Shown here: positions 1-64,000 of the stretch, piece after piece
Position numbering within the stretch: the stretch's first letter is position 1
Layout of the letters: the number at the start of each line of letters is the position of its first letter
Virus genome (UHGV): UHGV-0240527
Direction: 5' to 3' (one strand)
Length of the DNA: 64,000 bases
Origin: a virus
Position numbers and translations under genes: made by a program
Notes under the pieces: generated by a model
What the model was told of the DNA's origin: nothing
Seen by the model: only the letters and a program-made list of their open reading frames with translations
Databases searched by the model: none

Positions 1-23
1 AAAAAAATATTTGATAAAAACCG

Positions 24-52
24 TTGACACCCTAAAAAGGTTTACGTATTAT
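24..52 (+). promoter_or_regulatory. sigma70-type promoter (TTGACA, 17-bp spacer, TATTAT) upstream of first early ORF
   Basis: TTGACA at 24-29 and TATTAT at 47-52 read directly; GGAG RBS follows before ATG at 103. Confidence 0.5.
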
Positions 53-102
53 TTGCATCAGACGGGCAAGCTAGCCCACTTCCTAAACTGGAGAATCTAA
101 AA

Positions 103-294
103 ATGGCATCAAGAAAAATCAAAGTCGGTGATGAGGTTAACGTTAAGTATGAGCACTCTCATAAAATGTTAACTATTCGCTCTTACAAGGTTTATCAGGT
201 GGAAGCTATCCACGAAGACGGTACATTTTCCCTAAAAGGACATAGCGAACGTTTCCCTGCTGAATTGTTCGAAAAATGGAGTACTAAAAAATGA
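103..294 (+). CDS. hypothetical early protein
   Basis: ORF track; ATG preceded by GGAG RBS; part of co-oriented small-gene cluster. Confidence 0.6.
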   Translation: MASRKIKVGDEVNVKYEHSHKMLTIRSYKVYQVEAIHEDGTFSLKGHSERFPAELFEKWSTKK

Positions 295-497
295 TTTACA
301 GCCGTGAATTGATGGTTACAACTAACGTTAACACAAAGGCAAAACGTTTTTACATGCAAATCTGTGGCGTATGGTCCAGAATATCAGAAGCCGACTATTG
401 CAACTATGTAGAAACGGCAATCAACTCGAATTGCTACCTTACAAGAAGCACTAAGAATTTTACAAGGAAGACAGCGATTTACTACTACGATAAATAA
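291..497 (+). CDS. hypothetical early protein
   Basis: ORF track; start overlaps upstream stop (ATGA), suggesting translational coupling. Confidence 0.5.
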   Translation: MIYSRELMVTTNVNTKAKRFYMQICGVWSRISEADYCNYVETAINSNCYLTRSTKNFTRKTAIYYYDK

Positions 498-583
498 AGT
501 ACTTTACAAGGGGCTTACAGTTCGATAGAGTAAGCCCCAGATAAAGAGCTTTACTAACTAACCTTAAACTAGGAGATTCTAAA
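498..583 (+). promoter_or_regulatory. family A intergenic cassette: TTTACA/-10-like promoter overlapping GGGGCTTA..TAAGCCCC hairpin, conserved 5'UTR with GGAG RBS
   Basis: near-identical cassette occurs six times upstream of early ORFs; hairpin arms covary between copies. Confidence 0.5.
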
Positions 584-964
584 ATGGCTTATCGTGCACC
601 GAAATTCATCAACAAAGACAACTTTCGCAACGTACTGGAGAAGGCACTTGATGAAAAATTTAAAGGTAACATTATTATTGTTCACTCATTCAATTTTAAG
701 TATGACATCAACGGGAATAAAATAAACCATTACACGGCAACCATGTTAGATGGTACGCTATCAAGTGAAAAAGCCGTACTGAATGCACTTGCTGGACGTG
801 GTAAAAACCTGATAAGCTGCAATAAGAGACGTTATCAGGGTGGCGCATATGGTTATGATGATGCTGTTTACCATCTTGAAAATATGGGCTATTCAGTGGA
901 GAAAGCTGGAGTGTCTCAAATAATTGGTAGTGATGGCTATGTGACAATATTCAAAATTAAATAA
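584..964 (+). CDS. hypothetical early protein
   Basis: ORF track; conserved cassette and GGAG RBS upstream. Confidence 0.6.
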   Translation: MAYRAPKFINKDNFRNVLEKALDEKFKGNIIIVHSFNFKYDINGNKINHYTATMLDGTLSSEKAVLNALAGRGKNLISCNKRRYQGGAYGYDDAVYHLENMGYSVEKAGVSQIIGSDGYVTIFKIK

Positions 965-1051
965 AAAGTACTTTACAAGGGGCTTATAGTTCGGTAGAGT
1001 AAGCCCCAGATAAAGAGCTTTACCACTCAATCCTAAATTGGAGATTCTAAA
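965..1051 (+). promoter_or_regulatory. family A intergenic cassette (promoter, hairpin, conserved 5'UTR)
   Basis: TTTACA at about 972-977, TAGAGT at about 995-1000, hairpin at about 979-1007. Confidence 0.5.
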
Positions 1052-1342
1052 ATGGCTATTATCAAAAACGTTGTAATTCCTGCAAAAACTCGTGATGACG
1101 CTCGCATCATGGCGAAAAAGTTAGGCGGGAAAGTTGTTGACAACGGAAAACAATCTGCTGTAAGATGGGGCGTGAAGACTGATAGACAGTTGAAGTTAAA
1201 AAATTCACCCATAAACCTTTTTACATGTGTAAACACTATTGGGAAGACAAATGTATACACAAAAAAGGCATATATTAGACGCGTAGCCTTAACATCCCCC
1301 ATTCGTACAATGAGAGGTTATGCAAAACTGAAAATTAATTGA
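1052..1342 (+). CDS. hypothetical early protein
   Basis: ORF track; cassette and RBS upstream. Confidence 0.6.
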   Translation: MAIIKNVVIPAKTRDDARIMAKKLGGKVVDNGKQSAVRWGVKTDRQLKLKNSPINLFTCVNTIGKTNVYTKKAYIRRVALTSPIRTMRGYAKLKIN

Positions 1343-1430
1343 TAAAGTACTTTACAGGGGGCTTAAAAGTTGGTATCTTAAGCCCCAGATAAAGAGCTTT
1401 ACCACTAAATCCTAAACTGGAGATTCAAAA
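1343..1430 (+). promoter_or_regulatory. family A intergenic cassette (hairpin variant GGGGCTTAA/TTAAGCCCC)
   Basis: same architecture as the other family A copies with compensatory stem changes. Confidence 0.5.
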
Positions 1431-1943
1431 ATGAAAACTGTAGACGCTACCTTTGAAGTTGTAAAAGAAAAATTTACCATTATCTATGAAGCTGTTAATT
1501 GCTATGAAGCAAGCCACAACCTTGATAATTGGAAGTTTACGGATGACCATCAAGGCGGCGTGACTATTAAAAACCCCAACTATCAGTATAATGAATTTAA
1601 ATATGCAATCCCTTTACATTACAGCCTTAAACAGCTTTCAAGTGACTATGCAAAACAAGGCCGGGAAAATCCATCAAAAGAGGCTTACACCAGCTTACAG
1701 GGAGAACTAGAAAGGGATTTAGAGGCTTCAGAATATAACATTGCCGCGAAAGTTGTGGATGTAAACGGTAGAACGGTTTTAGACAGCTTTTACATTGGTT
1801 GCGCTTTTGATTGGGCCTATAGTGACGAGGAGAATTTAGAGGATAGACTAAGAGAAGAGGTGAACAACGCAGACGCAGAATCTGAAGTATTAGAACACTT
1901 GGAAGCATTAAAAGATTCAGTGATGAATATCTTTAAGGACTAA
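1431..1943 (+). CDS. hypothetical early protein
   Basis: ORF track; cassette and RBS upstream. Confidence 0.6.
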   Translation: MKTVDATFEVVKEKFTIIYEAVNCYEASHNLDNWKFTDDHQGGVTIKNPNYQYNEFKYAIPLHYSLKQLSSDYAKQGRENPSKEAYTSLQGELERDLEASEYNIAAKVVDVNGRTVLDSFYIGCAFDWAYSDEENLEDRLREEVNNADAESEVLEHLEALKDSVMNIFKD

Positions 1944-2031
1944 ATAGACCTCTTTACACGGGGCTATCAAGCTGATAAGATAGCCCCAGATAAAGAGCTT
2001 TACCACTAAATCCTAAACTGGAGATTCAAAA
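1944..2031 (+). promoter_or_regulatory. family A intergenic cassette (hairpin variant GGGGCTATC/GATAGCCCC)
   Basis: conserved TTTACA, 17-bp spacing to TAAGAT, conserved downstream UTR. Confidence 0.5.
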
Positions 2032-2328
2032 ATGAAATTATCAAATAAAGTCCGTGAAAATCTAAGCAAGTTGCTCAACAAAATTGATTTTATCGAGACA
2101 TCAAGGAATAGCCATGATGTTATGGAATGGTTACACGGCAAAATAAAAGGTCGCCGTGTAGTGATTTGCTTATGGAACAGTTGCAGGGAGTATAAAAAAC
2201 CTGTATTGCAAGTTAATATATACGATGATACTTTTAAAAGTCCTGTAAAGTCTAAAAGTGATTTATTAGAATCCTATGAGATAACTGTAAATGGCAAAGT
2301 ATCACGTAAAGAGGAAACACCATGTTAA
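2032..2328 (+). CDS. hypothetical early protein
   Basis: ORF track; cassette and RBS upstream. Confidence 0.6.
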   Translation: MKLSNKVRENLSKLLNKIDFIETSRNSHDVMEWLHGKIKGRRVVICLWNSCREYKKPVLQVNIYDDTFKSPVKSKSDLLESYEITVNGKVSRKEETPC

Positions 2329-2654
2329 TGACTGGTATCACTGCAATCATTGCCATTTTCGCGCTATATAAGGCATATAAAGCCTATAATCTAGCAAATA
2401 AGGCAATCACACAGCAGGTTAGCAATAGCCTTGTAGAAAGCTTTCTAGGGCGTCTCAGTGATGAGCAAATAAAGCGGTTAGAAATGAGCTTCAGATTCAA
2501 AGCGAAAACCTATCAGATAAGTGACATCTTCAAGGATGATTTCCAGTTAGCCGATGATTATAATTCTCTGATAAATGCTTTAAATATCAGTGACTTAAAA
2601 GACTACTACGCTGTAATTGTTCAAGAATTGAGCAAACGAAAACAAAACTGTTGA
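2322..2654 (+). CDS. hypothetical early protein
   Basis: ORF track; short overlap with upstream gene. Confidence 0.5.
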   Translation: MLMTGITAIIAIFALYKAYKAYNLANKAITQQVSNSLVESFLGRLSDEQIKRLEMSFRFKAKTYQISDIFKDDFQLADDYNSLINALNISDLKDYYAVIVQELSKRKQNC

Positions 2655-2743
2655 CACTTGTTTTTAGATAGACTAAATTACACATCAACGGGGAGGGAAT
2701 GACCTTCCCACTAAATAAAGTCCTTAAACTAGGAGATTCTAAA
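2655..2743 (+). promoter_or_regulatory. family B intergenic cassette: TTGACA, 17-bp spacer, TAAATT promoter followed by GGGGAGGGAATGACCTTCCCC UTR hairpin and GGAG RBS
   Basis: cassette occurs four times upstream of early ORFs. Confidence 0.5.
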
Positions 2744-3016
2744 ATGTATACTACTAACAATGGCCGCACTTTGAACGTCACACTACGTCACTATGTAGGT
2801 GGTGTCATGCACTTTGAAGATTTACAAGCTGAACAACATATCTTAGATTGGCAAGTAGCAGGACTCCAAAAAACTGCTACCGGATACGGCAAAAAGATTC
2901 CAACTAGCTGGAAAGTTCACTATGAAGGCCGTTTACGTAGAATTTATCAGGATGTATGTAGTAATAGCACATCAAGTTATATCATAGTAAAAGGTAAAAA
3001 GCTGCATTTAGCATAA
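2744..3016 (+). CDS. hypothetical early protein
   Basis: ORF track frame; start moved from 2699 to the ATG at 2744 that follows the conserved GGAG RBS (2699 lies inside the UTR hairpin). Confidence 0.55.
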   Translation: MYTTNNGRTLNVTLRHYVGGVMHFEDLQAEQHILDWQVAGLQKTATGYGKKIPTSWKVHYEGRLRRIYQDVCSNSTSSYIIVKGKKLHLA

Positions 3017-3101
3017 AGTACTTTACAAGGGGCTTATAGTTCGATAAAGTAAGCCCCAGATAAAGAGCTTTATCACTCAATCCTAAATTGGAGATTCAAA
3101 A
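3017..3101 (+). promoter_or_regulatory. family A intergenic cassette
   Basis: conserved promoter/hairpin/UTR module. Confidence 0.5.
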
Positions 3102-3506
3102 ATGACTATTAATAATCGTGAGTTATCAATCTTAAAAGCACGTTTGACCGTTAACCGGATTAATGTTATTACGTCATCAGCACCGGATGAGACATTGCAC
3201 AACATTATCGGGAAGATTCAAAGTGTTATCTTAGACGTTGAAAACGTAAAAAATTCATTAGCTGACGTTGCAGCAGGTATCACGCTAGACGGTGCACAAT
3301 ATGAAATGGCTGACATGTTAGGCAAATCTAAGGTAATGAATAAAGAGCTTGATTTAAAAATGTTCCGCTTTGCCGTGAAAGTGTGGCTATCTGTCGAGTA
3401 TGACGCAAATTTTGCAATCGCTGACTTTTTCGCAACATGGTTGCAACGTAATTTAACAAATCATGATTTCCGTGATATCTGCGACGTAATTTACGCAGAA
3501 CTTTAA
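3102..3506 (+). CDS. hypothetical early protein
   Basis: ORF track; cassette upstream. Confidence 0.6.
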   Translation: MTINNRELSILKARLTVNRINVITSSAPDETLHNIIGKIQSVILDVENVKNSLADVAAGITLDGAQYEMADMLGKSKVMNKELDLKMFRFAVKVWLSVEYDANFAIADFFATWLQRNLTNHDFRDICDVIYAEL

Positions 3507-3609
3507 AAATTTCTCTTGATTTTGGTTTTTAAAACAAGTAAATTACTAATCAACGGGGAGGGAATGACCTTCCCCACTAAGTAAAGTCCTTAAACTAGGA
3601 GATTCAAAA
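3507..3609 (+). promoter_or_regulatory. family B intergenic cassette
   Basis: TTGATT and TAAATT hexamers, GGGGAGGG..CCTTCCCC hairpin, GGAG RBS. Confidence 0.5.
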
Positions 3610-3813
3610 ATGGCTATTATTAACGGCTTAAACATTGAAACTACTCACATCAAAGATATCAAAGTTGGTGATATAGTCCTTTTTCACGGCGTAGAAAAAA
3701 CCGTCACTGAAAAGGATATCAAGGAGGATTCATTCATGGGCCGGACTCTCTTCGGTGATTCCTATTGCTTAGGTTACCTTGCAGTTTTAAAAGTTGTCAA
3801 AAATAACCGTTAA
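3610..3813 (+). CDS. hypothetical early protein
   Basis: ORF track; cassette upstream. Confidence 0.6.
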   Translation: MAIINGLNIETTHIKDIKVGDIVLFHGVEKTVTEKDIKEDSFMGRTLFGDSYCLGYLAVLKVVKNNR

Positions 3814-3899
3814 AGTACTTTACAAGGGGTTTATAGTTCGATAAAGTAAGCCCCAGATAAAGAGCTTTACCACATTAATCCTAAACTGGAGATTCAAAA
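3814..3899 (+). promoter_or_regulatory. family A intergenic cassette
   Basis: conserved promoter/hairpin/UTR module. Confidence 0.5.
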
Positions 3900-4442
3900 A
3901 TGAAATGCTTTCACGGTACTACTCAAGAAAACTTCGTCAACCTGATTAATAACGGTGATAAACCATCAGGCGCATGGAATTGTTCGGATATGGATGGCAA
4001 TTTTTACGTTTATCCAGAAAATAAAATCTATGGCGACGATGAGGAAGAAATAATCTCTGAAGGCATTCAACAAGCTTTAGGTAATGCCACTATAACGGCA
4101 GCTTTTCAGATGAAAACTCAAAACATTGTTATCTTGGAACTTGATATTCCAGAAGATGAGTTGAATGATGATTATTCTTGTGATAATATGTCGAGTGTGG
4201 CAAGTTTTACAGAGTATTTTGATATAAGCTGGATTAAAAAGGTTTATATCACTGAATTTAATGCTATGTTTTCACCTTTTTGTCTTCCTTCACTGGATAA
4301 CCCGAACTTAAACTATCTTGATGAGTCTCTGGAACTTCTCGCTAAAAGTGTTCAGCAATCGGACAGTATTCAGGTTTTTTGTGACATCATGGATACACTA
4401 ACAGGAAACATTGCAGAAGAGGATTTGAAGAGTTTTTTCTAA
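3900..4442 (+). CDS. hypothetical early protein (acidic)
   Basis: ORF track; cassette upstream. Confidence 0.6.
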   Translation: MKCFHGTTQENFVNLINNGDKPSGAWNCSDMDGNFYVYPENKIYGDDEEEIISEGIQQALGNATITAAFQMKTQNIVILELDIPEDELNDDYSCDNMSSVASFTEYFDISWIKKVYITEFNAMFSPFCLPSLDNPNLNYLDESLELLAKSVQQSDSIQVFCDIMDTLTGNIAEEDLKSFF

Positions 4443-4474
4443 AAACCTATGCAATCACCTTATAAACACTGATT

Positions 4475-4495
4475 AGCCCCTCACAGGGGCTTTTA
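4475..4495 (+). terminator. putative intrinsic terminator hairpin (AGCCCCT..AGGGGCT + TTTT)
   Basis: GC stem followed by T run, directly before AGGAGG RBS of next ORF. Confidence 0.45.
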
Positions 4496-4508
4496 GGAGG
4501 CTTTAATC

Positions 4509-4742
4509 ATGCTTACAACCATTTACCTCATCCTTTCTATCTGTAATGGTCATTCATGTGACTTTAAAGGGCTTGAAGAGTTTACAGGAAGTAAAGAAAA
4601 TGCTATTCAAGTGTGCCAGATAGCAAGGCAAGACTATCCCGCCAGTGATGATATTCAATGCTACTTTAAGACAGAAGATGACGATGGAATCTATTTCGAC
4701 AGTGTTGATGGTCAATATGAAATTATCATTGAAAAAGACTAG
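4509..4742 (+). CDS. hypothetical early protein
   Basis: ORF track; AGGAGG RBS. Confidence 0.55.
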   Translation: MLTTIYLILSICNGHSCDFKGLEEFTGSKENAIQVCQIARQDYPASDDIQCYFKTEDDDGIYFDSVDGQYEIIIEKD

Positions 4743-4831
4743 ACAAGCCTGATAAAAGTCTGTAAATTACACATCAACGGGGAGGGAATGACCTTCCCCA
4801 CTAAATAAAGTCCTAAACTGGAGTTATCAAG
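4743..4831 (+). promoter_or_regulatory. family B intergenic cassette
   Basis: TAAATT -10, GGGGAGGGAATGACCTTCCCC hairpin, conserved UTR. Confidence 0.5.
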
Positions 4832-5095
4832 ATGGAAAACGTAGAATTAACCACACTATTGCAGATTGCAACTGATAAAGAGGATGTAGCATTGTTCCAT
4901 CGCATCGAGAGTGATTTGTTCAATGGTGAAATCATCAAAGAGTCTTACGAAGTTGTCGGATTCAAAGATGGTAAAGCATTTGGCTTTTTTGACCTCGACA
5001 AAGGTAACGCGGTTACAAAGTACGATGTTCTATCTTGTGAAATTCTGACAAAATACAACGAAAAAAGGCTTGCAACCTACGCCAATATGCAGTAA
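4832..5095 (+). CDS. hypothetical early protein
   Basis: ORF track; cassette upstream. Confidence 0.55.
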   Translation: MENVELTTLLQIATDKEDVALFHRIESDLFNGEIIKESYEVVGFKDGKAFGFFDLDKGNAVTKYDVLSCEILTKYNEKRLATYANMQ

Positions 5096-5175
5096 ATTAC
5101 TAATCAACGGGGAGGGGATGACCTTCCCCACTAAATAAAACCCTTAAACTACTTCCTAAACTGGAGATTCAAAAA
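5096..5175 (+). promoter_or_regulatory. family B intergenic cassette
   Basis: TAAATT -10, GGGGAGGGGATGACCTTCCCC hairpin, conserved UTR. Confidence 0.5.
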
Positions 5176-5424
5176 ATGGCAACTATCCGCGCAATTGTAA
5201 ATTCTTATGGCTGCTACACTCTGGACGTTAAATTTGATATAGGCGGGACTGATGAGTGTTTCGAACTGGTGAAGACGGTCATTAAACAAGTTATCCCAGA
5301 CTATAACCCTACTGATGACTTCTGGAAAGATGCAGTAAAAGAGGCGTTGAGCGATGAATATCATTACCATTATTGGGGTGACTTGATTATCTCTCTGTAC
5401 TACAGCAAACAAGGTTACAACTAA
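5176..5424 (+). CDS. hypothetical early protein
   Basis: ORF track; cassette and RBS upstream. Confidence 0.6.
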   Translation: MATIRAIVNSYGCYTLDVKFDIGGTDECFELVKTVIKQVIPDYNPTDDFWKDAVKEALSDEYHYHYWGDLIISLYYSKQGYN

Positions 5425-5462
5425 TCGACGCAACGGGGCTATTTAGCCCCAGATACCTTTAC

Positions 5463-5490
5463 AGCCCCTTTCTCATAGGGGCTTTTTTAC
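5463..5490 (+). terminator. intrinsic terminator closing the early cluster
   Basis: AGCCCCT..AGGGGCT stem followed by TTTTTT; preceded by a family A-type GGGGCTA..TAGCCCC hairpin. Confidence 0.6.
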
Positions 5491-7095
5491 GTCTCTGTAA
5501 TAGCCTCTATACAACCCTTTCCCTTCCCTTTCCAGAATCTATCCCACTAATTCGATAGAATCTATCCCGTACCTTAAAAGCAATAACTCTATAGTCTACT
5601 CTATAACCTCTTATCAAATCAACTTAAATAAAAGCCCATAACCCGAAAGGGAAGGGCAACCATTTAAACGCTCTATAAAGCCCTATAACAGCCTTATCAA
5701 CCTAACTTAAGGGATTGCATTAACCCACTCTAAAAAGCCCTTTATAGAGCTTCCCAGAGCCTTAGAAGAATCTTATAAGGGTGTAAGCTTTATCATCTCG
5801 TTAGTATTCTTGTGAACTACTAAAAAGGGCTTGGTAGTTCCTTTAAAGTATGTTATAGGGGCTATAAAGTTACTTTGAAGTAGCTTAAAAGTTACGTAAA
5901 TGCTAGCCCCCTTAACATTTTCTTAACAATTTCTTAACAAACCCTACATAGTTATGCTTGTTAGAGACTTGTTAGCCCCTTGTTAAATCTCTGTTAAGAC
6001 CACGTAAAAGCCTTGTAAGAGTCTTTAGCATAGCCTTTAAAGCCTCTGTAAAGCCCTATAAAGAGCTATCCATACAGTTGAGGGGTAGATACTAGGAAGA
6101 GACTTAAAAGAGCTTATAAAGAGCTATAGAGAGCTTTTAAGAGGTATGTTTAGAGAATCACTAAGTAAGAGAGGGAACGATAAGGAAGAGTTAGTGACCA
6201 TGTTAATAGCTTGTTAAAAAGATTAAACACTTGTTAGGAACTTGTTAATTATCCCTACAAAATAACTCTTTAAAATTAACTTGTTAGCTCTTGTTAGTCA
6301 TCTGTTAAGATTCTGTAAAGTCTATGTATCAACTGTTAAGAAACTGTTACATCCTTGTTAGTTCTGTTAAGAATCTGTTAAGACCTTTGGAGAGATGTTA
6401 AGAGCTTGTGAGAACTGTTAAGAGATTGTTAAGGATATTTTAAAATTCTGCAAAGGGATGGTAAGGGAGTTGTTAAGGGTTACCAAGCAGATATACATCC
6501 TAATCAGATATTTTTGAGTTCCTTCAAAGACCCTAAAAAATGACTTGATAGTCCTATTTTATAAAAATTTTAAAAATCTGAATAATTACCTAGACAGTCT
6601 TTTAAAAATACAGGTAGAAACAGGCTTATAAGATACCTTGTTAGTACCGTGTTAGACCTTGTGAGATAAGGTCTGTGAAGATATTCCTGTTAAGTTTGTT
6701 AAAACAGTCTATATAGAGGTTTAGTAATACCTAGTGAACACCTATAGAGGGTAACATAGCTTACCTAGAGATTAAGAGGTGTATAGAGGCTTCTAAGAGC
6801 GTATAGAGAGATGGTTAAGGTGATTGTATAGGTTGTTAAGAAGGCTTGTTAGAAGATTGTTTATAAGGCTTATTAAAGGGCTAGTTAGAAGGCTTATACA
6901 GGGGGCTATTAAGACCACTAGATAGTTACTAAGATACTATATAGTACTATATAACTATATAGAGAGTAAGATTAAGGAGGTTGTTAAGAAGGATAGATAT
7001 TTTGTTCACATATGCTGGTGACCCAGAGGTTGGGACAACCGATAAAATTTTATAAAAATTAAAAAAGCCCCCAATTAAGGAGGCTCTTAAGGTAT
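5490..7095. repeat. 1.6-kb non-coding region dense in short direct repeats (TGTTAAG/TGTTAGG family, CTATAAAG/CTTAAAAG family)
   Basis: no ORF of 60 aa or more on either strand in the track; dozens of YTGTTARG copies read directly, e.g. around 5950-6010 and 6190-6480. Confidence 0.7.
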
Positions 7096-7097
7096 TT

Positions 7098-7721
7098 TTA
7101 AATCAGTGTTTCCAGAACTGTTTTTAGTGATGACTTGGTTGTCTGATAAAAATGAGTAAAGCCGTTGTTGTTATCGAATATCTGCATCATGATATCATCT
7201 CCCTTGATTGGGTATACTCGGATATCATAGTGAAAACCATTAAAGACACAAGACCCATTACAGAATGCACTAAAGTCATCCACTGAGATATACTCTTCAT
7301 GTCCTGTGATTTTTATACAGATACCTTTACTCGGTCTCTTAGGATTAATATCTTCCATCACAGACATATTCTGTCCACCAAGAGATACCATAGTGACCAC
7401 TTTACGGTTCTTCTGTCTAAAGTACATCTTAACTTTCTGCAAAGTGTCTTCATAGAACGGATAAGACCTAGCTACAAAGATTCCTTCAAGTGGCTCTTTA
7501 CCATTTTCAACTTCTCTGGTATGTCGTACTGCAAAGATAATTTGTTGGAACCAGTTAAGATTTTCTTCGGAGAGTGCTTCTCGAACATCACTCCAGTCAA
7601 GGACTAAGTAGTTACCTTCAACTTCTTTTAAGTTATCTTTTTCCATATCTATCACACCATTATCGTAAAACTTGATATTCTGGTACTGCGAATTTATTAC
7701 TATTGTTCTTGATGAGGTCAT
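7098..7721 (-). CDS. hypothetical protein
   Basis: ORF track; first gene of long minus-strand operon (last transcribed). Confidence 0.45.
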   Translation of the reverse strand: MTSSRTIVINSQYQNIKFYDNGVIDMEKDNLKEVEGNYLVLDWSDVREALSEENLNWFQQIIFAVRHTREVENGKEPLEGIFVARSYPFYEDTLQKVKMYFRQKNRKVVTMVSLGGQNMSVMEDINPKRPSKGICIKITGHEEYISVDDFSAFCNGSCVFNGFHYDIRVYPIKGDDIMMQIFDNNNGFTHFYQTTKSSLKTVLETLI

Positions 7722-8124
7722 CCTCTGAAACTAAAAATGTAATACCACATAAGTGTCTGTAACGACTATCATACTCGAATATCTTAAACAGATATTTACC
7801 ATCATGATAAACCTGTTGCACTTCACCTTCTGCAACAATCTCGCCTGTAATAAAATTTTTTAGTTTATACACATTACCAACTTTAGGTACTGTTTTCATC
7901 TCAGGCTCTTTTAGTGCTACACCTATTTTTGCATCACCGAGTAAATGAGAACTCTCAAAAGCTACGTGTTTCATATAAGCTTCTGAGCATTCCCAAATAA
8001 AACAATGTACAAGAACCTTAGCAGCATGTCTTGAGCAGTTCAACTTATCACAAATTTCTGTGTACATCTCATCTTTAGTAGAATTGTCAAGCATTGCTCT
8101 TTGCACTACTTCTTTAATTTTCAT
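7660..8124 (-). CDS. hypothetical protein
   Basis: ORF track. Confidence 0.45.
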   Translation of the reverse strand: MKIKEVVQRAMLDNSTKDEMYTEICDKLNCSRHAAKVLVHCFIWECSEAYMKHVAFESSHLLGDAKIGVALKEPEMKTVPKVGNVYKLKNFITGEIVAEGEVQQVYHDGKYLFKIFEYDSRYRHLCGITFLVSEDDLIKNNSNKFAVPEYQVLR

Positions 8125-8536
8125 AAGCTCTCCGAATAACCCTATTAAGCATCTCTAAAGTCAGCTTTCCAGATTCTAAATGTGGCATGATGAGTTTTAA
8201 AGCTTTTTCAACATCATTCACAACATCTATTATACCTTCTGCATAGGCTTCTACAAGGATATCTTTTACACCGATATAGCCTTCATTGATAATGATTTGC
8301 ATATCAAAATCTTCTGATTGCTTGTTTAACTTACCTCTCCAATACCCATCAGCATTAAAAGATATCACTTCACACTCTTTAAAATCCATATCATCTGCAT
8401 GGAATGGAGTAATTATTGTGCATTGGATTGGGTACTCTACACCAGTGGTGTCAACATCAAAGACCTTCACAGAAGTAAGTGGTTTCTTTGTTTTAGAGCA
8501 GTAAACTGCCAATCTTTTACCAATAAGCTCTTTCAT
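8114..8536 (-). CDS. hypothetical protein
   Basis: ORF track. Confidence 0.5.
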   Translation of the reverse strand: MKELIGKRLAVYCSKTKKPLTSVKVFDVDTTGVEYPIQCTIITPFHADDMDFKECEVISFNADGYWRGKLNKQSEDFDMQIIINEGYIGVKDILVEAYAEGIIDVVNDVEKALKLIMPHLESGKLTLEMLNRVIRRAYEN

Positions 8537-8588
8537 TTCGCTACCTTCTAAGTTTCTACAAAGGGGCTATCAAGTAACCCCTAAGTTA

Positions 8589-8813
8589 TTACTCAGACTT
8601 TTCAGTCTTCTTATCGGATTTCTTACTAGTCTTCTCCTCAGCTTTCTGCTCAGGTTCCTTCTCAGGAGTTGCCTTGATAACCATATCAAGAAGCTCTGAT
8701 AAGTCACTCTTCAGCAAAGTAACAGGCTGCTCATTATAGAAGTTTTTGTCAAGATAGACTTTGAACTCTTCAATAGAAGGAAATCCAAAAATTGGTACAG
8801 GCGTCTTAATCAT
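8589..8813 (-). CDS. hypothetical protein (lysine/glutamate-rich C-terminus)
   Basis: ORF track. Confidence 0.4.
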   Translation of the reverse strand: MIKTPVPIFGFPSIEEFKVYLDKNFYNEQPVTLLKSDLSELLDMVIKATPEKEPEQKAEEKTSKKSDKKTEKSE

Positions 8814-8889
8814 TACTTAGTCTCTCCATAGGCATCTTTTAAGATTGCCTTGTTAATCATTTCAGCGATTGCAAAACGAACACATACAG

Positions 8890-9423
8890 CTATAATTGTA
8901 GGTTGCATTCTTTACTTACCTCTTCAAGTTTAACCTCAGAGTCCTTAAGTCGTTTCTTATGAACTCTGAATCTTATTAGTGAGATGATAATACCAGCTAA
9001 AGGAACAGTATACAAGTACCAGATATCATGTAGCTTTGCAGTAATCTGTGCAATGGTCAAATCTTGAGCTATGGAACTGATTGCTGATACTGCCAGTAAC
9101 ATTGCTAAGAAGAAAGCCAGTATCATAACAATATTCAGACAACCTCTGGCATGGTATTCATGCTTAATGCACTTACTCTTTTCGTCAACAACCCTGTTGT
9201 AGTCGTTTGTAAAGTCTCTGTAGAAAGCTTTCAAGTATTCTTTATTGTAGCCTTCAAAGCAACCTGTACCGTACCAATAATCACCACCAAAATGTGCTAT
9301 GATACCAGTATCTCCATTTGGTTTGGTTACTCTTAAAGAAGTATGATGACGAGTATCCTGATAATCTATCTTATATCTCTCTTCAAAAATCATTTTCCAA
9401 CCCCTCTCAATCGTTTGTTCCAT
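8890..9423 (-). CDS. hypothetical membrane protein
   Basis: ORF track; hydrophobic segment LNIVMILAFFLAMLLAVSAISSI consistent with one transmembrane helix. Confidence 0.5.
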   Translation of the reverse strand: MEQTIERGWKMIFEERYKIDYQDTRHHTSLRVTKPNGDTGIIAHFGGDYWYGTGCFEGYNKEYLKAFYRDFTNDYNRVVDEKSKCIKHEYHARGCLNIVMILAFFLAMLLAVSAISSIAQDLTIAQITAKLHDIWYLYTVPLAGIIISLIRFRVHKKRLKDSEVKLEEVSKECNLQL

Positions 9424-9608
9424 TCAAGGTCAACAAATCTTTGCAGGACTTTCCCTCTAGGTGTTACACCTTTTAAATCTGCATCGTAACAATGGTAAAA
9501 GTCACCTTCAGCATGTTTACCATAGCATTTTCTGATATTCTGGCTTCTGCGATACTGTTCTAACAAGGACAGTTTGTAGTAATCTTCAACTGTAGTTAGT
9601 TTTTTCAT
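9390..9608 (-). CDS. hypothetical protein
   Basis: ORF track. Confidence 0.4.
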   Translation of the reverse strand: MKKLTTVEDYYKLSLLEQYRRSQNIRKCYGKHAEGDFYHCYDADLKGVTPRGKVLQRFVDLEWNKRLRGVGK

Positions 9609-10150
9609 TCTTTCACCATAGCATTTCTGAACTGACGTTGTGTTTCTCTTGTAATTTCGTTTGGAGTAAAACCTGCTTTCAGCATATCTCTGAAAAGAAC
9701 TTCTAAATGGTTCCTCTCAATGATGTAAATGGCATTCTGAATAGCTGTTTTGCGCTCCTTCAGGTCACTACTAATCTCTTCGCACTTACTGGTAAGTTCT
9801 GTGTCAGTTTTCTTATAGACTGGCATAACATGTGCGTAGCAACCTTTATTAGTCTCCATGAAAAATTTAAAAGATTCTTCAGAGTCCTTTAGAGCAATCC
9901 CTATAAAGTTCTTGTAAGCACCTGTGAAAGATAAGGACTCAATCTCAGCAGTTGAGTATACAGTTCCTGCACACAGCCTTGCAGAAGTACTAAATGTGTG
10001 GTTTGGTGTCATGTCAAAATCTAAGTTCTTCAGTGGCCTGAAATAAACAATACCGTTGTGTGAGATATGTGTTACAACAGCCTCAACACTCTTTGACGGA
10101 TTCTGTTTAACGTACAAAATTATTTTATCTTTTTCTTTCACTGTAGCCAT
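9605..10150 (-). CDS. hypothetical protein
   Basis: ORF track. Confidence 0.5.
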   Translation of the reverse strand: MATVKEKDKIILYVKQNPSKSVEAVVTHISHNGIVYFRPLKNLDFDMTPNHTFSTSARLCAGTVYSTAEIESLSFTGAYKNFIGIALKDSEESFKFFMETNKGCYAHVMPVYKKTDTELTSKCEEISSDLKERKTAIQNAIYIIERNHLEVLFRDMLKAGFTPNEITRETQRQFRNAMVKE

Positions 10151-10222
10151 ATCTATTCTCCAGAAACTAAAAAGGGAACTACCTCTCGATAGCTCCCATC
10201 ATAATTAATGTTGTATACTCAG

Positions 10223-10804
10223 TCAAGAGTATTTTTTAGGCAGTAATGCACTTCGCTTGTTACTCTCTTCACTCAGCAGTGCAATAAATTCATCACCTTT
10301 ACCATTCCACGGACTAAATGTAGGGATATGTTCTCTGATAGCATCAATCACTGTTTTCAGGGCGTTATTTTTTAACCACCAATCAGACACTGCTGAGGCT
10401 ACAATATAATAAGCACCATCATCTGTGAAGATTGGCTCAGAGATACATGGTGAAATCATAGTGGTGATGATAGAGCCGTTATTCATGTAGTATGTTCTTT
10501 TTTCAACCTTATCAAGAAGCTTATGAAGGTCTGCAAAGAGACTTACCACCTCTTTATGGTCAATATCTTTTTCAAGACTTGCTCTGTACTTTAATAGTGC
10601 AGCATCAACCTCTTTATCATTGAATTTGAAGTACTGGACTTCTTCATTCACACATACGCTGATATTGTTGGTGTTTATCGTCAATTTGCACAGTTTGACT
10701 GGAGAGTTGATGTTGGTCTGAAAAAGTGCTACACAGCCCTCTACATTCCCGAAATGCTTGACTAATGTAACTTCTGGTTGGATATGCTCATGTTCTTCTG
10801 ACAT
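10223..10804 (-). CDS. hypothetical protein
   Basis: ORF track. Confidence 0.5.
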   Translation of the reverse strand: MSEEHEHIQPEVTLVKHFGNVEGCVALFQTNINSPVKLCKLTINTNNISVCVNEEVQYFKFNDKEVDAALLKYRASLEKDIDHKEVVSLFADLHKLLDKVEKRTYYMNNGSIITTMISPCISEPIFTDDGAYYIVASAVSDWWLKNNALKTVIDAIREHIPTFSPWNGKGDEFIALLSEESNKRSALLPKKYS

Positions 10805-11148
10805 TACAGTTTCCTCATTAAATACTTTTTAAGTTGTGTGTTAGGTTTCTCAAAAACTTCTATAGAAGATATCTTGACAGACTCACCACGCATACCAGTA
10901 TGTTTGAATATGTAGTACTCTAACATCCCTATATACTTTGCTGGTAAGTCATATTTTACATACACCGTCACAGAATCTTCAAACTCAACAACCTTTGTAC
11001 CATCTTTGTAGTTAAACTCTTTAGGATGGTTGTAGTTGTCTATGTCATACATTAAAAAGAGTCTTTTACGTTGTAAGTCAAGCTTATTTGTTAAAGACTC
11101 TTTAATATCTGAGAAGTTTTTGTACACTGTGACATGGAGCTTACTCAT
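10804..11148 (-). CDS. hypothetical protein
   Basis: ORF track; stop/start overlap with neighbour. Confidence 0.5.
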   Translation of the reverse strand: MSKLHVTVYKNFSDIKESLTNKLDLQRKRLFLMYDIDNYNHPKEFNYKDGTKVVEFEDSVTVYVKYDLPAKYIGMLEYYIFKHTGMRGESVKISSIEVFEKPNTQLKKYLMRKL

Positions 11149-11434
11149 CGTTAAACTCTCTGACGAAGAAATAGTTGACTTTGTTATTACCTACCATAAG
11201 GTCAAAGCAGGTATTTTCAAAAGGTTTGTTGTAGGCATCGTATGAAATATATGGGTCAGCTACTTGCTTAGTGCTTAACTTCTTACTTGATGGATTTAAG
11301 AGGCCACCATACAGCTTCTTGATAGCCTCTTCTACAACAGACCAGATAATTTCGTCAGTAATTTCTTCGTACAGGTCAAGTTCACGCTCCAGTGAGAAGT
11401 CACAAATAGGGAAAACAACCTGTACTTTACTCAT
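11141..11434 (-). CDS. hypothetical protein
   Basis: ORF track. Confidence 0.5.
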   Translation of the reverse strand: MSKVQVVFPICDFSLERELDLYEEITDEIIWSVVEEAIKKLYGGLLNPSSKKLSTKQVADPYISYDAYNKPFENTCFDLMVGNNKVNYFFVREFNDE

Positions 11435-11841
11435 TAACGAATAACCTGTGAGACTTGAATTGCTTCAGTTACTGACAAGTCACCTACTTTCTCTTCTTTG
11501 ATAAAAGTGAAGGTGAGTTCAACAGGTTCTTGCTCTTCTTGCTCTTCTTGCTCAACTGGAACACCATTAAGCTCATCAAAGATTGATTGGGTTGTCCAGT
11601 CTTCTCCACCATCTGGATAGTGGATTACGTAGAGAGGGAACTCTGTGTTAAACCAACCAAATACAGGGCAGCCATCTTCATCATCTCGCACCCGATGAAG
11701 GGTGCTTCCAGACCCTGTAAAACGAAGGAATAAATCTCCGTTGCACTTGAATATTACTGCGTCGGCAAAACCGATGTCTTCTCGACCATCATGACCAAAT
11801 GTGTCAACCTTTACTTGAATATCTCTAACATCTTTATTCAT
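11434..11841 (-). CDS. hypothetical protein
   Basis: ORF track. Confidence 0.5.
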   Translation of the reverse strand: MNKDVRDIQVKVDTFGHDGREDIGFADAVIFKCNGDLFLRFTGSGSTLHRVRDDEDGCPVFGWFNTEFPLYVIHYPDGGEDWTTQSIFDELNGVPVEQEEQEEQEPVELTFTFIKEEKVGDLSVTEAIQVSQVIR

Positions 11842-12232
11842 AAAAACCTCTCTCTGCTTGTTCGATTTTTGCTCTTAAAGTTTCGCAATACTGTAGATGG
11901 TAGTTAGCTTCTTGTTCATGTGTTGCTAACTGCCTTTCCAGAACAGTTTTATAGTAACCTGCAAGTTGCTCTTTTGTCAATGGGTGCTCTGAAATAATAT
12001 CAAGTCCACTTTCGCCAAGAGGGTTGAATTGTCCATGCTCATTGACATTGTAAGTCTCAAACTTGAACAGACCATTGTTCACAGACTCAATAGGTGACAA
12101 TTCAACAAGCTCTACAGTAAACCGTGTATACACCTTATCACCTCTTGAAACTACATTGTTCCCGACAATGCGTACAAGCGAGCCATTACGAGTGTACTTA
12201 AAAGTTCCAAAGTCACTAGCCCAAAGTTTCAT
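11834..12232 (-). CDS. hypothetical protein
   Basis: ORF track. Confidence 0.5.
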   Translation of the reverse strand: MKLWASDFGTFKYTRNGSLVRIVGNNVVSRGDKVYTRFTVELVELSPIESVNNGLFKFETYNVNEHGQFNPLGESGLDIISEHPLTKEQLAGYYKTVLERQLATHEQEANYHLQYCETLRAKIEQAERGFYE

Positions 12233-12283
12233 AGCTTTCTCCTTAGAAAATAAAAAAGGCTCCCGAAGGAGCCTATGAAGATA

Positions 12284-12748
12284 TTACTTTGGGTATACAC
12301 TGTCAAGGTAAATATCAGCTTCCATTCTGCGTCTGTTTTTAAGACCGTTTGAAGTGACCTTCTCACCTTTGACCGTTACCTTGTTCCACCACTGCATAGC
12401 TTCTGCACAACCTACCTTATTACCAGCGTTGTGGCGCTTGATAAATGTAGAGTCCTGCATAGCCGTGATACCGATGTTGTATGTTTCACTAACAAGGGCA
12501 TCAAACTCATTTTGAGTGGTTGGGGTTTTGATTGCTTTGTTGACTGCACTGACAAACTTTTCAACATCAGCAAGAAGATACTGTTCAGCCTGTGCCTCAG
12601 TAATCTTCATACCCATTTTGACAGGTCTTCCATCAATACGGATTGTCCCGTAACCAATTGTTGGGATTCCGGCAGAATCTTTGTAAGCCTCTAACTCCAG
12701 ACCTTCGAAGAACTTAATAGCGTCTAAACCTTTTCTTGAGAGTTGCAT
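12284..12748 (-). CDS. endolysin, GH24 phage lysozyme (T4/P22 gp19-type)
   Basis: N-terminal EGLELEAYKDSAGIPTIGYG matches the catalytic Glu / Asp / Thr region of T4-type lysozymes; size 154 aa. Confidence 0.8.
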   Translation of the reverse strand: MQLSRKGLDAIKFFEGLELEAYKDSAGIPTIGYGTIRIDGRPVKMGMKITEAQAEQYLLADVEKFVSAVNKAIKTPTTQNEFDALVSETYNIGITAMQDSTFIKRHNAGNKVGCAEAMQWWNKVTVKGEKVTSNGLKNRRRMEADIYLDSVYPK

Positions 12749-13632
12749 TACGCCTCCCCTGCTGGGTTAACTGTAACTGTTGCTGCATTGGATGTTACAG
12801 AGCCACCTGCACCAGTAACTACACAGGTGTAGCTTCCTGCATCAGCAGCGGTTGCACCTTCTTTGGTGTAAGTTGCAGTAGTTGCATCGAGGATGTCTTC
12901 CTCACCTTTCTTCCATTGGTAACCTGTCGCACCTGTTGCCACAACATTCAGTGTTAAGGTCTCACCTTCAGTGATTTCTTGATTGGTTGGTTGCTGAGTG
13001 ATTACTGGAAGTGCATTCACAGTCACTGTTGCTGCATCTGAGGTAACACTTGTTCCACCCTCTCCAGATACAACGCAAGTGTATGAACCAGCATCAGAAG
13101 GTGCTACTGACTGTTTTGTGTAAGTTGCAGAATTGGCACTCGGGATATCCTCACCATCCTTCTTCCACTGATATCCAGTGGCGTTAGTTGCTAGAATGCT
13201 TAGAGTAAGTGTGCCACCCTCATTGACTGTTTGACCTGTTGGTTGCTGAGTAATTGCTGGTGGCTTAATAGCATCCTTCAGCTTAGCATTCAACATTGAG
13301 AACGGCTTAACTCTTGCCAACCATTCACAGTAAATAGTGTCAACATCTTTACCATTGATGATTGCATACTGCAAATCCATGAAGAAATCAGCAGTTCTCA
13401 TCTGTGCACCAACACTGTAAAGGAGTTCATCACTAAAAGGAACTTTGTAGTCTGGTTTGTAATCAAACTCCTCAACTTCTGCAATATCAGCTTCAGGCCA
13501 ATATGAGCTATAGGTGAGTGGTAAAATAGCCTCTTGATATGTTCTAAAATCATATCTCTTACCAGCTTTTACGTTTGCAATGAAGCCCTTCACAAACTCT
13601 TTAAAGTCTGGGTAAGTCTTTGCTTTAATCAT
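12748..13632 (-). CDS. protein with N-terminal domain plus two tandem Ig-like repeats
   Basis: two about 90-aa repeats each containing GATGYQWKK..D/E..SYTCVV (Ig-fold signature); N-terminal 120 aa paralogous to the product of 13629-14000. Confidence 0.6.
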   Translation of the reverse strand: MIKAKTYPDFKEFVKGFIANVKAGKRYDFRTYQEAILPLTYSSYWPEADIAEVEEFDYKPDYKVPFSDELLYSVGAQMRTADFFMDLQYAIINGKDVDTIYCEWLARVKPFSMLNAKLKDAIKPPAITQQPTGQTVNEGGTLTLSILATNATGYQWKKDGEDIPSANSATYTKQSVAPSDAGSYTCVVSGEGGTSVTSDAATVTVNALPVITQQPTNQEITEGETLTLNVVATGATGYQWKKGEEDILDATTATYTKEGATAADAGSYTCVVTGAGGSVTSNAATVTVNPAGEA

Positions 13633-14000
13633 TTATTTTCAGCCTCTAAATGTGCGTTTAGTCTAAAATAACCTTTGTGATTCGGAGATACATCACCAAC
13701 AACAATACCTTTAACCTTATAACCTTTACCAATTACATACTGGATATCCATAAGGAATCTTCCAAGACCAACAATATGGAACATTGGATATAATAGATTC
13801 TCAGAGTCTGGAATATTGATTTCGGGTTTGTAGGTGCATTGTTCGATTGTTGGTGTAATATCTTCTTCAGGCCATTTACTGAGTCTCCATGTCAAAGGTG
13901 TTGGGATAACATCATTAATGTTGTACCTTTCACCATTTTGCACGGAATTGATATAGGATTGTAGGAAGCAATAAAAGTCTTTTGCACTCTTAGCTTTCAT
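13629..14000 (-). CDS. hypothetical protein, paralog of N-terminal domain of the Ig-like protein
   Basis: shared motifs (KxxDFxxFxQ..N..G.RY, SxWPEEDI/WPEADI) with 12748-13632. Confidence 0.5.
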   Translation of the reverse strand: MKAKSAKDFYCFLQSYINSVQNGERYNINDVIPTPLTWRLSKWPEEDITPTIEQCTYKPEINIPDSENLLYPMFHIVGLGRFLMDIQYVIGKGYKVKGIVVGDVSPNHKGYFRLNAHLEAENK

Positions 14001-14047
14001 TAAATATCCTTATAAATAGTTAAAGGGGCATCAGCCCCTATTCACAC

Positions 14048-14638
14048 TTAAGCTTTGGTCTTAAGTAGGTTCTTAAGTTTTTTAAGATTCATACTCTCAT
14101 CAAACTTAAAACCAAATCCATTGACATAATCAATGAACTCGGATTTCTTACTGAGTGACAATGCGTAACTCATATCAAAGTTCTTACTTGTTTCTGCGTC
14201 TGGACTAGAGTTCACATCAAATGAAATTTCTGTAGGCTCTTGCTTACTTTTTCTCATATTATCAACCAACAAACATGTATAGTTTGCTGGATAGAAATTT
14301 ACACTACCATCAACGTAGCTGTACTTATTATTATGGATAAGGTTGGAAAATACCTTAAGGAATGTTTCTGAGTCGTGGCAAACAAGTTTGAATTGGCTGC
14401 TCTCTCCAAGCGCAACTAATGAGTACGGGCTTTCACTATCAAAGTCATAATTTGGATTCGATGACGTTACTGTTACACGCATCAAGTTATTAGCAATAGT
14501 CTTCTGTTTAAAAGAATTTGGAACATAGTGAAGACCTCTATCACACTGATTAACTAATTCTTTCAATAGGTCATTTGCATATGGTGAGTTAATTGATACA
14601 GAGCCATCACTATTGTAATTAAAACTTACTGTTAACAT
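14048..14638 (-). CDS. hypothetical protein
   Basis: ORF track; AGGAGA RBS upstream. Confidence 0.5.
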   Translation of the reverse strand: MLTVSFNYNSDGSVSINSPYANDLLKELVNQCDRGLHYVPNSFKQKTIANNLMRVTVTSSNPNYDFDSESPYSLVALGESSQFKLVCHDSETFLKVFSNLIHNNKYSYVDGSVNFYPANYTCLLVDNMRKSKQEPTEISFDVNSSPDAETSKNFDMSYALSLSKKSEFIDYVNGFGFKFDESMNLKKLKNLLKTKA

Positions 14639-14865
14639 TTTTCAGTTCTCCTGCGATTTATAATTTTGCTGCAATAGAGAAACGAAGTAAACTCACTGGA
14701 AGAAACCATTAAGTGTTGTTCACTAGATTGAGCCATTGCCCTGAAATACATTCCAGTCAAAGCATCATAGTGACTATTCTTTCCAATTGAGGTTATATAG
14801 CCATGACTCTTTGCAGTTTGATATAAATCTATAATATCTGCGATTTCTAATTGGGAACTACACAT
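14632..14865 (-). CDS. hypothetical protein
   Basis: ORF track; GAGGA RBS upstream. Confidence 0.45.
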   Translation of the reverse strand: MCSSQLEIADIIDLYQTAKSHGYITSIGKNSHYDALTGMYFRAMAQSSEQHLMVSSSEFTSFLYCSKIINRRRTEKC

Positions 14866-15008
14866 AGATAATCCTCTTGTCTTCTGTAATTTTGAAAGAA
14901 CAGGTACAGACCAATTTCAGAGGATGAATAGTAGATTGACTCTACCCTTTTTGATTCCTTACAGTGATTGGTATTCTTACCTTTCTTCGGTTTATTTGAT
15001 TTTCTCAT
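14847..15008 (-). CDS. hypothetical small basic protein
   Basis: ORF track frame; start placed at internal ATG (15008) that has an AAGGAG RBS; track start 15029 lacks an RBS. Confidence 0.4.
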   Translation of the reverse strand: MRKSNKPKKGKNTNHCKESKRVESIYYSSSEIGLYLFFQNYRRQEDYLCVVPN

Positions 15009-15053
15009 TAAGTCTCCTTTGTAGAACAAGGCAGACCTACAGCTTTAAGTAAG

Positions 15054-15083
15054 ATGGTACAGTAATCCATACAACAAGTCAAG
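15054..15083 (-). promoter_or_regulatory. candidate sigma70-type promoter for the minus-strand operon (TTGACT, 18-bp spacer, TACCAT)
   Basis: hexamers read on the reverse complement; weak -10. Confidence 0.3.
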
Positions 15084-15105
15084 AACTATTGCAAGTTAAA
15101 AAAGT

Positions 15106-15130
15106 TGTTGACAAAGTACTTGACAAGGTG
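15106..15130 (+). promoter_or_regulatory. conserved tandem TTGACA element (GTTGACAAAGTACTTGACAAGGTG) in divergent promoter region
   Basis: near-identical 23-mer recurs at about 58109-58133 in the other divergent intergenic region. Confidence 0.45.
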
Positions 15131-15257
15131 TAGGCTTATAAATACTTAGAAGATAACTTAAAAGGTTCCTCTAAAAAGGCTATTTAAACAGATATCTTTC
15201 TGGATATCTATCTTTTATCTTAAAAGCCTTTTAAGAGGTCTTATAAGAGGCATACCA

Positions 15258-15629
15258 ATGAAAAACAGAACAAACAAAGGCCAGTTTAAAAAAGGCCAAT
15301 CTGGAAACCCATCTGGAAGACCAAAAGGCTCTCGCAACAAAAGCTCACTTGTAAAAGCTCAACTGACCATTGACAATTCTGCTGAGTTTGCTGCAAAGTT
15401 ATTTGAAGCGATTGTTACAAGGGATGCTGCTAAGCTTGCAGAGTTCGGGTTAAACACAGATGACGTAACCATCAAGAGTATGATTGAGGTCGGTAAAACT
15501 ATCTTTACTCACTCAGCAGGTGAGATGAAAGCACTTGCAGCAGACACTAAGAAGACTCCTGATAATGGTGGTCAACAACAGACAGATAACAAACCAACGT
15601 TCTCTGCTGTAGCGACTCTTAAAAAATAA
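15258..15629 (+). CDS. hypothetical basic protein with N-terminal GNPSGRPKG motif
   Basis: ORF track; lysine/arginine-rich N-terminus; motif read directly, function not assigned. Confidence 0.55.
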   Translation: MKNRTNKGQFKKGQSGNPSGRPKGSRNKSSLVKAQLTIDNSAEFAAKLFEAIVTRDAAKLAEFGLNTDDVTIKSMIEVGKTIFTHSAGEMKALAADTKKTPDNGGQQQTDNKPTFSAVATLKK

Positions 15630-15647
15630 TTTTAAAAGGTGTTGACA

Positions 15648-15688
15648 GACTCTACAAAGTTGCTCTAAAGTCTGTCACATCAAACAAC
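15648..15688 (+). promoter_or_regulatory. candidate promoter (TTGACA) embedded in 9-bp inverted repeat TGACAGACT/AGTCTGTCA
   Basis: inverted repeat arms flank the -35/-10 region upstream of 15711 ORF. Confidence 0.35.
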
Positions 15689-15710
15689 AAATGAGAGAAG
15701 AGAGTAAAAT

Positions 15711-17126
15711 ATGAGCGAATTATTTAAACATGCGCACCTTCATGCAGGTCGAACTGAAAATGGTGCTGTAAACCATACTTCATCAATGTCTGCTCTTGTA
15801 GACTTTTACAAAGCTGCTGGTTCAAGCCGTAGCAATGTAGAAATCTTACCAGACTTGTTCTACAAAGCTTTGCGTGAGGATGTTGATGTTGCAGTTCGTA
15901 TTTTGCTTCATATGCGAGATGTACGAGAAGGTATGGGTGAGCGTAAAGCCTTCAGAACTGTTTTGCTTCAAGCAATTGAAGATAAAGTTTTAGAGCCTAC
16001 ACAGGTTCTTCGCATTATGGATAAGATTGCAGAACTTGGTCGTTTTGATGACTTCAAAATCTTCGTGGGTACTTGTTTCGAGACAGATGCCTTCAAACAT
16101 TTAGAAGCAGCATTACTAGACCCTGCAACAGCAGGTTTGGCGGCTAAGTGGTTACCACGAGTCAAACCACGTCATAAGCAGTTTGTAAAACGTTTCTGCA
16201 AGTTTGCCAACTTGAGCGAGAAAGAGTACCGCACACTGTTATCTGCACTATCTGATACAGTTGAGCAAAAAATCTCTGCTAATGAGTTTGGCAAGATTGA
16301 CTACAGTAAGGTTCCCTCACTTGCTGCTGCACGTTACCAAAAACTGTTTAACCGTAAGGATGGAGAACGTTACAAAGCTTACATTGAGTCCTTATCAAAA
16401 GGTGAGGCTAAGATTAATGCTGGTGCTGTTTACCCATACGATGTGATTAAATCTGTCAAGCATGGTAATGCAGATGTTGCTAATGAGCAGTGGAAAGCAC
16501 TACCAAACTGGATGGCAGAAGGTGAAAACATCTTGTGTATGTCTGATGTATCAAGTTCAATGTCTTGGGTGAATTTTGGCTCCATTACTGCTCTGGATAT
16601 TGGTGTATCACTTGCCTTGTATGTAGCAGAACGCAATACAGGTTGCTTTAAGAATGAGTTGATGGTTTATTCAACAAACCCTCACTTCATCGAACTGAGT
16701 GGTGATTTACGAAACCGTCATCGTCAGGTGATGCGACACGTTGAATATGGCTCAACTAACTTACAAGCAGCTTTTGACCGCATTCTTGAGACAGGCAAAA
16801 GAAACAACTTGACTCAGAAAGATATGCCAAGTAAGCTTATCATCTTCTCCGATATGGAGTTTAATCAGGTTGATGGGGCTAACGGTCGTACAAACTTTGA
16901 AGCAATTCAGAGTAAGTACAAAAAAGCTGGATATGAGATGCCACAACTGGTATTCTGGTACTTAGCAAACCGTAATGGTACTTGCGAAGTATCTGTTAAG
17001 GATAACGGTGTAGCAATGGTATCAGGGTTCTCTCCAGCCACTTTAAAAGCTCTGCTTGGTGGTGAGAAGTTTGACCCAATCAGTGTAATGCTCAAAGCAG
17101 TAATGATTGACCGTTATATCTGGTAA
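15711..17126 (+). CDS. vWA-domain protein with Ro60/TROVE-like architecture (candidate RNA-binding protein)
   Basis: C-terminal MIDAS-like DxSxS (MSDVSSSMSW) and downstream FSDMEF; about 270-aa helical N-terminal region; family assignment is from architecture only. Confidence 0.45.
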   Translation: MSELFKHAHLHAGRTENGAVNHTSSMSALVDFYKAAGSSRSNVEILPDLFYKALREDVDVAVRILLHMRDVREGMGERKAFRTVLLQAIEDKVLEPTQVLRIMDKIAELGRFDDFKIFVGTCFETDAFKHLEAALLDPATAGLAAKWLPRVKPRHKQFVKRFCKFANLSEKEYRTLLSALSDTVEQKISANEFGKIDYSKVPSLAAARYQKLFNRKDGERYKAYIESLSKGEAKINAGAVYPYDVIKSVKHGNADVANEQWKALPNWMAEGENILCMSDVSSSMSWVNFGSITALDIGVSLALYVAERNTGCFKNELMVYSTNPHFIELSGDLRNRHRQVMRHVEYGSTNLQAAFDRILETGKRNNLTQKDMPSKLIIFSDMEFNQVDGANGRTNFEAIQSKYKKAGYEMPQLVFWYLANRNGTCEVSVKDNGVAMVSGFSPATLKALLGGEKFDPISVMLKAVMIDRYIW

Positions 17127-17144
17127 AAAGTTTTAAAAAGGGTA

Positions 17145-17173
17145 TTGACAATGTGTTTAATACCCTTTAATAT
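17145..17173 (+). promoter_or_regulatory. sigma70-type promoter (TTGACA, 17 bp, TAATAT) flanked by inverted repeat AAGGGTATT/AATACCCTT
   Basis: hexamers and spacing read directly; lies upstream of tRNA array. Confidence 0.5.
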
Positions 17174-17235
17174 GTTCTACATAGAAACGAAATGAGAGCT
17201 TTTCTAAGATACTGAAAAATATTTTAAAAAAGTTC

Positions 17236-17264
17236 TTGACAACCACTAAAAAATAATGTTAAAG
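17236..17264 (+). promoter_or_regulatory. candidate second promoter upstream of tRNA array (TTGACA, weak -10)
   Basis: TTGACA at 17236-17241; -10 ambiguous. Confidence 0.3.
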
Positions 17265-17291
17265 TGTTTACATAGAGTTTGAAAAGTTTAT

Positions 17292-17368
17292 CTCTGTTTA
17301 GCTCAGCTTGGTAGAGCGTTCCGTTTGGGGCGGTAAGGCCGGAGGTTCAAGTCCTCCAACAGAGACCA
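17292..17368 (+). tRNA. tRNA-Pro (anticodon UGG)
   Basis: manual cloverleaf: 7-bp acceptor CTCTGTT/AACAGAG, T-loop TTCAAGT, anticodon loop TTTGGGG, CCA encoded. Confidence 0.65.
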
Positions 17369-17375
17369 AATTAAT

Positions 17376-17453
17376 GTTCCAGTAGACAAAATGGTAAAGT
17401 CACCACTCTTTCAAAGTGGATATCTGAGGGTTCAAATCCCTTCTGGAACGCCA
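17376..17453 (+). tRNA. tRNA-Glu (anticodon UUC)
   Basis: 7-bp acceptor GTTCCAG/CTGGAAC, anticodon stem CCACT/AGTGG, loop CTTTCAA, CCA encoded. Confidence 0.7.
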
Positions 17454-17543
17454 GTTTTGACAGAAGACCAATTACAGCAAACTTAATCTACTCATCTGAA
17501 AGTTAATCGGACAAAGAAGATATTTGGTCTGGTCATTAAGAAT

Positions 17544-17620
17544 TGCGGGTATAGAGAAAGGGCGTCTCACATGTCTCATTAGCATGGTATCGGCAGGTTC
17601 GACTCCTGCACCCGCCTCCA
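17544..17620 (+). tRNA. tRNA with CAU anticodon (Met, initiator or Ile2); non-canonical features
   Basis: T-arm GCAGG/CCTGC and 6 of 7 acceptor pairs with 1:72 mismatch; anticodon loop CTCATTA; 3-nt 8/9 linker. Confidence 0.45.
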
Positions 17621-17703
17621 AATTTACAGAAGACCGTTTACAGCAATATTTATTAAATTTTTAGCGGAAAAATTGAAAGATACGGTCTGGTAATACTAAA
17701 CAT

Positions 17704-17780
17704 GGTTAGGAAGCACATAAGGTATGTGCGGTCGCCTGTTAAGCGAATGGCACAGGGTTCGAATCCCTGACTAACCGCCA
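17704..17780 (+). tRNA. tRNA-Asn (anticodon GUU)
   Basis: acceptor GGTTAGG, D-stem GCAC/GTGC, anticodon loop CTGTTAA, T-loop TTCGAAT, CCA encoded. Confidence 0.7.
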
Positions 17781-17849
17781 AATTTAGGAGAGAAGTGATT
17801 GCTCACCGATTTGTAAGGTGCAAGTCCTTAGCCTGAATAGAAATTAAAT

Positions 17850-17937
17850 GTGTCGTTATCCCGTAGATGGTAGCGGTGGGGACTGTAAATCCCTTGTCAT
17901 TGAGACTCGGTAGGTTCGACTCCTACACGGCACACCA
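17850..17937 (+). tRNA. tRNA-Tyr (anticodon GUA), long variable arm
   Basis: acceptor GTGTCGT/ACGGCAC, anticodon stem GGGGA/TCCCT, loop CTGTAAA, 88 nt, CCA encoded. Confidence 0.7.
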
Positions 17938-17942
17938 ATAAA

Positions 17943-18019
17943 GGCTATGTAGTTTAACTGGAGAAAATACTCCCCTGTCACGGGAGATGATGTGAGTTCA
18001 AGTCTCATCGTAGCCGCCA
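17943..18019 (+). tRNA. tRNA-Asp (anticodon GUC)
   Basis: acceptor GGCTATG/CGTAGCC, anticodon stem CTCCC/GGGAG, loop CTGTCAC, CCA encoded. Confidence 0.75.
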
Positions 18020-18448
18020 ATTTTGAGAGGGCTGTTTAGCCCATCCCTTAAAGAGTTCTTACGAGTATTCTTTAAGGGAGCAGAAGACCAAATACAGCAA
18101 GAATGTATGAAATTTCAAGCCAATTTAATTTTGAAAATTTAAAACTTGGTCTGGCTCAACAAATTTACAGAAGGCCGTTTACAGCAAAACTTAAACAATC
18201 TATTTCTCCGGTAAAGAAAAGGCGAAGGTTCGATTCCTTCACTCGGCAGATGTCGAGTTGGTGTAATGGTAGCACTTAAGATGATAAACAACGGTCTGGT
18301 AATTACCTTTGTAGATAAGTTATTAAGCTTACTTGTGAGTATGCGACCACAAAGGGTGAATGGGTAAATTCTAGATTTAAACCCAAAAAGGCACATCGCT
18401 ACAGACCTTAAGCAAGTCTGGGTAGCTTATCTACAAAGATAATTTAAT

Positions 18449-18524
18449 GGAAGTGTAGCAGAATGGTGATGCGGCAGACTTTTAATCTGACAGGCGATGG
18501 GTTCGAATCCCTCCACTTCTACCA
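18449..18524 (+). tRNA. tRNA-Lys (anticodon UUU)
   Basis: acceptor GGAAGTG/CACTTCT, anticodon loop CTTTTAA; T-stem imperfect; paralog of the CUU Lys tRNA. Confidence 0.6.
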
Positions 18525-18528
18525 ATAT

Positions 18529-18605
18529 GGTTCAGTCGCAGATAAGGTAATGCAAGGGTCTCATAAGCCCTATGAATGTGGGTTCGATTCCCATCTGAAC
18601 CTCCA
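18529..18605 (+). tRNA. tRNA with CAU anticodon (Met or Ile2)
   Basis: perfect 7-bp acceptor GGTTCAG/CTGAACC, anticodon stem AGGGT/GCCCT, loop CTCATAA, CCA encoded. Confidence 0.7.
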
Positions 18606-18606
18606 A

Positions 18607-18682
18607 GCTGGTATAGTTAAGAAGGTTATAACACTCCCCTGATAAGGGAACATCGGTGGTTCGATTCCACCTACCAGTACCA
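18607..18682 (+). tRNA. tRNA-Ile (anticodon GAU)
   Basis: acceptor GCTGGTA/TACCAGT, D-stem GTTA/TAAC, anticodon loop CTGATAA, T-arm GGTGG/CCACC, CCA encoded. Confidence 0.75.
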
Positions 18683-18697
18683 ATTTCAATAAAGTTG

Positions 18698-18726
18698 TTG
18701 ACATTGAGATGTGACTACTTTATAGT
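18698..18726 (+). promoter_or_regulatory. sigma70-type promoter inside tRNA array (TTGACA, 17 bp, TATAGT)
   Basis: hexamers and spacing read directly. Confidence 0.55.
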
Positions 18727-18930
18727 AACCTTAGTTTTCGTTGCGTAGCGTCTATTTTGCAAATTTAAAATAAATGCAAACGACAATGTTTTTCTGGCAG
18801 TAGCTTGATAGGCTAAACACCAGTGAGGTCTTCCAATCCCTCATCAAAGAATTTGGCGTACTCGCCCACGGTATGATTAATAAGGTGGGCATCTTTAAGG
18901 GCTTTCTAAGAGAGTCTTTAAAGATAATTA

Positions 18931-19012
18931 CGGGGCGTATCTCAGCGGTCTTCTAAACCGCCGTTAACCGAGTAAGTGGAGTATGCGGGTTCGAGTCCTG
19001 CCGCCTCGACCA
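18931..19012 (+). ncRNA. tRNA-like element: perfect acceptor stem and T-arm but no canonical D-arm; internal hairpin with loop CTTCTAA (UCU)
   Basis: 7-bp acceptor CGGGGCG/CGCCTCG, T-arm GCGGG-TTCGAGT-CCTGC, CCA encoded; body cannot be folded into a standard cloverleaf. Confidence 0.4.
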
Positions 19013-19026
19013 ATTTTGGAGAAATC

Positions 19027-19374
19027 ATGAAAACTTGTATTAGGTGCAAACTTAGCAAGGATGAAAATGATTTCTACATGAAAGATGGTAGGAGAACTCA
19101 TTCATACTGTAAAAAGTGTGTTAATGAGCAAACCATAGAAAGACAAAGAGCACTTAAACTCTTAGCTATTGAGTACAAAGGTGGGGTTTGTCATGATTGT
19201 GGTAAGAAGTATCATCCAGCAGTGTATGACTTCCATCATTTGAATCCTTCAGATAAAGATTTTAACATTGGTCATAGGAAAAGCCTTAAGTTCTCTCAAG
19301 AACTAAAAGATGAACTTGACAAATGTGTTTTGCTATGTTCAAATTGCCATAGGGTAAGACATGCAAAATATTAG
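19027..19374 (+). CDS. HNH family homing endonuclease
   Basis: motifs CxxC..CxxC, DFHHLNPSDKDFNIG and CSNCHRVRH typical of HNH nucleases; start moved to ATG with GGAG RBS (track start is an upstream GTG inside the tRNA-like element). Confidence 0.7.
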   Translation: MKTCIRCKLSKDENDFYMKDGRRTHSYCKKCVNEQTIERQRALKLLAIEYKGGVCHDCGKKYHPAVYDFHHLNPSDKDFNIGHRKSLKFSQELKDELDKCVLLCSNCHRVRHAKY

Positions 19375-19511
19375 TTAGCAGATTACTTAGACGACCTTAG
19401 CGGGTCTTCCTGTAGGGAGGTGGTCTGTATCTCATGTTTTCCAGAACATGTAAATAATCTGAGAAGGGGCTTTACAGTGTTGAGATAATACGGTAAGCTT
19501 CGAATTATAGT

Positions 19512-19594
19512 ATGGGACGATGTTAAGACTCTAAGGCATGAGCAACGGCTTCCAACACCGTTTCAAAGGGGTTCAACTCCTCCGTCCCATGCCA
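19512..19594 (+). ncRNA. tRNA-like element with aberrant anticodon arm (9-nt loop CTTCCAACA containing UCC); possible degenerate tRNA-Gly paralog
   Basis: perfect 7-bp acceptor ATGGGAC/GTCCCAT and T-arm with CCA, but non-canonical D region and loop size. Confidence 0.4.
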
Positions 19595-19607
19595 AAGTCT
19601 TATTAGG

Positions 19608-19695
19608 GGTAGGTAGCGGCTAATGGTAGCCAAACTGTCTTGAAAACAGTTGCCACTGTAGAGATACGGTGAGGGTTCGACTCCTTTACTTACCG
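19608..19695 (+). tRNA. tRNA-Ser (anticodon UGA), class II
   Basis: acceptor GGTAGGT/ACTTACC, anticodon stem ACTGT/ACAGT, loop CTTGAAA, long variable arm, G73; CCA not encoded. Confidence 0.65.
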
Positions 19696-19852
19696 CCTAA
19701 TAAGATTTAAAGCCAAGCTTCATTCGGATGTTGCTTTGGTATCCCTCGTGTATTGTCGTACACACTGATAAAACACCTAGTAGGTGTCACGGAGAAGAGA
19801 TAATATCAAGCTCTCCAAAGGTTCTAGTCACCGGATTAAACAAGACTATGCA

Positions 19853-19875
19853 AAGACCTATTTAGGTCTTTTTAG
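19853..19875 (+). terminator. putative intrinsic terminator within tRNA array
   Basis: AAGACCTA..TAGGTCTT hairpin followed by TTTT. Confidence 0.45.
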
Positions 19876-19952
19876 AGGGCTTCTAAGGTTATTACAGCTT
19901 GTTGTGGAACCTTGTTGCTTAGGTTCTTAGAAGTTCTCTAAAAAGATTTAAT

Positions 19953-20029
19953 GCACCTATAGCCCAACTGGTAGAGGCAGCAGACTTAGAATCTGCTCAG
20001 TGTGAGTTCGAATCTCTCTAGGTGTACCA
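19953..20029 (+). tRNA. tRNA-Leu (anticodon UAG) with short variable arm
   Basis: acceptor GCACCTA/TAGGTGT, anticodon stem GCAGA/TCTGC, loop CTTAGAA, A73, 77 nt, CCA encoded. Confidence 0.6.
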
Positions 20030-20036
20030 AATTAAT

Positions 20037-20112
20037 GCAGGTGTAGCAGAATGGTTATGCGGCTGACTCTTAATCAGTAAGACGATGGGTTCAATTCCCT
20101 CCACCTGTACCA
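20037..20112 (+). tRNA. tRNA-Lys (anticodon CUU)
   Basis: acceptor GCAGGTG/CACCTGT, anticodon stem GCTGA/TCAGT, loop CTCTTAA, CCA encoded. Confidence 0.65.
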
Positions 20113-20118
20113 AACATT

Positions 20119-20194
20119 GGGGATGTAGTTTACATGGTTAAAACATAAGTTTTGCAAACTTAAGTACAGGGTTCAATTCCCTGCTTCTCCACCA
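20119..20194 (+). tRNA. tRNA-Ala (anticodon UGC)
   Basis: G3:U70 wobble pair present in acceptor; D-stem GTTT/AAAC; anticodon stem TAAGT/ACTTA, loop TTTGCAA; CCA encoded. Confidence 0.7.
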
Positions 20195-20200
20195 ATTAGT

Positions 20201-20275
20201 GCATCCATAGTTTAAACGGGAAAATTACAGTCTTCCAAACTGAGGTTGAGGGTTCGATTCCCTCTGGATGCTCCA
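20201..20275 (+). tRNA. tRNA-Gly (anticodon UCC)
   Basis: perfect acceptor GCATCCA/TGGATGC, T-arm GAGGG/CCCTC, anticodon loop CTTCCAA, CCA encoded. Confidence 0.7.
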
Positions 20276-20281
20276 AACAAT

Positions 20282-20358
20282 GCTGCTTTCGTATAATTGG
20301 CTATTACACATCCCTTGTAAGGATGGAAATGCAGGTTCGAGTCCTGTGAGCAGCACCA
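20282..20358 (+). tRNA. tRNA-Thr (anticodon UGU)
   Basis: acceptor GCTGCTT/GAGCAGC, anticodon stem CATCC/GGATG, loop CTTGTAA, CCA encoded. Confidence 0.75.
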
Positions 20359-20454
20359 ATTCAGAGGTCAAGTGAAAGACCGCTTTGAGTCAACTGAAGA
20401 CCGTAACAAATACCACGGAGTTGAGTTAGCGGCACAACTTCAGACCTCTTTCAT

Positions 20455-20529
20455 ACTCGCTTAGTTTATATGGTAAAACATCACCATTACAAGATGAAGA
20501 AAAAGGTTCAAGTCCTTTAGTGAGTACCA
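20455..20529 (+). tRNA. tRNA-Val (anticodon UAC)
   Basis: acceptor ACTCGCT/AGTGAGT, D-stem GTTT/AAAC, anticodon loop ATTACAA, T-arm AAAGG/CCTTT, CCA encoded. Confidence 0.7.
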
Positions 20530-20530
20530 T

Positions 20531-20608
20531 GTTCCAGTATCCCAATTGGCAGAGGATGCAAGCTCAAACCTTGTATTAGTGACGGTTCGAATCCGTCTTG
20601 GAACACCA
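20531..20608 (+). tRNA. tRNA-Leu (anticodon CAA) with short variable arm
   Basis: acceptor GTTCCAG/TTGGAAC, anticodon stem GCAAG/CTTGT, loop CTCAAAC, A73, 78 nt, CCA encoded. Confidence 0.55.
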
Positions 20609-20613
20609 ATTTT

Positions 20614-20686
20614 GCAGGATTAGTTCAAATGGAAAGAGCAACAGTCTACGAAGCTGTTAATAGGGGTTCGAATCCCTTATCCTGCG
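20614..20686 (+). tRNA. tRNA-Arg (anticodon ACG)
   Basis: perfect acceptor GCAGGAT/ATCCTGC, D-stem GTTC/GAGC, anticodon loop CTACGAA; CCA not encoded. Confidence 0.7.
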
Positions 20687-20706
20687 CTAGATAAAAAGGT
20701 GATACT

Positions 20707-20949
20707 ATGCAAACATTAACAGTAGTTGAACATGAAAACTGTGAGAGTATTGAGTTTGTCAGGGTCATTGGTGTTGAACACCACATTTTCTTAAAAGTGG
20801 GATACTTATGTGACCCCGCTAGAGTAGAAAGATTTATACGTGATTGTTTTGGTGGTAGACATCTGAAGAGTGTTATTTTTGAGACAGTTTTACCAGAAGG
20901 TTTAGAAACGAATAATAACATTTACCTCCTTACGAGGATTAGACAATGA
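20707..20949 (+). CDS. hypothetical protein (embedded in tRNA array)
   Basis: ORF track; AAAGGTGA RBS. Confidence 0.45.
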   Translation: MQTLTVVEHENCESIEFVRVIGVEHHIFLKVGYLCDPARVERFIRDCFGGRHLKSVIFETVLPEGLETNNNIYLLTRIRQ

Positions 20950-21503
20950 GATACTTAAAGTATGCTTCATGGATTTTCTTAGCTTTGTTAGAGCCATTTG
21001 CAGCAATCTTAGCAGTTATCTTAGCACCTTTTGTAGTTCCATTCTACAGTGAGAAGAAAGGACACTTACCTTTCGGGTTCAGATGGATGGAGACATATGA
21101 CAACCCAATTGATGGTGATGAAGGTCACGTTAAAAGATGGGCTAATATTAGATGGATTGGTAAGCTGGGTGTCTACATGCAGAGAGTTGGATGGCTCTGG
21201 AGAAACAAAGCTTATAACTTCTCTTACCATGTATTAGGAAGAGATGTAAAAGATGTTACTAAGTGGAAAGGTAATATCAACGTAAGTTCTGACCCCGAAG
21301 ATAATCAGACAGGTTATCTCCTAATGTGGAACAGTAATGCTTGGGGATTATTCGCTTTTATCCCATCAATTAAAATCTTTGGTAAACAATTTTACTGGAG
21401 AATTTATATTGGATGGAAACTAAAAAGTGTTGTCCCAGAAGAAAGAGCATTCTCAAGGGAAAGAGTTATGTTGGCATTCTTTATTCATCCACTGAGAAAG
21501 TAA
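20946..21503 (+). CDS. hypothetical membrane protein (embedded in tRNA array)
   Basis: ORF track; hydrophobic N-terminus WIFLALLEPFAAILAVILAPFVVPF; start overlaps upstream stop. Confidence 0.5.
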   Translation: MRYLKYASWIFLALLEPFAAILAVILAPFVVPFYSEKKGHLPFGFRWMETYDNPIDGDEGHVKRWANIRWIGKLGVYMQRVGWLWRNKAYNFSYHVLGRDVKDVTKWKGNINVSSDPEDNQTGYLLMWNSNAWGLFAFIPSIKIFGKQFYWRIYIGWKLKSVVPEERAFSRERVMLAFFIHPLRK

Positions 21504-21511
21504 AGATTTAA

Positions 21512-21587
21512 AGGGGATTAGTTTACAAGGTTAAAACCTCGGTCTTTGAAATCGAAGAAGTTGGTTCAATTCCAACATCCCCCGCCA
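21512..21587 (+). tRNA. tRNA-Gln (anticodon UUG)
   Basis: unpaired 1:72, G73, D-stem GTTT/AAAC, anticodon stem TCGGT/ATCGA, loop CTTTGAA, CCA encoded. Confidence 0.7.
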
Positions 21588-21589
21588 AT

Positions 21590-21668
21590 GCTCCATTACT
21601 CCAATTGGCAGAGAGGCCAGACTTAAAATCTGTGTTATGTATCGGTTCGAATCCGATATGGAGTACCA
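21590..21668 (+). tRNA. tRNA-Leu (anticodon UAA) with short variable arm
   Basis: acceptor GCTCCAT/ATGGAGT, anticodon loop CTTAAAA, T-arm ATCGG/CCGAT, A73, 79 nt, CCA encoded. Confidence 0.55.
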
Positions 21669-21673
21669 AATTT

Positions 21674-21749
21674 AGCGGTATAGCATAACTGGCAATGCAG
21701 CAGCCTCTGAAGCTGTCCTATTAAGGTTCAAATCCTTATGCCGCTGCCA
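21674..21749 (+). tRNA. tRNA-Gln (anticodon CUG)
   Basis: acceptor AGCGGTA/TGCCGCT, D-stem GCAT/ATGC, anticodon stem GCAGC/GCTGT, loop CTCTGAA, G73, CCA encoded. Confidence 0.7.
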
Positions 21750-21780
21750 CTTCTAAGGATTCTTGCGAGAGTCCTTAAAT

Positions 21781-21856
21781 GTGGCCTTATCATAAATGGT
21801 AATGACCCATGCTGTGAACATGGTCTATACGGGTTCAAATCCCGTAGGTCACCCCA
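21781..21856 (+). tRNA. tRNA-His (anticodon GUG)
   Basis: acceptor GTGGCCT/AGGTCAC, D-stem TCAT/ATGA, anticodon stem CCATG/CATGG, loop CTGTGAA, C73, CCA encoded. Confidence 0.7.
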
Positions 21857-21861
21857 ATTTA

Positions 21862-21936
21862 TAGTCCAAGTAGCTTATATGGTTAAAGCGCGTGTCTGAA
21901 AAACATGAGAAGAGGGTTCAAATCCCACTGGACTAC
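21862..21936 (+). tRNA. tRNA-Phe (anticodon GAA)
   Basis: perfect acceptor TAGTCCA/TGGACTA, anticodon stem CGTGT/ACATG, loop CTGAAAA; 3' terminus ambiguous. Confidence 0.6.
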
Positions 21937-21954
21937 CAATTTCAAAGGTGCTTA

Positions 21955-22689
21955 ATGAAAGAGATGACAGAACAAGGTAAGGAGATTTTTAATCTCTTAA
22001 AAACCGGTAAAGGGTTCTCTAACCCACTGATTACTGGTGCAGCAGTTCTCGGTGGAACCGTAGCTGCTTCTACATCACTTGTAAGCTCTATTAGTTCTGT
22101 AACAGACCCTACAATGAAGGAGAAACTTGTTGCTGCTGGACTTACAACAGTCCTTCTAAACAGCTTTACAACAAGCCTTACAAGCACTACAGCAACTACT
22201 AAAACTCTGACAGACTACGGTCAAAAGTCTATTGATGAGTTTTCATCACGTATGCAGGTAGCAAAGGGATACTCCAATGTTATGGGTGCAGCAGGAGAAC
22301 AAGTTGGTTGTACACCATTCAGTGGTATTATGGGTGTTGCTACAGAGTATGGTCAAAAAGCTATTGACATGATGAACAGTACACTGGATAGTGTTAATGG
22401 TGTATTAAGTGACTTACAAGATGCTATTGATAAGGGTCTTGATACTGTTTCTGATTTAGCTAATCAGGCTGTTAGTAAGATTAATGAAGGTATTTCAAAG
22501 ATTACAGCTTATGCAGATGAAGTTGTGCAGATGATTGAAGAAGAAGCTGCCCTTATTGCAGAGTACCTTAAAACGAATATCAATGGGTTCTTAGCAGGTA
22601 TCTTACCAGACTGGTTTGATGATGCTTGTAAAACTGGTGTAATTGACACTATTGCAACACCAGAAATGAAGAACGCATTACAGAAATAA
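21955..22689 (+). CDS. hypothetical Ser/Thr-rich protein (embedded in tRNA array)
   Basis: ORF track frame; start moved to ATG 21955 after AAAGGTG RBS because the track start overlaps tRNA-Phe. Confidence 0.5.
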   Translation: MKEMTEQGKEIFNLLKTGKGFSNPLITGAAVLGGTVAASTSLVSSISSVTDPTMKEKLVAAGLTTVLLNSFTTSLTSTTATTKTLTDYGQKSIDEFSSRMQVAKGYSNVMGAAGEQVGCTPFSGIMGVATEYGQKAIDMMNSTLDSVNGVLSDLQDAIDKGLDTVSDLANQAVSKINEGISKITAYADEVVQMIEEEAALIAEYLKTNINGFLAGILPDWFDDACKTGVIDTIATPEMKNALQK

Positions 22690-22691
22690 AT

Positions 22692-22784
22692 GGAAGATTA
22701 ACCCTAAAAGGTAAGGGAGCAGTTTGCTAAACTGCCAGTAGCTGAGAAATCGGTGTACCAGTTCAAGTCTGGTATCTTCCTCCA
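22692..22784 (+). tRNA. tRNA-Ser (anticodon GCU), class II
   Basis: perfect acceptor GGAAGAT/ATCTTCC, anticodon stem GCAGT/ACTGC, loop TTGCTAA, about 21-nt variable arm, CCA encoded. Confidence 0.7.
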
Positions 22785-22788
22785 ATTT

Positions 22789-22864
22789 GAATCCGTGACA
22801 GAAATGGCTATGTGCCTGTCTGCAAAACAGGTTTATAAGGGTTCGAGTCCCTTCGGATTCTCCA
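22789..22864 (+). tRNA. tRNA-Cys (anticodon GCA)
   Basis: perfect acceptor GAATCCG/CGGATTC, anticodon stem CCTGT/ACAGG, loop CTGCAAA, U73, CCA encoded. Confidence 0.75.
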
Positions 22865-22901
22865 AGTTATTTTACTCTCTCTCAATTAAAATAATAATAA
22901 T

Positions 22902-22961
22902 GCCCTGCTATAAGTATTCTTCCTTTCGCTACCGAAGAGTATTTTTAGACAGGGCTTTTTT
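22902..22961 (+). terminator. intrinsic terminator ending the tRNA array
   Basis: GCCCTG..CAGGGC stem with internal hairpin, followed by TTTTTT. Confidence 0.5.
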
Positions 22962-23026
22962 ACAGAGTTATACTTTATAGGAAGACTTATACAGTATGTC
23001 TCTGACGTACATTGTGGTTTCTCCTT

Positions 23027-23050
23027 GACGGTCTCTGTGCCGTCTTTTTT
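23027..23050 (+). terminator. intrinsic terminator
   Basis: GACGG..CCGTC stem followed by TTTTTT. Confidence 0.6.
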
Positions 23051-23086
23051 AAGGGGAAACATGGTTAACTATTTGGAGAAAACATA

Positions 23087-23287
23087 ATGAGCGAGACCGT
23101 TTATAAAGAACTTTATGAAGCTAATAAAAAGCTAGAATTTATGCAGAATACTATCATGGCAATTGCAGACAGATTGTCTGTAGCAACAGGTATTGATATT
23201 AAAGAAGCATCTATGGATGCACTTCTTGATGCTGTTGATGCAAAGTTCGAAGTTAAGAAAGAAGAGACTGCTACAGACTCTGAATAA
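23087..23287 (+). CDS. hypothetical small acidic protein upstream of terminase
   Basis: ORF track; GGAG RBS. Confidence 0.5.
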   Translation: MSETVYKELYEANKKLEFMQNTIMAIADRLSVATGIDIKEASMDALLDAVDAKFEVKKEETATDSE

Positions 23288-23308
23288 TTCTATTTGCGGA
23301 GGTGCTTA

Positions 23309-24910
23309 ATGGACTTAAATGCTGTTAAGCAGAAGCGAGTGGAAGATGTTAGGAAAGTCCTAGCTGGAGAGTTGGGGCTTTCTGATGAAGTAAAAGAAAT
23401 TATCAAATCATTCGGTAAAGACCCCTCTAAATTCCTTCCAACTCAAATTCTGACTTTATTAAGATACACACCAGACCAAGTTAGACTTATCTTCAAATTG
23501 ATGACTGATAAGAATTATGTAGCCCCTCAGCCGGGTTCTCAAGAGGTCTTTTTAAATACTAATGCTGACTTGGTTCTCTATGGTGGTGCTGCTGGTGCTG
23601 GTAAAACTGCTGCATTGTTAATGGATTCTTTAAGGTTTATTGAAGACCCTAACTATAATGCTGTATATTTCCGTCGAAATACAACACAGCTACAAGGTGG
23701 TTTATGGCCTGCTGCAAAGAAACTATTTGGTAAGTTTGGTGGGGTTCCTCACGAGCAGAAGATGACTATCACATTCCCTTCTGGGGCAACTATCAAGTTT
23801 ACTTATTTAGAACTTGAAAAACACGCTGAAGGTCATCAGGGTATTGAATACTCAGCTATTTACTTTGACGAAGGTACACACTTCTCTGCTTCACAGATTT
23901 CATACCTACAAACACGTCTGCGTTCTGGTGCTGAAGGTGATTCATACATGAAGATTTCTATGAACCCAGACAGAGACCACTTTATTTACGATTGGGTAGA
24001 ACCTTTCTTAGATGAAGAAGGTTATCCAGACCCTGAAAAGTGTGGTCGTATTCGTTGGTATGTAATGAATGACGGTGTGATGGTTTCTGATTGGGAGAGA
24101 GACAAGATTCTTGAAATGTTCCCTCTTGAGATTCCTCAAACATACACCTTTATCTCTGGTACGATTGATGATAACCCAATCCTTGACTTCTTAGAGCCTA
24201 AGTACCGTGGTAAGTTGGAAAACAACACCCCTGTAAACGTTGCAAGACTTCGTTTCGGTAACTGGAAGGCTCGTGCAGAAGGTTCAAACTATTGGCAAAG
24301 ACAATGGTGTGAGATTGTTGATTCACTCCCAGAAGATGTATTCGATGTTAGAGCATGGGACTTAGCAGCAACTTTACCATCTGAGATTAACCCTAATCCA
24401 GACTGGACAGCAGGTGTTAAGATGGGTAAATCTAAAAAAGACGGTTGCTATTATATCATTGATGTAGTAAGATTTAGAGATAGACCCTCTGGAGTCGAAA
24501 CACAAATTAATTTGACTGCTGAAAGTGACGGTAAGCGAACTGGTATTTTTATCCCTCAAGACCCAGGCGCTGCTGGTAAATCCTACGCAACATCCCTCAT
24601 CAGGAAACTTGCAGAGAAAGGTTATCGTGCAAGAGCTAAACCAACAAATAAAGATAAAGTTACCCGATTTGCGGGGTTTTCTGCTGCTTCTGAAGCCGGA
24701 CTTGTAAAAGTCTTGAGAGGTAGTTGGAATGAAGCTTATTTTCAAGAGCTTGAAGGCTTTTGTGGTGATGGTAAAACTAAAGATGACCAAGTGGATGCTA
24801 CCAGTGATGCTTTCAACAGTCTTAACGAAGTTAAATTATTCAAGCCACCATCAATGGGTGCTCACACAGACTTAGTGAGAGGAAACCCATATGAGGGGCT
24901 TAGACGTTGA
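23309..24910 (+). CDS. terminase large subunit
   Basis: Walker A-like LYGGAAGAGKTAAL near N-terminus; position directly before the portal gene; start moved to ATG with GGAGG RBS. Confidence 0.8.
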   Translation: MDLNAVKQKRVEDVRKVLAGELGLSDEVKEIIKSFGKDPSKFLPTQILTLLRYTPDQVRLIFKLMTDKNYVAPQPGSQEVFLNTNADLVLYGGAAGAGKTAALLMDSLRFIEDPNYNAVYFRRNTTQLQGGLWPAAKKLFGKFGGVPHEQKMTITFPSGATIKFTYLELEKHAEGHQGIEYSAIYFDEGTHFSASQISYLQTRLRSGAEGDSYMKISMNPDRDHFIYDWVEPFLDEEGYPDPEKCGRIRWYVMNDGVMVSDWERDKILEMFPLEIPQTYTFISGTIDDNPILDFLEPKYRGKLENNTPVNVARLRFGNWKARAEGSNYWQRQWCEIVDSLPEDVFDVRAWDLAATLPSEINPNPDWTAGVKMGKSKKDGCYYIIDVVRFRDRPSGVETQINLTAESDGKRTGIFIPQDPGAAGKSYATSLIRKLAEKGYRARAKPTNKDKVTRFAGFSAASEAGLVKVLRGSWNEAYFQELEGFCGDGKTKDDQVDATSDAFNSLNEVKLFKPPSMGAHTDLVRGNPYEGLRR

Positions 24911-24926
24911 TAGCTAGGTGAGAAGA

Positions 24927-26393
24927 ATGGCAGATATTACAGAAACACAAGAAAGCTTACCACCATTTAGAATGGGTGAAGTAGGTTCTTTGGGTCTGAA
25001 GGTTAAGAATGGAAGAATCTATGAAGAACCTCGTCAGGCACTAAGGTTCCCTGAAAGTATTAAAACTTTCCAATTAATGATGCGTGACCCTGCTGTAGCA
25101 GCATCTGTAAATATTATTAAGATGTTTGTCAGAAAAGTCAACTGGAGATTCGTACCTCCAAAGGGAAAAGAGCAAGACCCTAAAATGCTTGAAAGAGCAG
25201 ACTTCTTTAATTCTTTAATGGATGACATGGAGCATGATTGGGCAGATTTTATTAATTCTGTAATGTCATTCTGCACTTATGGGTTCTGTGTTAACGAGAA
25301 AGTTTATAAGAAGCGTCAGGGTAAAAAAGGAAAGTACCAGTCTAAATTTGATGATGGTCTAATTGGATGGGCTAAATTACCAATCAGAAACCAATCAACA
25401 CTTGATAAGTGGTATTTTGACGAAGACTTTAGAAAAGTTACAGGTGTTAGGCAGAATCTGAGAAATGTTTCACATATTGCTGGAGCAATTAATCTCGGAG
25501 AAAGACCACTAACAAGAAAACTTCCACGAGCTAAATTCATGCTGTTCAAGTATGACGATGAATATGGAAATCCAGAAGGTCGTTCACCATTACTTAATGC
25601 TTATGTACCGTGGAAGTATAAAGTACAGATTGAAGAGTATGAAGCTGTTGGTGTTTCAAGAGACTTGGTAGGTATGCCAAAGATTGGTTTACCACCAGAT
25701 TATCTGGATGAAAATGCAGAACCTGAAAAGAAAGCTTTCGTACAATACTGCAAAACTGTTGTCAACGATATGATTGCTAATGACAGAGCAGGTTTAATCT
25801 GGCCTAGATATATCGACCCAGATACTAAAGAGGATATTTTCGAGTTCTCATTAGTTTCTAGACAGGGTGCTAAAGCATACGATACAGGTTCTATTATTGA
25901 CAGATATTCCAAGCAGATTATGATGGCATTTATGTCAGATGTTCTTGCTATGGGTCAGTCAAAATACGGTTCATTCTCTCTTGCAGATTCTAAGACAAGC
26001 TTATTAGCGATGTCAGTAGATATTCTGCTGAAGCAAATTAAGAACGTAATTAACCGTGACTTAGTTGCACAGACTTATGCTCTTAATATGTGGGACGATG
26101 AAGAACATGTACAAATTACATATGATGATATCGAAACTCCAGACCTTGAAGCAATTGGTTCTTATATCCAGAAGACTGTTGCAGTAGGTGCTTTGGAAGT
26201 TGACAAAGAGCTATCTAACAAGCTTAGAGAGCATATTGGTCTTCCTCCTGCTGATGAGTCTCAGCCAGTATCTGAAAAGCTTTCTCCAAATAGTCAAAGC
26301 CGTTCAGGAGATGGTTATAAGACCGCTGGAGAAGGTACTGCAAAGACACCTTCAGCGAAAGACCCAAGCACAGCAAATAAGGCAAATAAATAA
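24927..26393 (+). CDS. portal protein
   Basis: about 490-aa protein immediately downstream of terminase large subunit (conserved gene order); start moved to ATG with AGGTGA RBS. Confidence 0.65.
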   Translation: MADITETQESLPPFRMGEVGSLGLKVKNGRIYEEPRQALRFPESIKTFQLMMRDPAVAASVNIIKMFVRKVNWRFVPPKGKEQDPKMLERADFFNSLMDDMEHDWADFINSVMSFCTYGFCVNEKVYKKRQGKKGKYQSKFDDGLIGWAKLPIRNQSTLDKWYFDEDFRKVTGVRQNLRNVSHIAGAINLGERPLTRKLPRAKFMLFKYDDEYGNPEGRSPLLNAYVPWKYKVQIEEYEAVGVSRDLVGMPKIGLPPDYLDENAEPEKKAFVQYCKTVVNDMIANDRAGLIWPRYIDPDTKEDIFEFSLVSRQGAKAYDTGSIIDRYSKQIMMAFMSDVLAMGQSKYGSFSLADSKTSLLAMSVDILLKQIKNVINRDLVAQTYALNMWDDEEHVQITYDDIETPDLEAIGSYIQKTVAVGALEVDKELSNKLREHIGLPPADESQPVSEKLSPNSQSRSGDGYKTAGEGTAKTPSAKDPSTANKANK

Positions 26394-26893
26394 TGGCTGA
26401 AGTTATCTCTATTTCAAATGCTACACGAGTGCATTCGTATAGGGGTGTTCTTATTATCACTGACAAATTATCTGTAGAGGCTGGCTCAAGGGTCAGCCTT
26501 TCAGGTTATGTAAGTGATGGTGGAACCTCTGACGTTTTCACTATTTGCAGGTTACTTGATGCACCAATGAGTGGAAAACCGTTTATTTTAGGAAATTGTA
26601 GTGAAATTGTTAAAATTCCATTTGACAGTTCATGCCTTTTGGGTGTAAAGTTATATAACTGCGAGAATAAACGTATCAATGTTAATAGCATTGAAGCCGC
26701 TTTCATTACCCTCGACACTGCATTTCAATCTCCAATGACAGTTAATAAAGAAACAAACAGACTTGAGTACATTTTTTCACAAAATGATTACAAAGTACTT
26801 GTCAAAGGTAAAGTATATGATATGATTGTAAATGTGGTAGATGAATCTGGTAACCATTCAACAGTCCTTAAACAAAAAGTAAGGTTTAATTAA
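26393..26893 (+). CDS. hypothetical head-module protein
   Basis: ORF track; start overlaps upstream stop. Confidence 0.5.
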   Translation: MAEVISISNATRVHSYRGVLIITDKLSVEAGSRVSLSGYVSDGGTSDVFTICRLLDAPMSGKPFILGNCSEIVKIPFDSSCLLGVKLYNCENKRINVNSIEAAFITLDTAFQSPMTVNKETNRLEYIFSQNDYKVLVKGKVYDMIVNVVDESGNHSTVLKQKVRFN

Positions 26894-27225
26894 TGGGAAC
26901 ATTAACTATTGATGGTAAGAATAAAATCCTCGCCACGCTAACCCCAACGACTATTATTTTACACAATGTAGACCCAACGGCAGACCCTACAGCAAATAAG
27001 GTTACTCAGCCAGTGGCTATTTATTTTTCTGAACCGGATAATGGCTTAATTGCCTCAGAAGATACAGTTAATATTACTGTTCCAGCTTCTGCAACGGTCT
27101 CACACTATAGCTTGTGGGATGCTAACGATAAATGCGTGGCAACTGGTGCTCTTAGCAAACCTCAATTCTTTGCTGAAGAAGGTATCTATGTTATCTCTTC
27201 AGTCTCTGTAGATTTAAACAAATAG
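26893..27225 (+). CDS. hypothetical head-module protein
   Basis: ORF track. Confidence 0.5.
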   Translation: MGTLTIDGKNKILATLTPTTIILHNVDPTADPTANKVTQPVAIYFSEPDNGLIASEDTVNITVPASATVSHYSLWDANDKCVATGALSKPQFFAEEGIYVISSVSVDLNK

Positions 27226-27236
27226 GGTGAGTAAAA

Positions 27237-28583
27237 ATGAGTTCGAATATCTTCAGACTTGCTGATAGATTATTCAACCAACCTTTACTAGCCACTGAAT
27301 CATTAGCTCACTCAGCAGCAACTTATGTGAATAACAGATTGCTGGGTGATGTCCAAGCAGCAGTAAACTTTGATAAACCCAAAGGTGACGCAAGAAGTCT
27401 TTTAAAAGTAAAAGATGACATTGCTATTATCCCTATTATGGGTGGTTTAACTCATCGTATGACGTTCATTGATGCAATGTGTACAGGTGGATTAAGCTCT
27501 TATGAGGGTTTACGTAGAGGCTTTGACGAAGCTTTAGCAGATGAGTCAATCAAGACTATTGTTCTGCATATTGATTCTGGTGGTGGTGAAGCTTCAGGTT
27601 GCTTTGAATTAGCACGTCACATTATGGCTTCAAGAGGCCAAAAGAAAATTATTGCTTATGTAGATGAGTTCGCTTGTTCCGCTGCATACGCTCTTGCATC
27701 TTCTGCTGAAGAAATTATTGCATCACCAGATGCAGATGTTGGTTCTATTGGTGTAATCATGGTTCATCAGGAATTAACTAAGGCATTTGAAAAGAATGGC
27801 GTAACAATTAACGTTATCAAAGCTGGTGAGTTTAAAGGTATGGGTTCACCATTCCAAGCACTTTCAGAAGAAAGCAAAGAAAGACTTCAAAAGAGAATTA
27901 ATGATACCTACGCAACCTTTACAGGTTTTGTAGCTGAATCACGTAATATCTCTGAAGAAGCTGTAAAGAATACTGAGGCGAATGTTTATTCTGCTCAGGA
28001 AGCTCTTGAACTTGGTTTAATTAACTCAATCATGTCTCAAGATGATTTCTTAAATTACTTACAAGGTTCTGAAGAGGCTCCTGTAAGTTTAAACGTTAAC
28101 AATTCAGGTGAAGAAATGACTGAACAAGAAAAGCAAGAACTAGAGGCTTTGCGTCTTCAGGTTGCTCAAATGAAAGCCAAAGAACAGGAAGCTGCTTTGT
28201 CAGATTTGACTAATAAGATTTCTGCTTCTGCTGAAGCTTTTGGGTTTGATGCAAAAGAAGCTGCAACGACTATTTTAGGTGCTGGTCTTGACAACCCTCT
28301 GAGTGTTCTGTTTATGAATGCTATGGAAGGTGCTAACCAGAAACTTAATGAAACTATCGCGTCCCATGCTTCTGCAATGGAAGAAAAAGAATCAGAAATT
28401 ACCAAGCTGAAAGAAACTGCTGGTGCTGTTCTTGAACATTCCAACGCTATGGAAGAAGTGGGTAATGACGGCGAAGCTGATTTAGTTGAAGAAGAAAAAG
28501 AACCAGCTAAGAATGCTTCCGAAGACACCGCTGAACAACGCAAACTGGCTCTCCAGAATGCTCTAAAATCTCTTATCAAATAA
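27237..28583 (+). CDS. prohead protease (S49/ClpP-like) fused to C-terminal coiled-coil scaffold-like domain
   Basis: N-terminal 280 aa resemble SppA/ClpP-type serine peptidases (IAIIPIMGGL..., GxxSGGGE..., CSAAYALAS); C-terminal 150 aa is Ala/Glu/Lys-rich helical. Confidence 0.65.
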   Translation: MSSNIFRLADRLFNQPLLATESLAHSAATYVNNRLLGDVQAAVNFDKPKGDARSLLKVKDDIAIIPIMGGLTHRMTFIDAMCTGGLSSYEGLRRGFDEALADESIKTIVLHIDSGGGEASGCFELARHIMASRGQKKIIAYVDEFACSAAYALASSAEEIIASPDADVGSIGVIMVHQELTKAFEKNGVTINVIKAGEFKGMGSPFQALSEESKERLQKRINDTYATFTGFVAESRNISEEAVKNTEANVYSAQEALELGLINSIMSQDDFLNYLQGSEEAPVSLNVNNSGEEMTEQEKQELEALRLQVAQMKAKEQEAALSDLTNKISASAEAFGFDAKEAATTILGAGLDNPLSVLFMNAMEGANQKLNETIASHASAMEEKESEITKLKETAGAVLEHSNAMEEVGNDGEADLVEEEKEPAKNASEDTAEQRKLALQNALKSLIK

Positions 28584-28594
28584 GGAACACAATA

Positions 28595-28972
28595 ATGGCA
28601 TATCAAGGTTTTACTAAGTTAGGTAACAGAGAACCTCTGAATGATATCATTCTTTGGGAACAAATTACCCCAACAGGCCACTCTCGTAAAGAGTACACTC
28701 CAGTTGCTTCAACAGAATACCGTGTAGGTGAAGTTCTGAAAGCAGATGGTACTAAGGTACAAGCTGGAGAAGAAGCCCAAGCAGACTCTGTATGTATCGT
28801 TAATTTCTACGCAGACCTGCAACTGTCTTATCATGGTCAGTTAAAAGTGGTAGGTATCCACCGTGATGCAGAACTGAAAGACCTGCTTACTCTTGAAGCG
28901 AGCGTTGATGCTGCTGCCGTCAAGACAGCTCTGGCTGCTAAAGGTATTGATTTCGTACCAACTGGCCTGTAA
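28595..28972 (+). CDS. putative head decoration protein (lambda gpD-like position)
   Basis: 125-aa ORF between protease and major capsid gene; assignment by synteny only. Confidence 0.4.
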   Translation: MAYQGFTKLGNREPLNDIILWEQITPTGHSRKEYTPVASTEYRVGEVLKADGTKVQAGEEAQADSVCIVNFYADLQLSYHGQLKVVGIHRDAELKDLLTLEASVDAAAVKTALAAKGIDFVPTGL

Positions 28973-29005
28973 TAACAATAATAAGACATTCTGGAGAATT
29001 TTACA

Positions 29006-30112
29006 ATGTTGACTAATTCTGAAAAAAGCAGATTTTTCCTTGCTGACCTGACTGGTGAAGTCCAGTCTATCCCAAATACTTATGGGTATATTTCCAACTT
29101 AGGTCTGTTCCGTTCAGCACCAATCACCCAAACTACTTTCCTTATGGACTTGACTGATTGGGATGTTAGCTTGCTTGATGCGGTAGACCGCGATAGCCGT
29201 AAAGCAGAGACTAGCGCACCTGAGCGTGTTCGTCAAATCAGCTTCCCAATGATGTACTTCAAAGAAGTTGAAAGCATTACTCCTGATGAGATTCAGGGTG
29301 TACGTCAGCCAGGAACTGCAAACGAACTGACTACTGAAGCTGTAGTACGTGCTAAGAAGCTGATGAAGATTCGTACCAAGTTCGATATTACTCGTGAGTT
29401 CCTGTTTATGCAAGCTCTGAAGGGTAAAGTTGTTGATGCTCGTGGTACTCTGTATGCTGACCTGTACAAGCAGTTCGACGTTGAGAAGAAGACTGTTTAC
29501 TTCGACCTTGACAACCCTAATGCTGACATTGACGCTGCTATTGAAGAACTGCGTATGCACATGGAAGACGAAGCTAAGACTGGCACTGTAATCAACGGTG
29601 AAGAAATTCACGTAGTTGTTGACCGCTTATTCTTCAGCAAACTGGTTAAACACCCTAAGATTCGTGACGCTTATCTTGCACAGCAGACTCCGCTGGCTTG
29701 GCAACAGATTACTGGTTCTCTGAGAACTGGTGGTACTGACGGCGTTCAGGCTCACATGAACACTTTCTACTACGGTGGTGTTAAGTTTGTCCAGTACAAC
29801 GGTAAGTTCAAAGACAAGCGTGGTAAGGTTCACACTCTGGTGAGCATTGATAGTGTAGCAGCAACTGTTGGTGTAGGTCATGCTTTCCCTAACGTTTCTA
29901 TGCTTGGTGAAGCTAACAACATCTTCGAAGTGGCATATGGTCCATGCCCTAAGATGGGTTATGCAAATACACTTGGTCAGGAACTGTACGTATTCGAATA
30001 CGAAAAAGACCGTGACGAAGGTATTGACTTTGAAGCTCACTCTTACATGCTGCCATACTGCACACGTCCTCAGTTGCTGGTAGACGTTCGTTCTGACGCT
30101 AAACCAGACTAA
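29006..30112 (+). CDS. major capsid protein (lambda gpE-like)
   Basis: 368-aa ORF with strong GGAG RBS in the canonical position after protease/decoration genes; family assignment by size and synteny, no search. Confidence 0.6.
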   Translation: MLTNSEKSRFFLADLTGEVQSIPNTYGYISNLGLFRSAPITQTTFLMDLTDWDVSLLDAVDRDSRKAETSAPERVRQISFPMMYFKEVESITPDEIQGVRQPGTANELTTEAVVRAKKLMKIRTKFDITREFLFMQALKGKVVDARGTLYADLYKQFDVEKKTVYFDLDNPNADIDAAIEELRMHMEDEAKTGTVINGEEIHVVVDRLFFSKLVKHPKIRDAYLAQQTPLAWQQITGSLRTGGTDGVQAHMNTFYYGGVKFVQYNGKFKDKRGKVHTLVSIDSVAATVGVGHAFPNVSMLGEANNIFEVAYGPCPKMGYANTLGQELYVFEYEKDRDEGIDFEAHSYMLPYCTRPQLLVDVRSDAKPD

Positions 30113-30133
30113 TATTCTTAAGGAGGGTTATGA

Positions 30134-30583
30134 ATGTGCTATACAGGCGACCCAGCCAATAACCCTCTTGATAGAGTAAGAATCCTCTGCACAGACACCA
30201 ATAATGATGAAATTCTTATTGAGCAGTCTGTGCTAGAGTGGTTCTATCTAGAATCTGGAAAGGATGAAAAGAAAGCAGCCATCAAAGCTCTTAAATATTT
30301 ACTCTTTCAAGTAGCCAAGATGGGAGATGAGAAGGTTGGTGGTGTTTATTTACGTAACTCTTCCAGATTCAAATCTCTGAAAGCTGTTTATGACGACCTT
30401 GTTAAAAGCTCTGTTTCAGGACTACCCTATGCAGGTGGTATTAATCAGTGCGACATTGATATGCGTCGTCAAAATCCTTGCTCTGTCAAGAAATACACAG
30501 AATATGGTGATGCTGCCAGATACGAAGGCAGAGATTACTGCAACCGTGTTAATGGCGTATTTATTATCGAGCGAGATGAATAA
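30134..30583 (+). CDS. hypothetical head-tail connector/completion protein
   Basis: ORF track; position between capsid and tail genes. Confidence 0.45.
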   Translation: MCYTGDPANNPLDRVRILCTDTNNDEILIEQSVLEWFYLESGKDEKKAAIKALKYLLFQVAKMGDEKVGGVYLRNSSRFKSLKAVYDDLVKSSVSGLPYAGGINQCDIDMRRQNPCSVKKYTEYGDAARYEGRDYCNRVNGVFIIERDE

Positions 30584-31065
30584 TGGTTAAAAGGGTTATT
30601 CACCCCGCTAGAGCAAAATTAGTCGGGGCTATGAAGAACTTGCAAACGGCTAATGCTCAAGTTGGGTATTTTCAAGAACAAGGTCAACATAGCTCTGGTT
30701 TTTCTTATCCTGCTTTAATGTATTTACAAGAAGTTATTGGGGTTCCTTCAGCTTCTGGTAAAGTATATCGTAGGTTGTTTGAAATCACTATGATGCTAAA
30801 CAGACAGACCTTGTTAGAGCAGACTAAGAAGAATCTCTATAAGCAACTTAGCAGTCTCAACACAGACCCTTCAAATACTTTAGAAGCATTTGCAAAGAAT
30901 GCTCAGAAGGCAATTAAAAGGGGTTTTGGTAATTCTGCTATCCTCCCTCCTAACGCACCTTCCACAGTCAAGAAAAAAGGCTTTAACGCACCTCTTGTTG
31001 AGACAGGTGACTTAAGAGATAACCTTGCTTATAAAATTTCTACTAAGAAGGGTATTAAGAAATGA
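30583..31065 (+). CDS. hypothetical head-tail joining protein
   Basis: ORF track; overlapping start/stop. Confidence 0.45.
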   Translation: MVKRVIHPARAKLVGAMKNLQTANAQVGYFQEQGQHSSGFSYPALMYLQEVIGVPSASGKVYRRLFEITMMLNRQTLLEQTKKNLYKQLSSLNTDPSNTLEAFAKNAQKAIKRGFGNSAILPPNAPSTVKKKGFNAPLVETGDLRDNLAYKISTKKGIKK

Positions 31066-31463
31066 GACTCTTAAACAGACACAGCTTTGTAGTAAAGCGT
31101 AAAGTCTCTGAAGACGGTTATTACAATGATGATGGTGATTGGGTAGCTTCACAAGATATTGTAGAGGTTAACTGCAAAGGTAATATCCAGCCATATATCA
31201 AAGGTTCTGTAAAGAACGGTACACAGATTGCTTTACCGGAAGGTATCAGGCTTACCGATACAAGAATCCTGTATACTACATATAAACTTAGAACTTCAGA
31301 TGATGTAGAGTGGAATGAGTCTGACATTGTTATGATTGATGGTCATGAGTATGAAGTATTTATGACTATGGATTGGTCACAGCAATTAGCCCATACATCC
31401 CATTATGAATATATCATTATTAGAAGGGATAAAATGAATGCAGTTAGAAACAGCAGAACTTGA
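31062..31463 (+). CDS. hypothetical head-tail joining protein
   Basis: ORF track; overlapping start/stop. Confidence 0.45.
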   Translation: MRLLNRHSFVVKRKVSEDGYYNDDGDWVASQDIVEVNCKGNIQPYIKGSVKNGTQIALPEGIRLTDTRILYTTYKLRTSDDVEWNESDIVMIDGHEYEVFMTMDWSQQLAHTSHYEYIIIRRDKMNAVRNSRT

Positions 31464-32037
31464 AAAAGGTCTAGTTAGAACCTTAGTGGATGTTATTGGT
31501 CACAGACTAGCTCGTGATAAAAATAATAGACCAAATGTAATTAGAGCTTACCCTTCTGATAACTCAAATGACAAAGGTTTAAAACCTGACCAGCCATTTA
31601 TTACCGTATATTGTCAAGATGCTGCAACACCTTATGGTTGGGTTCTTGATAAGTTTGTTGAGGATGATGTAGTTTGCTACAGAATTGCTTTTCAGATTCC
31701 AGTATTAATTACGGTAAATGGTAAAGGTGCTCACAGTATTATGCTTGAGCTTAAACAACGATTAGAGATGAGTTCAGTCAGAGATTTAATTCTTGAAGAG
31801 ACAGGAGCTACAGTTTTAGACACTGGAGCTATCCCGAATGACTATACCTATCTCAATACAGATTTCGAAAATTCTGCGCCTCTTGTTGTAACTCTTGTAA
31901 AAAATTCAGTCCTGAAAGATGAACGTGGGGGAATTATTGAACGTGTCATTGTTGATGGTGAATTAGTTTACGAAGAAGGACAAGAGCCACCAGAATATAC
32001 TATCCATCTAGATGTAGACTCCAAAGGGGTAAAATAA
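31438..32037 (+). CDS. hypothetical tail completion protein
   Basis: ORF track. Confidence 0.45.
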   Translation: MQLETAELEKGLVRTLVDVIGHRLARDKNNRPNVIRAYPSDNSNDKGLKPDQPFITVYCQDAATPYGWVLDKFVEDDVVCYRIAFQIPVLITVNGKGAHSIMLELKQRLEMSSVRDLILEETGATVLDTGAIPNDYTYLNTDFENSAPLVVTLVKNSVLKDERGGIIERVIVDGELVYEEGQEPPEYTIHLDVDSKGVK

Positions 32038-33390
32038 ATGTGGAATCCAATTGTTAATGTAGATATTACATTGAACACCGCAGGAACTACAAGAGAAGGT
32101 TTTGGGCTACCACTATTTTTAGCTTCAACAGATAACTTTGAAGAAAGAGTCCGTGGTTACACTTCCTTAACTGAAGTTGCTGAAGATTTCGATGAAAACT
32201 CTGCTGCATATAAGGCTGCTAAACAACTTTGGAGTCAGACTCCTAAAGTAACTCAGCTTTATATTGGTAGACGTGCTATGCAGTACACTGTATCAATTCC
32301 TGATGAGGTTACTGAGAGCACCGACTATTCTTTAACTGTAGCTGTGAGCGGTGGAGTTTCTCAGCCATTCCAGTACACTTCACAGTCAGAAGATACTGCT
32401 GAGAAGGTGCTACAGCAGCTTAAAACTCAGATTGAAGCAGAGCCTTCTGTAAAAGACCTTGTTACCGTCAATGTAACTGGTGCTGGTGGTTCAGCAACAA
32501 TGGTAATCACCAAAGCGGGTGACAATGACTTCGTGAAGGTTACCACTACAGCACAAACAGTGTCAATTGCAAGTACAACTGCTGACACAGCATCGACTGC
32601 TCTGGCAGCTATTGAGGCTTATTCAACTGACTGGTATTTCATTGCAGCAGAAGATAGAACTCAACAGTTTGTCTTAGCAATGGCTTCTGAGATTCAAGCT
32701 CGTAAGAAGATTTTCTTTACAGCTAACTCTGATGTAACAGCCCTACAAGGTACAGAATTAGCCAGTGCAAATGATGTTCCAGCACAGCTTGCTAAGAGTC
32801 AGTACACTCGTACCGTTTGCTTGTGGCATCACACAGCAGCAGAAGACTATCCAGAGATGGCATACATTGCTTATGGCGCTCCGTATGATGCAGGTTCAAT
32901 TGCTTGGGGTAACGCACAGTTAACTGGCGTAGCTGCTTCTCTACAGCCATCTAATCAGAGACCTCTGACAAGTATTCAGAAGTCAGCTTTAGATGCACGT
33001 CACTGTAACTTTATTGACCTTGATGGTGGTGTTCCAGTGGTTCGTAGAGGGATTACTTCTGGTGGGGAATGGATTGATATCGTCCGTGGTGTTGACTGGT
33101 TAGAATCAGACCTGAAAACTTCTCTGAGAGACTTGCTAATTAACCAGAAGGGTGGTAAGATTACTTATGATGATACTGGTATTACCCGTATTCGTCAAGT
33201 CATTGAAACCTCTCTGCAAAGAGCAGTCAACAGAAACTTCCTGTCATCTTACACAGTTAATGTTCCTAAAGCCTCTCAAGTTGCTTTGGCAGACAAGAAA
33301 GCTCGTATCCTGAAAGACGTTACCTTCTCAGGTATCTTAGCAGGGGCTATCTTGGATGTTGACTTGAAAGGTACAGTGGCTTACGAATAA
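32038..33390 (+). CDS. putative tail sheath protein
   Basis: 450-aa ORF followed by 148-aa ORF, two small ORFs and the tape measure gene (sheath-tube-chaperone-TMP order of contractile tails); by synteny only. Confidence 0.45.
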   Translation: MWNPIVNVDITLNTAGTTREGFGLPLFLASTDNFEERVRGYTSLTEVAEDFDENSAAYKAAKQLWSQTPKVTQLYIGRRAMQYTVSIPDEVTESTDYSLTVAVSGGVSQPFQYTSQSEDTAEKVLQQLKTQIEAEPSVKDLVTVNVTGAGGSATMVITKAGDNDFVKVTTTAQTVSIASTTADTASTALAAIEAYSTDWYFIAAEDRTQQFVLAMASEIQARKKIFFTANSDVTALQGTELASANDVPAQLAKSQYTRTVCLWHHTAAEDYPEMAYIAYGAPYDAGSIAWGNAQLTGVAASLQPSNQRPLTSIQKSALDARHCNFIDLDGGVPVVRRGITSGGEWIDIVRGVDWLESDLKTSLRDLLINQKGGKITYDDTGITRIRQVIETSLQRAVNRNFLSSYTVNVPKASQVALADKKARILKDVTFSGILAGAILDVDLKGTVAYE

Positions 33391-33405
33391 TAGAGGTAAA
33401 TTGGA

Positions 33406-33852
33406 ATGGCTATGTATCAGCAATATTCCCCTAAAGACGTTGTGTGTAGCTGGAATGGTATTGCCATTGAAGGCTTTGCCCCAGACTCATTCTTACGTCT
33501 ACAGAGAACATCACCACTTGTGACACCAGTTGTAGGTGCAGGTGGTCAAGTTGCTCTGACAAGAAATGCAGACAAGACAGGTACTATTGAGATTGAGCTA
33601 ATGCAGACTTCTCTCTCTAACCAGATGCTTTCTGCAATTCAAGCTAAACAAGACAATATGGAACTTGAAGAAGATATCTCTTCTAACTTCGTAATCTACG
33701 ACCCATCAGGCTCTGTTCTGGCAACTGGTATTAATGCTTGGTTGCAGGAATTACCGCAGATTGAACTTGGTCGTGACCAGAACTCTAAAACTTGGATTTT
33801 TGGTTGTGAGAAGCTAGACTACACTTCTACAATTCCAGCGTCAAGTGTTTAA
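33406..33852 (+). CDS. putative tail tube protein
   Basis: size and position between putative sheath and chaperone genes. Confidence 0.45.
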   Translation: MAMYQQYSPKDVVCSWNGIAIEGFAPDSFLRLQRTSPLVTPVVGAGGQVALTRNADKTGTIEIELMQTSLSNQMLSAIQAKQDNMELEEDISSNFVIYDPSGSVLATGINAWLQELPQIELGRDQNSKTWIFGCEKLDYTSTIPASSV

Positions 33853-33925
33853 TAAATCCTATAAGGGGGAGACTTTAAAAGGTCTTCCCCTTTTTTGTTT
33901 CTTTTAAAAGTATTAAGGAATCACA

Positions 33926-34324
33926 ATGAAAACAGAATCTAGAGTAATTAATGGTAAGAAAGTAAATATCGTTCTGCTTGGGGCAAGAGATGGTATTAAG
34001 ATGTCTATGAAGTTGGGTAAAATTGTTGTTCCAACCTTTGCACAGATGCTGTCAAGTCTGACTGATAAAGACAAGAAAGAAGCTCCAATGGTTCCATTTA
34101 AAGAACTTGTTGAAGCTTGTTTTGACAGAATTGAAGAAATTAACCTTGAAGAAATGGCTACATTACTATTTCAAGGGGCAACTGTCGATGACTTCCCACT
34201 TAATATTGATACGTACTTCCAAGCAAACTACGGTGAGTTTATTGATTACTTAGCATTTGCGCTGGAGGCAAACTTCGGAAGTTTTTTCGAAGCAAGCATT
34301 TTCAAAAGCCTAACTTCTCAGTAA
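33926..34324 (+). CDS. putative tail assembly chaperone
   Basis: small acidic ORF immediately upstream of tape measure gene. Confidence 0.45.
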   Translation: MKTESRVINGKKVNIVLLGARDGIKMSMKLGKIVVPTFAQMLSSLTDKDKKEAPMVPFKELVEACFDRIEEINLEEMATLLFQGATVDDFPLNIDTYFQANYGEFIDYLAFALEANFGSFFEASIFKSLTSQ

Positions 34325-34326
34325 AC

Positions 34327-34565
34327 ATGGGTAACACTCTACAGACACCACTAACTGATGCTGCTGTAGAGGCAACCTATGAAGAAGCAGACGAGATGAA
34401 ATTTGTGCTTGCTATTTATGGTATGGAAGGGTGTAAAGAAACACTTGACCAACTCTTTGCTATGACATTCTCTGATTTATTATCATTGAGACAATTTCTT
34501 GAGATTCAGAGGTCGTATAAAGAGGAAATTGCTTACAACGAACTTAGAAGAGCAGGAAAAATGTA

Positions 34566-34566
<1 letters not shown>
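34327..34566 (+). CDS. putative tail assembly chaperone (second ORF)
   Basis: 79-aa ORF in a different frame directly before the tape measure gene. Confidence 0.4.
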
Positions 34567-39950
<5,384 letters not shown>

Positions 39951-39951
<1 letters not shown>

Positions 39952-41420
39952 TGGCAGGATTAACTACAACCGGATTACAAACTCTAAGATATCAGGAAAT
40001 TTTTGATAATATCAAATCAAGACTTCTTAGAGATATTTCACCCAACCTTGACGTTTCTGAAGATAGCCAATTAGGACTCTTCCTAGCTTCAATTGCAAGG
40101 TCTTTAGCAGATACTCATGAGATTCTATCAGAAATCTACGATGGGGGTACAATTGATAAGGCTGAAGGCTTTAACCTTGATGATATTACAGCTTTAAATG
40201 CGGTATACAGATATGTTGCTCAGGCAACAAGAGGTCAAGTTGAGTTTACTGGAACGACTGGTGCTACCATTCCTTCAACAACAAGATTAAGAAGTACTGC
40301 CGGAAACATCTTTTATCCAGTTAATAACATTACCCTTACTCCATCATATTGTGTTGAAGCTATCCTTGAAGTTAACTCTTTACGAACTGATGCAGATTAT
40401 GTTATTATTATTGATAACGTCATTTTCTCATATAAACCAACCTCATTAGACACAATCACCACGCTGCTAACAAAATTAGCAGAAGCTATTAATGGTGGTA
40501 TTGTAGCAAAAGCAGAAGTCATTAATGATGGAGCCGCACTAAGAGTCTATAAAGACGAGGGTGATATCATTGCAAGAACAAACCCTATGGTTGTCACTGC
40601 AACAACGTTTCTAACCTTTACAAAAATTACAACTATTTCAGATGTAGTAGCTGAAGAGGTTGGTGCTACACCTGCTTTGGCTGGTACGCTTATTGAGATT
40701 GAGACAACTGTTGATGGTCTTGACAGTATTTATAACAGGTATGACTTAACAACTGGTAGAAACGAAGAAACTGACACAGAACTTAGACAGAGATATTTAG
40801 AATCTTTAGCAGTTACTGGTGTAGGGACTTTGGATGCAATTGTAGCTGCTGTTAAAAGAGTTCAAGGTGTCTCAGATGCTTCAGGTGTTGAGAATGATAC
40901 TGAAGAGACAAGCTCAGAAGGTCTTCCACCAAAATCTTTTAAGATTGTTGTAGTTGGTGGTCAAAATGATAATGTTGCTCAAGCAATCTGGGATACAAAA
41001 CCTGCTGGTATTAGGGCTTATGGCTCAATTTTTGGTACAGCCCATGATTTAGGTGGTTTGGCACATAATATTTATTTTAGCAGACCAACACCAAAATACG
41101 CATTTGTTAAAGTCTCTTACTCTTTATATGATGAAGAAAGCTTGACAATCCCTGAAGAGGATATCAGAGACAGTATTGTACAAGGTATTAATGCTTATGG
41201 GAGAACTCTTAAGGTTGGTAATGATGTTATCCCTAACAGAATCTATGGATATATCTATGACGTAATTAAAGGTATTGAGATTAATGAGGTTAAAGTAGCC
41301 TTATCAAACAGCCAATCAGTTCCACCTAGTGACGGGCAGTATACTACAGCAAGAATTACTGTTGACGGTGACCAATATACTGTTTGGGAAAGCAGCCAGT
41401 ATACCATCACTAAGGAGTAA
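39951..41420 (+). CDS. putative baseplate wedge protein (gpJ-like position)
   Basis: 489-aa ORF in baseplate cluster; synteny only. Confidence 0.4.
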
Positions 41421-41422
41421 TA

Positions 41423-42277
41423 ATGTTTGAAAAGATTGATAGTGTTTATTACAAAACACTTGATGAAAGGACTGTAACACAGTTTAAAGATAAATTTATC
41501 TACACAAGTATCTTGAAAGCAATCACTGATGAATTACAAACTCTAGAGGATGTTTGCTGGCAGATGCACACAGAGAGAAATATCAGGACGTCAGTAGGCC
41601 AACAACTTGATAATATTGGCTCACTGATTAAAGTTCCTAGACCTTTAGGTGCAGATGATGAAACATATAGAGCTATGCTTTATATCCAAATCTTCCTAAG
41701 ACGCTCTGACACTACTCCAACATTCTTGCAAAAAGCAATTATGACACTATATGGTGCAACTTTCTCTCAGATTTTTGAGCATATTACTCCTAAGACTGGT
41801 GGTATCGTTATCCGTATCAACACTAGAAAAAGCGTTCTAGATGCTGCATATACACTATCAAAGATTTCTGCAACAACTACTGGCTCCGCTGTTATCTTAA
41901 GAGATGTTACTTTAAATGGGACTGCTTGGACACCTGTAGAGGTTGCTGATTCATCACTTGCTATTGTTGATGATAAAGAGAACTGGTTTGTAACTGATGC
42001 TAACAGGGGTCTGGTAACAAATAACACTGGTGGCTCTCTGGAGTCCAACCTAGTAGGGAGTCTTGCAGATGCTGGTGTTATTGATGGTTACTTTAAGGTT
42101 GACAGAACAGCAAACCCACAGAGCGATGATTATATGACTGTAGATAGGTCCAATAATAGTGGCTATTTCATTGCTGGTAAAGAAGCTATTGCAGGTGGTG
42201 CATATGGAATCATGGCTGAGGTTGCACAAATTGTCAAAGGCAGAAAAGATAAATCACAACAAGAAGGAAATTCTTAA
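41423..42277 (+). CDS. putative baseplate/tail fiber attachment protein
   Basis: ORF track; synteny. Confidence 0.4.
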
Positions 42278-42579
42278 TGGCAGTTCTAAATTGGTCTACA
42301 AACGAAGTAGATACTGATGGTAATCAGTTAAAAGTTTTACCACCACCGGAAGTTCAAGAGACAGGTCTTTTAAAGGGTGAGCCTATGGGTAGACAGTGGT
42401 TCAACTATATTATCAACTACCTGCTGAATAAAGTAAATGGCACTGTTGGTGAAGTTCGTTCATATGCAACTGAGCAACCAGATTTAGTGGCTAATGGCTG
42501 GAATCTCATTAAGTCTGAGACAGGGACTGCATCAACAAGTACAAGAAACCTTTACACATATGAATATGTAGGAGCTTAA
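42277..42579 (+). CDS. hypothetical tail protein
   Basis: ORF track. Confidence 0.4.
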
Positions 42580-42581
42580 TA

Positions 42582-43757
42582 ATGGCAGTAGGTGAAATTC
42601 AAATTAGTGCCTTGCCACAAGCGGCCTTACCAGTTGATTTGAGTGATATCTTCCACCTTAAGCAAGGTGTTGAGGATAAAAGATGTACGCTTGAGCAGTT
42701 GTTAGCACCTCACGCATCTTTGAGGAATAACCCTCATGGTGTAACTAAATCACAAGTAGGTCTTGATAATGTTATTAACTCTCTTCAATTAGTTGCAGCT
42801 AATAACTTGTCAGATATTGTAAGTGTTGCTGAGGCAAGAGCAAATCTACAAATTATGTCGTCAGAGGAAGTGAATAACTTAATTCAGCAACATATTGACG
42901 ACAAAAGTAACCCACACAATACAACGAAAGCACAGGTTGGTTTAAGTAATGTTCAGAACTGGACAACATCTAATCTGTACAATGAAGATGCTGATAAGTA
43001 TGCTACCGCGAAAGCAGTTAATAATTTATACAAAGCTATCCAAGCGTCATATCCAGTAGGGACTATTCATCTATCTGTTAACTCTGCTAACCCATCCACT
43101 TACTTGCTTTGTGGAGGTACTTGGGAGTTAGTTTCTAAAGGTAGAGCACTAGTTGGTTATGATACAGATTCTAGACCTGTTGGTTCAACGTTTGGTTCTC
43201 AGACTGTAGCATTAACAAATAATAATTTACCAGCACATACTCACTCTATCTATCTAACAGGTGGTGGTCATACACACTCTGCAAGTGTATCTATCTCTAG
43301 TTTTGATTATGGTTCAAAAAGTACATCAACTTTTGATTACGGTACAAAAACGACTAATAGTGCTGGTGCTCACACTCACACGTTTAGTGGCACAACAAGT
43401 AATGCTGGTAACCACAACCATAGAGTCCCTATGAGGGGTAATGATAGGGGTGGCACAAACGCTATTACTGCATCTGCTGATGCTGGTGTTGGTAATGCTA
43501 TGTATACTGATTTAGCTGGTGCTCACACCCATAGCTTCTCAGGTACAACTGCATCATCTGGTGCTCATAGCCATACTGTCGCAATTGGTGCTCACAGCCA
43601 CACTGTTAATATTGGTTCGCACAGTCATACAGGCACTGTTACTGTTTCTAGCTCTGAGCATACACACTCAGGGACATCTGGTTCTGTTGGTGGTGGTCAA
43701 GCTTTCAGTGTTGAGCAGCCATCTTTTGTAGTGTATGTGTGGCAGAGAACAGCTTAA
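42582..43757 (+). CDS. tail fiber protein with His-rich HxH repeat domain
   Basis: C-terminal repeats GAHTHTFSG, GAHSHTVAIGAHSHTVNIGSHSHTG; C-terminus (AFSV..VWQRTA) shared with the next gene. Confidence 0.65.
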   Translation: MAVGEIQISALPQAALPVDLSDIFHLKQGVEDKRCTLEQLLAPHASLRNNPHGVTKSQVGLDNVINSLQLVAANNLSDIVSVAEARANLQIMSSEEVNNLIQQHIDDKSNPHNTTKAQVGLSNVQNWTTSNLYNEDADKYATAKAVNNLYKAIQASYPVGTIHLSVNSANPSTYLLCGGTWELVSKGRALVGYDTDSRPVGSTFGSQTVALTNNNLPAHTHSIYLTGGGHTHSASVSISSFDYGSKSTSTFDYGTKTTNSAGAHTHTFSGTTSNAGNHNHRVPMRGNDRGGTNAITASADAGVGNAMYTDLAGAHTHSFSGTTASSGAHSHTVAIGAHSHTVNIGSHSHTGTVTVSSSEHTHSGTSGSVGGGQAFSVEQPSFVVYVWQRTA

Positions 43758-43767
43758 TTTCTTTACA

Positions 43768-43788
43768 GGGGCTATAAAGCCCCTTTTA
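43768..43788 (+). terminator. hairpin GGGGCT-ATAA-AGCCCC plus TTTT between the two fiber genes (attenuator/terminator)
   Basis: read directly. Confidence 0.5.
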
Positions 43789-43803
43789 AGAGGAAAATTC
43801 ATA

Positions 43804-46353
43804 ATGGCAGATTACAAATTGAGTCAGTTAAACTCAATCGACACAATTCGTTCAGAAGACCTATTGCACATCAGAGTTAAGAAAAGACCTGAAATGTTGG
43901 GTGACGAAGACCGTAGAATGACCTATCAAGACTTCTTAGCTTCCTTCAAACTAGAAAGGTTTGTTCAGATTGCTGGAAGCACTATGACGGGGGATTTAGG
44001 TATTGTCAAGTTACTTTACGGTGGTAAGGCAGTATTTGACCCTACAGGTTCTTCTGAAATTACTATTGGGGATGTTTTAAAGACTTTTAAAATTAACTCA
44101 AATGGGCTTAAACTCACTATTGCAGATGCCACAAGGTCGGCAACTGTTTATCATACTTTGAATAAACCAAGCCCTAATGAACTTGGTATGAGAACTAATG
44201 AAGAGAATGATGCAAGATATGCAAGGCTTGCTGTTACAAACACATTCTCTGGAACTCAGAACATTCAAGGTGATGCTAACTTACTTCGTCTTAGAAACCA
44301 GAATGCAAATAATGCGCAATATATTGAGGGTGTGAACTTAGATGGTTCAGCTAGATGGTGGGTTGGTATTGGTAGTAATGGCTCTGATGAAGTAAAACTG
44401 TACAATAACAAATACAACTCAGCTTTGACTATTGCAAGCAATATCTCTGTTAATAAGTCTTTAGCAATCACTGGACAAGTTCAACCTTCAGATTTCTCTA
44501 ACTTAGATGCTAGATACTTCACTCAGACAGTTGCTAATCAGAGATTTGCACAGTTAGCTGGCAATAATACTTTTACAGGTGCTAACACATTTAGGACTAT
44601 GAGTGTTATTTCAAATGCTGCTGCTATCACACTGCAATGTGCATCAGCAAACGAATCCCTGTATCTACTTGCAAAAGATTATGAAGGTGGAAACTTATGG
44701 TATCTTGGTAAAGGTAGTTCAGGTGCTGGTGTAACTATCTACAACTATACCACTAACACCTCTTTGGTCTTAGATGCTGCTGGAGTATCAGCAAATAAAA
44801 ATGTCAGAATCACTGGACAAGTTCAACCTTCAGATTGGGCTAACATTGACTCTAGATATATTCCGGCAGCAACATTAAGTACAATTGCAAGAACTAATGC
44901 AAGGAATACTTTTAATGGTGTACAGACAGTTGTTACGGATAATGAAGGTCTGATTGTTAAAAACTCTACTCAGAATAGACCATTATATATTCGTGGTGTG
45001 GACACTACTAATGTATCAAGATGGTGGATTGGTGTTGGTGGTGCTGATACGAATGATGTTACCCTAAATAACAGTTATTCTGGAACCCAATTGGTTCTCG
45101 GAAATACAACATCATACATTAACAAAACATTGACTATTGCTGGACAAGTTCAACCTTCAGATTTCTCTAACTTAGATGCTAGATACTTTACGCAAAGTGC
45201 TAGTGATAGCAGATACCTAAGAATCAGAAGTACTAGTTTTAATTTAGGAAACGGTGAAAAGTGGGCTAAAATCGCTACTGTTGTAATGCCACAATCAACA
45301 TCTACGGCAGTCATTGAGGTTTTTGGAGGTGCTGGTTTTAATGCGAATAACCCATACCAAGCAGGTAAGTGTGAAATTGTTTTACGAACGTCAAATAATA
45401 ATCCAAAGGATTTAAATGCTGTAGCTTGGAGAACAGCAGATAATGCCCTCATCACGGATATTGGTTATATTAACACTTCTGGTGACACTTATGATATTTA
45501 CTGTAAGGTTGGTGGCTACCAAAATTCTACGGTATCTAGGGTTCAATCTTCTAGTAATGCAAGTGTACAGTTGTTTGAAGTCCCGCAAACATTTGATGAT
45601 GCTCCACAAGGTATTGTGAAGGGTACACTTGCAAGGTACTACACAAGTTTGCAAAAACCAACCCCTTCAGATATTGGTGCATACACTAAAGCAGAGACTG
45701 ACCAGAAAATTGCAGAAGCAATTAGTGACTCTACAGACCTGAATAAAATCTATCCAGTAGGTATCGTGACGTGGTTTAACAGTAATGTCAACCCCAACAC
45801 AGCACTTCCTGGTCTAACTTGGACGTACCTGAACAATGGTGTTGGTAGAACTATTAGAATTGCAGCAGCAAACGGTTCAGATGTTGCGACAACTGGTGGT
45901 TCAGACTCTGTAACGTTATCTGTTGGTAACTTACCTTCACACACGCACAGCTTCTCTGCTACTACTTCATCATTTGACTATGGTACTAAGACTTCTAGCA
46001 CAACTGGTAACCACAACCACAACAGAGGTACTATGGAGATTACTGGTTCATTTGGTTACTTCAGAAGTGACGCTAGTAGCTTCTACACAGCAAGTGGTGC
46101 ATTCTACCTCGGTAGTCAGGCAGGTTCTAAAGGGTATACTGGTAACAACTTTACTAATGGTATCCCTGTCAACTTCAACGCATCAAGAAACTGGTCTGGT
46201 GTAACGAATACAACAGGTAACCACAGCCACACTGTTGGTATTGGTGCTCACAGCCACACAGTTAGCGGTAACACAGGTGGTACTGGTTCTGGTTCAGCAT
46301 TTAGTGTTACTAACCAGTTCTATAAGTTAATGGCTTGGGTAAGAACTGCTTAA
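43804..46353 (+). CDS. large tail fiber protein with internal tandem repeats and HxH repeat domain
   Basis: three copies of ITGQVQPSD(F/W)(S/A)N(L/I)D(A/S)RY; C-terminal HxH repeats (GNHNHN, GNHSHTVGIGAHSHTV); start moved to ATG 43804 after the hairpin. Confidence 0.65.
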   Translation: MADYKLSQLNSIDTIRSEDLLHIRVKKRPEMLGDEDRRMTYQDFLASFKLERFVQIAGSTMTGDLGIVKLLYGGKAVFDPTGSSEITIGDVLKTFKINSNGLKLTIADATRSATVYHTLNKPSPNELGMRTNEENDARYARLAVTNTFSGTQNIQGDANLLRLRNQNANNAQYIEGVNLDGSARWWVGIGSNGSDEVKLYNNKYNSALTIASNISVNKSLAITGQVQPSDFSNLDARYFTQTVANQRFAQLAGNNTFTGANTFRTMSVISNAAAITLQCASANESLYLLAKDYEGGNLWYLGKGSSGAGVTIYNYTTNTSLVLDAAGVSANKNVRITGQVQPSDWANIDSRYIPAATLSTIARTNARNTFNGVQTVVTDNEGLIVKNSTQNRPLYIRGVDTTNVSRWWIGVGGADTNDVTLNNSYSGTQLVLGNTTSYINKTLTIAGQVQPSDFSNLDARYFTQSASDSRYLRIRSTSFNLGNGEKWAKIATVVMPQSTSTAVIEVFGGAGFNANNPYQAGKCEIVLRTSNNNPKDLNAVAWRTADNALITDIGYINTSGDTYDIYCKVGGYQNSTVSRVQSSSNASVQLFEVPQTFDDAPQGIVKGTLARYYTSLQKPTPSDIGAYTKAETDQKIAEAISDSTDLNKIYPVGIVTWFNSNVNPNTALPGLTWTYLNNGVGRTIRIAAANGSDVATTGGSDSVTLSVGNLPSHTHSFSATTSSFDYGTKTSSTTGNHNHNRGTMEITGSFGYFRSDASSFYTASGAFYLGSQAGSKGYTGNNFTNGIPVNFNASRNWSGVTNTTGNHSHTVGIGAHSHTVSGNTGGTGSGSAFSVTNQFYKLMAWVRTA

Positions 46354-46360
46354 TCCCTTG

Positions 46361-46389
46361 TTGACTGATTGTTAAGATGGTGTTAATAT
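46361..46389 (+). promoter_or_regulatory. sigma70-type promoter (TTGACT, 17 bp, TAATAT)
   Basis: read directly, upstream of two small membrane-protein genes. Confidence 0.5.
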
Positions 46390-46432
46390 TCTTTATGGGT
46401 ATTCTCACCATCTTGGCTGATGAGGTGATTAA

Positions 46433-46627
46433 ATGCCTACAATCCTAGCAATTCTTCTAAAAAATCTAGGTAGCTTCTTCTGGAAACTCATTTTATCCCT
46501 TCTAAGTGAATACATGATTGAGAAAGTGTTCTTTAAGCTTGCAAGATACCTTGCGAGTAAAACAGACACACCTATTGATGATGAGTTCGTAGATAACTTA
46601 GAAAAAGCTTTTAAGGGGGAGAAATAA
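46433..46627 (+). CDS. small hydrophobic protein (holin-like candidate)
   Basis: 64 aa, N-terminal hydrophobic segment ILAILLKNLGSFFWKLILSLL; charged C-terminus. Confidence 0.4.
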   Translation: MPTILAILLKNLGSFFWKLILSLLSEYMIEKVFFKLARYLASKTDTPIDDEFVDNLEKAFKGEK

Positions 46628-46999
46628 ATGAAGTGGCTAGAGGAAGCTTTTAAAAATAATATTGGTGCAATTGTAGTTGGTATTTTTAGTGTTATTGGGA
46701 TGTATACCACGATGCAGGTTTCAAGTGGTAAACAAGAAGTGTCTGTCACAACAAAGTTACAACAGCTAGATAATTATTCCAAAAGTAACTATTCAGCTAT
46801 TCGTGATTTACAGTCTGACATGAGACTGATTCAGCTAGGGATGGAGAACCAGAAAGTTCAGTTAGAGAATGTTAAGGGTGAAAACGCAAAACTTACCAAA
46901 ACCCTTGATAAATTCTCTGACAGTGTGAACAATCTGGCTCAATCAGTATCAGCCTTGCAAGCTATTACTGAAAAGAACACAAAGAATACTGAAAAATAA
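46628..46999 (+). CDS. membrane-anchored coiled-coil protein
   Basis: N-terminal TM segment IGAIVVGIFSVIGMY followed by helical region. Confidence 0.45.
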   Translation: MKWLEEAFKNNIGAIVVGIFSVIGMYTTMQVSSGKQEVSVTTKLQQLDNYSKSNYSAIRDLQSDMRLIQLGMENQKVQLENVKGENAKLTKTLDKFSDSVNNLAQSVSALQAITEKNTKNTEK

Positions 47000-47004
47000 A
47001 ATTT

Positions 47005-47036
47005 AAGGCTCCCGTAAAAAGGAGCCTTTTTTGTTT
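47005..47036. terminator. bidirectional intrinsic terminator between convergent operons
   Basis: AGGCTCC..GGAGCCT hairpin flanked by T runs on both strands. Confidence 0.6.
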
Positions 47037-47936
47037 TTACTTACCTACTGACAGAGGTGCTTCAATCTTCCCTGCATGTTGGTAGTTGTTAATACCACCA
47101 ATAAAATCACTTGCAGTAAGATGTTTCAGGTCACTCAGGGTGTTAAGCTGTACACCAATCTCAAAAGTAGGTGCATGGAACTCTTCATTGTTCATCAGTT
47201 CATAAACCTGTTTCATATGGTTCTGATAAATCTGAGTATCTCCAAAGACACCTATCAAGTACCGTGGAGTGTATCCAGTCATCTTACAAAGAACTTCTAA
47301 GATGAAACCATAAGACGCAATATTAAACGGAAGTCCTAAAAAGGTGTCTACTGAACGTTGATACCACTGTAAGTCAACTTCACCCTCATTAGTGATATAA
47401 ATCTGAAACAGAACATGACAAGGTGCTAAAGCCATTGAGTTTGCTGAAATATCTGCTGCATTCCAAGCATTAACAAGCATGTAACGGTCTGTGATATCAC
47501 CCTTCATCTTCGTTACTAAGGTCTCTAGCTGGTCTACAACACAACCATTATGACCTTCAAAGTTTCTCCACTGAACCCCATAGATTCTCCCACCTGCATC
47601 TTCTAACCAATCTTGTTCAGAAGAATAATTAGAACTTAACCAGCGTTTAAAATCATCTGACCAGATAGTCCAGCGTTCCCCATCATTTTCACCCCAAGTG
47701 CGATAACGGAGTTCACCAAGCTTATTCTCGCCATTCAGGAACCATAAAGCTTCTCCGATAACTTGCCGTGTAAACACCTGTTTAGATGTTAAGAGTGGGA
47801 AACCAGTTCGCATATCAAAACGAAACTGAGGTGGAGCAAATGCAGAGATAACATCTCCAGTTCGTGTAGTACGCAGTTCACCAACGGATAAAACATGGTT
47901 CAGGATATTTTTGTAACTTGAATCTGCTTGTGACAT
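47037..47936 (-). CDS. thyA: thymidylate synthase
   Basis: motifs MALAPCH, YQRSVDTFLGLPFNIASY, GDTQIYQNH closely match ThyA active-site regions; Asn in D.H.Y.NH indicates dUMP specificity. Confidence 0.85.
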   Translation of the reverse strand: MSQADSSYKNILNHVLSVGELRTTRTGDVISAFAPPQFRFDMRTGFPLLTSKQVFTRQVIGEALWFLNGENKLGELRYRTWGENDGERWTIWSDDFKRWLSSNYSSEQDWLEDAGGRIYGVQWRNFEGHNGCVVDQLETLVTKMKGDITDRYMLVNAWNAADISANSMALAPCHVLFQIYITNEGEVDLQWYQRSVDTFLGLPFNIASYGFILEVLCKMTGYTPRYLIGVFGDTQIYQNHMKQVYELMNNEEFHAPTFEIGVQLNTLSDLKHLTASDFIGGINNYQHAGKIEAPLSVGK

Positions 47937-47937
47937 A

Positions 47938-48483
47938 TCAAAAGTGTCCTTTTACTTGTGGAACATAAATTTCAAAAGTTGCTTTACCATCCTCTGATGG
48001 TTTTGACTGTACCTTTGTAAATACACGGTTATCATACAGCTTCTCAAAGAAGTTTTCAAAAGGTAAATGCACAGTGGCCTCTTCAGTAACTTTATGGAAG
48101 ACTGTATGGAACACCACACCAGCATACGGTAAAGCATTGACAAGGACACCTGCACCACCAATTACAAAGACATCTTCATCAATAGAGCTATCAAGATACT
48201 TCAAAAATGCTCCAAAGGATTCTTTGCTGGCCTTAGCATACATTACCTCATCTTTGCCAAAGTCTATGCCTAAGTATGGTACAGAATTTGTTAAGATGAG
48301 ATTTGCACGTTCTGGTAAAGGTTTACTCCCCAGAGTCTTGAAAGTCTCGTTACCCATCACTACTAAGTTGTTTTTAGTGAGTCTCTTAAACTCTTGCATG
48401 TCCTGTTTATGTCGAGGCCACGGCATACCAGTTGGAGTACCAAACTCCCCATTTTCACCACTTGCAAAGATTAATTTAATCAT
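47938..48483 (-). CDS. dihydrofolate reductase
   Basis: motifs GMPW, VVMGNETF, LPERANLILT, VIGGAGV typical of DHFR; adjacent to thyA. Confidence 0.8.
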   Translation of the reverse strand: MIKLIFASGENGEFGTPTGMPWPRHKQDMQEFKRLTKNNLVVMGNETFKTLGSKPLPERANLILTNSVPYLGIDFGKDEVMYAKASKESFGAFLKYLDSSIDEDVFVIGGAGVLVNALPYAGVVFHTVFHKVTEEATVHLPFENFFEKLYDNRVFTKVQSKPSEDGKATFEIYVPQVKGHF

Positions 48484-48740
48484 TTTGTAAATCCTTTCTT
48501 AATGAACCAGTTGATAACATTCTTCACGGCTTTATTGCTATGGTATATTAGGTGTGGTGTAGGTTGGTATGAACCATAAGCCCAGAATGATAGATGCTCA
48601 CCACAACCAACACATGTAGTACTTTCTTCAGCTATATGACCATTAACAATCACATGAACTTCACCTTGTAAGTCTGTACACCCACAATGTGGACAGCGGA
48701 TAGGTGTCCCATCAGACTCATAGCAGTGTTCAATTTTCAT
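48480..48740 (-). CDS. zinc-ribbon protein
   Basis: CPHCGC...CVGCGEH Cys pairs. Confidence 0.5.
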   Translation of the reverse strand: MKIEHCYESDGTPIRCPHCGCTDLQGEVHVIVNGHIAEESTTCVGCGEHLSFWAYGSYQPTPHLIYHSNKAVKNVINWFIKKGFTK

Positions 48741-49256
48741 CTATTTAACCTCAAAAACTGGCTCAAGAACCAATATAAAGTCTACACAGTCATCTTCTTC
48801 ATCCAGAATACCATCAAAGTTCTTAGGAACGAAGTCGAAGAGACTCATAGAGTAGCGGTCAGAAGTAATCCTGATAGTTCCTCCGATATTCTCTACAGTT
48901 AATATTGTACGGCTTTCTGTTACCTCACTAATAAGATTGCTTACAAAGTCATCTAAGAAGTGCTTCATCAGTGATTTAAAGCCTTTAGGGTAATCTGTAC
49001 CAGAGTATGTTTCAATCTGAGGAACAAGCTTAACATTTATACTAGTCTTTGTTAAGAACGTATTAGAGAACATACTATCAGGTAACTTGCAAACAGTCTT
49101 TCCAGTACCTTCATGTTCAATCTCAACAAAACCAGCTTCGTCGCCACATGTAACTATTTTAAAAGATGCTTCATTCTCATACTGTGAAGCCATAAACTTT
49201 TTAAGCATCTCTTTAAGGAAATCTGCATGAGCATCTTGTAAGTAGATATCAATCAT
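48741..49256 (-). CDS. hypothetical protein
   Basis: ORF track. Confidence 0.5.
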   Translation of the reverse strand: MIDIYLQDAHADFLKEMLKKFMASQYENEASFKIVTCGDEAGFVEIEHEGTGKTVCKLPDSMFSNTFLTKTSINVKLVPQIETYSGTDYPKGFKSLMKHFLDDFVSNLISEVTESRTILTVENIGGTIRITSDRYSMSLFDFVPKNFDGILDEEDDCVDFILVLEPVFEVK

Positions 49257-49269
49257 AGTTAATCACCTA

Positions 49270-49629
49270 TTATGGGAACAAGCACTTAATGTCATCATTT
49301 TTGAAAACAAAACTTGTGTAGTTATGACCATCAACATCCAGCCAAACAGCCTGAACATCTACACCATCAAGGTTGTGGTAAAGCTCTTTGATGAAGTGGT
49401 CTTTTACAATCTGGCTGCTAGTTGTTTCCAGCTTAATGTTTGAGATTGCTGAACCTACAGCCATATAACCCATGACACGTTTCTTCTCAGTATGCTTAAT
49501 CTTACCATCTTTGTAAGCCATAATGAGATTGGAGAGAATCTTCACACCATAATACTTTTCAAGGTGAGTTGGTACGCCATAAAAGCCTAATGCGAAGTTT
49601 TCAGAGTGGATAATATTTTCACGTTTCAT
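49270..49629 (-). CDS. hypothetical protein
   Basis: ORF track. Confidence 0.5.
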   Translation of the reverse strand: MKRENIIHSENFALGFYGVPTHLEKYYGVKILSNLIMAYKDGKIKHTEKKRVMGYMAVGSAISNIKLETTSSQIVKDHFIKELYHNLDGVDVQAVWLDVDGHNYTSFVFKNDDIKCLFP

Positions 49630-49630
49630 A

Positions 49631-49960
49631 TTAATCTGCCAACCTTAAATTGAAATTAACACCAAATTTTTCACATACTTCCAACATATACTCAAGAGAG
49701 ACATTACCAGTGAGGTGGATTATGTTGGATACACGAGCCTGAGAAATACCACAAATTTTAGCAACTTGCTCTTGAGAAAGACCTCTGGATTTAATCTCTC
49801 TCTTAAAACGATGTGCAACGAAATCTCTCATTTCGTCTACATCCATTGGACAAATATAACTCTCCATTTCAGCCTCTCTATCAGCCTCCCAATCATCTTG
49901 TGGGGCGTAAGGGTCAAAAACCTCATTCATCTTTCTTCTTCCGTTTGCGTGAAGTGTCAA
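49631..49960 (-). CDS. putative helix-turn-helix DNA-binding protein
   Basis: LSQEQVAKICGISQARVSNI resembles HTH motif. Confidence 0.5.
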   Translation of the reverse strand: MTLHANGRRKMNEVFDPYAPQDDWEADREAEMESYICPMDVDEMRDFVAHRFKREIKSRGLSQEQVAKICGISQARVSNIIHLTGNVSLEYMLEVCEKFGVNFNLRLAD

Positions 49961-50135
49961 TCAATGAATCTATGTTTGTAGCCCTAACCTTTTCACGTTC
50001 ATCGTTAAGATAATCGTCAAGAGCCTTTTCAATCTGTGAATCATCTTGACAGATAACTGTAAAGACTGTAAAGCCGTCTGTATCATCAATTATCTTACCA
50101 TAACCGCTTCTGGGATGTAACTTTTTAAGAGCCAT
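49923..50135 (-). CDS. hypothetical protein
   Basis: ORF track. Confidence 0.4.
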   Translation of the reverse strand: MALKKLHPRSGYGKIIDDTDGFTVFTVICQDDSQIEKALDDYLNDEREKVRATNIDSLIDTSRKRKKKDE

Positions 50136-50136
50136 A

Positions 50137-50520
50137 TCAAATACCTGTGCAGCTTCTGTTTTCTAAGAAATACTCAACACCATACATAGCTTTTTGCATC
50201 AAATCTTCTTTAAACTGGATACGATGATTGAGCATAGACTGTACATCAATATCATCAGGGTGCTTCTCTTTAATGTTTGCAGATTGCAGGAAATATTCTG
50301 CAAGAACACGATACTGATAGTCAGTTACCTTATCAGTCATCTCTGTTAAAGACTCTTCAGAGATTGGTTTAAGTAGTTCACCATTAGCTAGAGCAACACC
50401 TTTTATAATCTGGCAAGTGTCTTCTGGAACACCTGATAAGTCCACATTTGGCAGTTCTGTTGCATTGACTGGTAAATTCATTGCCATAATCATTGCAGCA
50501 GCTAATAAAATCTTTTTCAT
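50137..50520 (-). CDS. secreted/periplasmic protein
   Basis: N-terminal signal peptide MKKILLAAAMIMAMNLPVNA. Confidence 0.55.
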   Translation of the reverse strand: MKKILLAAAMIMAMNLPVNATELPNVDLSGVPEDTCQIIKGVALANGELLKPISEESLTEMTDKVTDYQYRVLAEYFLQSANIKEKHPDDIDVQSMLNHRIQFKEDLMQKAMYGVEYFLENRSCTGI

Positions 50521-50559
50521 AATGACCTCAAAGTTATATTAAATTTTGTATTACGTTGA

Positions 50560-50985
50560 GTATAAAAATAAGCTATAACACCTGACTTGTCAACAGATTT
50601 TATAGCTTATTTGGCAGATTTTTTATAAGGCTACTGCCATCCTTCCATACCAAACCCGACCTCACCTCACAAAACCATACCAAACCCAACCCTACCTGAC
50701 CAGACCTCACCTCACCAAGCATTACTTAAAAACCCTCTTAGAAGACTCTTAAGTGATGTAAGTCTCATTTTAATGTAGCTGAGACTAACTACCCACACCG
50801 AACCTCACCTGACCTAACCGTGCCTTACCACACCTCACTTAAAAACCCTTTTAAAAGACTCTTAAGTGATGTAATCGAATTTTTATGTAGCTCCGATTAA
50901 CTACCCGCACTTTACCAAACCTCACCCTACCCTACCAGACCTTACCTAACCGCGCCGTACCTCATTAAAAGACCCTCTTAAAGAC
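50560..50985. repeat. composite repeat region: CA-rich ACC-type tracts plus conserved modules M1 (AAAAACCCTCTTAGAAGACTCTTAAGTGATG) and M2 (TAAGTCTCATTTTAATGTAGCTGAGACTAACTACCCACACC)
   Basis: modules read directly in two copies here and again at 52225-52390. Confidence 0.6.
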
Positions 50986-51014
50986 CTTTTAAAAAGGAGC
51001 CTCCGAAGAGGCTA
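50986..51014 (-). terminator. intrinsic terminator after the 51025-51465 gene
   Basis: on minus strand GCCTC-TTCG-GAGGC hairpin followed by TTTTT. Confidence 0.5.
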
Positions 51015-51024
51015 CCTAGTCAAC

Positions 51025-51465
51025 TTAGAAAGGTTTTCTACGTTGCTTGTTAATGTTAGCTTTCATAGCAGCTAAATGGTTTTGCTGTTCAATTAGTCGT
51101 GAACGTTCTTGATGGCTAAGTGCCATAGTGTTCACATTCTCAATCGCTTGAGTGGCTTGCTTTAAAGCACGACCAATCTTACCAGACATTTTACGTTTTG
51201 CAATAGTTGCTTGATGCTTAGGTTCAACCACACGATAACCAACACCCATTGAAGCAACCAGATAAATCTTCTCTTCTTTAAGAAGCTTCTCAATAAACTT
51301 CTCAAGTCGGTTTAGACGTGTAAGCGCATAAGCCTTCATTTCATCTTCGTACTTAACAATGTCACCTTGATAAGTTGGTTTCACAATACCTAAGAAGGCA
51401 TCCATCTCAGAATGTGATACAGTGTCACCGTAACTAAACTTTGCTGCTAATGCTTTTGTATTCAT
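51025..51465 (-). CDS. hypothetical protein (repeat-flanked cassette)
   Basis: ORF track. Confidence 0.5.
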   Translation of the reverse strand: MNTKALAAKFSYGDTVSHSEMDAFLGIVKPTYQGDIVKYEDEMKAYALTRLNRLEKFIEKLLKEEKIYLVASMGVGYRVVEPKHQATIAKRKMSGKIGRALKQATQAIENVNTMALSHQERSRLIEQQNHLAAMKANINKQRRKPF

Positions 51466-51467
51466 AA

Positions 51468-52073
<606 letters not shown>

Positions 52074-52074
52074 T

Positions 52075-52395
52075 TAGTTGATTGTTAAGTTGTTTGTAAA
52101 GAACCCTCAACAGAAGACTCTTTAGAAACTTGGTAGATTTTTAACGTGGCTACTACCATCCACCCATACCAGACCAGACCAAGCCAAGCCCAACACTACC
52201 GAACCGGACACGACCAGACCTTATTAAAAGACCCTGTTTAAAGACCTTTTAAAAAGATAAGTCTCATTTTAATGTAGCTGAGACTAACTACCCACACCAA
52301 ACCATAGCATACATCGCATTACCGGACAGAACCATACTTTACCAAACATCACTTAAAAACCCTCTTAGAAGACTCTTAAGTGATGCTGGTGAGTA
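52075..52395. repeat. second copy of composite repeat region (CA-rich tract, M1 and M2 modules)
   Basis: about 45 bp of M2 identical to copy at about 50755-50800; CA-rich tract parallels 50640-50720. Confidence 0.6.
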
Positions 52396-52599
52396 CCCGT
52401 TGGTTTATGATGCTCAGTATACTCACCAAATTTTCTATGTCAACAACTTTTATAAAAAAGTTCTGATAGCTATATGCGTCACGAAACAAAAGATTGTAAA
52501 CAAGACACCCATTGCAAAAGATGTGTCCAAAAGCTTACTTGCAACGTATGACAATACAAAGACAACCAGTATAAATAGAATGACTGTACTGAACATAGT

Positions 52600-53739
52600 T
52601 TACTCATAATCCCTAATAACTAGCCCTACAGGAAACTGTAAAGAACCTTTACGAGTCATCTTCTGGAACTGAACAGTTAAAGGTTTCCCGATAAACTCTT
52701 CAGGATGTTCAGCAAGATACTGTTTCTTCTCGTGTGTAGTTTTCCATGAAACATCTACAAAGACGTTAGGAAGAGTCTCTACAACGAACTTACCATGACC
52801 ACGCTTATCGGTCTTTACACCAGTCACTTTAAACTCTTCAGTGTGCATCTTCTTGTGCTTAATCAAGAAGTATGAACGGTGACAACACTCATAGAAGGAG
52901 TCTTCAGAGATTGAACGGTACATTGCACCTTCAAACTTAGCTTCAACCCACTTATCATGAGCTTCATCAAACTCTTCCCAAGAATTTACACGACGAGATT
53001 TAACAGGAACAACTTTACAGCCGTCTCTAAAGTCATTCAATGGTGAAGTCTCAATAATATCTCTACGCTCAGGCCACGTTTTAGTACTGTCACAGATATC
53101 ATACCAGTAGAACTTAAGTAAGTGTCTGTCAGGATTGTCTTCATTTTTAATCATAGAGACAATATCTTCTAAGTCCCACCCATGAGCATAAATCTCACCA
53201 TCAAATTCATCAACATCTTTATGGAGCCTCAACATTGCCATAATGTCAGGTATTAGCTCAGTAGGAATTTTATAAATAGTGTTCTCACGAGAATATGCTG
53301 TAAATACACTGCCAATACTCAAGTGTCTTGAAATTCTACAACGGACACCGTCAAGTTTTGGTTGAGCATCAGCAGGGAATTTCAAATACTTTGCATGACT
53401 TACCTTCGCAGCATCGTGAGCAAGCTGTACACCTACCCTCTCAGTATTCTGTGCAGACTCTTTTGTGTAAGCATAACCTTTGCGGTCTACTTGCTTTTTA
53501 TACTTAGCAGCAACTTCAAAGAGAGCTTGCTGTTCAGCATTACGCTCATTCTTTTTACCGATGTTCTTAGGCTCTGCTGTGTACTCTTCAAACATCATCT
53601 TACCATTTTCTTTGCCATACGTGGTAACAACTTTGTCACCTACAGCAACACATGACCAGATGTTAAAAGAGCCATCTTTATTTTGTTTGTACAGTATTGT
53701 CATTTTATTCCTCTGAGTGATACCAAGTATTGCAAGCAT
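52600..53739 (-). CDS. ATP-dependent DNA ligase
   Basis: KxDG adenylation motif (PKLDGVRC) and overall size about 380 aa. Confidence 0.7.
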   Translation of the reverse strand: MLAILGITQRNKMTILYKQNKDGSFNIWSCVAVGDKVVTTYGKENGKMMFEEYTAEPKNIGKKNERNAEQQALFEVAAKYKKQVDRKGYAYTKESAQNTERVGVQLAHDAAKVSHAKYLKFPADAQPKLDGVRCRISRHLSIGSVFTAYSRENTIYKIPTELIPDIMAMLRLHKDVDEFDGEIYAHGWDLEDIVSMIKNEDNPDRHLLKFYWYDICDSTKTWPERRDIIETSPLNDFRDGCKVVPVKSRRVNSWEEFDEAHDKWVEAKFEGAMYRSISEDSFYECCHRSYFLIKHKKMHTEEFKVTGVKTDKRGHGKFVVETLPNVFVDVSWKTTHEKKQYLAEHPEEFIGKPLTVQFQKMTRKGSLQFPVGLVIRDYE

Positions 53740-53896
53740 TACATGCGTAAAGCTCTAAGTCGTTTTTATCTGGTTTATGAAAACAGTTCGCTCCGCAGTG
53801 GCAACGAAACGGCTTCCCACCAACTGTCAGGATGAAGGATTGAACCTTTCCATCAGGAGTTCGTACAGCATTTTTATGCTTATCTTCTTTGTTCAT
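53705..53896 (-). CDS. small zinc-finger protein
   Basis: CHCGANC..CNACN Cys/His pairs. Confidence 0.45.
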   Translation of the reverse strand: MNKEDKHKNAVRTPDGKVQSFILTVGGKPFRCHCGANCFHKPDKNDLELYACNACNTWYHSEE

Positions 53897-54051
53897 TTAT
53901 CTCTTGCCTTTGTCAGATTTCATATATGACATGTTACTACGCCTTTTAATGAAATGCACAACGCATTTTGGTGTATCTTTTGCATCTTTGATGTGCAACC
54001 TTTCGAAACTGCGCACTGTGAAGGTTGCATCTGTCATTGTTTGCTTAGGTT

Positions 54052-54258
54052 TCATTTTCTCTTACCACCAATCTCTACGTCGATAACTTGAACATCACCA
54101 GCAACATCAAACTTATGAATGATACTTTCCACAGTGTAAGTCCAACCCTCAATGCGAACCAATTCACCTTCTCGTGGGACGATTGGGTTACGTTGAGCTA
54201 CGGTTGTAGTGGAGTGAACAACATCATAACAATAGATATAGTTTACTAGGACTTCCAT
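54052..54258 (-). CDS. hypothetical protein
   Basis: ORF track frame; start placed at internal ATG to avoid 89-nt overlap with the lipoprotein gene (uncertain). Confidence 0.35.
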   Translation of the reverse strand: MEVLVNYIYCYDVVHSTTTVAQRNPIVPREGELVRIEGWTYTVESIIHKFDVAGDVQVIDVEIGGKRK

Positions 54259-54268
54259 CGTGAAAACC

Positions 54269-54526
54269 TCACTCAATAACCGTAGTGTGTGATTGACCAT
54301 TTTTTCCATAACTATAAGATGTTGTCGTTTGAGAGTTTTGACATCTGACAACAACAATATCTCTGCTTATAGCATCACCATTGAGTTTGTAGATTTTGCA
54401 GTCTTGCATCTCTGGAGGGAGGCTGTAAGAAGCATCTTTGTTTTCATAAGATGGGTTGCAGCCAGCCAGAAAAATTACTCCAAGTGCAACCATTGCTTTC
54501 ACACAACTCTTAACCTTATTGTTCAC
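54269..54526 (-). CDS. lipoprotein
   Basis: signal peptide with lipobox (VIFLAGC) at N-terminus. Confidence 0.6.
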   Translation of the reverse strand: MNNKVKSCVKAMVALGVIFLAGCNPSYENKDASYSLPPEMQDCKIYKLNGDAISRDIVVVRCQNSQTTTSYSYGKNGQSHTTVIE

Positions 54527-54658
54527 GATAGTCTACCTCTCTGTATGTTTTTAAATAGTGAGTGATGAGTTCTGGTAATTCACTACGTTTAACGTTTGAA
54601 CGAAGAAGTGTCCAGTCAAAACCTTTACCAACCCTTCCCCAGAGACTGTACATTTTCT

Positions 54659-54892
54659 TCATAGCAACTCCAGAATATCAATACGTTCACCTTTGAGTAC
54701 TCCAGTACGGTCTTTTGCAATCTTACCGTCAACGATAAGGATGTGTGTAGACCTTAAAGCGTCGTTGTTAAAGGTTTTTACGAACTTGCTAGGCATGACT
54801 ACAATGGACATCTCCTGAATTAACTCTGGAGTGTAGCAGTTATCATGAAGTTGCTGAATAACGTCTGCAAGTGTCATTTTTGATGTCTCCAA
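54659..54892 (-). CDS. hypothetical protein, paralog of 55080-55289
   Basis: shared C-terminal motif DGKIAKDRTGVLKGERIDILELL vs GGKIAKDKTGYLKGERVDIENLL. Confidence 0.5.
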   Translation of the reverse strand: METSKMTLADVIQQLHDNCYTPELIQEMSIVVMPSKFVKTFNNDALRSTHILIVDGKIAKDRTGVLKGERIDILELL

Positions 54893-55083
54893 TATTCAAT
54901 ATCTACAAGTTCTTGTGCAATGCTTTTAAGGTTACTTTTAAGGAAAACTTTCTCACCACCAGACAGGGAAGTGTTATCAATGAGTCTATTCATTTTCTCA
55001 AACAACTTCTGCTTACGGTTCTTGATAGTTTCCTTTGAAGCACCTTTCATCATTGCTGCATGGGTTCTTCCACGGTGGCTCAT
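54874..55083 (-). CDS. hypothetical basic protein
   Basis: ORF track. Confidence 0.45.
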   Translation of the reverse strand: MSHRGRTHAAMMKGASKETIKNRKQKLFEKMNRLIDNTSLSGGEKVFLKSNLKSIAQELVDIEYWRHQK

Positions 55084-55289
55084 AGCAAATTCTCGATGTC
55101 TACACGCTCACCTTTCAAGTATCCTGTCTTATCTTTTGCGATTTTCCCTCCAGCAATAAAGATATCTACTGTACGCAGAACTTCAGGGTTTACTCTATAA
55201 CCACTGCAAATAACAATAAGCATGTCTTCAATCTCTTTTTGAGAATAACCTGCACATTGTAACTGAACTTCAATCTCTGAAAGCGTCAT
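55080..55289 (-). CDS. hypothetical protein, paralog of 54659-54892
   Basis: shared motifs with 54659-54892. Confidence 0.5.
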   Translation of the reverse strand: MTLSEIEVQLQCAGYSQKEIEDMLIVICSGYRVNPEVLRTVDIFIAGGKIAKDKTGYLKGERVDIENLL

Positions 55290-55350
55290 GTGACCTCCTA
55301 TACAAGATACAGTATAAGGTACTCTTCCATGAGCACCTTGTCAATACTAA

Positions 55351-58050
55351 TTAGTGAACCTCAAGCCAGCTTTTACCAACCTTACCATTACCTGTAACAA
55401 GTGTTTCTTTCTTAAGACCTAAGTTTTTAGAAGCTTGTCCATAATACCAGTCAGTAACTGCTTTCACTTCTGCCGTCATACTTTCTGGACATTCCCAGCT
55501 TGTTTCATCGTGATATGCGCAGAGTAAACGAGCACCAATAGCTGGTTGACGACCATTCAACTTCATCAAACCTTCGTCAATCATACGACGACAAGCAAGG
55601 TTAATTGCCTCATTTTGAATCTGAGCCTCTGAACCCATCAAAAGATAATTCAACAGTTTGTGTGGAGATTTACACCACAACCAAGCTCCAGCAACCTTTA
55701 CGAAACCCCCTTTAGAGATTGCAGCAGTCTTACCAAACACCTCTTCAAGTGCCTTTTTAGTTGCTTTGTAGTCAGCTTCTAAGTCATCTAACAGCTTCTT
55801 AATTTTAGGCAAACGGATAAAGTAAGTCTGTTTAGTCAGTGCACCTTCCTGAGTAGTTGCAGCTTTAATTGTCTTAGCAAACTTCTCATCACCTGCACCG
55901 AACAGCAGTGCATAGATACCATTCTTAGCTTTCTTACGACCCTTGCTAATCTCATGAAGAAGATTCTCATCCTGAGTAGCTCGACAAGTCAAGATATCTT
56001 GCTCATCATTCAAGCTAAAGTAAATACTATTCAGTGTGTGTGCATCAGTCCCTGAATAGACAACGTAAAGGTCATTCTCAGAGTCATAGCGAAGGTACTT
56101 ATCAATCTCTGGGTTGAGGTACTCATCAAAATGTTTGCAGTAATAGCGTCCATCTTCTTGACGAATAAACTCAATCTCTTCTTTACCTTGCGTTACCGCT
56201 TTGGTGAAGTCTTTGTCACCCATAAAGTTACAAAGGAGAACTAGCTGGGCTGAGTTCATGTCTACAGAGACAACATTAGTACCTTCTTCACAAATCCACA
56301 CTGCCCTCATTGGCTCCCCATAGACAGCAGCACCAGACGGTACGTTTACAATACCATATTGTGTCATACGTCCAGTTGAAGTACCAAATACCATTGCACC
56401 AGCACTAAGGCGACCATCTGGACGAATCTGGTTCAGCCAACCTTTCTCGTCATCCTTTGAGTTCTCAATAGTTCTGCGTCGGTGCATCAAAGTATAGTAC
56501 TTCGCAATCTTCTGTCCAAGCTCACCTTCAATCGTATCATAAGATGATTCAGTAAGTTTTGGTGAAGTACGGATTAAGCAAGGCTCAAGCAAATCTGTGT
56601 ATTTCTTCACAGACCAGTTATGCTCGATGTACTGTACACCTTCATGTTCAACATAACTCAAACCACACCGCTCAACCATTTCCTGCCACTTAGGATGCTT
56701 TGTAATCATCTTTTTATTGTCTTTGAAACGACAAACTTTGACAGGGCGACCATCTGAGTCTTTCTTGTAATTCCAGTCATCTGGAATCCAACCAACTGAT
56801 TTCAAGTAGTCTTTAACAACTGCTACCTGAGTCATACGAGAAACTTCAAACTCAATTGGTGTATATGGTGCATCAATCAATCCTGTGTAGCGACTTGACT
56901 CCAGTTCAAAGTGGTTAACAACATGGCTGTTATAGTACTTCACAGTTTTAACAGTTTTTACTGGCTTCCAGTCTTTGCATTTCTTACCAATCTTTGCATT
57001 CAACTCGTTGCAAATTGCACGAGCATCCTTCATTGCTACAAAGCCTTCCTTGTACTCTTCACCAGTTACAGAGTTGGTTGGTGTATAGCAATTTCTCTTT
57101 TCAATGTTAAAAATCTTTGTAGTTGGCTTACCAAATGGCTTGATTTCGTATGTCTGCATCTCACCGTTACGTACCTGCTGACGATACTTTGTTTTAGGGT
57201 ACTTGGTAATTCTCTTCAGTCCATCTGCATGACCGAATGTTTCAACATACTCATTCCAAGCTTTTGCAAACTCTTCTCCAGTGACTTTACCTTTGGTCTT
57301 AATAGTTGGAGGTAGATGTGGTTCAACCTCTGAAGCAAGTTCATTAGTCAATTTGTCAAGCTCCTTTACATGGAACTCCATAAGCTCCTTATCAGCTTTC
57401 CAACCATTGATAGCTTGTTGGCTCATCCAGAAAGATGTCTCTTTAGCTCGCATGTAAGTTTCATAAGTGTCTATACCACACTTCTTAAGCTTGAGATACT
57501 CGTTATCAAGTGCCCGTTTAGTTTTGGCGTTAATACGGATATCTTCTACAACACGAGTGAAGATTTCTGCATTCCACACACCCCAATGTTCAATCTCTGG
57601 TTTACGAACACCAACACGAGCACCCCATGCAGCCAAGCCATGAGCGCCTTTATAACCCTTTGGAGTTGGTCTATCCATCCACTGAACACGAGACTGGATA
57701 AGAGAATCCTGAAAGAAATTACTCCACGGCTTACACTTTGGATTATCAAAGTTCCATAAATCCGGTGCAATGTGATTGAAAACCCACCAGTCATAACCGA
57801 GACCATTATGGATACAAAGTCGTTTTGCCTTCAACGCAAACTCAATACCTTCACGTAATCCACCCTTGATGTACTTAGTGTACTTGTGACCGAGAATAGG
57901 CTCATCAGTAAAGACCCATACTGGTGGTTCTTCGTCGTCAGATTTGTAGTCTGCGAAAGCCATTACGTGAACTTTAGTGAACTCAAGGAGTAAACCATCA
58001 GTTTCTGTATCACCAACTAAATGTAAGTTTTTAAAATCTACGTTTTCCAT
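55351..58050 (-). CDS. DNA polymerase, family A, with 3'-5' exonuclease domain
   Basis: N-terminal exo motif LHLVGDTETDG; C-terminal motif C region LLCAYHDETSWE; about 900 aa; start placed at ATG with GAGGGAG RBS. Confidence 0.8.
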   Translation of the reverse strand: MENVDFKNLHLVGDTETDGLLLEFTKVHVMAFADYKSDDEEPPVWVFTDEPILGHKYTKYIKGGLREGIEFALKAKRLCIHNGLGYDWWVFNHIAPDLWNFDNPKCKPWSNFFQDSLIQSRVQWMDRPTPKGYKGAHGLAAWGARVGVRKPEIEHWGVWNAEIFTRVVEDIRINAKTKRALDNEYLKLKKCGIDTYETYMRAKETSFWMSQQAINGWKADKELMEFHVKELDKLTNELASEVEPHLPPTIKTKGKVTGEEFAKAWNEYVETFGHADGLKRITKYPKTKYRQQVRNGEMQTYEIKPFGKPTTKIFNIEKRNCYTPTNSVTGEEYKEGFVAMKDARAICNELNAKIGKKCKDWKPVKTVKTVKYYNSHVVNHFELESSRYTGLIDAPYTPIEFEVSRMTQVAVVKDYLKSVGWIPDDWNYKKDSDGRPVKVCRFKDNKKMITKHPKWQEMVERCGLSYVEHEGVQYIEHNWSVKKYTDLLEPCLIRTSPKLTESSYDTIEGELGQKIAKYYTLMHRRRTIENSKDDEKGWLNQIRPDGRLSAGAMVFGTSTGRMTQYGIVNVPSGAAVYGEPMRAVWICEEGTNVVSVDMNSAQLVLLCNFMGDKDFTKAVTQGKEEIEFIRQEDGRYYCKHFDEYLNPEIDKYLRYDSENDLYVVYSGTDAHTLNSIYFSLNDEQDILTCRATQDENLLHEISKGRKKAKNGIYALLFGAGDEKFAKTIKAATTQEGALTKQTYFIRLPKIKKLLDDLEADYKATKKALEEVFGKTAAISKGGFVKVAGAWLWCKSPHKLLNYLLMGSEAQIQNEAINLACRRMIDEGLMKLNGRQPAIGARLLCAYHDETSWECPESMTAEVKAVTDWYYGQASKNLGLKKETLVTGNGKVGKSWLEVH

Positions 58051-58108
58051 TTTTACTCCCTCTAAAATCATTAACCTCATACATTACTGCAAAAAATTAT
58101 AAAAAGCA

Positions 58109-58133
58109 AGTTGACAATGTACTTGACAAGGTG
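58109..58133 (+). promoter_or_regulatory. conserved tandem TTGACA element (GTTGACAATGTACTTGACAAGGTG), second copy
   Basis: matches 15106-15130 element; lies in divergent region between polymerase operon and plus-strand genes. Confidence 0.45.
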
Positions 58134-58307
58134 TTAATCTTTGCGAAGTGGGTTTTTACTTAAAAGGTTACTTAACAGTTTAACTATACAGATACTTTAA
58201 AGCTCTTAAAAGATTATTTAATAGCTTTTAAAAAGCTTTAAAGTATAACGTATAGAATACGTTAAGATAAAAGATTAAAACTTAATAGTTACTTAAAAGA
58301 GGCTTAC

Positions 58308-58730
58308 ATGCAGAAAATGTTTGTTCACCCAGACATAGCTGACTTTGTTAGAGCTTTGCAGAAGTTGGAAGAACTTGACATTGCTGCTCAACGGGAATAT
58401 GCTCACCATCACAGGAGAATGGTTGATATACAACATGAAATAGAGTTATCAGAAGACTATGAAGATGACTTAAAATGCTCTGTGTTCGAGCACATGAAAG
58501 ACGTTGCTATAGCTAGACGTAAAGCTAAAGATACAGTTGCTTTACTAGATTCTCTTAAAAAGAGGTTGCAAAGTGGTACAGACCTGTGTAATCTAGCATC
58601 ACTGATTAACGATGTTGAAACTTCTTGGGACAGGCATTACTATCCACGTTCTGAAAAGACACTTGACTTTTCTTCATCTGAAAACTTAAAATGCTCTAGA
58701 AAGAAACTTAACCAACTGAGAGAGAAATAA
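58308..58730 (+). CDS. hypothetical protein
   Basis: ORF track. Confidence 0.5.
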   Translation: MQKMFVHPDIADFVRALQKLEELDIAAQREYAHHHRRMVDIQHEIELSEDYEDDLKCSVFEHMKDVAIARRKAKDTVALLDSLKKRLQSGTDLCNLASLINDVETSWDRHYYPRSEKTLDFSSSENLKCSRKKLNQLREK

Positions 58731-58731
58731 T

Positions 58732-59532
58732 ATGAATACTACTGTAGACCAAATGCTTAAAGAAAAAGGTATTGATGAAGCATTTTTAATCAATGCTGTA
58801 GAAAGCATGGCTATGATTCTTCGTGGAAATAACTATACAGAACAGTTTATGCCAAAAAGCTATAACTTGCCTGAAGATAAAACTGATAACGGTGCTTTTG
58901 CAGAGCAGGTTAATATGATGTTGTCAGATACTACACTTGCCCTTGCATCTATTGCAGTCGGTGTTGATGCGCTTGCAGAGTTCATTTTTTATGAAATGCA
59001 AAAGAATGACTATATCAGGATGTCAGATGAAGAAAAGGAACTATTGCTGACTAAGGATACTGATTTCCTTATTGACACACTAATCTCATCAACAAGTGCT
59101 GTTATGGCAGTTCTTGAGAAGCGCATGGAAGAGAAACTTTCACGATATGAAAAACTTGATTGGGGCGTAGAAGAGTTAAGCCCACGAATCAAAGAAATTA
59201 TCCAGCAAACTAAAGAGTCTTTGGAAGAAGCTGTTGAAAATGACTCTGTAGCTGATATAGAACCTCTTCAGGTGAAAGTTGCACTGATGATTCCAGCTAT
59301 CTCTACGATGATGAATATCGTTGCACTAATCCAACTTTCACAGATGATGGGTGTAAGTATTGAGTTCATTGAAGAGATGACTGGTGGCGTTAGTATGCAA
59401 GCAATCAATGATGTTTTGGTGAACATCGGTGCTTCAATCATTGAAGAGAAACTACGCATTAACTTCGGTGATGATTTTGTGAAGCAAATCTCAGCTATGG
59501 CTGAAAAAGAGTCTACTGAGCAACTGCACTAA
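58732..59532 (+). CDS. hypothetical protein
   Basis: ORF track. Confidence 0.5.
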   Translation: MNTTVDQMLKEKGIDEAFLINAVESMAMILRGNNYTEQFMPKSYNLPEDKTDNGAFAEQVNMMLSDTTLALASIAVGVDALAEFIFYEMQKNDYIRMSDEEKELLLTKDTDFLIDTLISSTSAVMAVLEKRMEEKLSRYEKLDWGVEELSPRIKEIIQQTKESLEEAVENDSVADIEPLQVKVALMIPAISTMMNIVALIQLSQMMGVSIEFIEEMTGGVSMQAINDVLVNIGASIIEEKLRINFGDDFVKQISAMAEKESTEQLH

Positions 59533-59593
59533 GTCTTTATAAATCTTACAAGCCTCCTTAGTTGGGGGCTTTTTAGTAATTAATGGAGATAAA

Positions 59594-60337
59594 ATGAGTA
59601 ATATTATCGCCTTTACTGGAAAGGCACGTTCTGGAAAAGACACCTCATGTTCTATTGTGAAGAACATTTTAGAGGATGAGTATGGCTACAATGTTGAAGT
59701 AATGGCCTTTGCAGACAACCTTAAACTATCTGCATCAAAGATATTTGACTTGACTTGGAATGACCTGTACGGTGAAACTAAAGAGACTCCACAGGTTTTT
59801 GACTTATCATATCCTGAACTGATGTTTAAAGTTACGGAAGCTATGGAGTTCACCTTCAGAGATGAACGTTACCATATGGACTTCAAGCTTATGTCAGAGT
59901 TAACCGGACGATTAATCATGGAGCTTAAGAAGGTTGCTAAACCTACCCTATTAACACGTCTGGGATTTAGTAAAAAGTATAAATTCTCATCAAGACAAAT
60001 TCAACAGATTTGGGGTACTGAAGTTGTCCGTAAAGTAATGGGCGACAAGTTCTGGTCTAAAGACCTTGAAAAAAGAATGGTTAGATTCCATGAAATGTGC
60101 TCACTTAGAAATCAATATGGTTTTGTCTTAATCAGTGATTTAAGATTTGACTCTGAAGCTGAATGGCTGAGTAGATTTGCACACCAAACTATTGAAGTAA
60201 AAAGAGACAATGTGGACAAAGTTTCATCACATGTTTCAGAAAATGGGATTTCTACAAAATATGAGCGTGACATTATTCATAATAATGGTACTCTTGCAGA
60301 CCTTGAGAACAAGCTAAGAGCCATCATTAAAGTTTAA
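59594..60337 (+). CDS. deoxynucleoside monophosphate kinase (T4 gp1-like)
   Basis: N-terminal P-loop-like IIAFTGKARSGKDT resembles T4 dNMP kinase N-terminus. Confidence 0.55.
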   Translation: MSNIIAFTGKARSGKDTSCSIVKNILEDEYGYNVEVMAFADNLKLSASKIFDLTWNDLYGETKETPQVFDLSYPELMFKVTEAMEFTFRDERYHMDFKLMSELTGRLIMELKKVAKPTLLTRLGFSKKYKFSSRQIQQIWGTEVVRKVMGDKFWSKDLEKRMVRFHEMCSLRNQYGFVLISDLRFDSEAEWLSRFAHQTIEVKRDNVDKVSSHVSENGISTKYERDIIHNNGTLADLENKLRAIIKV

Positions 60338-60345
60338 AAGAGAGA

Positions 60346-60546
60346 ATGAAGATGAGAGTAAAAGACAATTTTAAAGTTATTGACCACCGTTTAGTGGAAC
60401 TCTCATCTCTTTCCAATGAGGTAATGATTGAACGTCTTAAGAGAGTTGAATCACGAAGGAAAGAGATTGCAGATGAAATTCATGAACTGGACAAGATTGA
60501 AAATGGATTGAAGGCAGAACTACAACGAAGAGGTGCTAATGTCTAA
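60346..60546 (+). CDS. hypothetical small protein
   Basis: ORF track. Confidence 0.45.
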   Translation: MKMRVKDNFKVIDHRLVELSSLSNEVMIERLKRVESRRKEIADEIHELDKIENGLKAELQRRGANV

Positions 60547-62524
60547 AGGTCGTAAATTGAAAGAGGCTGGTCAGTTTATTGGTCATTGTGCATGTCCACG
60601 TTGTGGTTCATCAGATGCTGGTTCAATCTATCATCATGACGATGATTCTTATTCGATGACTTGCTTTAGTTGTAACAAAGGTTTCCCAGAGTGGGATTTT
60701 GATAAAGGACAAATCGTGAGCACTTATTCTACTGGTTCAGACAATAAAAACCGTACTTTCCGTGGAATGGATTTAGACGATGTAAAAGAAAACCTAGAAG
60801 CAATGGACTTGAAAGACAGGAAGATTCCTGCAAAAGTCCTTGAACGCTTAGGTATCAAGGTTGACATTGACAGTGACGGTGAAATTGATGCGCACTTCTA
60901 TCCAACTTACAAACGTAATGAAGATGGTAAGCTAGAACATGTTGGCTACCGTGTTCGTCACCGTTACCCAGAAGACCATCCAAAAGAGCACCTACGTGGT
61001 AAGCTAAAAGACTTTTCTGGTGGTGTTGGAGACATTAAAGGTGAACTGGCAATGTTCGGCTCATGGATTGCTCCAGAAGGTGGTAACCGTCTATTCATCT
61101 GGGAAGGTGAGATGGAATGTGCGACAGCAATCTACATGACTTCTTTGGCGATTAAAGATAAGTCTCGTCGTAAGAATTACTGTCACGTATCTGTTCCGTC
61201 AGGTGCAAACATTAAGTCTATCAAAGATAACTATCAGTACATTACATCATTTGATGAAATTTACTTGTGCTTTGATAACGATGAAGCAGGTGCTAAAGCT
61301 ACCAAAGAGGCTGCTGGTATCCTACCTATTGAGAAGGTTCGTTTATTCCAGTATCCAGAAGGTGTAAAAGACCTTAACGAATGGTGGACAAAGTTCTATA
61401 AAGAGAAAGATACAGTTCTGGAAGGATTTAAGCAGCGTATCTACAACGCACCTCGTTATTGCCCTGCTGGTATCAAGAACTTTGCAGATGGTTTTGAGGC
61501 AATGAAGAATCGTGGTCAGATTCCTTTGATTCCTTTCCCAGAATCTTTCGGGGATTTGAACAGACTAACTTACGGTGGTTATGGTTTAGGAGAGATTACA
61601 ACTCTGGCAGCACCATCTTCAGTAGGTAAATCAGCTTACACTCGTGAGATGATTTATTCAGCTTGGAAGGAAACCGATTACAATATTGGTGTAATTCCGG
61701 TAGAAGATACCTATGAAGAGTTGATGGAGATGCTCTGTGCAATTCACCTGAGCAAACAGATTTCTGAGATTCCTTATGACGAACGTGATTGGGATGAATT
61801 AAAGGAAGCACACACAGAACTATCTAAAGGTCGTCGTATCCACATCGTAGACCATCAAGGGGCGATTGACCAAGACAACCTGCTGGAATTTGTTGACTAT
61901 CTTGTTAACAGTTTAGACTGTAAGATTATTATTCTTGACCCTATTACGTTGGCTCTGTCACGTTCAGATACGGATGAAGAGGAAGTTTTGTCTGAACTAT
62001 TGCGCCGTTGCAAACGCTACCAGTATGCACAGGTGAACGTCTGTCACGTTCGTAAGAGCGCAGGGGGTCAGAAAGCCAACTCTGAAGGTGGAGATATCTC
62101 TGAAGAGGATATCAAAGGCTCTGGTGCGTATTTCCAGATTTCTATGAACAACATTCTGTTAATGCGTAACAAGGTTGACCCAGACCCTGTTAAGAAAAAC
62201 TTGACAAAAATCAAGTTAACTAAGTGCCGTCGGCATGGTAAGTCAACTGGTATTGCTGGTCATACTTGGTACAATCCAGATACAGGACGTCTCATCAAAG
62301 CATCTGGTTGTGGAGTTGACATTGATGGTGCAGCAGAAAACATTCGCCAGCAGTTTGGTATTGGTGAAGCTGAAGACCATTACGATGACTCTTTGCCACA
62401 TTATGAGGATGAAGTGTTTGACCGTGAGACTGGTGAAGTCTATACTGAAGAGCAGCGTCAAAGCTCAACGATTCCACCTGTATTAAGTGAGGATGCAGAT
62501 GACTGCCCGTTCGAAACTGAGTGA
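60539..62524 (+). CDS. DNA primase-helicase (T7 gp4-like)
   Basis: N-terminal zinc ribbon CPRCGSSD..CFSCNKG, central TOPRIM-like acidic region, C-terminal Walker A (APSSVGKSAYT) of DnaB-family helicases; start at ATG following GTG. Confidence 0.75.
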   Translation: MSKGRKLKEAGQFIGHCACPRCGSSDAGSIYHHDDDSYSMTCFSCNKGFPEWDFDKGQIVSTYSTGSDNKNRTFRGMDLDDVKENLEAMDLKDRKIPAKVLERLGIKVDIDSDGEIDAHFYPTYKRNEDGKLEHVGYRVRHRYPEDHPKEHLRGKLKDFSGGVGDIKGELAMFGSWIAPEGGNRLFIWEGEMECATAIYMTSLAIKDKSRRKNYCHVSVPSGANIKSIKDNYQYITSFDEIYLCFDNDEAGAKATKEAAGILPIEKVRLFQYPEGVKDLNEWWTKFYKEKDTVLEGFKQRIYNAPRYCPAGIKNFADGFEAMKNRGQIPLIPFPESFGDLNRLTYGGYGLGEITTLAAPSSVGKSAYTREMIYSAWKETDYNIGVIPVEDTYEELMEMLCAIHLSKQISEIPYDERDWDELKEAHTELSKGRRIHIVDHQGAIDQDNLLEFVDYLVNSLDCKIIILDPITLALSRSDTDEEEVLSELLRRCKRYQYAQVNVCHVRKSAGGQKANSEGGDISEEDIKGSGAYFQISMNNILLMRNKVDPDPVKKNLTKIKLTKCRRHGKSTGIAGHTWYNPDTGRLIKASGCGVDIDGAAENIRQQFGIGEAEDHYDDSLPHYEDEVFDRETGEVYTEEQRQSSTIPPVLSEDADDCPFETE

Positions 62525-62594
62525 TAGTTATAAAAGAGAGGGGTTCACACCCTTCTTTGAAGAAAAAAGTTTAAATAAATTTCAGGAAGAGTGT

Positions 62595-62623
62595 TTGACA
62601 AAGATTGATAGGTTCTATAGAAT
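62595..62623 (+). promoter_or_regulatory. sigma70-type promoter (TTGACA, 17 bp, TAGAAT)
   Basis: read directly in intergenic region after primase-helicase. Confidence 0.5.
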
Positions 62624-62776
62624 GCTCTACATGAAATGTGATGGAGGCGTTGAGGTAGAAGAAAACTTCCATCACAGTATTATTACAGTCACTATTACTA
62701 TACCTCAGCATAATATTGGTTGGCTGTTTATAATGAAAGAAAATGTGTTTGAATATCAAGTATATCGGAGAATATC

Positions 62777-62926
62777 ATGAAACACTCTAAAGCATTTGAA
62801 AAAGTTTTTGGGGATTCCTTAAAAGCCACTGCTGGAAAACCAGCAAAATACTATGAAGAAAAACGTGTAAGAACTGGAAAAACTGCACGTAAAGCAGCTT
62901 CTAAAGATAAGCACAACTTCCAGTAA
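62777..62926 (+). CDS. small basic ORF (49 aa), candidate
   Basis: ATG preceded by GGAG; not in ORF track (below the 60-aa cutoff). Confidence 0.3.
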   Translation: MKHSKAFEKVFGDSLKATAGKPAKYYEEKRVRTGKTARKAASKDKHNFQ

Positions 62927-62998
62927 TTAGTATTTGACAATAGAGTATCAACAAACTAGAATTGGTACTCTTCATAAATTGAGATAGAGGTTTAAATA

Positions 62999-63856
62999 AT
63001 GTCTAAAGTTGTTAAAATGAAAGCTCCGGTAGAGAAGTACAACGGTACTGAACGCCAAACTCTGCGTTACCTGCTGAAAGATGTCTGGTTTTATTACCTG
63101 AACACTTCACCACGTCCGGGAAAAGGTAAATCTATTGATAAGAAATTCCCAGGAAAAGACTGTAACTATAGCGTATCAATTCTGGCAGAAGATGGTAACA
63201 AGCTGTTTAAAGAGTTTACTAAGTCTAAGAAAAACCCAGAAGGTTGGGATAAAGTTACTACTGAAGCGGTTGATGCAGACGACTTCGAAGAGAAGTTTGG
63301 TTGTAAACCACCATTTGAAGCAGACACTTACTACATCTTGAAAGTAAGTCGTGCAGCAGCTTATAAAGATGGTGCTGTATGGACAGCTAAACAGTCATTC
63401 CCTGTAATGCTGATTGAAGAAGTAAATGGTAAGCGTGTAGCTGTTAAGCAGCCGATGAAGAAAATCAAAGCTCAAGCATCTGACAAACATGAAGATGATA
63501 AGAACTATGATGTAATTCATCCAGATATTGCAGTTGGTAACGGTTCTTTTGGTAGTGTGATTCTTTCTACTCACTTCTACACTTTTGAGAACAATGTCTT
63601 GACAAAGCCTATTCAGGAACAGTTTATCATTGATACTCTTGTACCTTACACTGGTGGTAACGGTGCTAACGGTGAACCTGAACTGGATGAAGATGAACTG
63701 GCTATGCTTGGTCTTGATGGTGTCGAAGATAACGGTGAAATCACTGAAGAAGACGCAACAGACCATAAATCTTCGAATGATTCTGATGATGGTGACGATG
63801 AAGACTTGCCAGACCCAGATGACGAAGAAGATGAAGACTTCGATACAGAAGACTAA
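62999..63856 (+). CDS. single-stranded DNA-binding protein (T7 gp2.5-like) with acidic C-terminal tail
   Basis: C-terminal 40 aa almost entirely Asp/Glu ending ..DEDFDTED; location in replication module. Confidence 0.5.
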   Translation: MSKVVKMKAPVEKYNGTERQTLRYLLKDVWFYYLNTSPRPGKGKSIDKKFPGKDCNYSVSILAEDGNKLFKEFTKSKKNPEGWDKVTTEAVDADDFEEKFGCKPPFEADTYYILKVSRAAAYKDGAVWTAKQSFPVMLIEEVNGKRVAVKQPMKKIKAQASDKHEDDKNYDVIHPDIAVGNGSFGSVILSTHFYTFENNVLTKPIQEQFIIDTLVPYTGGNGANGEPELDEDELAMLGLDGVEDNGEITEEDATDHKSSNDSDDGDDEDLPDPDDEEDEDFDTED

Positions 63857-63875
63857 TCTCTAAAAGTTACTTTAA

Positions 63876-63902
63876 AGCCCTGTACTTAGTATGGGGCTTT
63901 TT
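63876..63902 (+). terminator. intrinsic terminator
   Basis: AAGCCCT..GGGGCTT hairpin followed by TTTTT. Confidence 0.5.
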
Positions 63903-63918
63903 CATATGGAGAGCCATA

Positions 63919-64000
63919 ATGGAGAAGTACACATTAACAAAGCTTCCCGATTCAGTTACACATGTCTTTATTGACTCTGATAGTATTGCCTATAAAGGTG
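63919..64000 (+). CDS. hypothetical protein, 5' partial (continues beyond window)
   Basis: ATG with GGAGA RBS; open to the end of the window. Confidence 0.35.
   Translation, partial: MEKYTLTKLPDSVTHVFIDSDSIAYKG

What the first reader, a model, noticed from the sequence alone, without database searches (positions are those of the whole stretch)
15711..17126. vWA-domain protein with Ro60/TROVE-like architecture encoded immediately upstream of the tRNA array
The 471-aa product has a MIDAS-type DxSxS motif (MSDVSSSMSW) in its C-terminal third and a helical N-terminal region of about 270 aa. That two-part layout matches Ro60/TROVE-family RNA-binding proteins and their DUF2828-type relatives. In bacteria Ro60 orthologs (Rsr) pair with adjacent Y RNAs that carry tRNA-like modules. 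Here the gene is followed by an array that contains, besides canonical tRNAs, tRNA-like elements with perfect acceptor/T-arms but aberrant bodies. If confirmed, this would be a phage-encoded Ro-like ribonucleoprotein system.
Basis: partly seen in the sequence, partly recalled or inferred. Interest (0 to 1): 0.75.

Follow-up and report, generated by a model that had tools for sequence, protein, structure and literature searches.

The report
Phage Ro60-like protein with Y-like RNAs
This Felix O1-type phage gene encodes a divergent relative of the Ro60 RNA-binding ring protein, and beside it, hidden among the tRNA genes, lie four small RNAs (one with a rearranged tRNA-like body) that look like its RNA partners, giving a testable RNA-protein machine behind a known phage anti-defence gene.

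Summary

What I add is the candidate RNA partner. The long RNA (18167-18305) has a closing stem, a UACAGCAA motif, then a T arm, a loop-closed acceptor hairpin and a D arm. That is the permuted tRNA-like order of bacterial YrlA. Three short RNAs (17460-17537, 17626-17695, 18080-18159) have the same stem and motif but no tRNA module.

Covariance models built without the window find all four. The same RNAs flank this gene family on the same strand in 57 of 75 distant viral loci. In 78 canonical TROVE loci the stem/motif module is absent, but the tRNA-like module is present. Protein-RNA binding is inferred, not shown.

The parts
15642..15671 (+). Sigma-70-like promoter upstream of the Ro-like gene (TTGACA, 18-nt spacer, TAAAGT)
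   Evidence: Consensus scan, 10 of 12 matches. This is a pattern match only.
15711..17126 (+). Ro60-like RNA-binding protein gene, 471 aa (DUF2828 + DUF7788; PHROG 850; ortholog of Bas63 gp130 and wV8 gp047)
15711..16505 (+). N-terminal all-helical (HEAT-like) domain, residues 1 to about 265. It is the structural counterpart of the TROVE ring.
16530..17075 (+). vWA domain (DUF7788), residues 274-455, with the MIDAS DxSxS at nt 16545-16559 (D279, S281, S283) plus T349 and D381
   Evidence: Pfam. Invariant columns. hhalign against a canonical TROVE/vWA_Ro60 alignment gives probability 82% and E 1e-5 over residues 237-443.
17145..17265 (+). Two sigma-70-like promoters (17145-17173 and 17236-17265) that would drive the operon of tRNAs and Y-like RNAs
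   Evidence: Consensus scan, 10 of 12 matches each. No terminator-like site on the + strand between them and 18690.
17460..17537 (+). Short Y-like RNA 1: stem AGACCAA (17465-17471) / UUGGUCU (17524-17530) with UACAGCAA straight after the 5' strand. It lies flush between tRNA-Glu and tRNA-Met.
   Evidence: Model R3, built only from distant loci, gives 42.0 bits and E 1.3e-7. Pattern scan. Fold.
17626..17695 (+). Short Y-like RNA 2: stem AGACCGU / ACGGUCU plus UACAGCAA, between tRNA-Met and tRNA-Asn
   Evidence: R3 gives 36.7 bits and E 2.6e-6. R2 gives 23.7 bits and E 0.025 with the tRNA module deleted. The change relative to RNA 1 is compensatory (AA/UU to GU/AC).
18080..18159 (+). Short Y-like RNA 3: stem AGACCAA / UUGGUCU plus UACAGCAA, directly upstream of the long form
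   Evidence: R3 gives 21.3 bits and E 0.015. Pattern scan. Fold.
18167..18305 (+). Long YrlA-like RNA. Closing stem 18172-18179 / 18290-18297; UACAGCAA 18180-18187; anticodon/V-like hairpin; T arm 18224-18240; loop-closed acceptor-like hairpin 18241-18258; D arm 18260-18276.
   Evidence: It is the only hit in 64 kb to a strict permuted-tRNA pattern. Model R2, built without the window, gives 80.2 bits and E 1.1e-13. The single-sequence MFE adopts the same architecture. The family shows covariation.
17292..22864 (+). Array of 25 tRNA genes in which the Y-like RNAs are embedded
   Evidence: ARAGORN and Rfam tRNA hits.

Best explanation
The gene encodes a divergent Ro60-type protein: a helical ring-like domain plus a vWA/MIDAS domain, in the DUF2828/DUF7788 sequence family. 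I propose that it forms ribonucleoproteins with four phage RNAs encoded just downstream.

The RNAs appear to be transcribed with the tRNA operon from the promoters at 17145 and 17236. The short ones sit 6-8 nt from the flanking tRNAs, so they would be released by the same RNase P and 3'-end processing that matures those tRNAs (inferred).

Each RNA has a closing 5'/3' stem immediately followed by single-stranded U(U/A)C(A/C)GCAA. I infer that this stem and motif are the protein-binding module, the counterpart of the stem plus GNCGAA/CGAA module of canonical Y RNAs.

The long RNA also carries a circularly permuted tRNA-like module (T arm, closed acceptor hairpin, D arm), as in YrlA. By analogy with Rsr/Y RNA/PNPase, and with phiLo Ro60/Yrl which attenuates PNPase, this module would tether the ring to host tRNA- or RNA-handling enzymes, or act as a gate or decoy (inferred by analogy).

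The RNP would then control RNA decay or repair during infection. The Bas63 ortholog is experimentally a counter-defence factor against Ppl (from a paper, not tested here).

Shown here: the fold, the family, the RNA structures with covariation, and the gene-RNA linkage. Inferred: binding, processing and the downstream effector.
For: Protein:
- Foldseek's top 11 hits are all Ro60/TROVE, E 1.5e-8 to 4e-6, TM up to 0.63.
- hhalign against canonical TROVE proteins gives probability 82% and E 1e-5.
- The MIDAS residues are invariant.
- Relatives are annotated 'Ro-like RNA binding protein' in mycobacteriophages.

RNA:
- RNAalifold on 10 distant sequences predicts 23 pairs, 20 of them with compensatory changes.
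- On 23 sequences that exclude the window, 94.4% of cells are paired, against 60% when shuffled and about 40% when slid, and 21 of 23 pairs show double changes.
- The short-form stem is 87.9% paired on a structure-blind MAFFT alignment, against about 40% when slid.
- Models trained without the window recover all four window RNAs.

Linkage:
- All 41 R1 hits are on the gene's strand.
- Within 1 kb of the gene, the stem-plus-motif pattern is found 83 times on the + strand and once on the - strand, and 57 of 75 distant loci have at least one.
- 30 of 43 loci with no tRNA still have the element.
- The family also occurs in Mycobacterium phage Snenia (83.5 bits, 100 nt after the gene), Yersinia P778, Campylobacter CPX and Listeria LMSP-25.

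Protein and RNA modules vary together:
- In 78 canonical TROVE viral loci, R3 (stem plus motif) has 0 hits at E<=0.1.
- In the same loci, R2 finds 111 hits, all on the + strand and almost all within about 1.4 kb upstream of the gene. About 70% of them cover only the tRNA-like module; the rest span the whole model at low scores of 30-47 bits.
- The R2 hit in Bxz1 coincides with the Rfam YrlA sub-threshold hit.

Function: deleting Bas63 gp130 sensitises the phage to Ppl. The Listeria phage locus has an RtcB-type 'tRNA splicing ligase' about 1.3 kb downstream of the Ro-like gene.
Against: - There is no direct evidence that the RNAs are expressed, processed or bound by the protein.
- The Pfam TROVE model does not match any of 40 family members. 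The N-terminal half is related to Ro60 only by predicted fold.
- Rfam YrlA does not hit the window RNA even at E<=10, and the canonical GNCGAA motif is absent.
- Folding energy is unremarkable for the long RNA (z -0.94) and for the short ones (z -1.4 to -2.2).
- In the preprint, gp130 alone, expressed from a plasmid or from the T7 genome without the Bas63 RNAs, restores T7 plaquing on Ppl. So at least that phenotype does not need the phage RNAs, unless host RNAs substitute for them.
- 18 of 75 distant loci lack a pattern hit within 1 kb.
- The CM-derived alignment leans towards the modelled structure.
Confidence: 0.65

Rival explanations
1. The protein is a Ro60-fold anti-defence factor that acts without a dedicated phage RNA, for example by binding host RNAs or the Ppl protein directly through its vWA/MIDAS face. 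On this view the neighbouring structured elements serve the tRNA operon rather than the protein.
For: gp130 alone rescues T7 on Ppl hosts, from a plasmid or from the T7 genome. vWA/MIDAS domains are classic protein-interaction modules, as in the Ku80, midasin and integrin hits. 18 of 75 loci lack an element within 1 kb.
Against: The RNA elements follow the gene, not the tRNAs: 30 of 43 tRNA-free loci still have one within 1 kb. The strand bias next to the gene is 83 to 1. The RNA's stem/motif module switches together with the protein family: R3 has 0 hits in 78 TROVE loci. This is hard to explain if the protein and RNA are unrelated.
Confidence: 0.2
2. The stem-plus-CAGCAA elements are cis-acting signals such as RNase processing sites, attenuators or terminators, or they are selfish miniature repeats. 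They are not trans-acting RNAs.
For: In the window they sit exactly in the spacers between tRNAs and are repeated four times. Their predicted stability is modest. There are no expression data.
Against: They have no U-tract and are not called as terminators. They are conserved in sequence motif and covarying stem across phages of Proteobacteria, Actinobacteria, Firmicutes and Campylobacter, hosts with different transcription and processing machinery. They are tied to one protein-coding gene family. The long form carries a complete tRNA-like module that is also detected upstream of canonical Ro60 genes, where YrlA lies.
Confidence: 0.1
3. Element 18167-18305 is only a rearranged or decayed tRNA pseudogene, and the resemblance to YrlA is coincidental.
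For: Some GenBank records annotate it as tRNA-Thr or tRNA-Asn. Rfam tRNA gives a partial 22-bit hit. Its anticodon-like hairpin has a 7-nt loop.
Against: The permuted order with a loop-closed acceptor stem is conserved with compensatory changes in very distant phages. It is always framed by the same stem and motif. Of 252 Felix O1-like records with a match, 240 hold at least 80% of a 301-nt stretch that contains it. A pseudogene would not keep 94% pairing across this divergence.
Confidence: 0.05

Closest known systems
Ro60/Rsr (Pfam TROVE PF05731 + vWA_Ro60 PF25045) with Y RNAs. Examples: Xenopus Ro60 (1yvp, 2i91), D. radiodurans Rsr (2nvo), Thermus phage phiLo Ro60 with Yrl1/Yrl2 (9l5y; PMC12135203), mycobacteriophage Bxz1 gp220.
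   Same: Both have the two-domain fold of a helical ring plus a vWA domain with a MIDAS motif. Both have small structured RNAs encoded within about 1 kb on the same strand. Phage examples are already known.
   Different: There is no TROVE HMM match. The protein is shorter, 471 aa against 530-580. Sequence-level similarity is limited to the last helix and the vWA domain. The partner RNA has a different proposed binding module.
YrlA / YrlB bacterial Y RNAs (Rfam RF02553; Chen et al. 2014, PMC4201824)
   Same: The long form has the YrlA layout: a 5'/3' stem, a conserved single-stranded motif, a V region, a T arm, a loop-closed acceptor-like stem and a D arm. It lies within 4 kb of the protein gene on the same strand. 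It is accompanied by shorter RNAs that lack the tRNA module, as YrlB accompanies YrlA. My model's tRNA-like part detects RNAs upstream of canonical Ro60 genes, where YrlA lies. The Snenia member gets a sub-threshold RF02553 hit of 39.3 bits.
   Different: The motif is U(U/A)C(A/C)GCAA placed after the stem, instead of GNCGAAN0-1G. The stem module is undetectable at canonical Ro60 loci. The window RNA is not hit by RF02553 at all. The short forms are interleaved with tRNA genes.
Bas63 (JohannRWettstein) gp130, PhageMaP preprint (PMC11482910)
   Same: It is the direct ortholog, with the same synteny immediately upstream of tRNA-Pro. The preprint already reports it as structurally Ro60-like, as a counter to Ppl defence, and speculates that some neighbouring 'tRNAs' are Y RNAs.
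   Different: The preprint does not identify the RNAs. The candidates found here are not among the annotated tRNAs. They lie in spacers, and the long one lies partly under the small opposite-strand ORF bas63_0137, which I consider doubtful.
Pfam DUF2828 (PF11443) / DUF7788 (PF25043); PHROG 850 'RNA-binding protein'; actinophage 'Ro-like RNA binding protein' (for example Snenia gp54 and LeBron gp53)
   Same: The window protein is a full member by HMM score. Mycobacteriophage members carry the same RNA family right after the gene.
   Different: Nothing essential differs. The family itself has no experimentally defined RNA ligand in the literature I could search.

Membership tests
DUF2828/DUF7788 protein family (PHROG 850) | Match to PF11443, PF25043 and phrog_850 above threshold | tested here: met
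   DUF7788 scores 148.9 bits (cut-off 27.1). DUF2828 scores 105.5 bits (cut-off 29). phrog_850 matches at E 7.8e-184 over the full length.
Ro60/TROVE family | Match to the Pfam TROVE domain (PF05731) | tested here: not met
   There is no TROVE hit at E<=1 for the window protein, nor at E<=5 for any of 40 family members. The control, Bxz1 gp220, matches TROVE at E 9.4e-50.
Ro60/TROVE family | Match to the Ro60-type vWA domain (PF25045) | tested here: inconclusive
   The window protein has no hit. 5 of 40 relatives match weakly, with a best E of 4.7e-4. hhalign of the family against a canonical Ro60 alignment gives probability 82% and E 1e-5 over the vWA domain and the preceding helix.
Ro60/TROVE family | Fold: a helical-repeat ring followed by a vWA domain, over the whole chain | tested here: met
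Ro60/TROVE family | MIDAS metal-site motif DxSxS...T...D in the vWA domain | tested here: met
   D279, S281, S283, T349 and D381 are invariant in 40 sequences.
Ro60/TROVE family | Binds Y RNA on the outer surface and misfolded RNA ends in the central cavity | not testable with these tools
   This needs RIP/CLIP, EMSA or a structure of the complex.
YrlA-type Y RNA (RF02553), for 18167-18305 | Score at or above the Rfam gathering threshold (69 bits) | tested here: not met
   There is no RF02553 hit at E<=10 on 18060-18330. A family member in phage Snenia reaches 39.3 bits. The canonical Bxz1 YrlA itself reaches only 32.5 bits, so the threshold is strict.
YrlA-type Y RNA (RF02553), for 18167-18305 | Architecture: a 5'/3' stem enclosing a V region, a T arm, a loop-closed acceptor-like stem and a D arm, with tRNA-like T and D loops | tested here: met
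   Strict pattern. MFE structure. Consensus structure with covariation. GGUUCGAUUCC T arm, and U8, A14, GG and A21 in the D region (alignment).
YrlA-type Y RNA (RF02553), for 18167-18305 | GNCGAAN0-1G (CGAA) motif near the 5' end | tested here: not met
   The conserved motif is UACAGCAA (family consensus UuCAGCAA) directly after the 5' stem strand. Model R3 of this module has 0 hits in 78 canonical Ro60 loci.
YrlA-type Y RNA (RF02553), for 18167-18305 | Encoded within 4 kb of the Ro60-type gene on the same strand | tested here: met
   It lies 1.04 kb downstream on the + strand. In distant loci there are 83 + strand hits and 1 - strand hit within 1 kb.
YrlA-type Y RNA (RF02553), for 18167-18305 | Bound by the Ro60 ortholog; carries tRNA modifications; RNase P substrate | not testable with these tools
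   Experimental.

The most novel reading that the evidence does not exclude
DUF2828/DUF7788 proteins and the stem-plus-CAGCAA RNAs form a second, very widespread Ro/Y-type ribonucleoprotein lineage. The protein family occurs in 710 of 50,697 phage records, from Proteobacteria, Actinobacteria, Firmicutes and Campylobacter phages. In this lineage the protein's RNA-recognition surface and the RNA's binding module have changed together, while the tRNA-like effector module was kept. Multiple short forms are produced by tRNA-operon processing. This RNP, rather than the protein alone, would be the physiological counter-defence and RNA-control machine of these phages. It would also give the first handle on the uncharacterised DUF2828 family, whose Pfam model is also reported in plant and animal papers.
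Probability: 0.45. Interest if true: 0.75.

Novelty: new variant of a known kind. Interest (0 to 1): 0.6.

Why it matters
Ro60/Y RNA particles are a classic RNA-surveillance machine and are known in a few phages. The ortholog of this gene has an experimentally shown anti-defence phenotype against Ppl, but no mechanism.

Identifying concrete candidate partner RNAs turns a speculation into direct experiments: RIP, EMSA, RNA deletions and structures. Their coordinates, structure and a conserved motif that differs from the canonical CGAA motif are now defined.

The protein family and the RNA stem/motif module switch together while the tRNA-like module stays. This is a natural experiment on how Ro-type rings recognise their RNAs.

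The result also corrects annotation. Small opposite-strand ORFs and some odd 'tRNA' calls in hundreds of Felix O1-like genomes overlap these RNAs.

It is not a new kind of system. The protein's Ro60 likeness and phage Ro/Y RNPs were already known.

Tried and rejected
- Sequence search of the PDB with the protein gave nothing. With the family profile, Ro60 reached only E 1.1. Structure prediction was needed.
- NCBIfam gave no family.
- Rfam scans of the array (E<=1) and of the RNA region (E<=10) gave no Y RNA or YrlA hit. Gathering-threshold scans of nine distant loci gave only tRNAs and one group I intron.
- Folding-energy z-scores for the four RNAs are not significant. The case rests on covariation and linkage.
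- I first read the GGUCUGG 3' strand as a possible analogue of the vertebrate GGUCCGA Ro-binding strand. I dropped this because it is on the opposite strand of the stem and is not conserved outside Felix O1-like phages.
- The CCA-ended aberrant tRNA-like elements (18931-19012 and about 19513-19596) are not matched by either RNA model. I do not consider them Y RNAs.
- The upstream DUF5681 gene (15258-15629) is conserved only in close relatives, so it is not a general component of the system.
- The R3 hit at 49405-49468 (-) lies inside an ORF and is probably chance.
- The Chen 2014 supplementary phage list and the 2020 Annual Review were not available. I therefore could not check whether any DUF2828-type phage was among their 22 phages.
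Full report
**What the window is.** The gene region is 98% identical in DNA to Felix O1-like phages such as wV8 and fjerdesal, with 251 matching records. So the window is a Felixounavirus genome segment. In wV8 the gene is gp047, named 'RNA-binding protein' in RefSeq. It has the same neighbours as here: a DUF5681 gene upstream and tRNA-Pro downstream. In phage Bas63 (JohannRWettstein) the syntenic gene is bas63_0130.

**The observation.** The ORF 15711-17126 (+) of 471 aa is present. It is followed by 25 same-strand tRNA genes. The MSDVSSSMSW string contains the DxSxS of a MIDAS site. D279, S281, S283, T349 and D381 are invariant in a 40-sequence alignment of relatives with 41-89% identity.

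**The protein.**
- Pfam gives DUF7788 (residues 274-455, E 1.7e-43) and DUF2828 (E 3.9e-30), and no TROVE.
- PHROG 850 'RNA-binding protein' matches end to end.
- None of 40 relatives hits TROVE even at E<=5. Five weakly hit the Ro60-specific vWA model.
- Sequence searches of the PDB are not significant.
- An AlphaFold2 model built from the alignment is confident, with pLDDT 88.7 and pTM 0.88. It is all-helical to about residue 265 and then alpha/beta.
- Foldseek against the PDB returns full-length Ro60/TROVE structures as its 11 best hits (E 1.5e-8 to 4e-6, about 520-550 alignment columns, TM up to 0.63). vWA-only hits follow at E >= 2e-3.
- As a canonical control, mycobacteriophage Bxz1 gp220 matches TROVE and vWA_Ro60 strongly.
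- A profile-profile comparison of the two families gives probability 82% and E 1e-5, but only over the last helix and the vWA domain.

My conclusion is that this is a Ro60-type fold in a separate, divergent sequence family. tblastn finds that family in 710 phage records from many host phyla. Mycobacteriophage annotators already call it 'Ro-like RNA binding protein'.

**What was already known.**
- A 2024 preprint (PMC11482910) reports that Bas63 gp130 is structurally Ro60-like and lies directly upstream of the tRNAs. [quoted passage not shown] It also shows that deleting gp130 sensitises the phage to the Ppl defence, and that gp130 alone, moved to a plasmid or into T7, rescues T7 on Ppl hosts.
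- Phage Ro60 with Y-like RNAs is established for phiLo (PMC12135203).
- YrlA-like RNAs were predicted next to TROVE genes in 22 phages (PMC4201824).

**The RNAs in the window.** Reading the spacers in the array showed a repeat, CAGAAGACCnn-UACAGCAA ... nnGGUCUGG, at four places (family D11).
- All four fold into the same stem. The variable pairs change in a compensatory way: AA/UU, GU/AC, and G.U.
- The fourth copy encloses a T arm (GAAGGUUCGAUUCCUUC), an acceptor-like hairpin closed by a tetraloop (ACUCGGC-AGAU-GUCGAGU) and a D arm (GGUGUAAUGGUAGCAC). These are preceded by a 5-bp hairpin with a 7-nt loop.
- This is a circularly permuted tRNA order, and it is exactly the order described for YrlA: V, T, 'AS', D inside a 5'/3' stem.
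- A strict pattern for 'T arm, closed acceptor hairpin, D arm' finds this one site in the 64-kb window on either strand.

**The same RNA elsewhere.**
- I fetched 75 viral contigs that encode relatives with 39-48% amino-acid identity. The strict pattern hit 13 of them, always on the gene's strand. Ten hits in nine loci had a loop-closed acceptor stem, most within about 1.5 kb of the gene and three of them 2.3-3.3 kb away.
- All of these share the frame: a 7-9 bp stem of variable sequence, then U(U/A)C(A/C)GCAA, an A-rich linker, the tRNA-like module, the 3' stem strand and usually UGAUA.
- RNAalifold on ten sequences predicts the closing stem and the T, AS and D helices. Twenty of 23 pairs show compensatory changes.
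- A covariance model (R1) found 41 hits in 30 of the 75 loci, all on the + strand. They included tandem copies and short versions.
- On 23 long-form sequences without the window, 94.4% of cells are paired, against 60% for shuffles and 37-45% for slid partners. Twenty-one of 23 pairs show double changes. The caveat is that this alignment was fitted to the model.
- Model R2, built from those 23 sequences, finds the window RNA at 18167-18305 with 80.2 bits and E 1.1e-13. It is the only strong hit in 64 kb.
- For the short form, a structure-blind MAFFT alignment of 29 distant sequences shows the stem 87.9% paired, against 35-48% when slid.
- Model R3, built from that alignment, finds the window's three short copies: 42.0 bits (E 1.3e-7), 36.7 bits (E 2.6e-6) and 21.3 bits (E 0.015).

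**Linkage to the gene.**
- A simple pattern (7-bp stem, motif, partner within 150 nt) occurs 83 times on the + strand and once on the - strand within 1 kb of the gene in the 75 distant loci. Farther away the counts are 40 and 28, in 4.3 times more sequence. Fifty-seven loci have at least one near the gene.
- Hits are split evenly between upstream (40) and downstream (43). Thirty of the 43 loci without any tRNA still have one. So the elements follow the gene, not the tRNA arrays.
- The RNAs also occur in annotated phages from other host phyla. In Mycobacterium phage Snenia the long form scores 83.5 bits, lies 100 nt after the 'Ro-like' gene and is flanked by two short forms. Yersinia phage P778 has one long and two short forms. 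Campylobacter phage CPX has a short form 14 nt before the gene. Listeria phage LMSP-25 has three tandem copies in the gap before the gene, and an RtcB-type ligase about 1.3 kb downstream of the gene.

**Relation to canonical YrlA.**
- Rfam's YrlA model (RF02553) gives sub-threshold hits to the Snenia RNA (39.3 bits) and to the region upstream of Bxz1 gp220 (32.5 bits). My R2 also hits that Bxz1 region, but only with its tRNA-like part.
- In 78 viral loci that encode canonical TROVE proteins, R2 finds 111 hits. All are on the + strand and almost all lie within about 1.4 kb upstream of the gene. Roughly 70% are confined to model positions about 35-117, the tRNA-like module. The rest span the whole model at low scores of 30-47 bits.
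- R3, the stem-plus-CAGCAA module, finds nothing in those loci at E<=0.1. The simple pattern shows no strand bias there, 57 against 62.
- So the tRNA-like module is common to both systems, while the stem/motif module switches with the protein family. This is the main reason to propose that the stem/motif module is the protein-binding site. That step is inference.

**How it probably works.**
- Near-consensus promoters at 17145 and 17236 precede the array, and no terminator-like site follows on the + strand before 18690. The RNAs are therefore probably co-transcribed with the tRNAs.
- Short RNAs 1 and 2 are separated from the flanking tRNAs by only 6-8 nt. tRNA 5' and 3' processing would release them (inferred).
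- By analogy with Rsr/Y RNA/PNPase and phiLo Ro60/Yrl/PNPase, the ring would bind the stem/motif. The tRNA-like module would recruit or block host RNA enzymes (inferred).
- The experimentally supported output is resistance to Ppl. Because gp130 alone suffices for that in T7, the RNAs may modulate the protein rather than be strictly required. This keeps my confidence in the full RNP model at about 0.65.

**Verdict.** The added value is a defined, covarying RNA family that is a variant of YrlA/YrlB. It is specific to DUF2828-type Ro-like genes. It is absent from Rfam 15 at threshold, and I did not find it in the searchable literature. I class the finding as a new variant of a known kind and score interest at 0.6.

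**Side observation.** Between tRNA-Ile and the aberrant tRNA-like element lies a strongly structured 200-nt region (z -4.44). It carries a conserved 10-codon frame with no start codon that resembles a tmRNA tag. Details are under 'noticed in passing'.

Noticed in passing
window 18727-18930 (+); tag-like frame 18776-18808: A strongly structured, unannotated region of about 200 nt (fold z -4.44) lies just after a near-consensus promoter (18698-18726). It contains a 10-codon frame with no start codon, GCA AAC GAC ... GCT TGA = ANDNVFLAVA*, preceded by AAAAUAAAU. This resembles the E. coli tmRNA tag ANDENYALAA (recalled from memory). The frame is kept, with synonymous or conservative changes, in unrelated elements: a lambdoid E. 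coli prophage between the Q antiterminator gene and the holin gene (ANEEMYLAVA*), Klebsiella phage XDRKpn-1 (ANDNTFLAVA*), the N4-like Shigella phage B2 (ANDDVVLMAA*) and an Erwinia Kolesnikvirus (ANDAQFLAVA*). A blastn search with 18690-19020, which also includes the tRNA-like element, matches 742 phage records; some of those match only that tRNA-like part. A search with 18727-19015 matches 338 of 5,426 E. coli genomes, mostly on plasmids or at unannotated chromosomal sites (one inspected is a prophage). It is not the host ssrA gene. The listed phage and E. coli hits align at about 18767-18891. ARAGORN calls no tmRNA, Rfam gives only weak tmRNA hits, and no tRNA-like domain was found next to the lambdoid, Klebsiella or Shigella copies. 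It may be a tmRNA-like tag template that lacks its tRNA-like domain. This is unexplained and deserves its own study.
   Followed up: partly
window 18931-19012 (+): A tRNA-like element without a D arm. It has a 7-bp acceptor stem with G3.U70, an A73-CCA end, a 5-bp anticodon-like stem with loop CUUCUAA (UCU), a long variable region and a good T arm. Rfam tRNA scores it at 31.7 bits, and ARAGORN does not call it. Bas63 has a canonical tRNA-Arg(UCU) at this position and no HNH gene. wV8 annotates the element as 'tRNA-OTHER', a pseudogene.
   Followed up: partly
window 18976-19374 (+), probable true start ATG at 19028: An HNH endonuclease ORF is inserted in the tRNA array right after the aberrant tRNA-Arg-like element. 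It is absent from Bas63 and present in wV8. The listed GTG start overlaps the tRNA-like element. This looks like a homing-endonuclease cassette that replaced the local tRNA.
   Followed up: partly
window about 19513-19596 (+): A second aberrant tRNA-like element. It has a 7-bp acceptor stem, a degenerate D region, a 5-bp stem with a 9-nt loop, an imperfect T arm and a GCCA end. It is conserved identically in Bas63. At relaxed settings ARAGORN calls an overlapping odd 'tRNA-Pyl(cta)'.
   Followed up: partly
window 18139-18396 (-) and 18103-18279 (+); wV8 gp048; bas63_0137: Small 'hypothetical protein' ORFs annotated in relatives overlap the long Y-like RNA, mostly on the opposite strand. They are probably annotation artefacts. 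Some records call the same place tRNA-Thr or tRNA-Asn.
   Followed up: no
L086 (Listeria phage LMSP-25); L085 (Mycobacterium phage Snenia): In the Listeria phage, the Ro-like gene is followed within about 1.3 kb by a metal-dependent phosphohydrolase gene and an RtcB-type 'tRNA splicing ligase' gene. This echoes the bacterial rsr-yrlBA-rtcBA operon. In Snenia, a band-7-like membrane protein gene and a tRNA-Tyr gene lie upstream.
   Followed up: no
window 49405-49468 (-): A weak hit of the short-form RNA model (22.8 bits, E 0.006; stem GGCUG/CAGCC plus UUCAGCAA). It lies inside a 119-aa ORF on the same strand and is probably chance.
   Followed up: partly
window 17137-17168 (+): A 12-bp hairpin lies directly after the stop codon of the Ro-like gene and overlaps the -35/-10 of the first tRNA-operon promoter. 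It could be a terminator coupled to the promoter.
   Followed up: no
window 12748-13632 (-): A 294-aa protein with two tandem Ig-like repeats (…TQQPTxQxxxEGxTLTLxxxATxATGYQWKK…). It corresponds to the 'tail protein' or outer capsid decoration gene of relatives.
   Followed up: no
L037 11696-11922 (+): A group I intron (Rfam 71.5 bits) lies in a distant viral contig that also carries the Ro-like gene and Y-like RNAs.
   Followed up: no

What the first reader, a model, noticed from the sequence alone, without database searches (positions are those of the whole stretch)
17454..18311. Conserved structured spacer elements between tRNAs (CAGAAGACC..TTACAGCAA ... GGTCTGG) with compensatory base changes
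At least four inter-tRNA spacers begin with a TTTACA/TTGACA-CAGAAGACCNNTTACAGCAA motif and end with a complementary GGTCT(GG) segment. The pairing partners covary (AGACCA/TGGTCT, AGACCGT/ACGGTCT, AGGCCGT/ACGGTCT), indicating conserved RNA stems 50-120 nt apart. A related element follows tRNA-Thr at 20359-20454. These may be processing signals or independent small RNAs.
Basis: seen in the sequence. Interest (0 to 1): 0.55.

Follow-up and report, generated by a model that had tools for sequence, protein, structure and literature searches.

The report
Phage Y-RNA-like partners of Ro60-like protein
Four structured RNAs hidden between the tRNA genes of this Felix O1-like phage look like the missing "Y RNA" partners of the Ro60-like protein encoded just upstream, and the same short RNA module accompanies that protein family in very different phages.

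Summary
Four + strand elements (17458-17535, 17624-17693, 18078-18157, 18165-18302) share a 4-bp outer helix, an AGA/G internal loop, a 7-bp helix, then single-stranded UUACAGCAA. RNAalifold finds this fold unaided, and 10 of 11 pairs show compensatory changes across relatives.

The window is a Felixounavirus. The gene immediately upstream (15711-17126; Pfam DUF2828+DUF7788) has a Ro60/TROVE ring plus vWA fold.

A "7-bp helix, N3, CAGCAA ... helix, G" module recurs next to homologues of this gene:
- 50 of 74 distant viral contigs, on the same strand as the gene (87 hits versus 5 on the other strand), mostly within 500 nt of it.
- Half of the contigs that have no tRNAs.
- Listeria, Staphylococcus, Enterococcus, Campylobacter, Klebsiella and mycobacterial phages.

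In mycobacteriophages and one viral contig, sub-threshold Rfam YrlA (Y RNA-like) matches fall on long elements carrying this module. Element 4 carries a circularly permuted tRNA-like core in the YrlA order; elements 1-3 are short forms.

Best reading: these are Y-RNA-like partners of the phage Ro60-like protein, released from the tRNA precursor. Binding and expression are inferred, not shown. The elements are not promoters or mere tRNA-processing signals. The 20359-20454 element is not a member.

I rate this a new variant of a known kind.

The parts
15711..17126 (+). Gene for a 471-aa Ro60-like protein: an alpha-helical ring followed by a vWA domain with a DVSGSM MIDAS motif. It is the orthologue of Bas63 gp130.
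   Evidence: Pfam DUF2828 + DUF7788. PHROG 850 'RNA-binding protein'. AlphaFold model pLDDT 85. The top 11 Foldseek PDB hits are all full-length Ro60/TROVE structures, TM up to 0.64. MIDAS columns are invariant. The Bas63 orthologue bas63_0130 sits at the same position.
17145..17265 (+). Two strong sigma-70-like promoters (17145-17173 and 17236-17265) that would drive the tRNA/element transcript.
   Evidence: Promoter scan gives 10/12 matches for each. No terminator-like site lies on the + strand between here and 18682.
17458..17535 (+). Element 1 (short form).
- P1: 17458-61 with 17532-35
- AGA loop: 17462-64
- P2: 17465-71 with 17524-30
- Bulged G: 17531
- UUA-CAGCAA: 17472-80
- Internal 5-bp hairpin with a 7-nt loop
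It starts 4 nt after tRNA-Glu and ends 8 nt before tRNA-Met.
   Evidence: CM R1 scores 74.8 bits. Covariation.
17624..17693 (+). Element 2 (short form).
- P1: 17624-27 with 17690-93
- AGA loop: 17628-30
- P2: 17631-37 with 17682-88
- Bulged G: 17689
- CAGCAA: 17641-46
It lies between tRNA-Met and tRNA-Asn.
   Evidence: CM R1 scores 75.9 bits. The orthologues have a compensatory P1 change, UUAC/GUAA to UUGC/GCAA.
18078..18157 (+). Element 3 (short form).
- P1: 18078-81 with 18154-57 (GAGC/GCUC)
- AGA loop: 18082-84
- P2: 18085-91 with 18146-52
- Bulged G: 18153
- CAGCAA: 18095-18100
   Evidence: CM R1 scores 75.3 bits.
18165..18302 (+). Element 4 (long, YrlA-like form).
- P1: 18165-68 with 18299-302
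- AGA loop: 18169-71
- P2: 18172-78 with 18291-97
- Bulged G: 18298
- CAGCAA: 18182-87
- Anticodon/V-like arm: 18203-19
- T arm: 18224-40 (GAAGG-UUCGAUU-CCUUC)
- Acceptor stem closed by an AGAU loop: 18241-58
- D arm: 18261-75
   Evidence: MFE fold. Partial Rfam tRNA match at 18191-18241. The de-permuted core is called tRNA-Thr(GGU) by ARAGORN, whereas the native order is not. Alignment with 20 other long elements recovers P2 and the T arm with covariation.

Best explanation
The four spacer elements are Y-RNA-like non-coding RNAs that partner the phage's own Ro60-like protein (15711-17126).

Proposed mechanism:
1. The elements are transcribed with the tRNAs from the promoters at 17145 and 17236.
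2. The enzymes that mature the flanking tRNAs cut them out. RNase P acts at the downstream tRNA 5' end, and 3' trimming follows the upstream tRNA. This leaves RNAs of about 70-140 nt whose ends are closed by helix P1.
3. The shared module is the protein-recognition site. It consists of P1, the AGA/G loop, the 7-bp P2 starting AG and ending CU, a bulged G, and single-stranded UUACAGCAA.
4. The variable middle provides the effector part. In elements 1-3 this is a small hairpin with a 7-nt loop. In element 4 it is a circularly permuted tRNA-like cloverleaf, as in bacterial YrlA.
5. By analogy with Ro60-Y RNA particles, the RNP would tether or gate RNA-processing enzymes, or act as a tRNA mimic, during infection. 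This plausibly underlies the anti-defence activity reported for the Bas63 orthologue gp130.

Shown here: the fold, its covariation, the Ro60 fold of the neighbouring protein, the co-occurrence of gene and module across distant phages, and the YrlA-like order of element 4.

Inferred: expression as discrete RNAs, direct binding, and the downstream function.
For: 1. Structure. RNAalifold predicts P1+P2 de novo. 10 of 11 pairs have double changes, and 98.4% of cells are paired against 75.6% in shuffles.

2. Neighbouring protein. The predicted fold matches full-length Ro60 structures, including a phage Ro60.

3. Co-occurrence in 74 viral contigs whose homologue is only 39-48% identical:
- The strict descriptor finds 87 same-strand elements in 50 loci against 5 on the other strand.
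- 62 lie within 500 nt of the gene: 0.86 per kb against 0.02 per kb beyond 2 kb.
- 23 of 47 tRNA-free loci have one within 1 kb.
- Of 383 CAGCAA occurrences, 87 have the helix+G context, against a mean of 4.5 hits for the 59 other permutations of the hexamer.

4. A covariance model trained only on Ounavirinae gives 37 of 37 and 20 of 20 hits on the gene's strand. These include distant contigs and the Klebsiella, Listeria, Staphylococcus and Campylobacter phages at E below 0.01, and mycobacteriophage LeBron at E 0.04.

5. Link to Y RNAs:
- Rfam YrlA matches lie directly downstream of the homologous gene in mycobacteriophages LeBron and Snenia.
- Those matches sit on long elements that carry the CAGCAA module (LeBron nested, Snenia overlapping to within 1 nt), each flanked by two short ones.
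- YrlA also weakly matches two module-bearing long elements in L083.

6. Element 4 has the order T arm, closed acceptor, D arm. After de-permutation it is a complete cloverleaf.

7. Literature:
- Y RNAs are encoded next to Ro60 in bacteria and phages and contain tRNA-like domains (PMC4201824).
- A phage Ro60 binds adjacent Y-like RNAs and host PNPase (PMC12135203).
- Bas63 gp130 is Ro60-like and counters the Ppl defence; its authors only guessed that Y RNAs hide among the tRNA genes (bioRxiv 10.1101/2024.10.10.617714).
Against: - There is no expression, end-mapping or binding data.
- The canonical Ro-binding motifs (GNCGAAN0-1G, or CGAA) are absent. The elements have CAGAAG instead.
- Rfam YrlA does not match element 4 even at E<=10.
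- The protein is not detectably similar to Ro60 by sequence, so the RNA partnership is extrapolated from fold and genomic context.
- 24 of 74 distant loci, and Vibrio phage ValKK3, show no strict module.
- The broad-set descriptor requires P2 pairing, so pairing in that set is true by construction. The support there comes from strand bias, proximity and the anchor control.
- All loci were chosen because they contain the gene. Genomes lacking it were tested only through the flanks and the rest of the window.
Confidence: 0.72

Rival explanations
1. The elements are punctuation or processing signals of the polycistronic tRNA precursor. They would act as recognition structures for RNase E, RNase III or RNase P, or as stabilisers, and have no life of their own after cleavage.
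For: They lie within 3-10 nt of tRNA ends. They sit inside one promoter-to-end transcription unit. In L031 one element fills the gap between two tRNAs exactly.
Against: The module tracks the Ro60-like gene, not tRNAs. 23 of 47 tRNA-free loci carry it within 1 kb of the gene. It occurs in the gene's 5' leader and in tandem arrays directly after the gene in Staphylococcus and mycobacterial phages with no adjacent tRNA. Most tRNA junctions in this window (5-9 nt spacers) need no such element. The cluster has separate long perfect hairpins that look more like RNase III sites.
Confidence: 0.1
2. The module is a cis-acting operator. The Ro60-like protein binds it on the precursor or on its own mRNA to regulate processing, stability or translation, and the RNAs do not act in trans.
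For: In at least 7 distant loci the module ends 3-15 nt before the Shine-Dalgarno/ATG of the DUF2828 gene. This is the typical geometry of autoregulatory operators.
Against: In this window no module precedes the gene. The elements come in multiple copies with elaborate effector domains. The tRNA-like core is conserved from enterobacterial to mycobacterial phages, which an operator would not need. This rival still implies that the protein binds the module, so it overlaps with the main explanation.
Confidence: 0.1
3. The elements are decayed tRNA genes or duplicated spacer DNA with no present function, or promoters (TTGACA/TTTACA -35 boxes).
For: Three of the four begin with TTGACA or TTTACA. 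One weak promoter-like match (9/12) lies at 17623. Element 4 contains tRNA-like arms.
Against: The hexamers are one strand of helix P1 and covary with a partner 60-130 nt downstream. Element 3 has GGAGCA instead. Promoter-like matches in the region are no more frequent than in shuffles (10 against 7.8). The arms of element 4 are in permuted order and are conserved with compensatory changes across genera. Decay would not preserve an identical module across phages of four bacterial phyla.
Confidence: 0.04

Closest known systems
YrlA (Rfam RF02553), the bacterial and phage Y RNA with a tRNA-like domain that partners Ro60/Rsr (Chen et al. 2014, PMC4201824)
   Same: - It is encoded next to a Ro60-type gene on the same strand.
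- The 5' and 3' ends pair as outer stem, internal loop, then a 7-bp second stem followed by YUAY (here UUAC).
- The interior follows the order V hairpin, T arm, closed acceptor stem-loop, D arm (element 4).
- Sub-threshold RF02553 matches fall on long elements carrying the same module: LeBron (nested), Snenia (overlapping to within 1 nt) and L083 (overlapping, offset 5-21 nt).
   Different: - Element 4 gets no RF02553 match at E<=10.
- The proposed Ro-contact motif GNCGAAN0-1G is replaced by CAGAAG.
- An invariant single-stranded CAGCAA follows the second stem, and it is absent from the RF02553 consensus.
- The partner protein belongs to Pfam DUF2828/DUF7788, not TROVE.
- The element is embedded in a tRNA array.
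Short Y RNAs without a tRNA-like domain (S. Typhimurium YrlB; Thermus phage phiLo Yrl1/Yrl2, PMC12135203)
   Same: They have a stem, internal loop, stem design, sit adjacent to the Ro60 gene, and coexist in several copies with a longer form. Elements 1-3 match this description.
   Different: The phiLo and YrlB RNAs carry a CGAA motif in the bulge. Elements 1-3 instead share the AG...CU helix, a bulged G and CAGCAA. Binding has been shown for phiLo but not here.
Metazoan Y RNAs bound by Ro60
   Same: Similar size (70-140 nt), terminal helix with a conserved asymmetric bulge as the presumed protein site, and a variable internal region.
   Different: No sequence similarity. Promoter type and 3' end formation differ. 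Metazoan Y RNAs have no tRNA-like domain.
Stable 'species 1/2' RNAs (rnaC, rnaD) of phage T4 and the small stable RNAs of the T5 tRNA region (from my own knowledge, not tested here)
   Same: They are small structured RNAs of unknown function, co-transcribed with phage tRNA clusters and released by tRNA-processing enzymes.
   Different: No relationship was tested. As far as I know, T4 and T5 do not encode a DUF2828/Ro60-like protein.
Circularly permuted tRNA genes (red alga Cyanidioschyzon merolae; from my own knowledge)
   Same: In element 4 the 3' half of the cloverleaf precedes the 5' half, and the acceptor ends are joined by a short loop.
   Different: In the alga the permuted precursor is circularised and re-cut to give a normal tRNA. 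Here the permuted core is locked inside a closing helix, as in YrlA, and has a non-canonical C33, so it is a mimic rather than a tRNA precursor.

Membership tests
Y RNA (Ro60-associated ncRNA) | Physically bound by a Ro60 protein | not testable with these tools
   Needs RIP, CLIP or EMSA. Only genomic co-occurrence was shown.
Y RNA (Ro60-associated ncRNA) | In prokaryotes and phages: encoded next to the Ro60 orthologue, on the same strand | tested here: met
   The elements start 332-1039 nt downstream of the Ro60-fold gene, on the + strand. The same holds in 50 of 74 distant loci.
Y RNA (Ro60-associated ncRNA) | 5' and 3' ends form a long stem interrupted by a conserved bulge or internal loop; length about 80-130 nt | tested here: met
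   P1 (4 bp), an AGA/G loop and P2 (7 bp), with covariation. Lengths are 70-138 nt.
Y RNA (Ro60-associated ncRNA) | Canonical Ro-contact sequence (GGUCCGA in animals; GNCGAAN0-1G or CGAA in bacteria and phage) | tested here: not met
   The elements read (U/G)(G/U/A)(A/G)C-AGA-AG. No CGAA is present. The motifs are as defined in PMC4201824 and PMC12135203.
YrlA (Rfam RF02553) | Match to the covariance model at or above the gathering score (69 bits) | tested here: not met
   No match in 18150-18320 at E<=10. Positive controls: LeBron 39.8 bits, Snenia 39.3 bits, L083 38.9 bits. All are also below the gathering score.
YrlA (Rfam RF02553) | tRNA-like domain in the order (V) - T arm - acceptor-like stem-loop - D arm between the strands of the closing stem | tested here: met
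   Met by element 4 only: 18203-18275. The de-permuted core gives an ARAGORN tRNA call. The T arm covaries across 21 long elements.
Ro60/TROVE protein (the partner) | HEAT-repeat ring plus a vWA domain with a MIDAS motif | tested here: met
   Foldseek: the top 11 PDB hits are Ro60, aligned over about 520-550 columns, TM 0.50-0.64. The DxSxS (DVSGS) motif is invariant.
Ro60/TROVE protein (the partner) | Sequence membership of Pfam TROVE, or detectable sequence similarity to solved Ro60 structures | tested here: not met
   Pfam gives only DUF2828 and DUF7788. phmmer and a profile search against PDB sequences find no Ro60.
tRNA gene | Cloverleaf in canonical order, recognised by tRNA finders | tested here: not met
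   ARAGORN finds nothing in the spacers. Rfam tRNA gives only a partial 22-bit match in element 4.
Sigma-70 promoter | -35 and -10 hexamers with 16-18 nt spacing, more frequent than chance | tested here: not met
   There is only one 9/12 match, inside element 2. The region has 10 sites against 7.8 expected. The hexamer covaries as an RNA helix.

The most novel reading that the evidence does not exclude
The 'AG-helix, NUW, CAGCAA ... helix-CU, G' module is the so far unrecognised, near-universal recognition element of the DUF2828 branch of Ro60-like proteins. It marks a large unannotated family of phage Y-like RNAs, in short forms and in forms carrying a permuted tRNA. The family appears in Felix O1-like, Listeria P100-like, staphylococcal, enterococcal, Campylobacter, Klebsiella and mycobacterial phages.

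In tRNA-rich phages these RNAs would be matured by the tRNA-processing machinery. Together with the protein they would form the RNP that carries out the anti-defence or tRNA-surveillance activity seen genetically for Bas63 gp130.
Probability: 0.45. Interest if true: 0.8.

Novelty: new variant of a known kind. Interest (0 to 1): 0.68.

Why it matters
Ro60-Y RNA particles are well studied in animals and in a few bacteria, but the role of phage Ro60 homologues is only now being explored. The Felixounavirus protein (Bas63 gp130) has a genetic phenotype, countering the Ppl defence, yet no known RNA partner. Its discoverers could only guess that some annotated tRNAs might be Y RNAs.

This analysis points to four specific, unannotated RNAs in the spacers and to a compact, mutable recognition module. 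That makes the question directly testable by pull-down, EMSA, compensatory mutants and deletion of the elements.

The same module flags candidate partners for the homologous protein, which tblastn finds in about 690 sequenced phage genomes, therapeutic and biocontrol phages (Felix O1, P100) among them. The module itself was confirmed only in the sample examined here. It could also seed a new RNA family model.

It also explains why this protein family so often sits beside phage tRNA arrays, and it removes several spurious small ORF annotations.

Tried and rejected
- Rfam scans of 16500-23500 (E<=1) and 18150-18320 (E<=10) gave no family for any element except a partial tRNA match in element 4.
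- Sequence searches of the protein and of its family profile against PDB sequences found no Ro60. Only the fold search did.
- The exact Felix-type descriptor (P1, AGA, P2 ... G, P1') found nothing in distant loci. Anchoring on CAGCAA instead was what revealed the wider family.
- The covariance model built from short elements cannot span the long insertion of element 4 and detects only its 5' part.
- MAFFT plus RNAalifold on the long elements recovered P2 and the T arm. It did not recover the acceptor and D arms, which are length-variable and misaligned.
- The promoter hypothesis was rejected.
- The element at 20359-20454 was rejected as a family member.
- Literature searches for DUF2828 with Y RNA, for Felixounavirus with Ro60, and for CAGCAA with Y RNA gave nothing beyond the PhageMaP preprint. 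The supplements of Chen et al. 2014 and the 2020 Annual Review were not available. I therefore could not check whether the cluster-L mycobacteriophage RNAs were in their list.
- I did not test canonical TROVE-type Ro60 loci for the CAGCAA module.
Full report
**What is there.** The pattern CAGAAGRCCNNWTACAGCAA occurs four times in the 64-kb window. All four are on the + strand (17461, 17627, 18081, 18168), against 0.04 expected. ARAGORN places 25 tRNA genes at 17292-22864, all on the + strand. Elements 1 and 2 fill the Glu/Met and Met/Asn spacers. Elements 3 and 4 lie in tandem inside the 429-nt Asp/Lys spacer. The window is a Felixounavirus, 97.9% identical to Felix O1 over this region. In GenBank records the elements are unannotated, or overlapped by small minus-strand 'hypothetical' ORFs.

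**Anatomy.** All four fold the same way:
- a 4-bp outer helix P1 (UGAC/GUCA, UUAC/GUAA, GAGC/GCUC, UUAC/GUAA);
- an asymmetric internal loop, 5' AGA opposite 3' G;
- a 7-bp helix P2 (AGRCCNN/NNGGUCU);
- single-stranded WUA-CAGCAA;
- a variable middle, then an A-rich run leading into the 3' strand of P2.

In elements 1-3 the middle is a small hairpin, often 5 bp with a 7-nt loop.

In element 4 the middle contains four arms:
- an anticodon/V-like arm (18203-19);
- a T arm, GAAGG-UUCGAUU-CCUUC (18224-40);
- a 7-bp acceptor-like stem closed by AGAU (18241-58);
- a D arm with GG in its loop (18261-75).

This is a tRNA cloverleaf in circularly permuted order. I rejoined the pieces in canonical order by hand, adding a junction base and a 3' ACCA tail. 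ARAGORN then calls a 74-nt tRNA-Thr(GGU)-like cloverleaf, whereas it calls nothing in the native order. Rfam's tRNA model aligns only the anticodon-arm to T-arm part (22 bits).

**Covariation.** A descriptor search found the four elements at syntenic positions in most Felixounavirus and Mooglevirus loci examined. Diverged copies occur in more distant Ounavirinae-like contigs whose neighbouring protein is 48-63% identical. There P2 reads AGAGCAC, AGGACAC, AGACUAU, GGACUGU, AGUAUCU or AGAAUCU, each with its exact complement.

MAFFT aligned 28 distinct short elements with ungapped ends. On that alignment:
- RNAalifold predicted exactly P1 and P2 on its own.
- 98.4% of cells pair, against 75.6% in column shuffles and 23-44% when partners are slid by 1-3 columns.
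- 10 of 11 pairs show changes on both sides, and no shuffle out of 500 reached any observed measure.

One caveat applies. The more distant members were collected with a descriptor that demands pairing, which inflates the percentage paired. The variety of pair types at syntenic loci is not affected by this.

A covariance model built from this alignment (R1) was run over the whole window with filters off. It finds only the three short elements (75-76 bits) and the 5' part of element 4 (21.8 bits). It finds nothing at 20359-20454.

**The neighbouring gene.** The 471-aa ORF at 15711-17126 ends 332 nt before element 1.
- It matches Pfam DUF2828 and DUF7788 and PHROG 850, 'RNA-binding protein'.
- It has an invariant DVSGS MIDAS motif.
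- Sequence searches against PDB find nothing relevant.
- An AlphaFold model (pLDDT 85, pTM 0.86) has all-Ro60 top hits in Foldseek: Xenopus, human, Deinococcus and Thermus phage phiLo, aligned full length, probability 1.0, TM up to 0.64.
- It is the orthologue of Bas63 gp130.

The PhageMaP preprint describes gp130 as Ro60-like and as a counter to the Ppl defence. [quoted passage not shown] In Bas63 all annotated tRNAs are ordinary. The four elements sit in the unannotated spacers and score 73-76 bits with R1.

**Co-occurrence beyond the family.** I fetched 75 viral contigs whose homologue is only 39-48% identical. On the 74 most distant (L011-L084) I searched for a 7-bp perfect helix (at most one G.U pair), whose 5' strand is followed by N3-CAGCAA and whose 3' strand is followed by G.
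- The search finds 87 elements in 50 loci on the gene's strand, against 5 on the other strand.
- 62 lie within 500 nt of the gene: 0.86 per kb against 0.02 per kb beyond 2 kb.
- 23 of 47 tRNA-free loci have one within 1 kb.
- A looser version gave 106 hits against 12, with about 10 expected from shuffles.
- Of 383 CAGCAA occurrences, 87 have the helix+G context. The 59 other permutations of the hexamer average 4.5 hits (maximum 12).
- R1, trained on Ounavirinae only, gave 37 hits at E<0.1 in 81 loci, all on the gene's strand and including distant contigs.

The module also flanks the gene in these phages:
- Campylobacter phage CP8;
- Enterococcus phage EFDG1;
- Listeria phage P100plus;
- Staphylococcus phage S-CoN_Ph1;
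- Klebsiella phage KP13-26;
- mycobacteriophages LeBron and Snenia.

No strict module was found in Vibrio phage ValKK3 or in 24 of the 74 contigs.

The consensus over 123 distinct modules is A/U-G-R-N-U-N-N, N-U-W, CAGCAA ... A-rich ... N-N-A-N-Y-C-U/A, G. The first and last bases of the helix switch together, A-U to U-A. In at least seven loci the module ends 3-15 nt before the gene's ribosome-binding site.

**Link to Y RNAs.** As a positive control, Rfam's YrlA model (RF02553) matches directly downstream of the homologous 'Ro-like RNA-binding protein' genes of LeBron and Snenia, at 39.8 and 39.3 bits (E about 1e-5), below the 69-bit gathering score. The LeBron match is nested in, and the Snenia match overlaps to within 1 nt, a long element that carries the helix-N3-CAGCAA...G module. 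Each long element is flanked by two short module elements. This is the same 'one long plus several short' arrangement as in the window.

YrlA also weakly matches two module-bearing long elements in contig L083. Twenty-one long elements from enterobacterial to mycobacterial phages align around GGUUCGAWUCC and a D-arm-like UAGCUCAG-UGGUAGAGC. RNAalifold recovers P2 and the T arm on that alignment, with abundant compensatory changes.

The published YrlA architecture (PMC4201824) is: outer stem, loop, second stem, YUAY, V hairpin, T, closed acceptor, D. Element 4 matches it point for point.

The differences are these:
- the canonical GNCGAAN0-1G/CGAA motif is absent;
- an invariant CAGCAA is present;
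- RF02553 does not match element 4;
- the partner protein is outside Pfam TROVE.

**Rival explanations.**
- *Promoters.* The strong sigma-70 sites lie upstream (17145, 17236) and downstream (18698). Matches inside the elements are at chance level, and the hexamers covary as RNA.
- *Processing signals.* The module follows the gene even where no tRNA exists. The cluster also has separate long perfect hairpins that are better candidates for RNase III sites.
- *Decayed tRNAs.* The permuted order and the compensatory changes across genera argue against decay.
- *A purely cis-acting operator.* This remains possible and is suggested by the leader-located copies. It still implies that the protein binds the module.

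**Most likely mechanism.**
1. The promoters at 17145 and 17236 drive a tRNA/element precursor. This is inferred from the promoter scan and the absence of terminators.
2. tRNA maturation releases the elements. The gaps to flanking tRNAs are 3-10 nt. This step is inferred.
3. The Ro60-like protein binds the P2/bulged-G/CAGCAA module. This is inferred from co-occurrence.
4. The variable domains, including the tRNA mimic, recruit or decoy RNA enzymes. The precedents are Ro60-Y RNA-PNPase in Deinococcus and Salmonella, and the phiLo Ro60 with host PNPase (PMC12135203). This would contribute to counter-defence or tRNA surveillance. It is speculative. Supporting context is the Ppl phenotype of gp130, the frequent neighbourhood of tRNA arrays and tmRNA genes, and the RtcB-type ligase near the gene in Listeria phage P100plus.

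**Novelty and limits.** Y-like RNAs next to phage Ro60 genes are a known kind (PMC4201824, PMC12135203). I found no description of the following in Rfam 15 or in the searchable literature:
- the four Felixounavirus elements;
- their embedding in a tRNA operon;
- the short forms;
- the CAGCAA module shared across the DUF2828 branch.

That library lacks many subscription papers and the supplements of the 2014 study, so prior description cannot be excluded. No expression or binding data exist here. Genomes lacking the gene were not systematically scanned.

Noticed in passing
window 18300-18448 (+): This spacer between element 4 and tRNA-Lys folds into a very stable structure: an ~18-bp closing stem, MFE -44 kcal/mol, z -5.3. 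It contains a mini hairpin, CAGAC-CUUAAGCAA-GUCUG, that echoes the module. It is conserved in Felixounaviruses and is overlapped by minus-strand 'hypothetical' ORFs in GenBank records (FelixO1 ORF94; Bas63 0137/0138).
   Followed up: partly
window 18043-18077, 18891-18926, 19862-19951 (+): Three long, near-perfect hairpins with similar CUUUAAAG/CUUUAAGG arms (regions fold with z -3.4 to -4.0). Each lies just upstream of a tRNA or of element 3. They are candidate RNase III-type processing sites of the tRNA precursor.
   Followed up: partly
window 18931-19009 (+): Rfam tRNA match of 31.7 bits (above the gathering score of 29) that ARAGORN missed. The orthologous position is annotated tRNA-Arg(UCU) in Bas63 and Shigella phage Sf17, so the window probably has 26 tRNA genes rather than 25.
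   Followed up: partly
window 19510-19592 (+): A tRNA-like fold with a 10-bp closing stem ending ...GCCA, a T-arm-like hairpin and a 5-bp stem with a 9-nt loop. Neither ARAGORN nor Rfam calls it. It may be an aberrant tRNA or another mimic.
   Followed up: no
It shares GAAGACCGU with the module but lacks CAGCAA and the 3' partner. BLAST finds it only in close Felixounaviruses.
   Followed up: yes
window 18976-19374 (+): A 132-aa ORF with a weak HNH endonuclease match lies inside the tRNA cluster. A similar zinc-finger/HNH ORF sits at the equivalent place in the distant relative L010 (9321-9680). It is probably a homing endonuclease.
   Followed up: no
loci L030, L035, L038, L040, L050; L094 (Listeria P100plus) 5309-6455: In distant phages the DUF2828 gene lies a few kb from a phage-encoded tmRNA gene (five contigs). 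In Listeria phage P100plus it lies 1.3 kb upstream of an RtcB-type RNA ligase. This recalls the bacterial rsr-yrlBA-rtcBA operon.
   Followed up: no
L014 1757-1800, L019 2852-2895, L011 5947-5991 and others: Minimal versions of the module (33-45 nt, with almost no insert) end 3-15 nt before the Shine-Dalgarno/ATG of the DUF2828 gene. This suggests translational autoregulation of the Ro60-like protein in some phages.
   Followed up: partly
L095 (Staphylococcus phage S-CoN_Ph1) 3971-4318; L001 (Felix O1) ORF91/92/94: Several tiny annotated 'hypothetical protein' CDSs coincide with module elements or with tRNAs on the opposite strand. They are probably annotation artefacts.
   Followed up: no

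Follow-up and report, generated by a model that had tools for sequence, protein, structure and literature searches.

A non-canonical gene in the tRNA cluster of Felix O1-like phages very probably belongs to a class of 8/4 tryptophan tRNAs that is conserved, specific to phages and not yet annotated

The window analysed here is a stretch of 64,000 nucleotides from the virus genome UHGV-0240527, in which ARAGORN placed 25 tRNA genes for 19 amino acids, all on the plus strand between positions 17292 and 22864, a picture of the tRNA cluster with which an Rfam scan agrees. Tryptophan is the sole amino acid missing from the set, no default ARAGORN call for a tRNA-Trp being obtained anywhere in the 64 kb. 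Inside the cluster, 13 nt before a tRNA-Ser gene, lies the element of interest (19512-19594, plus strand), whose surroundings match Felix O1-like phages (Felixounavirus, Ounavirinae) at 97-100% identity, which gives the phage type of the window. A tRNA-Gly(tcc) gene was located by ARAGORN at 20201-20275, 607 nt downstream of the element, in agreement with the initial annotation, which had put a canonical tRNA-Gly(UCC) about 600 nt away. On the other side, 2.4 kb upstream (15711-17126), the window encodes a 471-aa homologue of a mycobacteriophage 'Ro-like RNA binding protein', separated from the element by nine tRNA genes; a phmmer search of this protein against PDB sequences found nothing. A promoter-like site, TTTACA-17 nt-TAAGCT (19471-19499, plus strand), is conserved in the alignment of the flanks, with TTGACA as its first hexamer in Mooglevirus, and may serve the element; a promoter scan gave an overlapping, weaker site, TTGAGA-17-AATTAT, at 19480-19508.

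The tRNA sets published for this type of phage have similar contents, the Felix O1 genome paper listing 22 tRNAs with tryptophan never mentioned and the Sf14 paper reporting 26 tRNAs for 19 amino acids. A canonical tRNA-Trp was likewise not found in the other Felix-like loci, nor in those of Pectobacterium phage Arno162 and Yersinia phage P778, where the odd gene is present. Here and below, the absence of a canonical tRNA-Trp refers to the window and to the tRNA-cluster loci examined.

The element, AUGGGACGAUGUUAAGACUCUAAGGCAUGAGCAACGGCUUCCAACACCGUUUCAAAGGGGUUCAACUCCUCCGUCCCAUGCCA, reads as a non-canonical, tRNA-Trp(CCA)-like RNA of 83 nt including an encoded CCA, with all its parts on the plus strand. 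Its acceptor stem is formed by AUGGGACG (8 nt, 19512-19519) and CGUCCCAU (19583-19590), the latter being followed by the discriminator G73 (19591) and the CCA end (19592-19594). The perfect 7-bp acceptor stem and encoded CCA of the initial annotation are thus both present (AUGGGAC/GUCCCAU), and a G8-C pair even extends the stem to 8 bp. Then comes a single-stranded connector of 9 nt, AUGUUAAGA (19520-19528), where canonical tRNAs have only two nucleotides (positions 8 and 9) between acceptor and D stems. The D-like hairpin (19529-19542) consists of a 3-bp stem, CUC/GAG (19529-19531 with 19540-19542), and an 8-nt loop, UAAGGCAU, with a conserved GG at 19535-19536. No standard D arm can be drawn, as had been noticed at the outset: the GG of the loop is there, and the usual combination of a 2-nt connector with a D stem of 3-4 bp and a loop of 7-11 nt is not.

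The anticodon arm (19544-19562) has a stem AACGG/CCGUU continued by a C.A mismatch (19549 with 19557) and a 7-nt loop UUCCAAC (19550-19556), with CCA at the anticodon position (19552-19554). In the minimum free energy (MFE) fold, the best Watson-Crick hairpin of the central region is AACGG/CCGUU closing a 9-nt loop, CUUCCAACA, the loop appearing 9 nt long because its closing pair C31.A39 is mismatched. The 9-nt loop containing UCC that had first been described is therefore the best Watson-Crick solution and does contain UCC; the central triplet of this formal 9-nt loop is nevertheless CCA, with U before it and A after it. A 5-nt variable loop, UCAAA (19563-19567), invariant in Ounavirinae, leads to the T arm (19568-19582), made of a 4-bp stem GGGG/CCUC with one G.U pair and a loop UUCAACU that matches the usual tRNA pattern TTCRANY. 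This arm had been called flawless, which holds for its tRNA-like loop and not for its stem, where the fifth position is A.C because that C pairs with G8; position 8 thus pairs with 65 and the T stem keeps 4 bp, in place of the 7/5 layout. Taken together, the element combines a 7-nt anticodon loop, a TTCRANY T loop and a discriminator followed by CCA, while the MFE of the single sequence is unremarkable (z = -1.56).

Automated tools overlook this gene, as the initial annotation had anticipated in describing a tRNA-like gene with a non-standard core. ARAGORN made no call at 19512-19594 either with default settings on the 64-kb window or with -ps90, and lowering its thresholds to 60-80% yielded spurious calls only. 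The Rfam tRNA model RF00005 was silent both on 7 kb with a cutoff of E <= 5 and on a slice of 107 nt with E <= 10; the top Rfam match for that slice was tRNA-Sec with 16.9 bits, against a threshold of 47. The metazoan-mitochondrial mode of ARAGORN (-mt), in turn, places an mtRNA-Trp(cca) at 19513-19590 and gives it a 7-nt loop whose closing pair is C.A; of the canonical tRNA with a 7-nt loop that would have refuted the initial annotation, it thus supplies half, the loop size but not the canonical form. Among 24 members of the class described below, -mt returned Trp(cca) for 23, whereas default ARAGORN called one, with a wrong 5' end. The rejection by standard tRNA finders, the D stem of just 3 bp and the mismatches at 31-39 and, if the molecule is drawn 7/5, at 49-65 might be taken as signs of decay, that is, of a pseudogene derived from a tRNA-Trp or from a tRNA-Gly(UCC) paralog.

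Conservation argues strongly against such decay. A blastn search found the element in 311 phage records, 233 of them covering at least 80% of the query, so that the conservation in related phages suggested for checking does exist; among the matches listed that cover most of the element, none carries a tRNA annotation at this place. The same search against E. coli genomes gave no match. Fourteen distinct versions were aligned, from Felixounavirus, Suspvirus, Mooglevirus, Arno162 and P778. In this alignment 99.7% of the cells are paired, and in eight pairs both partners change, which happens in none of the slid controls; the element is far beyond chance occurrence. The anticodon stem occurs as AACGG/CCGUU, GUAAG/CUUAC or GUAGG/CCUAC, with double changes in four of its five pairs. 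The D-like stem is CUC/GAG or CAC/GUG, its middle pair switching from U-A to A-U in 6 of the 14 versions, with a C-G to U.G change in one. The first T-stem pair goes from G-C to U-A (Sf13, Moogle) or, in the wider class described below, to A-U (Zyzzx), and in the acceptor stem pair 1-72 is A-U, G.U or G-C and pair 2-71 U-A or C-G, the versions of Arno162 and P778 carrying a bulged base in this stem.

The unpaired parts behave in the opposite manner. The connector is identical in 14/14 versions and belongs to the best conserved part of the alignment, the unpaired GGGACGAUGUUAAGA. Likewise invariant throughout Ounavirinae are G73, the CCA end and the anticodon loop, whose consensus YUCCAAM, preceded by C and followed by M, has U, C, C, A and A as its invariant bases. 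Given compensatory changes that maintain every helix across genera and subfamilies, a covarying 8-65 pair that accounts for the supposed 49-65 mismatch, and a covariance model of the element (hereafter R1) that does not detect any particular likeness to the window's tRNA-Gly, decay of either kind is largely refuted by the covarying helices, and we regard a pseudogene as extremely improbable.

Several other pairings were considered for the connector and D region and rejected. A pseudoknot between A9-U10-G11 of the connector and C26-A27-U28 of the D loop is paired in 14/14 versions, but through two one-sided changes in one lineage; it has no counterpart outside Ounavirinae and is unsupported. 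A D stem in the canonical register, U10-G11-U12-U13 with A30-G31-C32-A33, conflicts with the covariation of A33 with U51 (A-U, G.U, G-C) and is broken in Mooglevirus, where U13-A30 becomes U.U. A mini-ORF, ATG TTA AGA CTC TAA, spans the connector and D region and recalls tmRNA; its length and end are not kept in Arno162, and no tmRNA match was obtained. By eye, no consistent complementarity between connector and variable loop was seen across members.

Searches with R1 and blastn extended the family to Hafnia phage Zyzzx and Escherichia phage Av-05, to Vequintavirinae (SSE121, BIS47 and many Klebsiella phages), to Stephanstirmvirinae (PD114, PHB05) and to at least a dozen IMG/VR contigs. The genes of this wider class carry no tRNA annotation in any record inspected. 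They stand in line with tRNA genes, with tRNA-like spacing; in GEC_vB_MG, for instance, the gene fills an unannotated gap of 92 nt between tRNA-Glu and tRNA-Gln. IMG/VR searches with GGGACGATGTTAAG and with GATGTTAAGA...GCNNNNNCYTCCAA returned Ounavirinae copies only, together with chance matches in coding DNA. A broader pattern for the 8/4 Trp type, selecting A49 opposite A65, matched 21 stretches in IMG/VR; applied to 185,579 bacterial and archaeal species with one genome each, it matched a single 6.5-kb MAG contig, which with its 14 tRNAs resembles a phage tRNA cluster.

An alignment of 18 diverse members reveals a common anatomy. Double changes occur in 19 of 24 pairs, and the covariation score is 0.66 versus 0.09-0.12 for slid alignments. 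All eight acceptor pairs vary on both sides, including the diagnostic pair 8-65 (19519 with 19583 in the window), which is paired in 18/18 members (U-A 9, G-C 7, A-U 1, U.G 1), and RNAalifold independently arrives at the anticodon stem, an acceptor stem of 8 bp and a T stem of 4 bp. The connector measures 7-10 nt, always begins with an invariant A9 and contains UAA. The D hairpin usually has 5-6 bp, is rich in covariation and is closed by a UGG or CGG loop, as in UUGCAG-UGG-CUGCAA; it abuts an anticodon stem of six 'base pairs' with a loop CUCCAAA. The variable loop is 5-6 nt long and ends with AA in nearly all members. Compared with this anatomy, the copy of the Felix type is the one reduced furthest, its D stem having 3 bp and the loop 8 nt.

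The same alignment settles the length of the anticodon loop. A mismatch occupies position 31-39 in 12 members (C.A in 11, C.C in one) and a pair in the other six (four G-C, one U.G, one A-U); since homologues close 31-39 around the 7-nt loop CUCCAAA, the 9-nt loop is a mismatch in some lineages and not an expansion. The inserted nucleotides of an expanded-loop frameshift suppressor are absent, and 31-39 pairs in 6/18. As a trait of the family, the expanded loop with altered decoding that had been raised at first finds no support.

Within the loop, the usual pattern of U33, anticodon and R37 designates CCA as the anticodon, and the triplet is better read as CCA, for tryptophan, than as UCC. U33, C34, C35, A36 and A37 are invariant in the 18-member alignment, and C34, C35 and A36 occur in all members. 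Bacterial tryptophan identity depends on the first base pair as well as on the anticodon and G73 (PMC9976931). G73 is found in 18/18 aligned members and in further IMG/VR members. Those 18 sequences show no exception to the CCA end either; in the wider set the 3' end is GCUA in one member, and a candidate that fits poorly has no CCA. The minor element A1-U72 is present in the window, the class having A-U in 13 members, G.U in three and G-C in two. For comparison, the E. coli tRNA-Trp, whose sequence was checked in 5,426 genomes with a median of one copy per genome, carries the loop CUCCAAA together with A1-U72 and G73; both of the latter recur in the element, whose loop reads UUCCAAC in the window. 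The link to tRNA-Gly(UCC) that had been proposed accordingly falls, with CCA at the anticodon position, tryptophan alone missing from the set and R1 passing over the tRNA-Gly of the window.

The distribution of the class is complementary to that of canonical tRNA-Trp in the clusters examined. None was called in each tRNA-cluster locus of the wider class that was examined. Erwinia phage phiEa21-4, which belongs to the same subfamily as a distant relative, instead has a canonical tRNA-Trp between tRNA-Gly and tRNA-Thr, and a search with R1 over 45 kb of this phage, tRNA cluster included, did not detect the odd gene. The anticodon arm of its tRNA-Trp, CGGCCUCCAAAACCG, agrees in all 15 nt with the arm found in most versions of the element, down to the C31.A39 mismatch, and among ordinary tRNAs it is this tRNA-Trp that R1 matches best, with 39.3 bits, followed by a tRNA-Arg of the window at 38.5 bits.

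A charged tRNA-Trp could still depart from ordinary decoding, either by reading UGA in addition to UGG, through a D arm of the Hirsh type or through the anticodon stem, or by reading four bases with the 9-nt loop. In E. coli, tRNA-Trp(CCA) variants altered away from the anticodon, namely forms with a 4-bp anticodon stem, do read UGA (PMC13092985). In the element, the D region is fully remodelled and the loop is formally 9 nt in this lineage; in the window, the next in-frame stop lies a median of 3 codons after TGA versus 7 after TAA, a figure that comes from a small sample. However, the 9-nt loop is no family trait, homologues closing it with G-C, U.G or A-U, and pair 27-43 at the top of the stem, which is lost in the UGA-reading variants known so far, lies at the end where the element has a longer stem. 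Moreover, TGA serves as a normal stop, ending 15 of the 80 ORFs of the window with no long in-frame extensions, and the annotation of these genomes uses the standard code. We therefore hold altered decoding to be improbable.

A second type of explanation dispenses with decoding altogether and sees a tRNA-shaped RNA acting as a decoy or sponge for a host nuclease or other enzyme directed at tRNA-Trp, as a Y RNA-type mimic with a Ro-like protein partner, or as some other regulatory RNA. Whereas the stems differ among the 14 versions, the connector does not change at all and is better conserved than any other region of the RNA; this invariance could reflect a binding partner outside the translation machinery. 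The Ro-like protein encoded 2.4 kb upstream would be one candidate, and bacterial Y RNAs do carry tRNA-like modules (PMC4201824). Retron Eco2, an anti-phage system, cuts tRNA-Trp among other tRNAs (PMC12916289), and some irregular 8/4 tRNAs are charged yet unused in translation, or uncharged (PMC5389517). Against this, the Rfam Y RNA family has no match anywhere in the window, and the element possesses an open acceptor stem ending in G73-CCA and a complete anticodon arm, both absent from the Y RNA YrlA (PMC4201824), so that the Y RNA-type mimicry initially envisaged finds little to stand on. The class is also present in at least 26 Klebsiella phage records, although the Ro-like protein does not have Klebsiella among its ten most frequent hosts, and a strict co-occurrence is not apparent. 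Finally, a pure decoy offers no account of why the gene is present exactly where otherwise complete sets miss a canonical tRNA-Trp. A role without decoding thus appears unlikely, albeit less so than altered decoding.

The analysis rather suggests that the element is probably the phage's own functional tryptophan tRNA, with anticodon CCA, built on a non-canonical scaffold. This reading, drawn from sequence comparison, follows from the tryptophan gap in the tRNA set, the complementary distribution with canonical tRNA-Trp and the helices under selection, as well as from the Trp identity nucleotides, the ARAGORN -mt calls, the position in line with tRNA genes and the precedent of other 8/4 tRNAs. 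EF-Tu and the processing enzymes depend on the 12-bp total of the acceptor/T branch. In this scaffold, the branch keeps its 12 bp but divides them 8 + 4 where a standard tRNA has 7 + 5, and the 9-nt single-stranded connector replaces the two nucleotides that normally precede the D region. The GG loop of the short D hairpin presumably docks on the T loop to form the elbow, and the anticodon arm is ordinary save for the C31.A39 mismatch at the base of the loop. The RNA may be transcribed with the tRNA cluster, possibly from the promoter-like site 10-40 nt upstream, then cut by RNase P and trimmed at its 3' end to the encoded CCA. Charging by the host TrpRS would rely on G73 and C34C35A36, with a possible contribution of A1-U72, and the charged tRNA-Trp would read UGG.

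At the level of the family, the members very probably represent an 8/4 form of tRNA-Trp with a long acceptor-to-D connector, a class that is conserved, confined to phages and hitherto without annotation, and that standard tRNA finders systematically overlook. The phages concerned, Felix O1 and its relatives together with the rV5-like and phi92-like phages, are well-studied typing, model and therapy phages whose tRNA sets have been described as lacking tryptophan. Should the gene produce a working tRNA-Trp, these sets would be complete, and analyses of codon usage and tRNA adaptation that assume a host-supplied tRNA-Trp would need correction; the molecule would also represent a natural 8/4 fold with a long connector compatible with E. 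coli or Salmonella translation, of relevance to tRNA engineering. The restriction of this shape to tryptophan, its presence in several unrelated phage lineages and its near absence from bacterial genomes may tie it to anti-phage defence systems that target tRNAs. One could go further and propose, as a speculation to which we give low credence, that large virulent phages of enteric bacteria maintain a phage-specific, Trp-only architecture (8/4 branch, connector of 7-10 nt, Sec-like D hairpin stacked immediately upon a 6-bp anticodon stem) because it provides what the single tRNA-Trp of the host cannot, either resistance to nucleases and defence systems or a tuned reading of UGA, with the connector as the functional handle.

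Among known systems, the closest relatives in architecture are the tRNAs reported by Mukai et al. in 2017, who described allo-tRNAs, phage (8/4) tRNA-Ser and tRNA-His, and an 8/4 form with an extra loop, the E-loop (PMC5389517). In that study, 8/4 and 9/3 tRNAs were processed, charged and delivered by EF-Tu in E. coli, whose translation system made use of 8/4 tRNAs, while a soil-bacterial 8/4 E-loop tRNA with U73 and a GCU anticodon was left uncharged by the E. coli enzymes tried (PMC5389517). The present class shares with the (8/4) tRNAs a 12-bp branch, 8 bp of it in the acceptor stem and 4 bp in the T stem, an occurrence in phage tRNA clusters and, in most members, a long D stem with a loop of 3-4 nt. 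The tRNA-Sec-like D arm of the (8/4) tRNAs, of about 6 bp with a tetraloop, is likewise seen in most members, the copy of the window having instead 3 bp and an 8-nt loop. As far as its description allows a comparison, the E-loop tRNA also resembles the class in its extra unpaired nucleotides between acceptor and D stems, which number 9 in the window and 7-10 in the class. The differences lie in the tryptophan identity (CCA, G73), tryptophan being unmentioned in that work (PMC5389517), in the variable loop, which has 5-6 nt here and forms a long arm in allo-tRNAs, and in the carriers, which are virulent phages of enterobacteria here and Acidobacteria or phages of alphaproteobacteria there. Our literature search did not find a description of a phage 8/4 tRNA-Trp, which does not prove that none exists.

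The Y RNA YrlA resembles the element in its tRNA-like T arm, its D-like hairpin and the nearby gene for a Ro-like protein. The ends of YrlA form a Ro-binding helix with the motif GNCGAAN0-1G, its 'acceptor' is a closed stem-loop, and it is encoded beside Ro60 (PMC4201824); the element, in contrast, has neither a Ro-binding helix nor the motif, and carries an open acceptor ending in GCCA together with a full anticodon arm. With tRNA-Sec (RF01852), the element has in common the 8-bp acceptor stem and the anticodon stem of six 'base pairs', to which other class members add a D stem of 6 bp closed by a very small loop. The element differs from tRNA-Sec by a branch of 12 bp (8/4) versus 13 bp (8/5), by the anticodon CCA versus UCA, by the absence of the long variable arm and by a score far under the threshold of 47. 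Canonical tRNA-Trp, as represented by E. coli trpT and the gene of phiEa21-4, finally shares with the element the anticodon loop CUCCAAA (UUCCAAC in the window), A1-U72, G73 and the T loop. Unlike it, the element has an 8/4 branch for 7/5, a 9-nt connector for 2 nt and an extra pair 26-44, lacks the 4-bp D stem 10-13/22-25, and is invisible to default ARAGORN and to the Rfam tRNA model.

A second cryptic tRNA-like gene, of Arg(UCU) type, lies on the + strand of the same tRNA cluster at window positions 18931-19012, where the Rfam tRNA model scores 31.7 bits and ARAGORN makes no call. Its acceptor stem is good, A73-CCA is present and the anticodon and T arms are normal, while the place of the D-arm holds only UAUCUCA and the variable region carries an insert of about 20 nt. 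Between this gene and the Trp-like gene, the probable non-canonical tRNA-Trp(CCA), sits an ORF with a weak Pfam match to HNH endonucleases (18976-19374, + strand), which is found in some Felixounaviruses only. The records matching query positions 1-371 take in the 3' end of the HNH ORF, and others match only from position 21. Felix-like phages that lack this neighbouring HNH ORF carry a canonical tRNA-Arg(tct) in place of the Arg(UCU)-like gene, and we therefore conclude that the alteration of this gene accompanies a homing-endonuclease insertion.

The gaps of the tRNA cluster also hold three weak, sub-threshold Rfam matches, all on the + strand, namely to tRNA (18191-18241, 22 bits), tmRNA_permuted (18624-18808, 29 bits) and tmRNA (18740-18929, 16 bits), which may be chance matches, remnants or other tRNA-like RNAs.

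Within the Felixounaviruses, the anticodon loop of the Trp-like gene occurs in two forms, CUCCAAA and UUCCAAC, in which positions 32 and 38 (window 19550 and 19556) change together, perhaps because the two bases of the 32-38 pair are coupled. Stop codons were counted over all window ORFs of at least 70 aa, and TGA is the stop in 15 of the 80. The next in-frame stop follows at a median of 3 codons after TGA versus 7 after TAA in the window ORFs, a sample too small to interpret.

In the canonical-looking tRNA-Trp of Erwinia phage phiEa21-4 (24578-24653 of locus L165), the anticodon stem is mismatched at both ends (U27.C43 and C31.A39) and so keeps only three Watson-Crick pairs; its gene does not encode CCA. 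Among 185,579 species genomes, the pattern selecting Trp genes with an 8-bp acceptor stem and a 4-bp T stem matched solely contig JAEDOA010000088.1, a 6552-bp MAG contig labelled “Erysipelotrichaceae”. This contig holds 14 densely clustered tRNA genes, one of which has the amber-suppressor-type anticodon cta, and it resembles phage DNA that was binned into a MAG.

Two protein-coding genes in and next to the tRNA cluster have homologs in other phages. The gene inside the cluster (20946-21503, + strand) encodes a DUF7338 protein, whose homologs (58-78% identity) are found on further contigs of large phages, 121-180 kb in length (loci L188-L196), several of which carry tRNA genes near the homolog. 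Immediately upstream of the cluster, an ORF on the + strand (15711-17126) encodes a 471-aa protein matching Pfam DUF2828 and DUF7788 as well as PHROG 850, “RNA-binding protein”. No match to this protein was found among PDB sequences, and the Rfam search over the window found no Y RNA. The protein occurs in 710 phage records and aligns over its full length, at 31-34% identity, with the mycobacteriophage “Ro-like RNA binding protein”.
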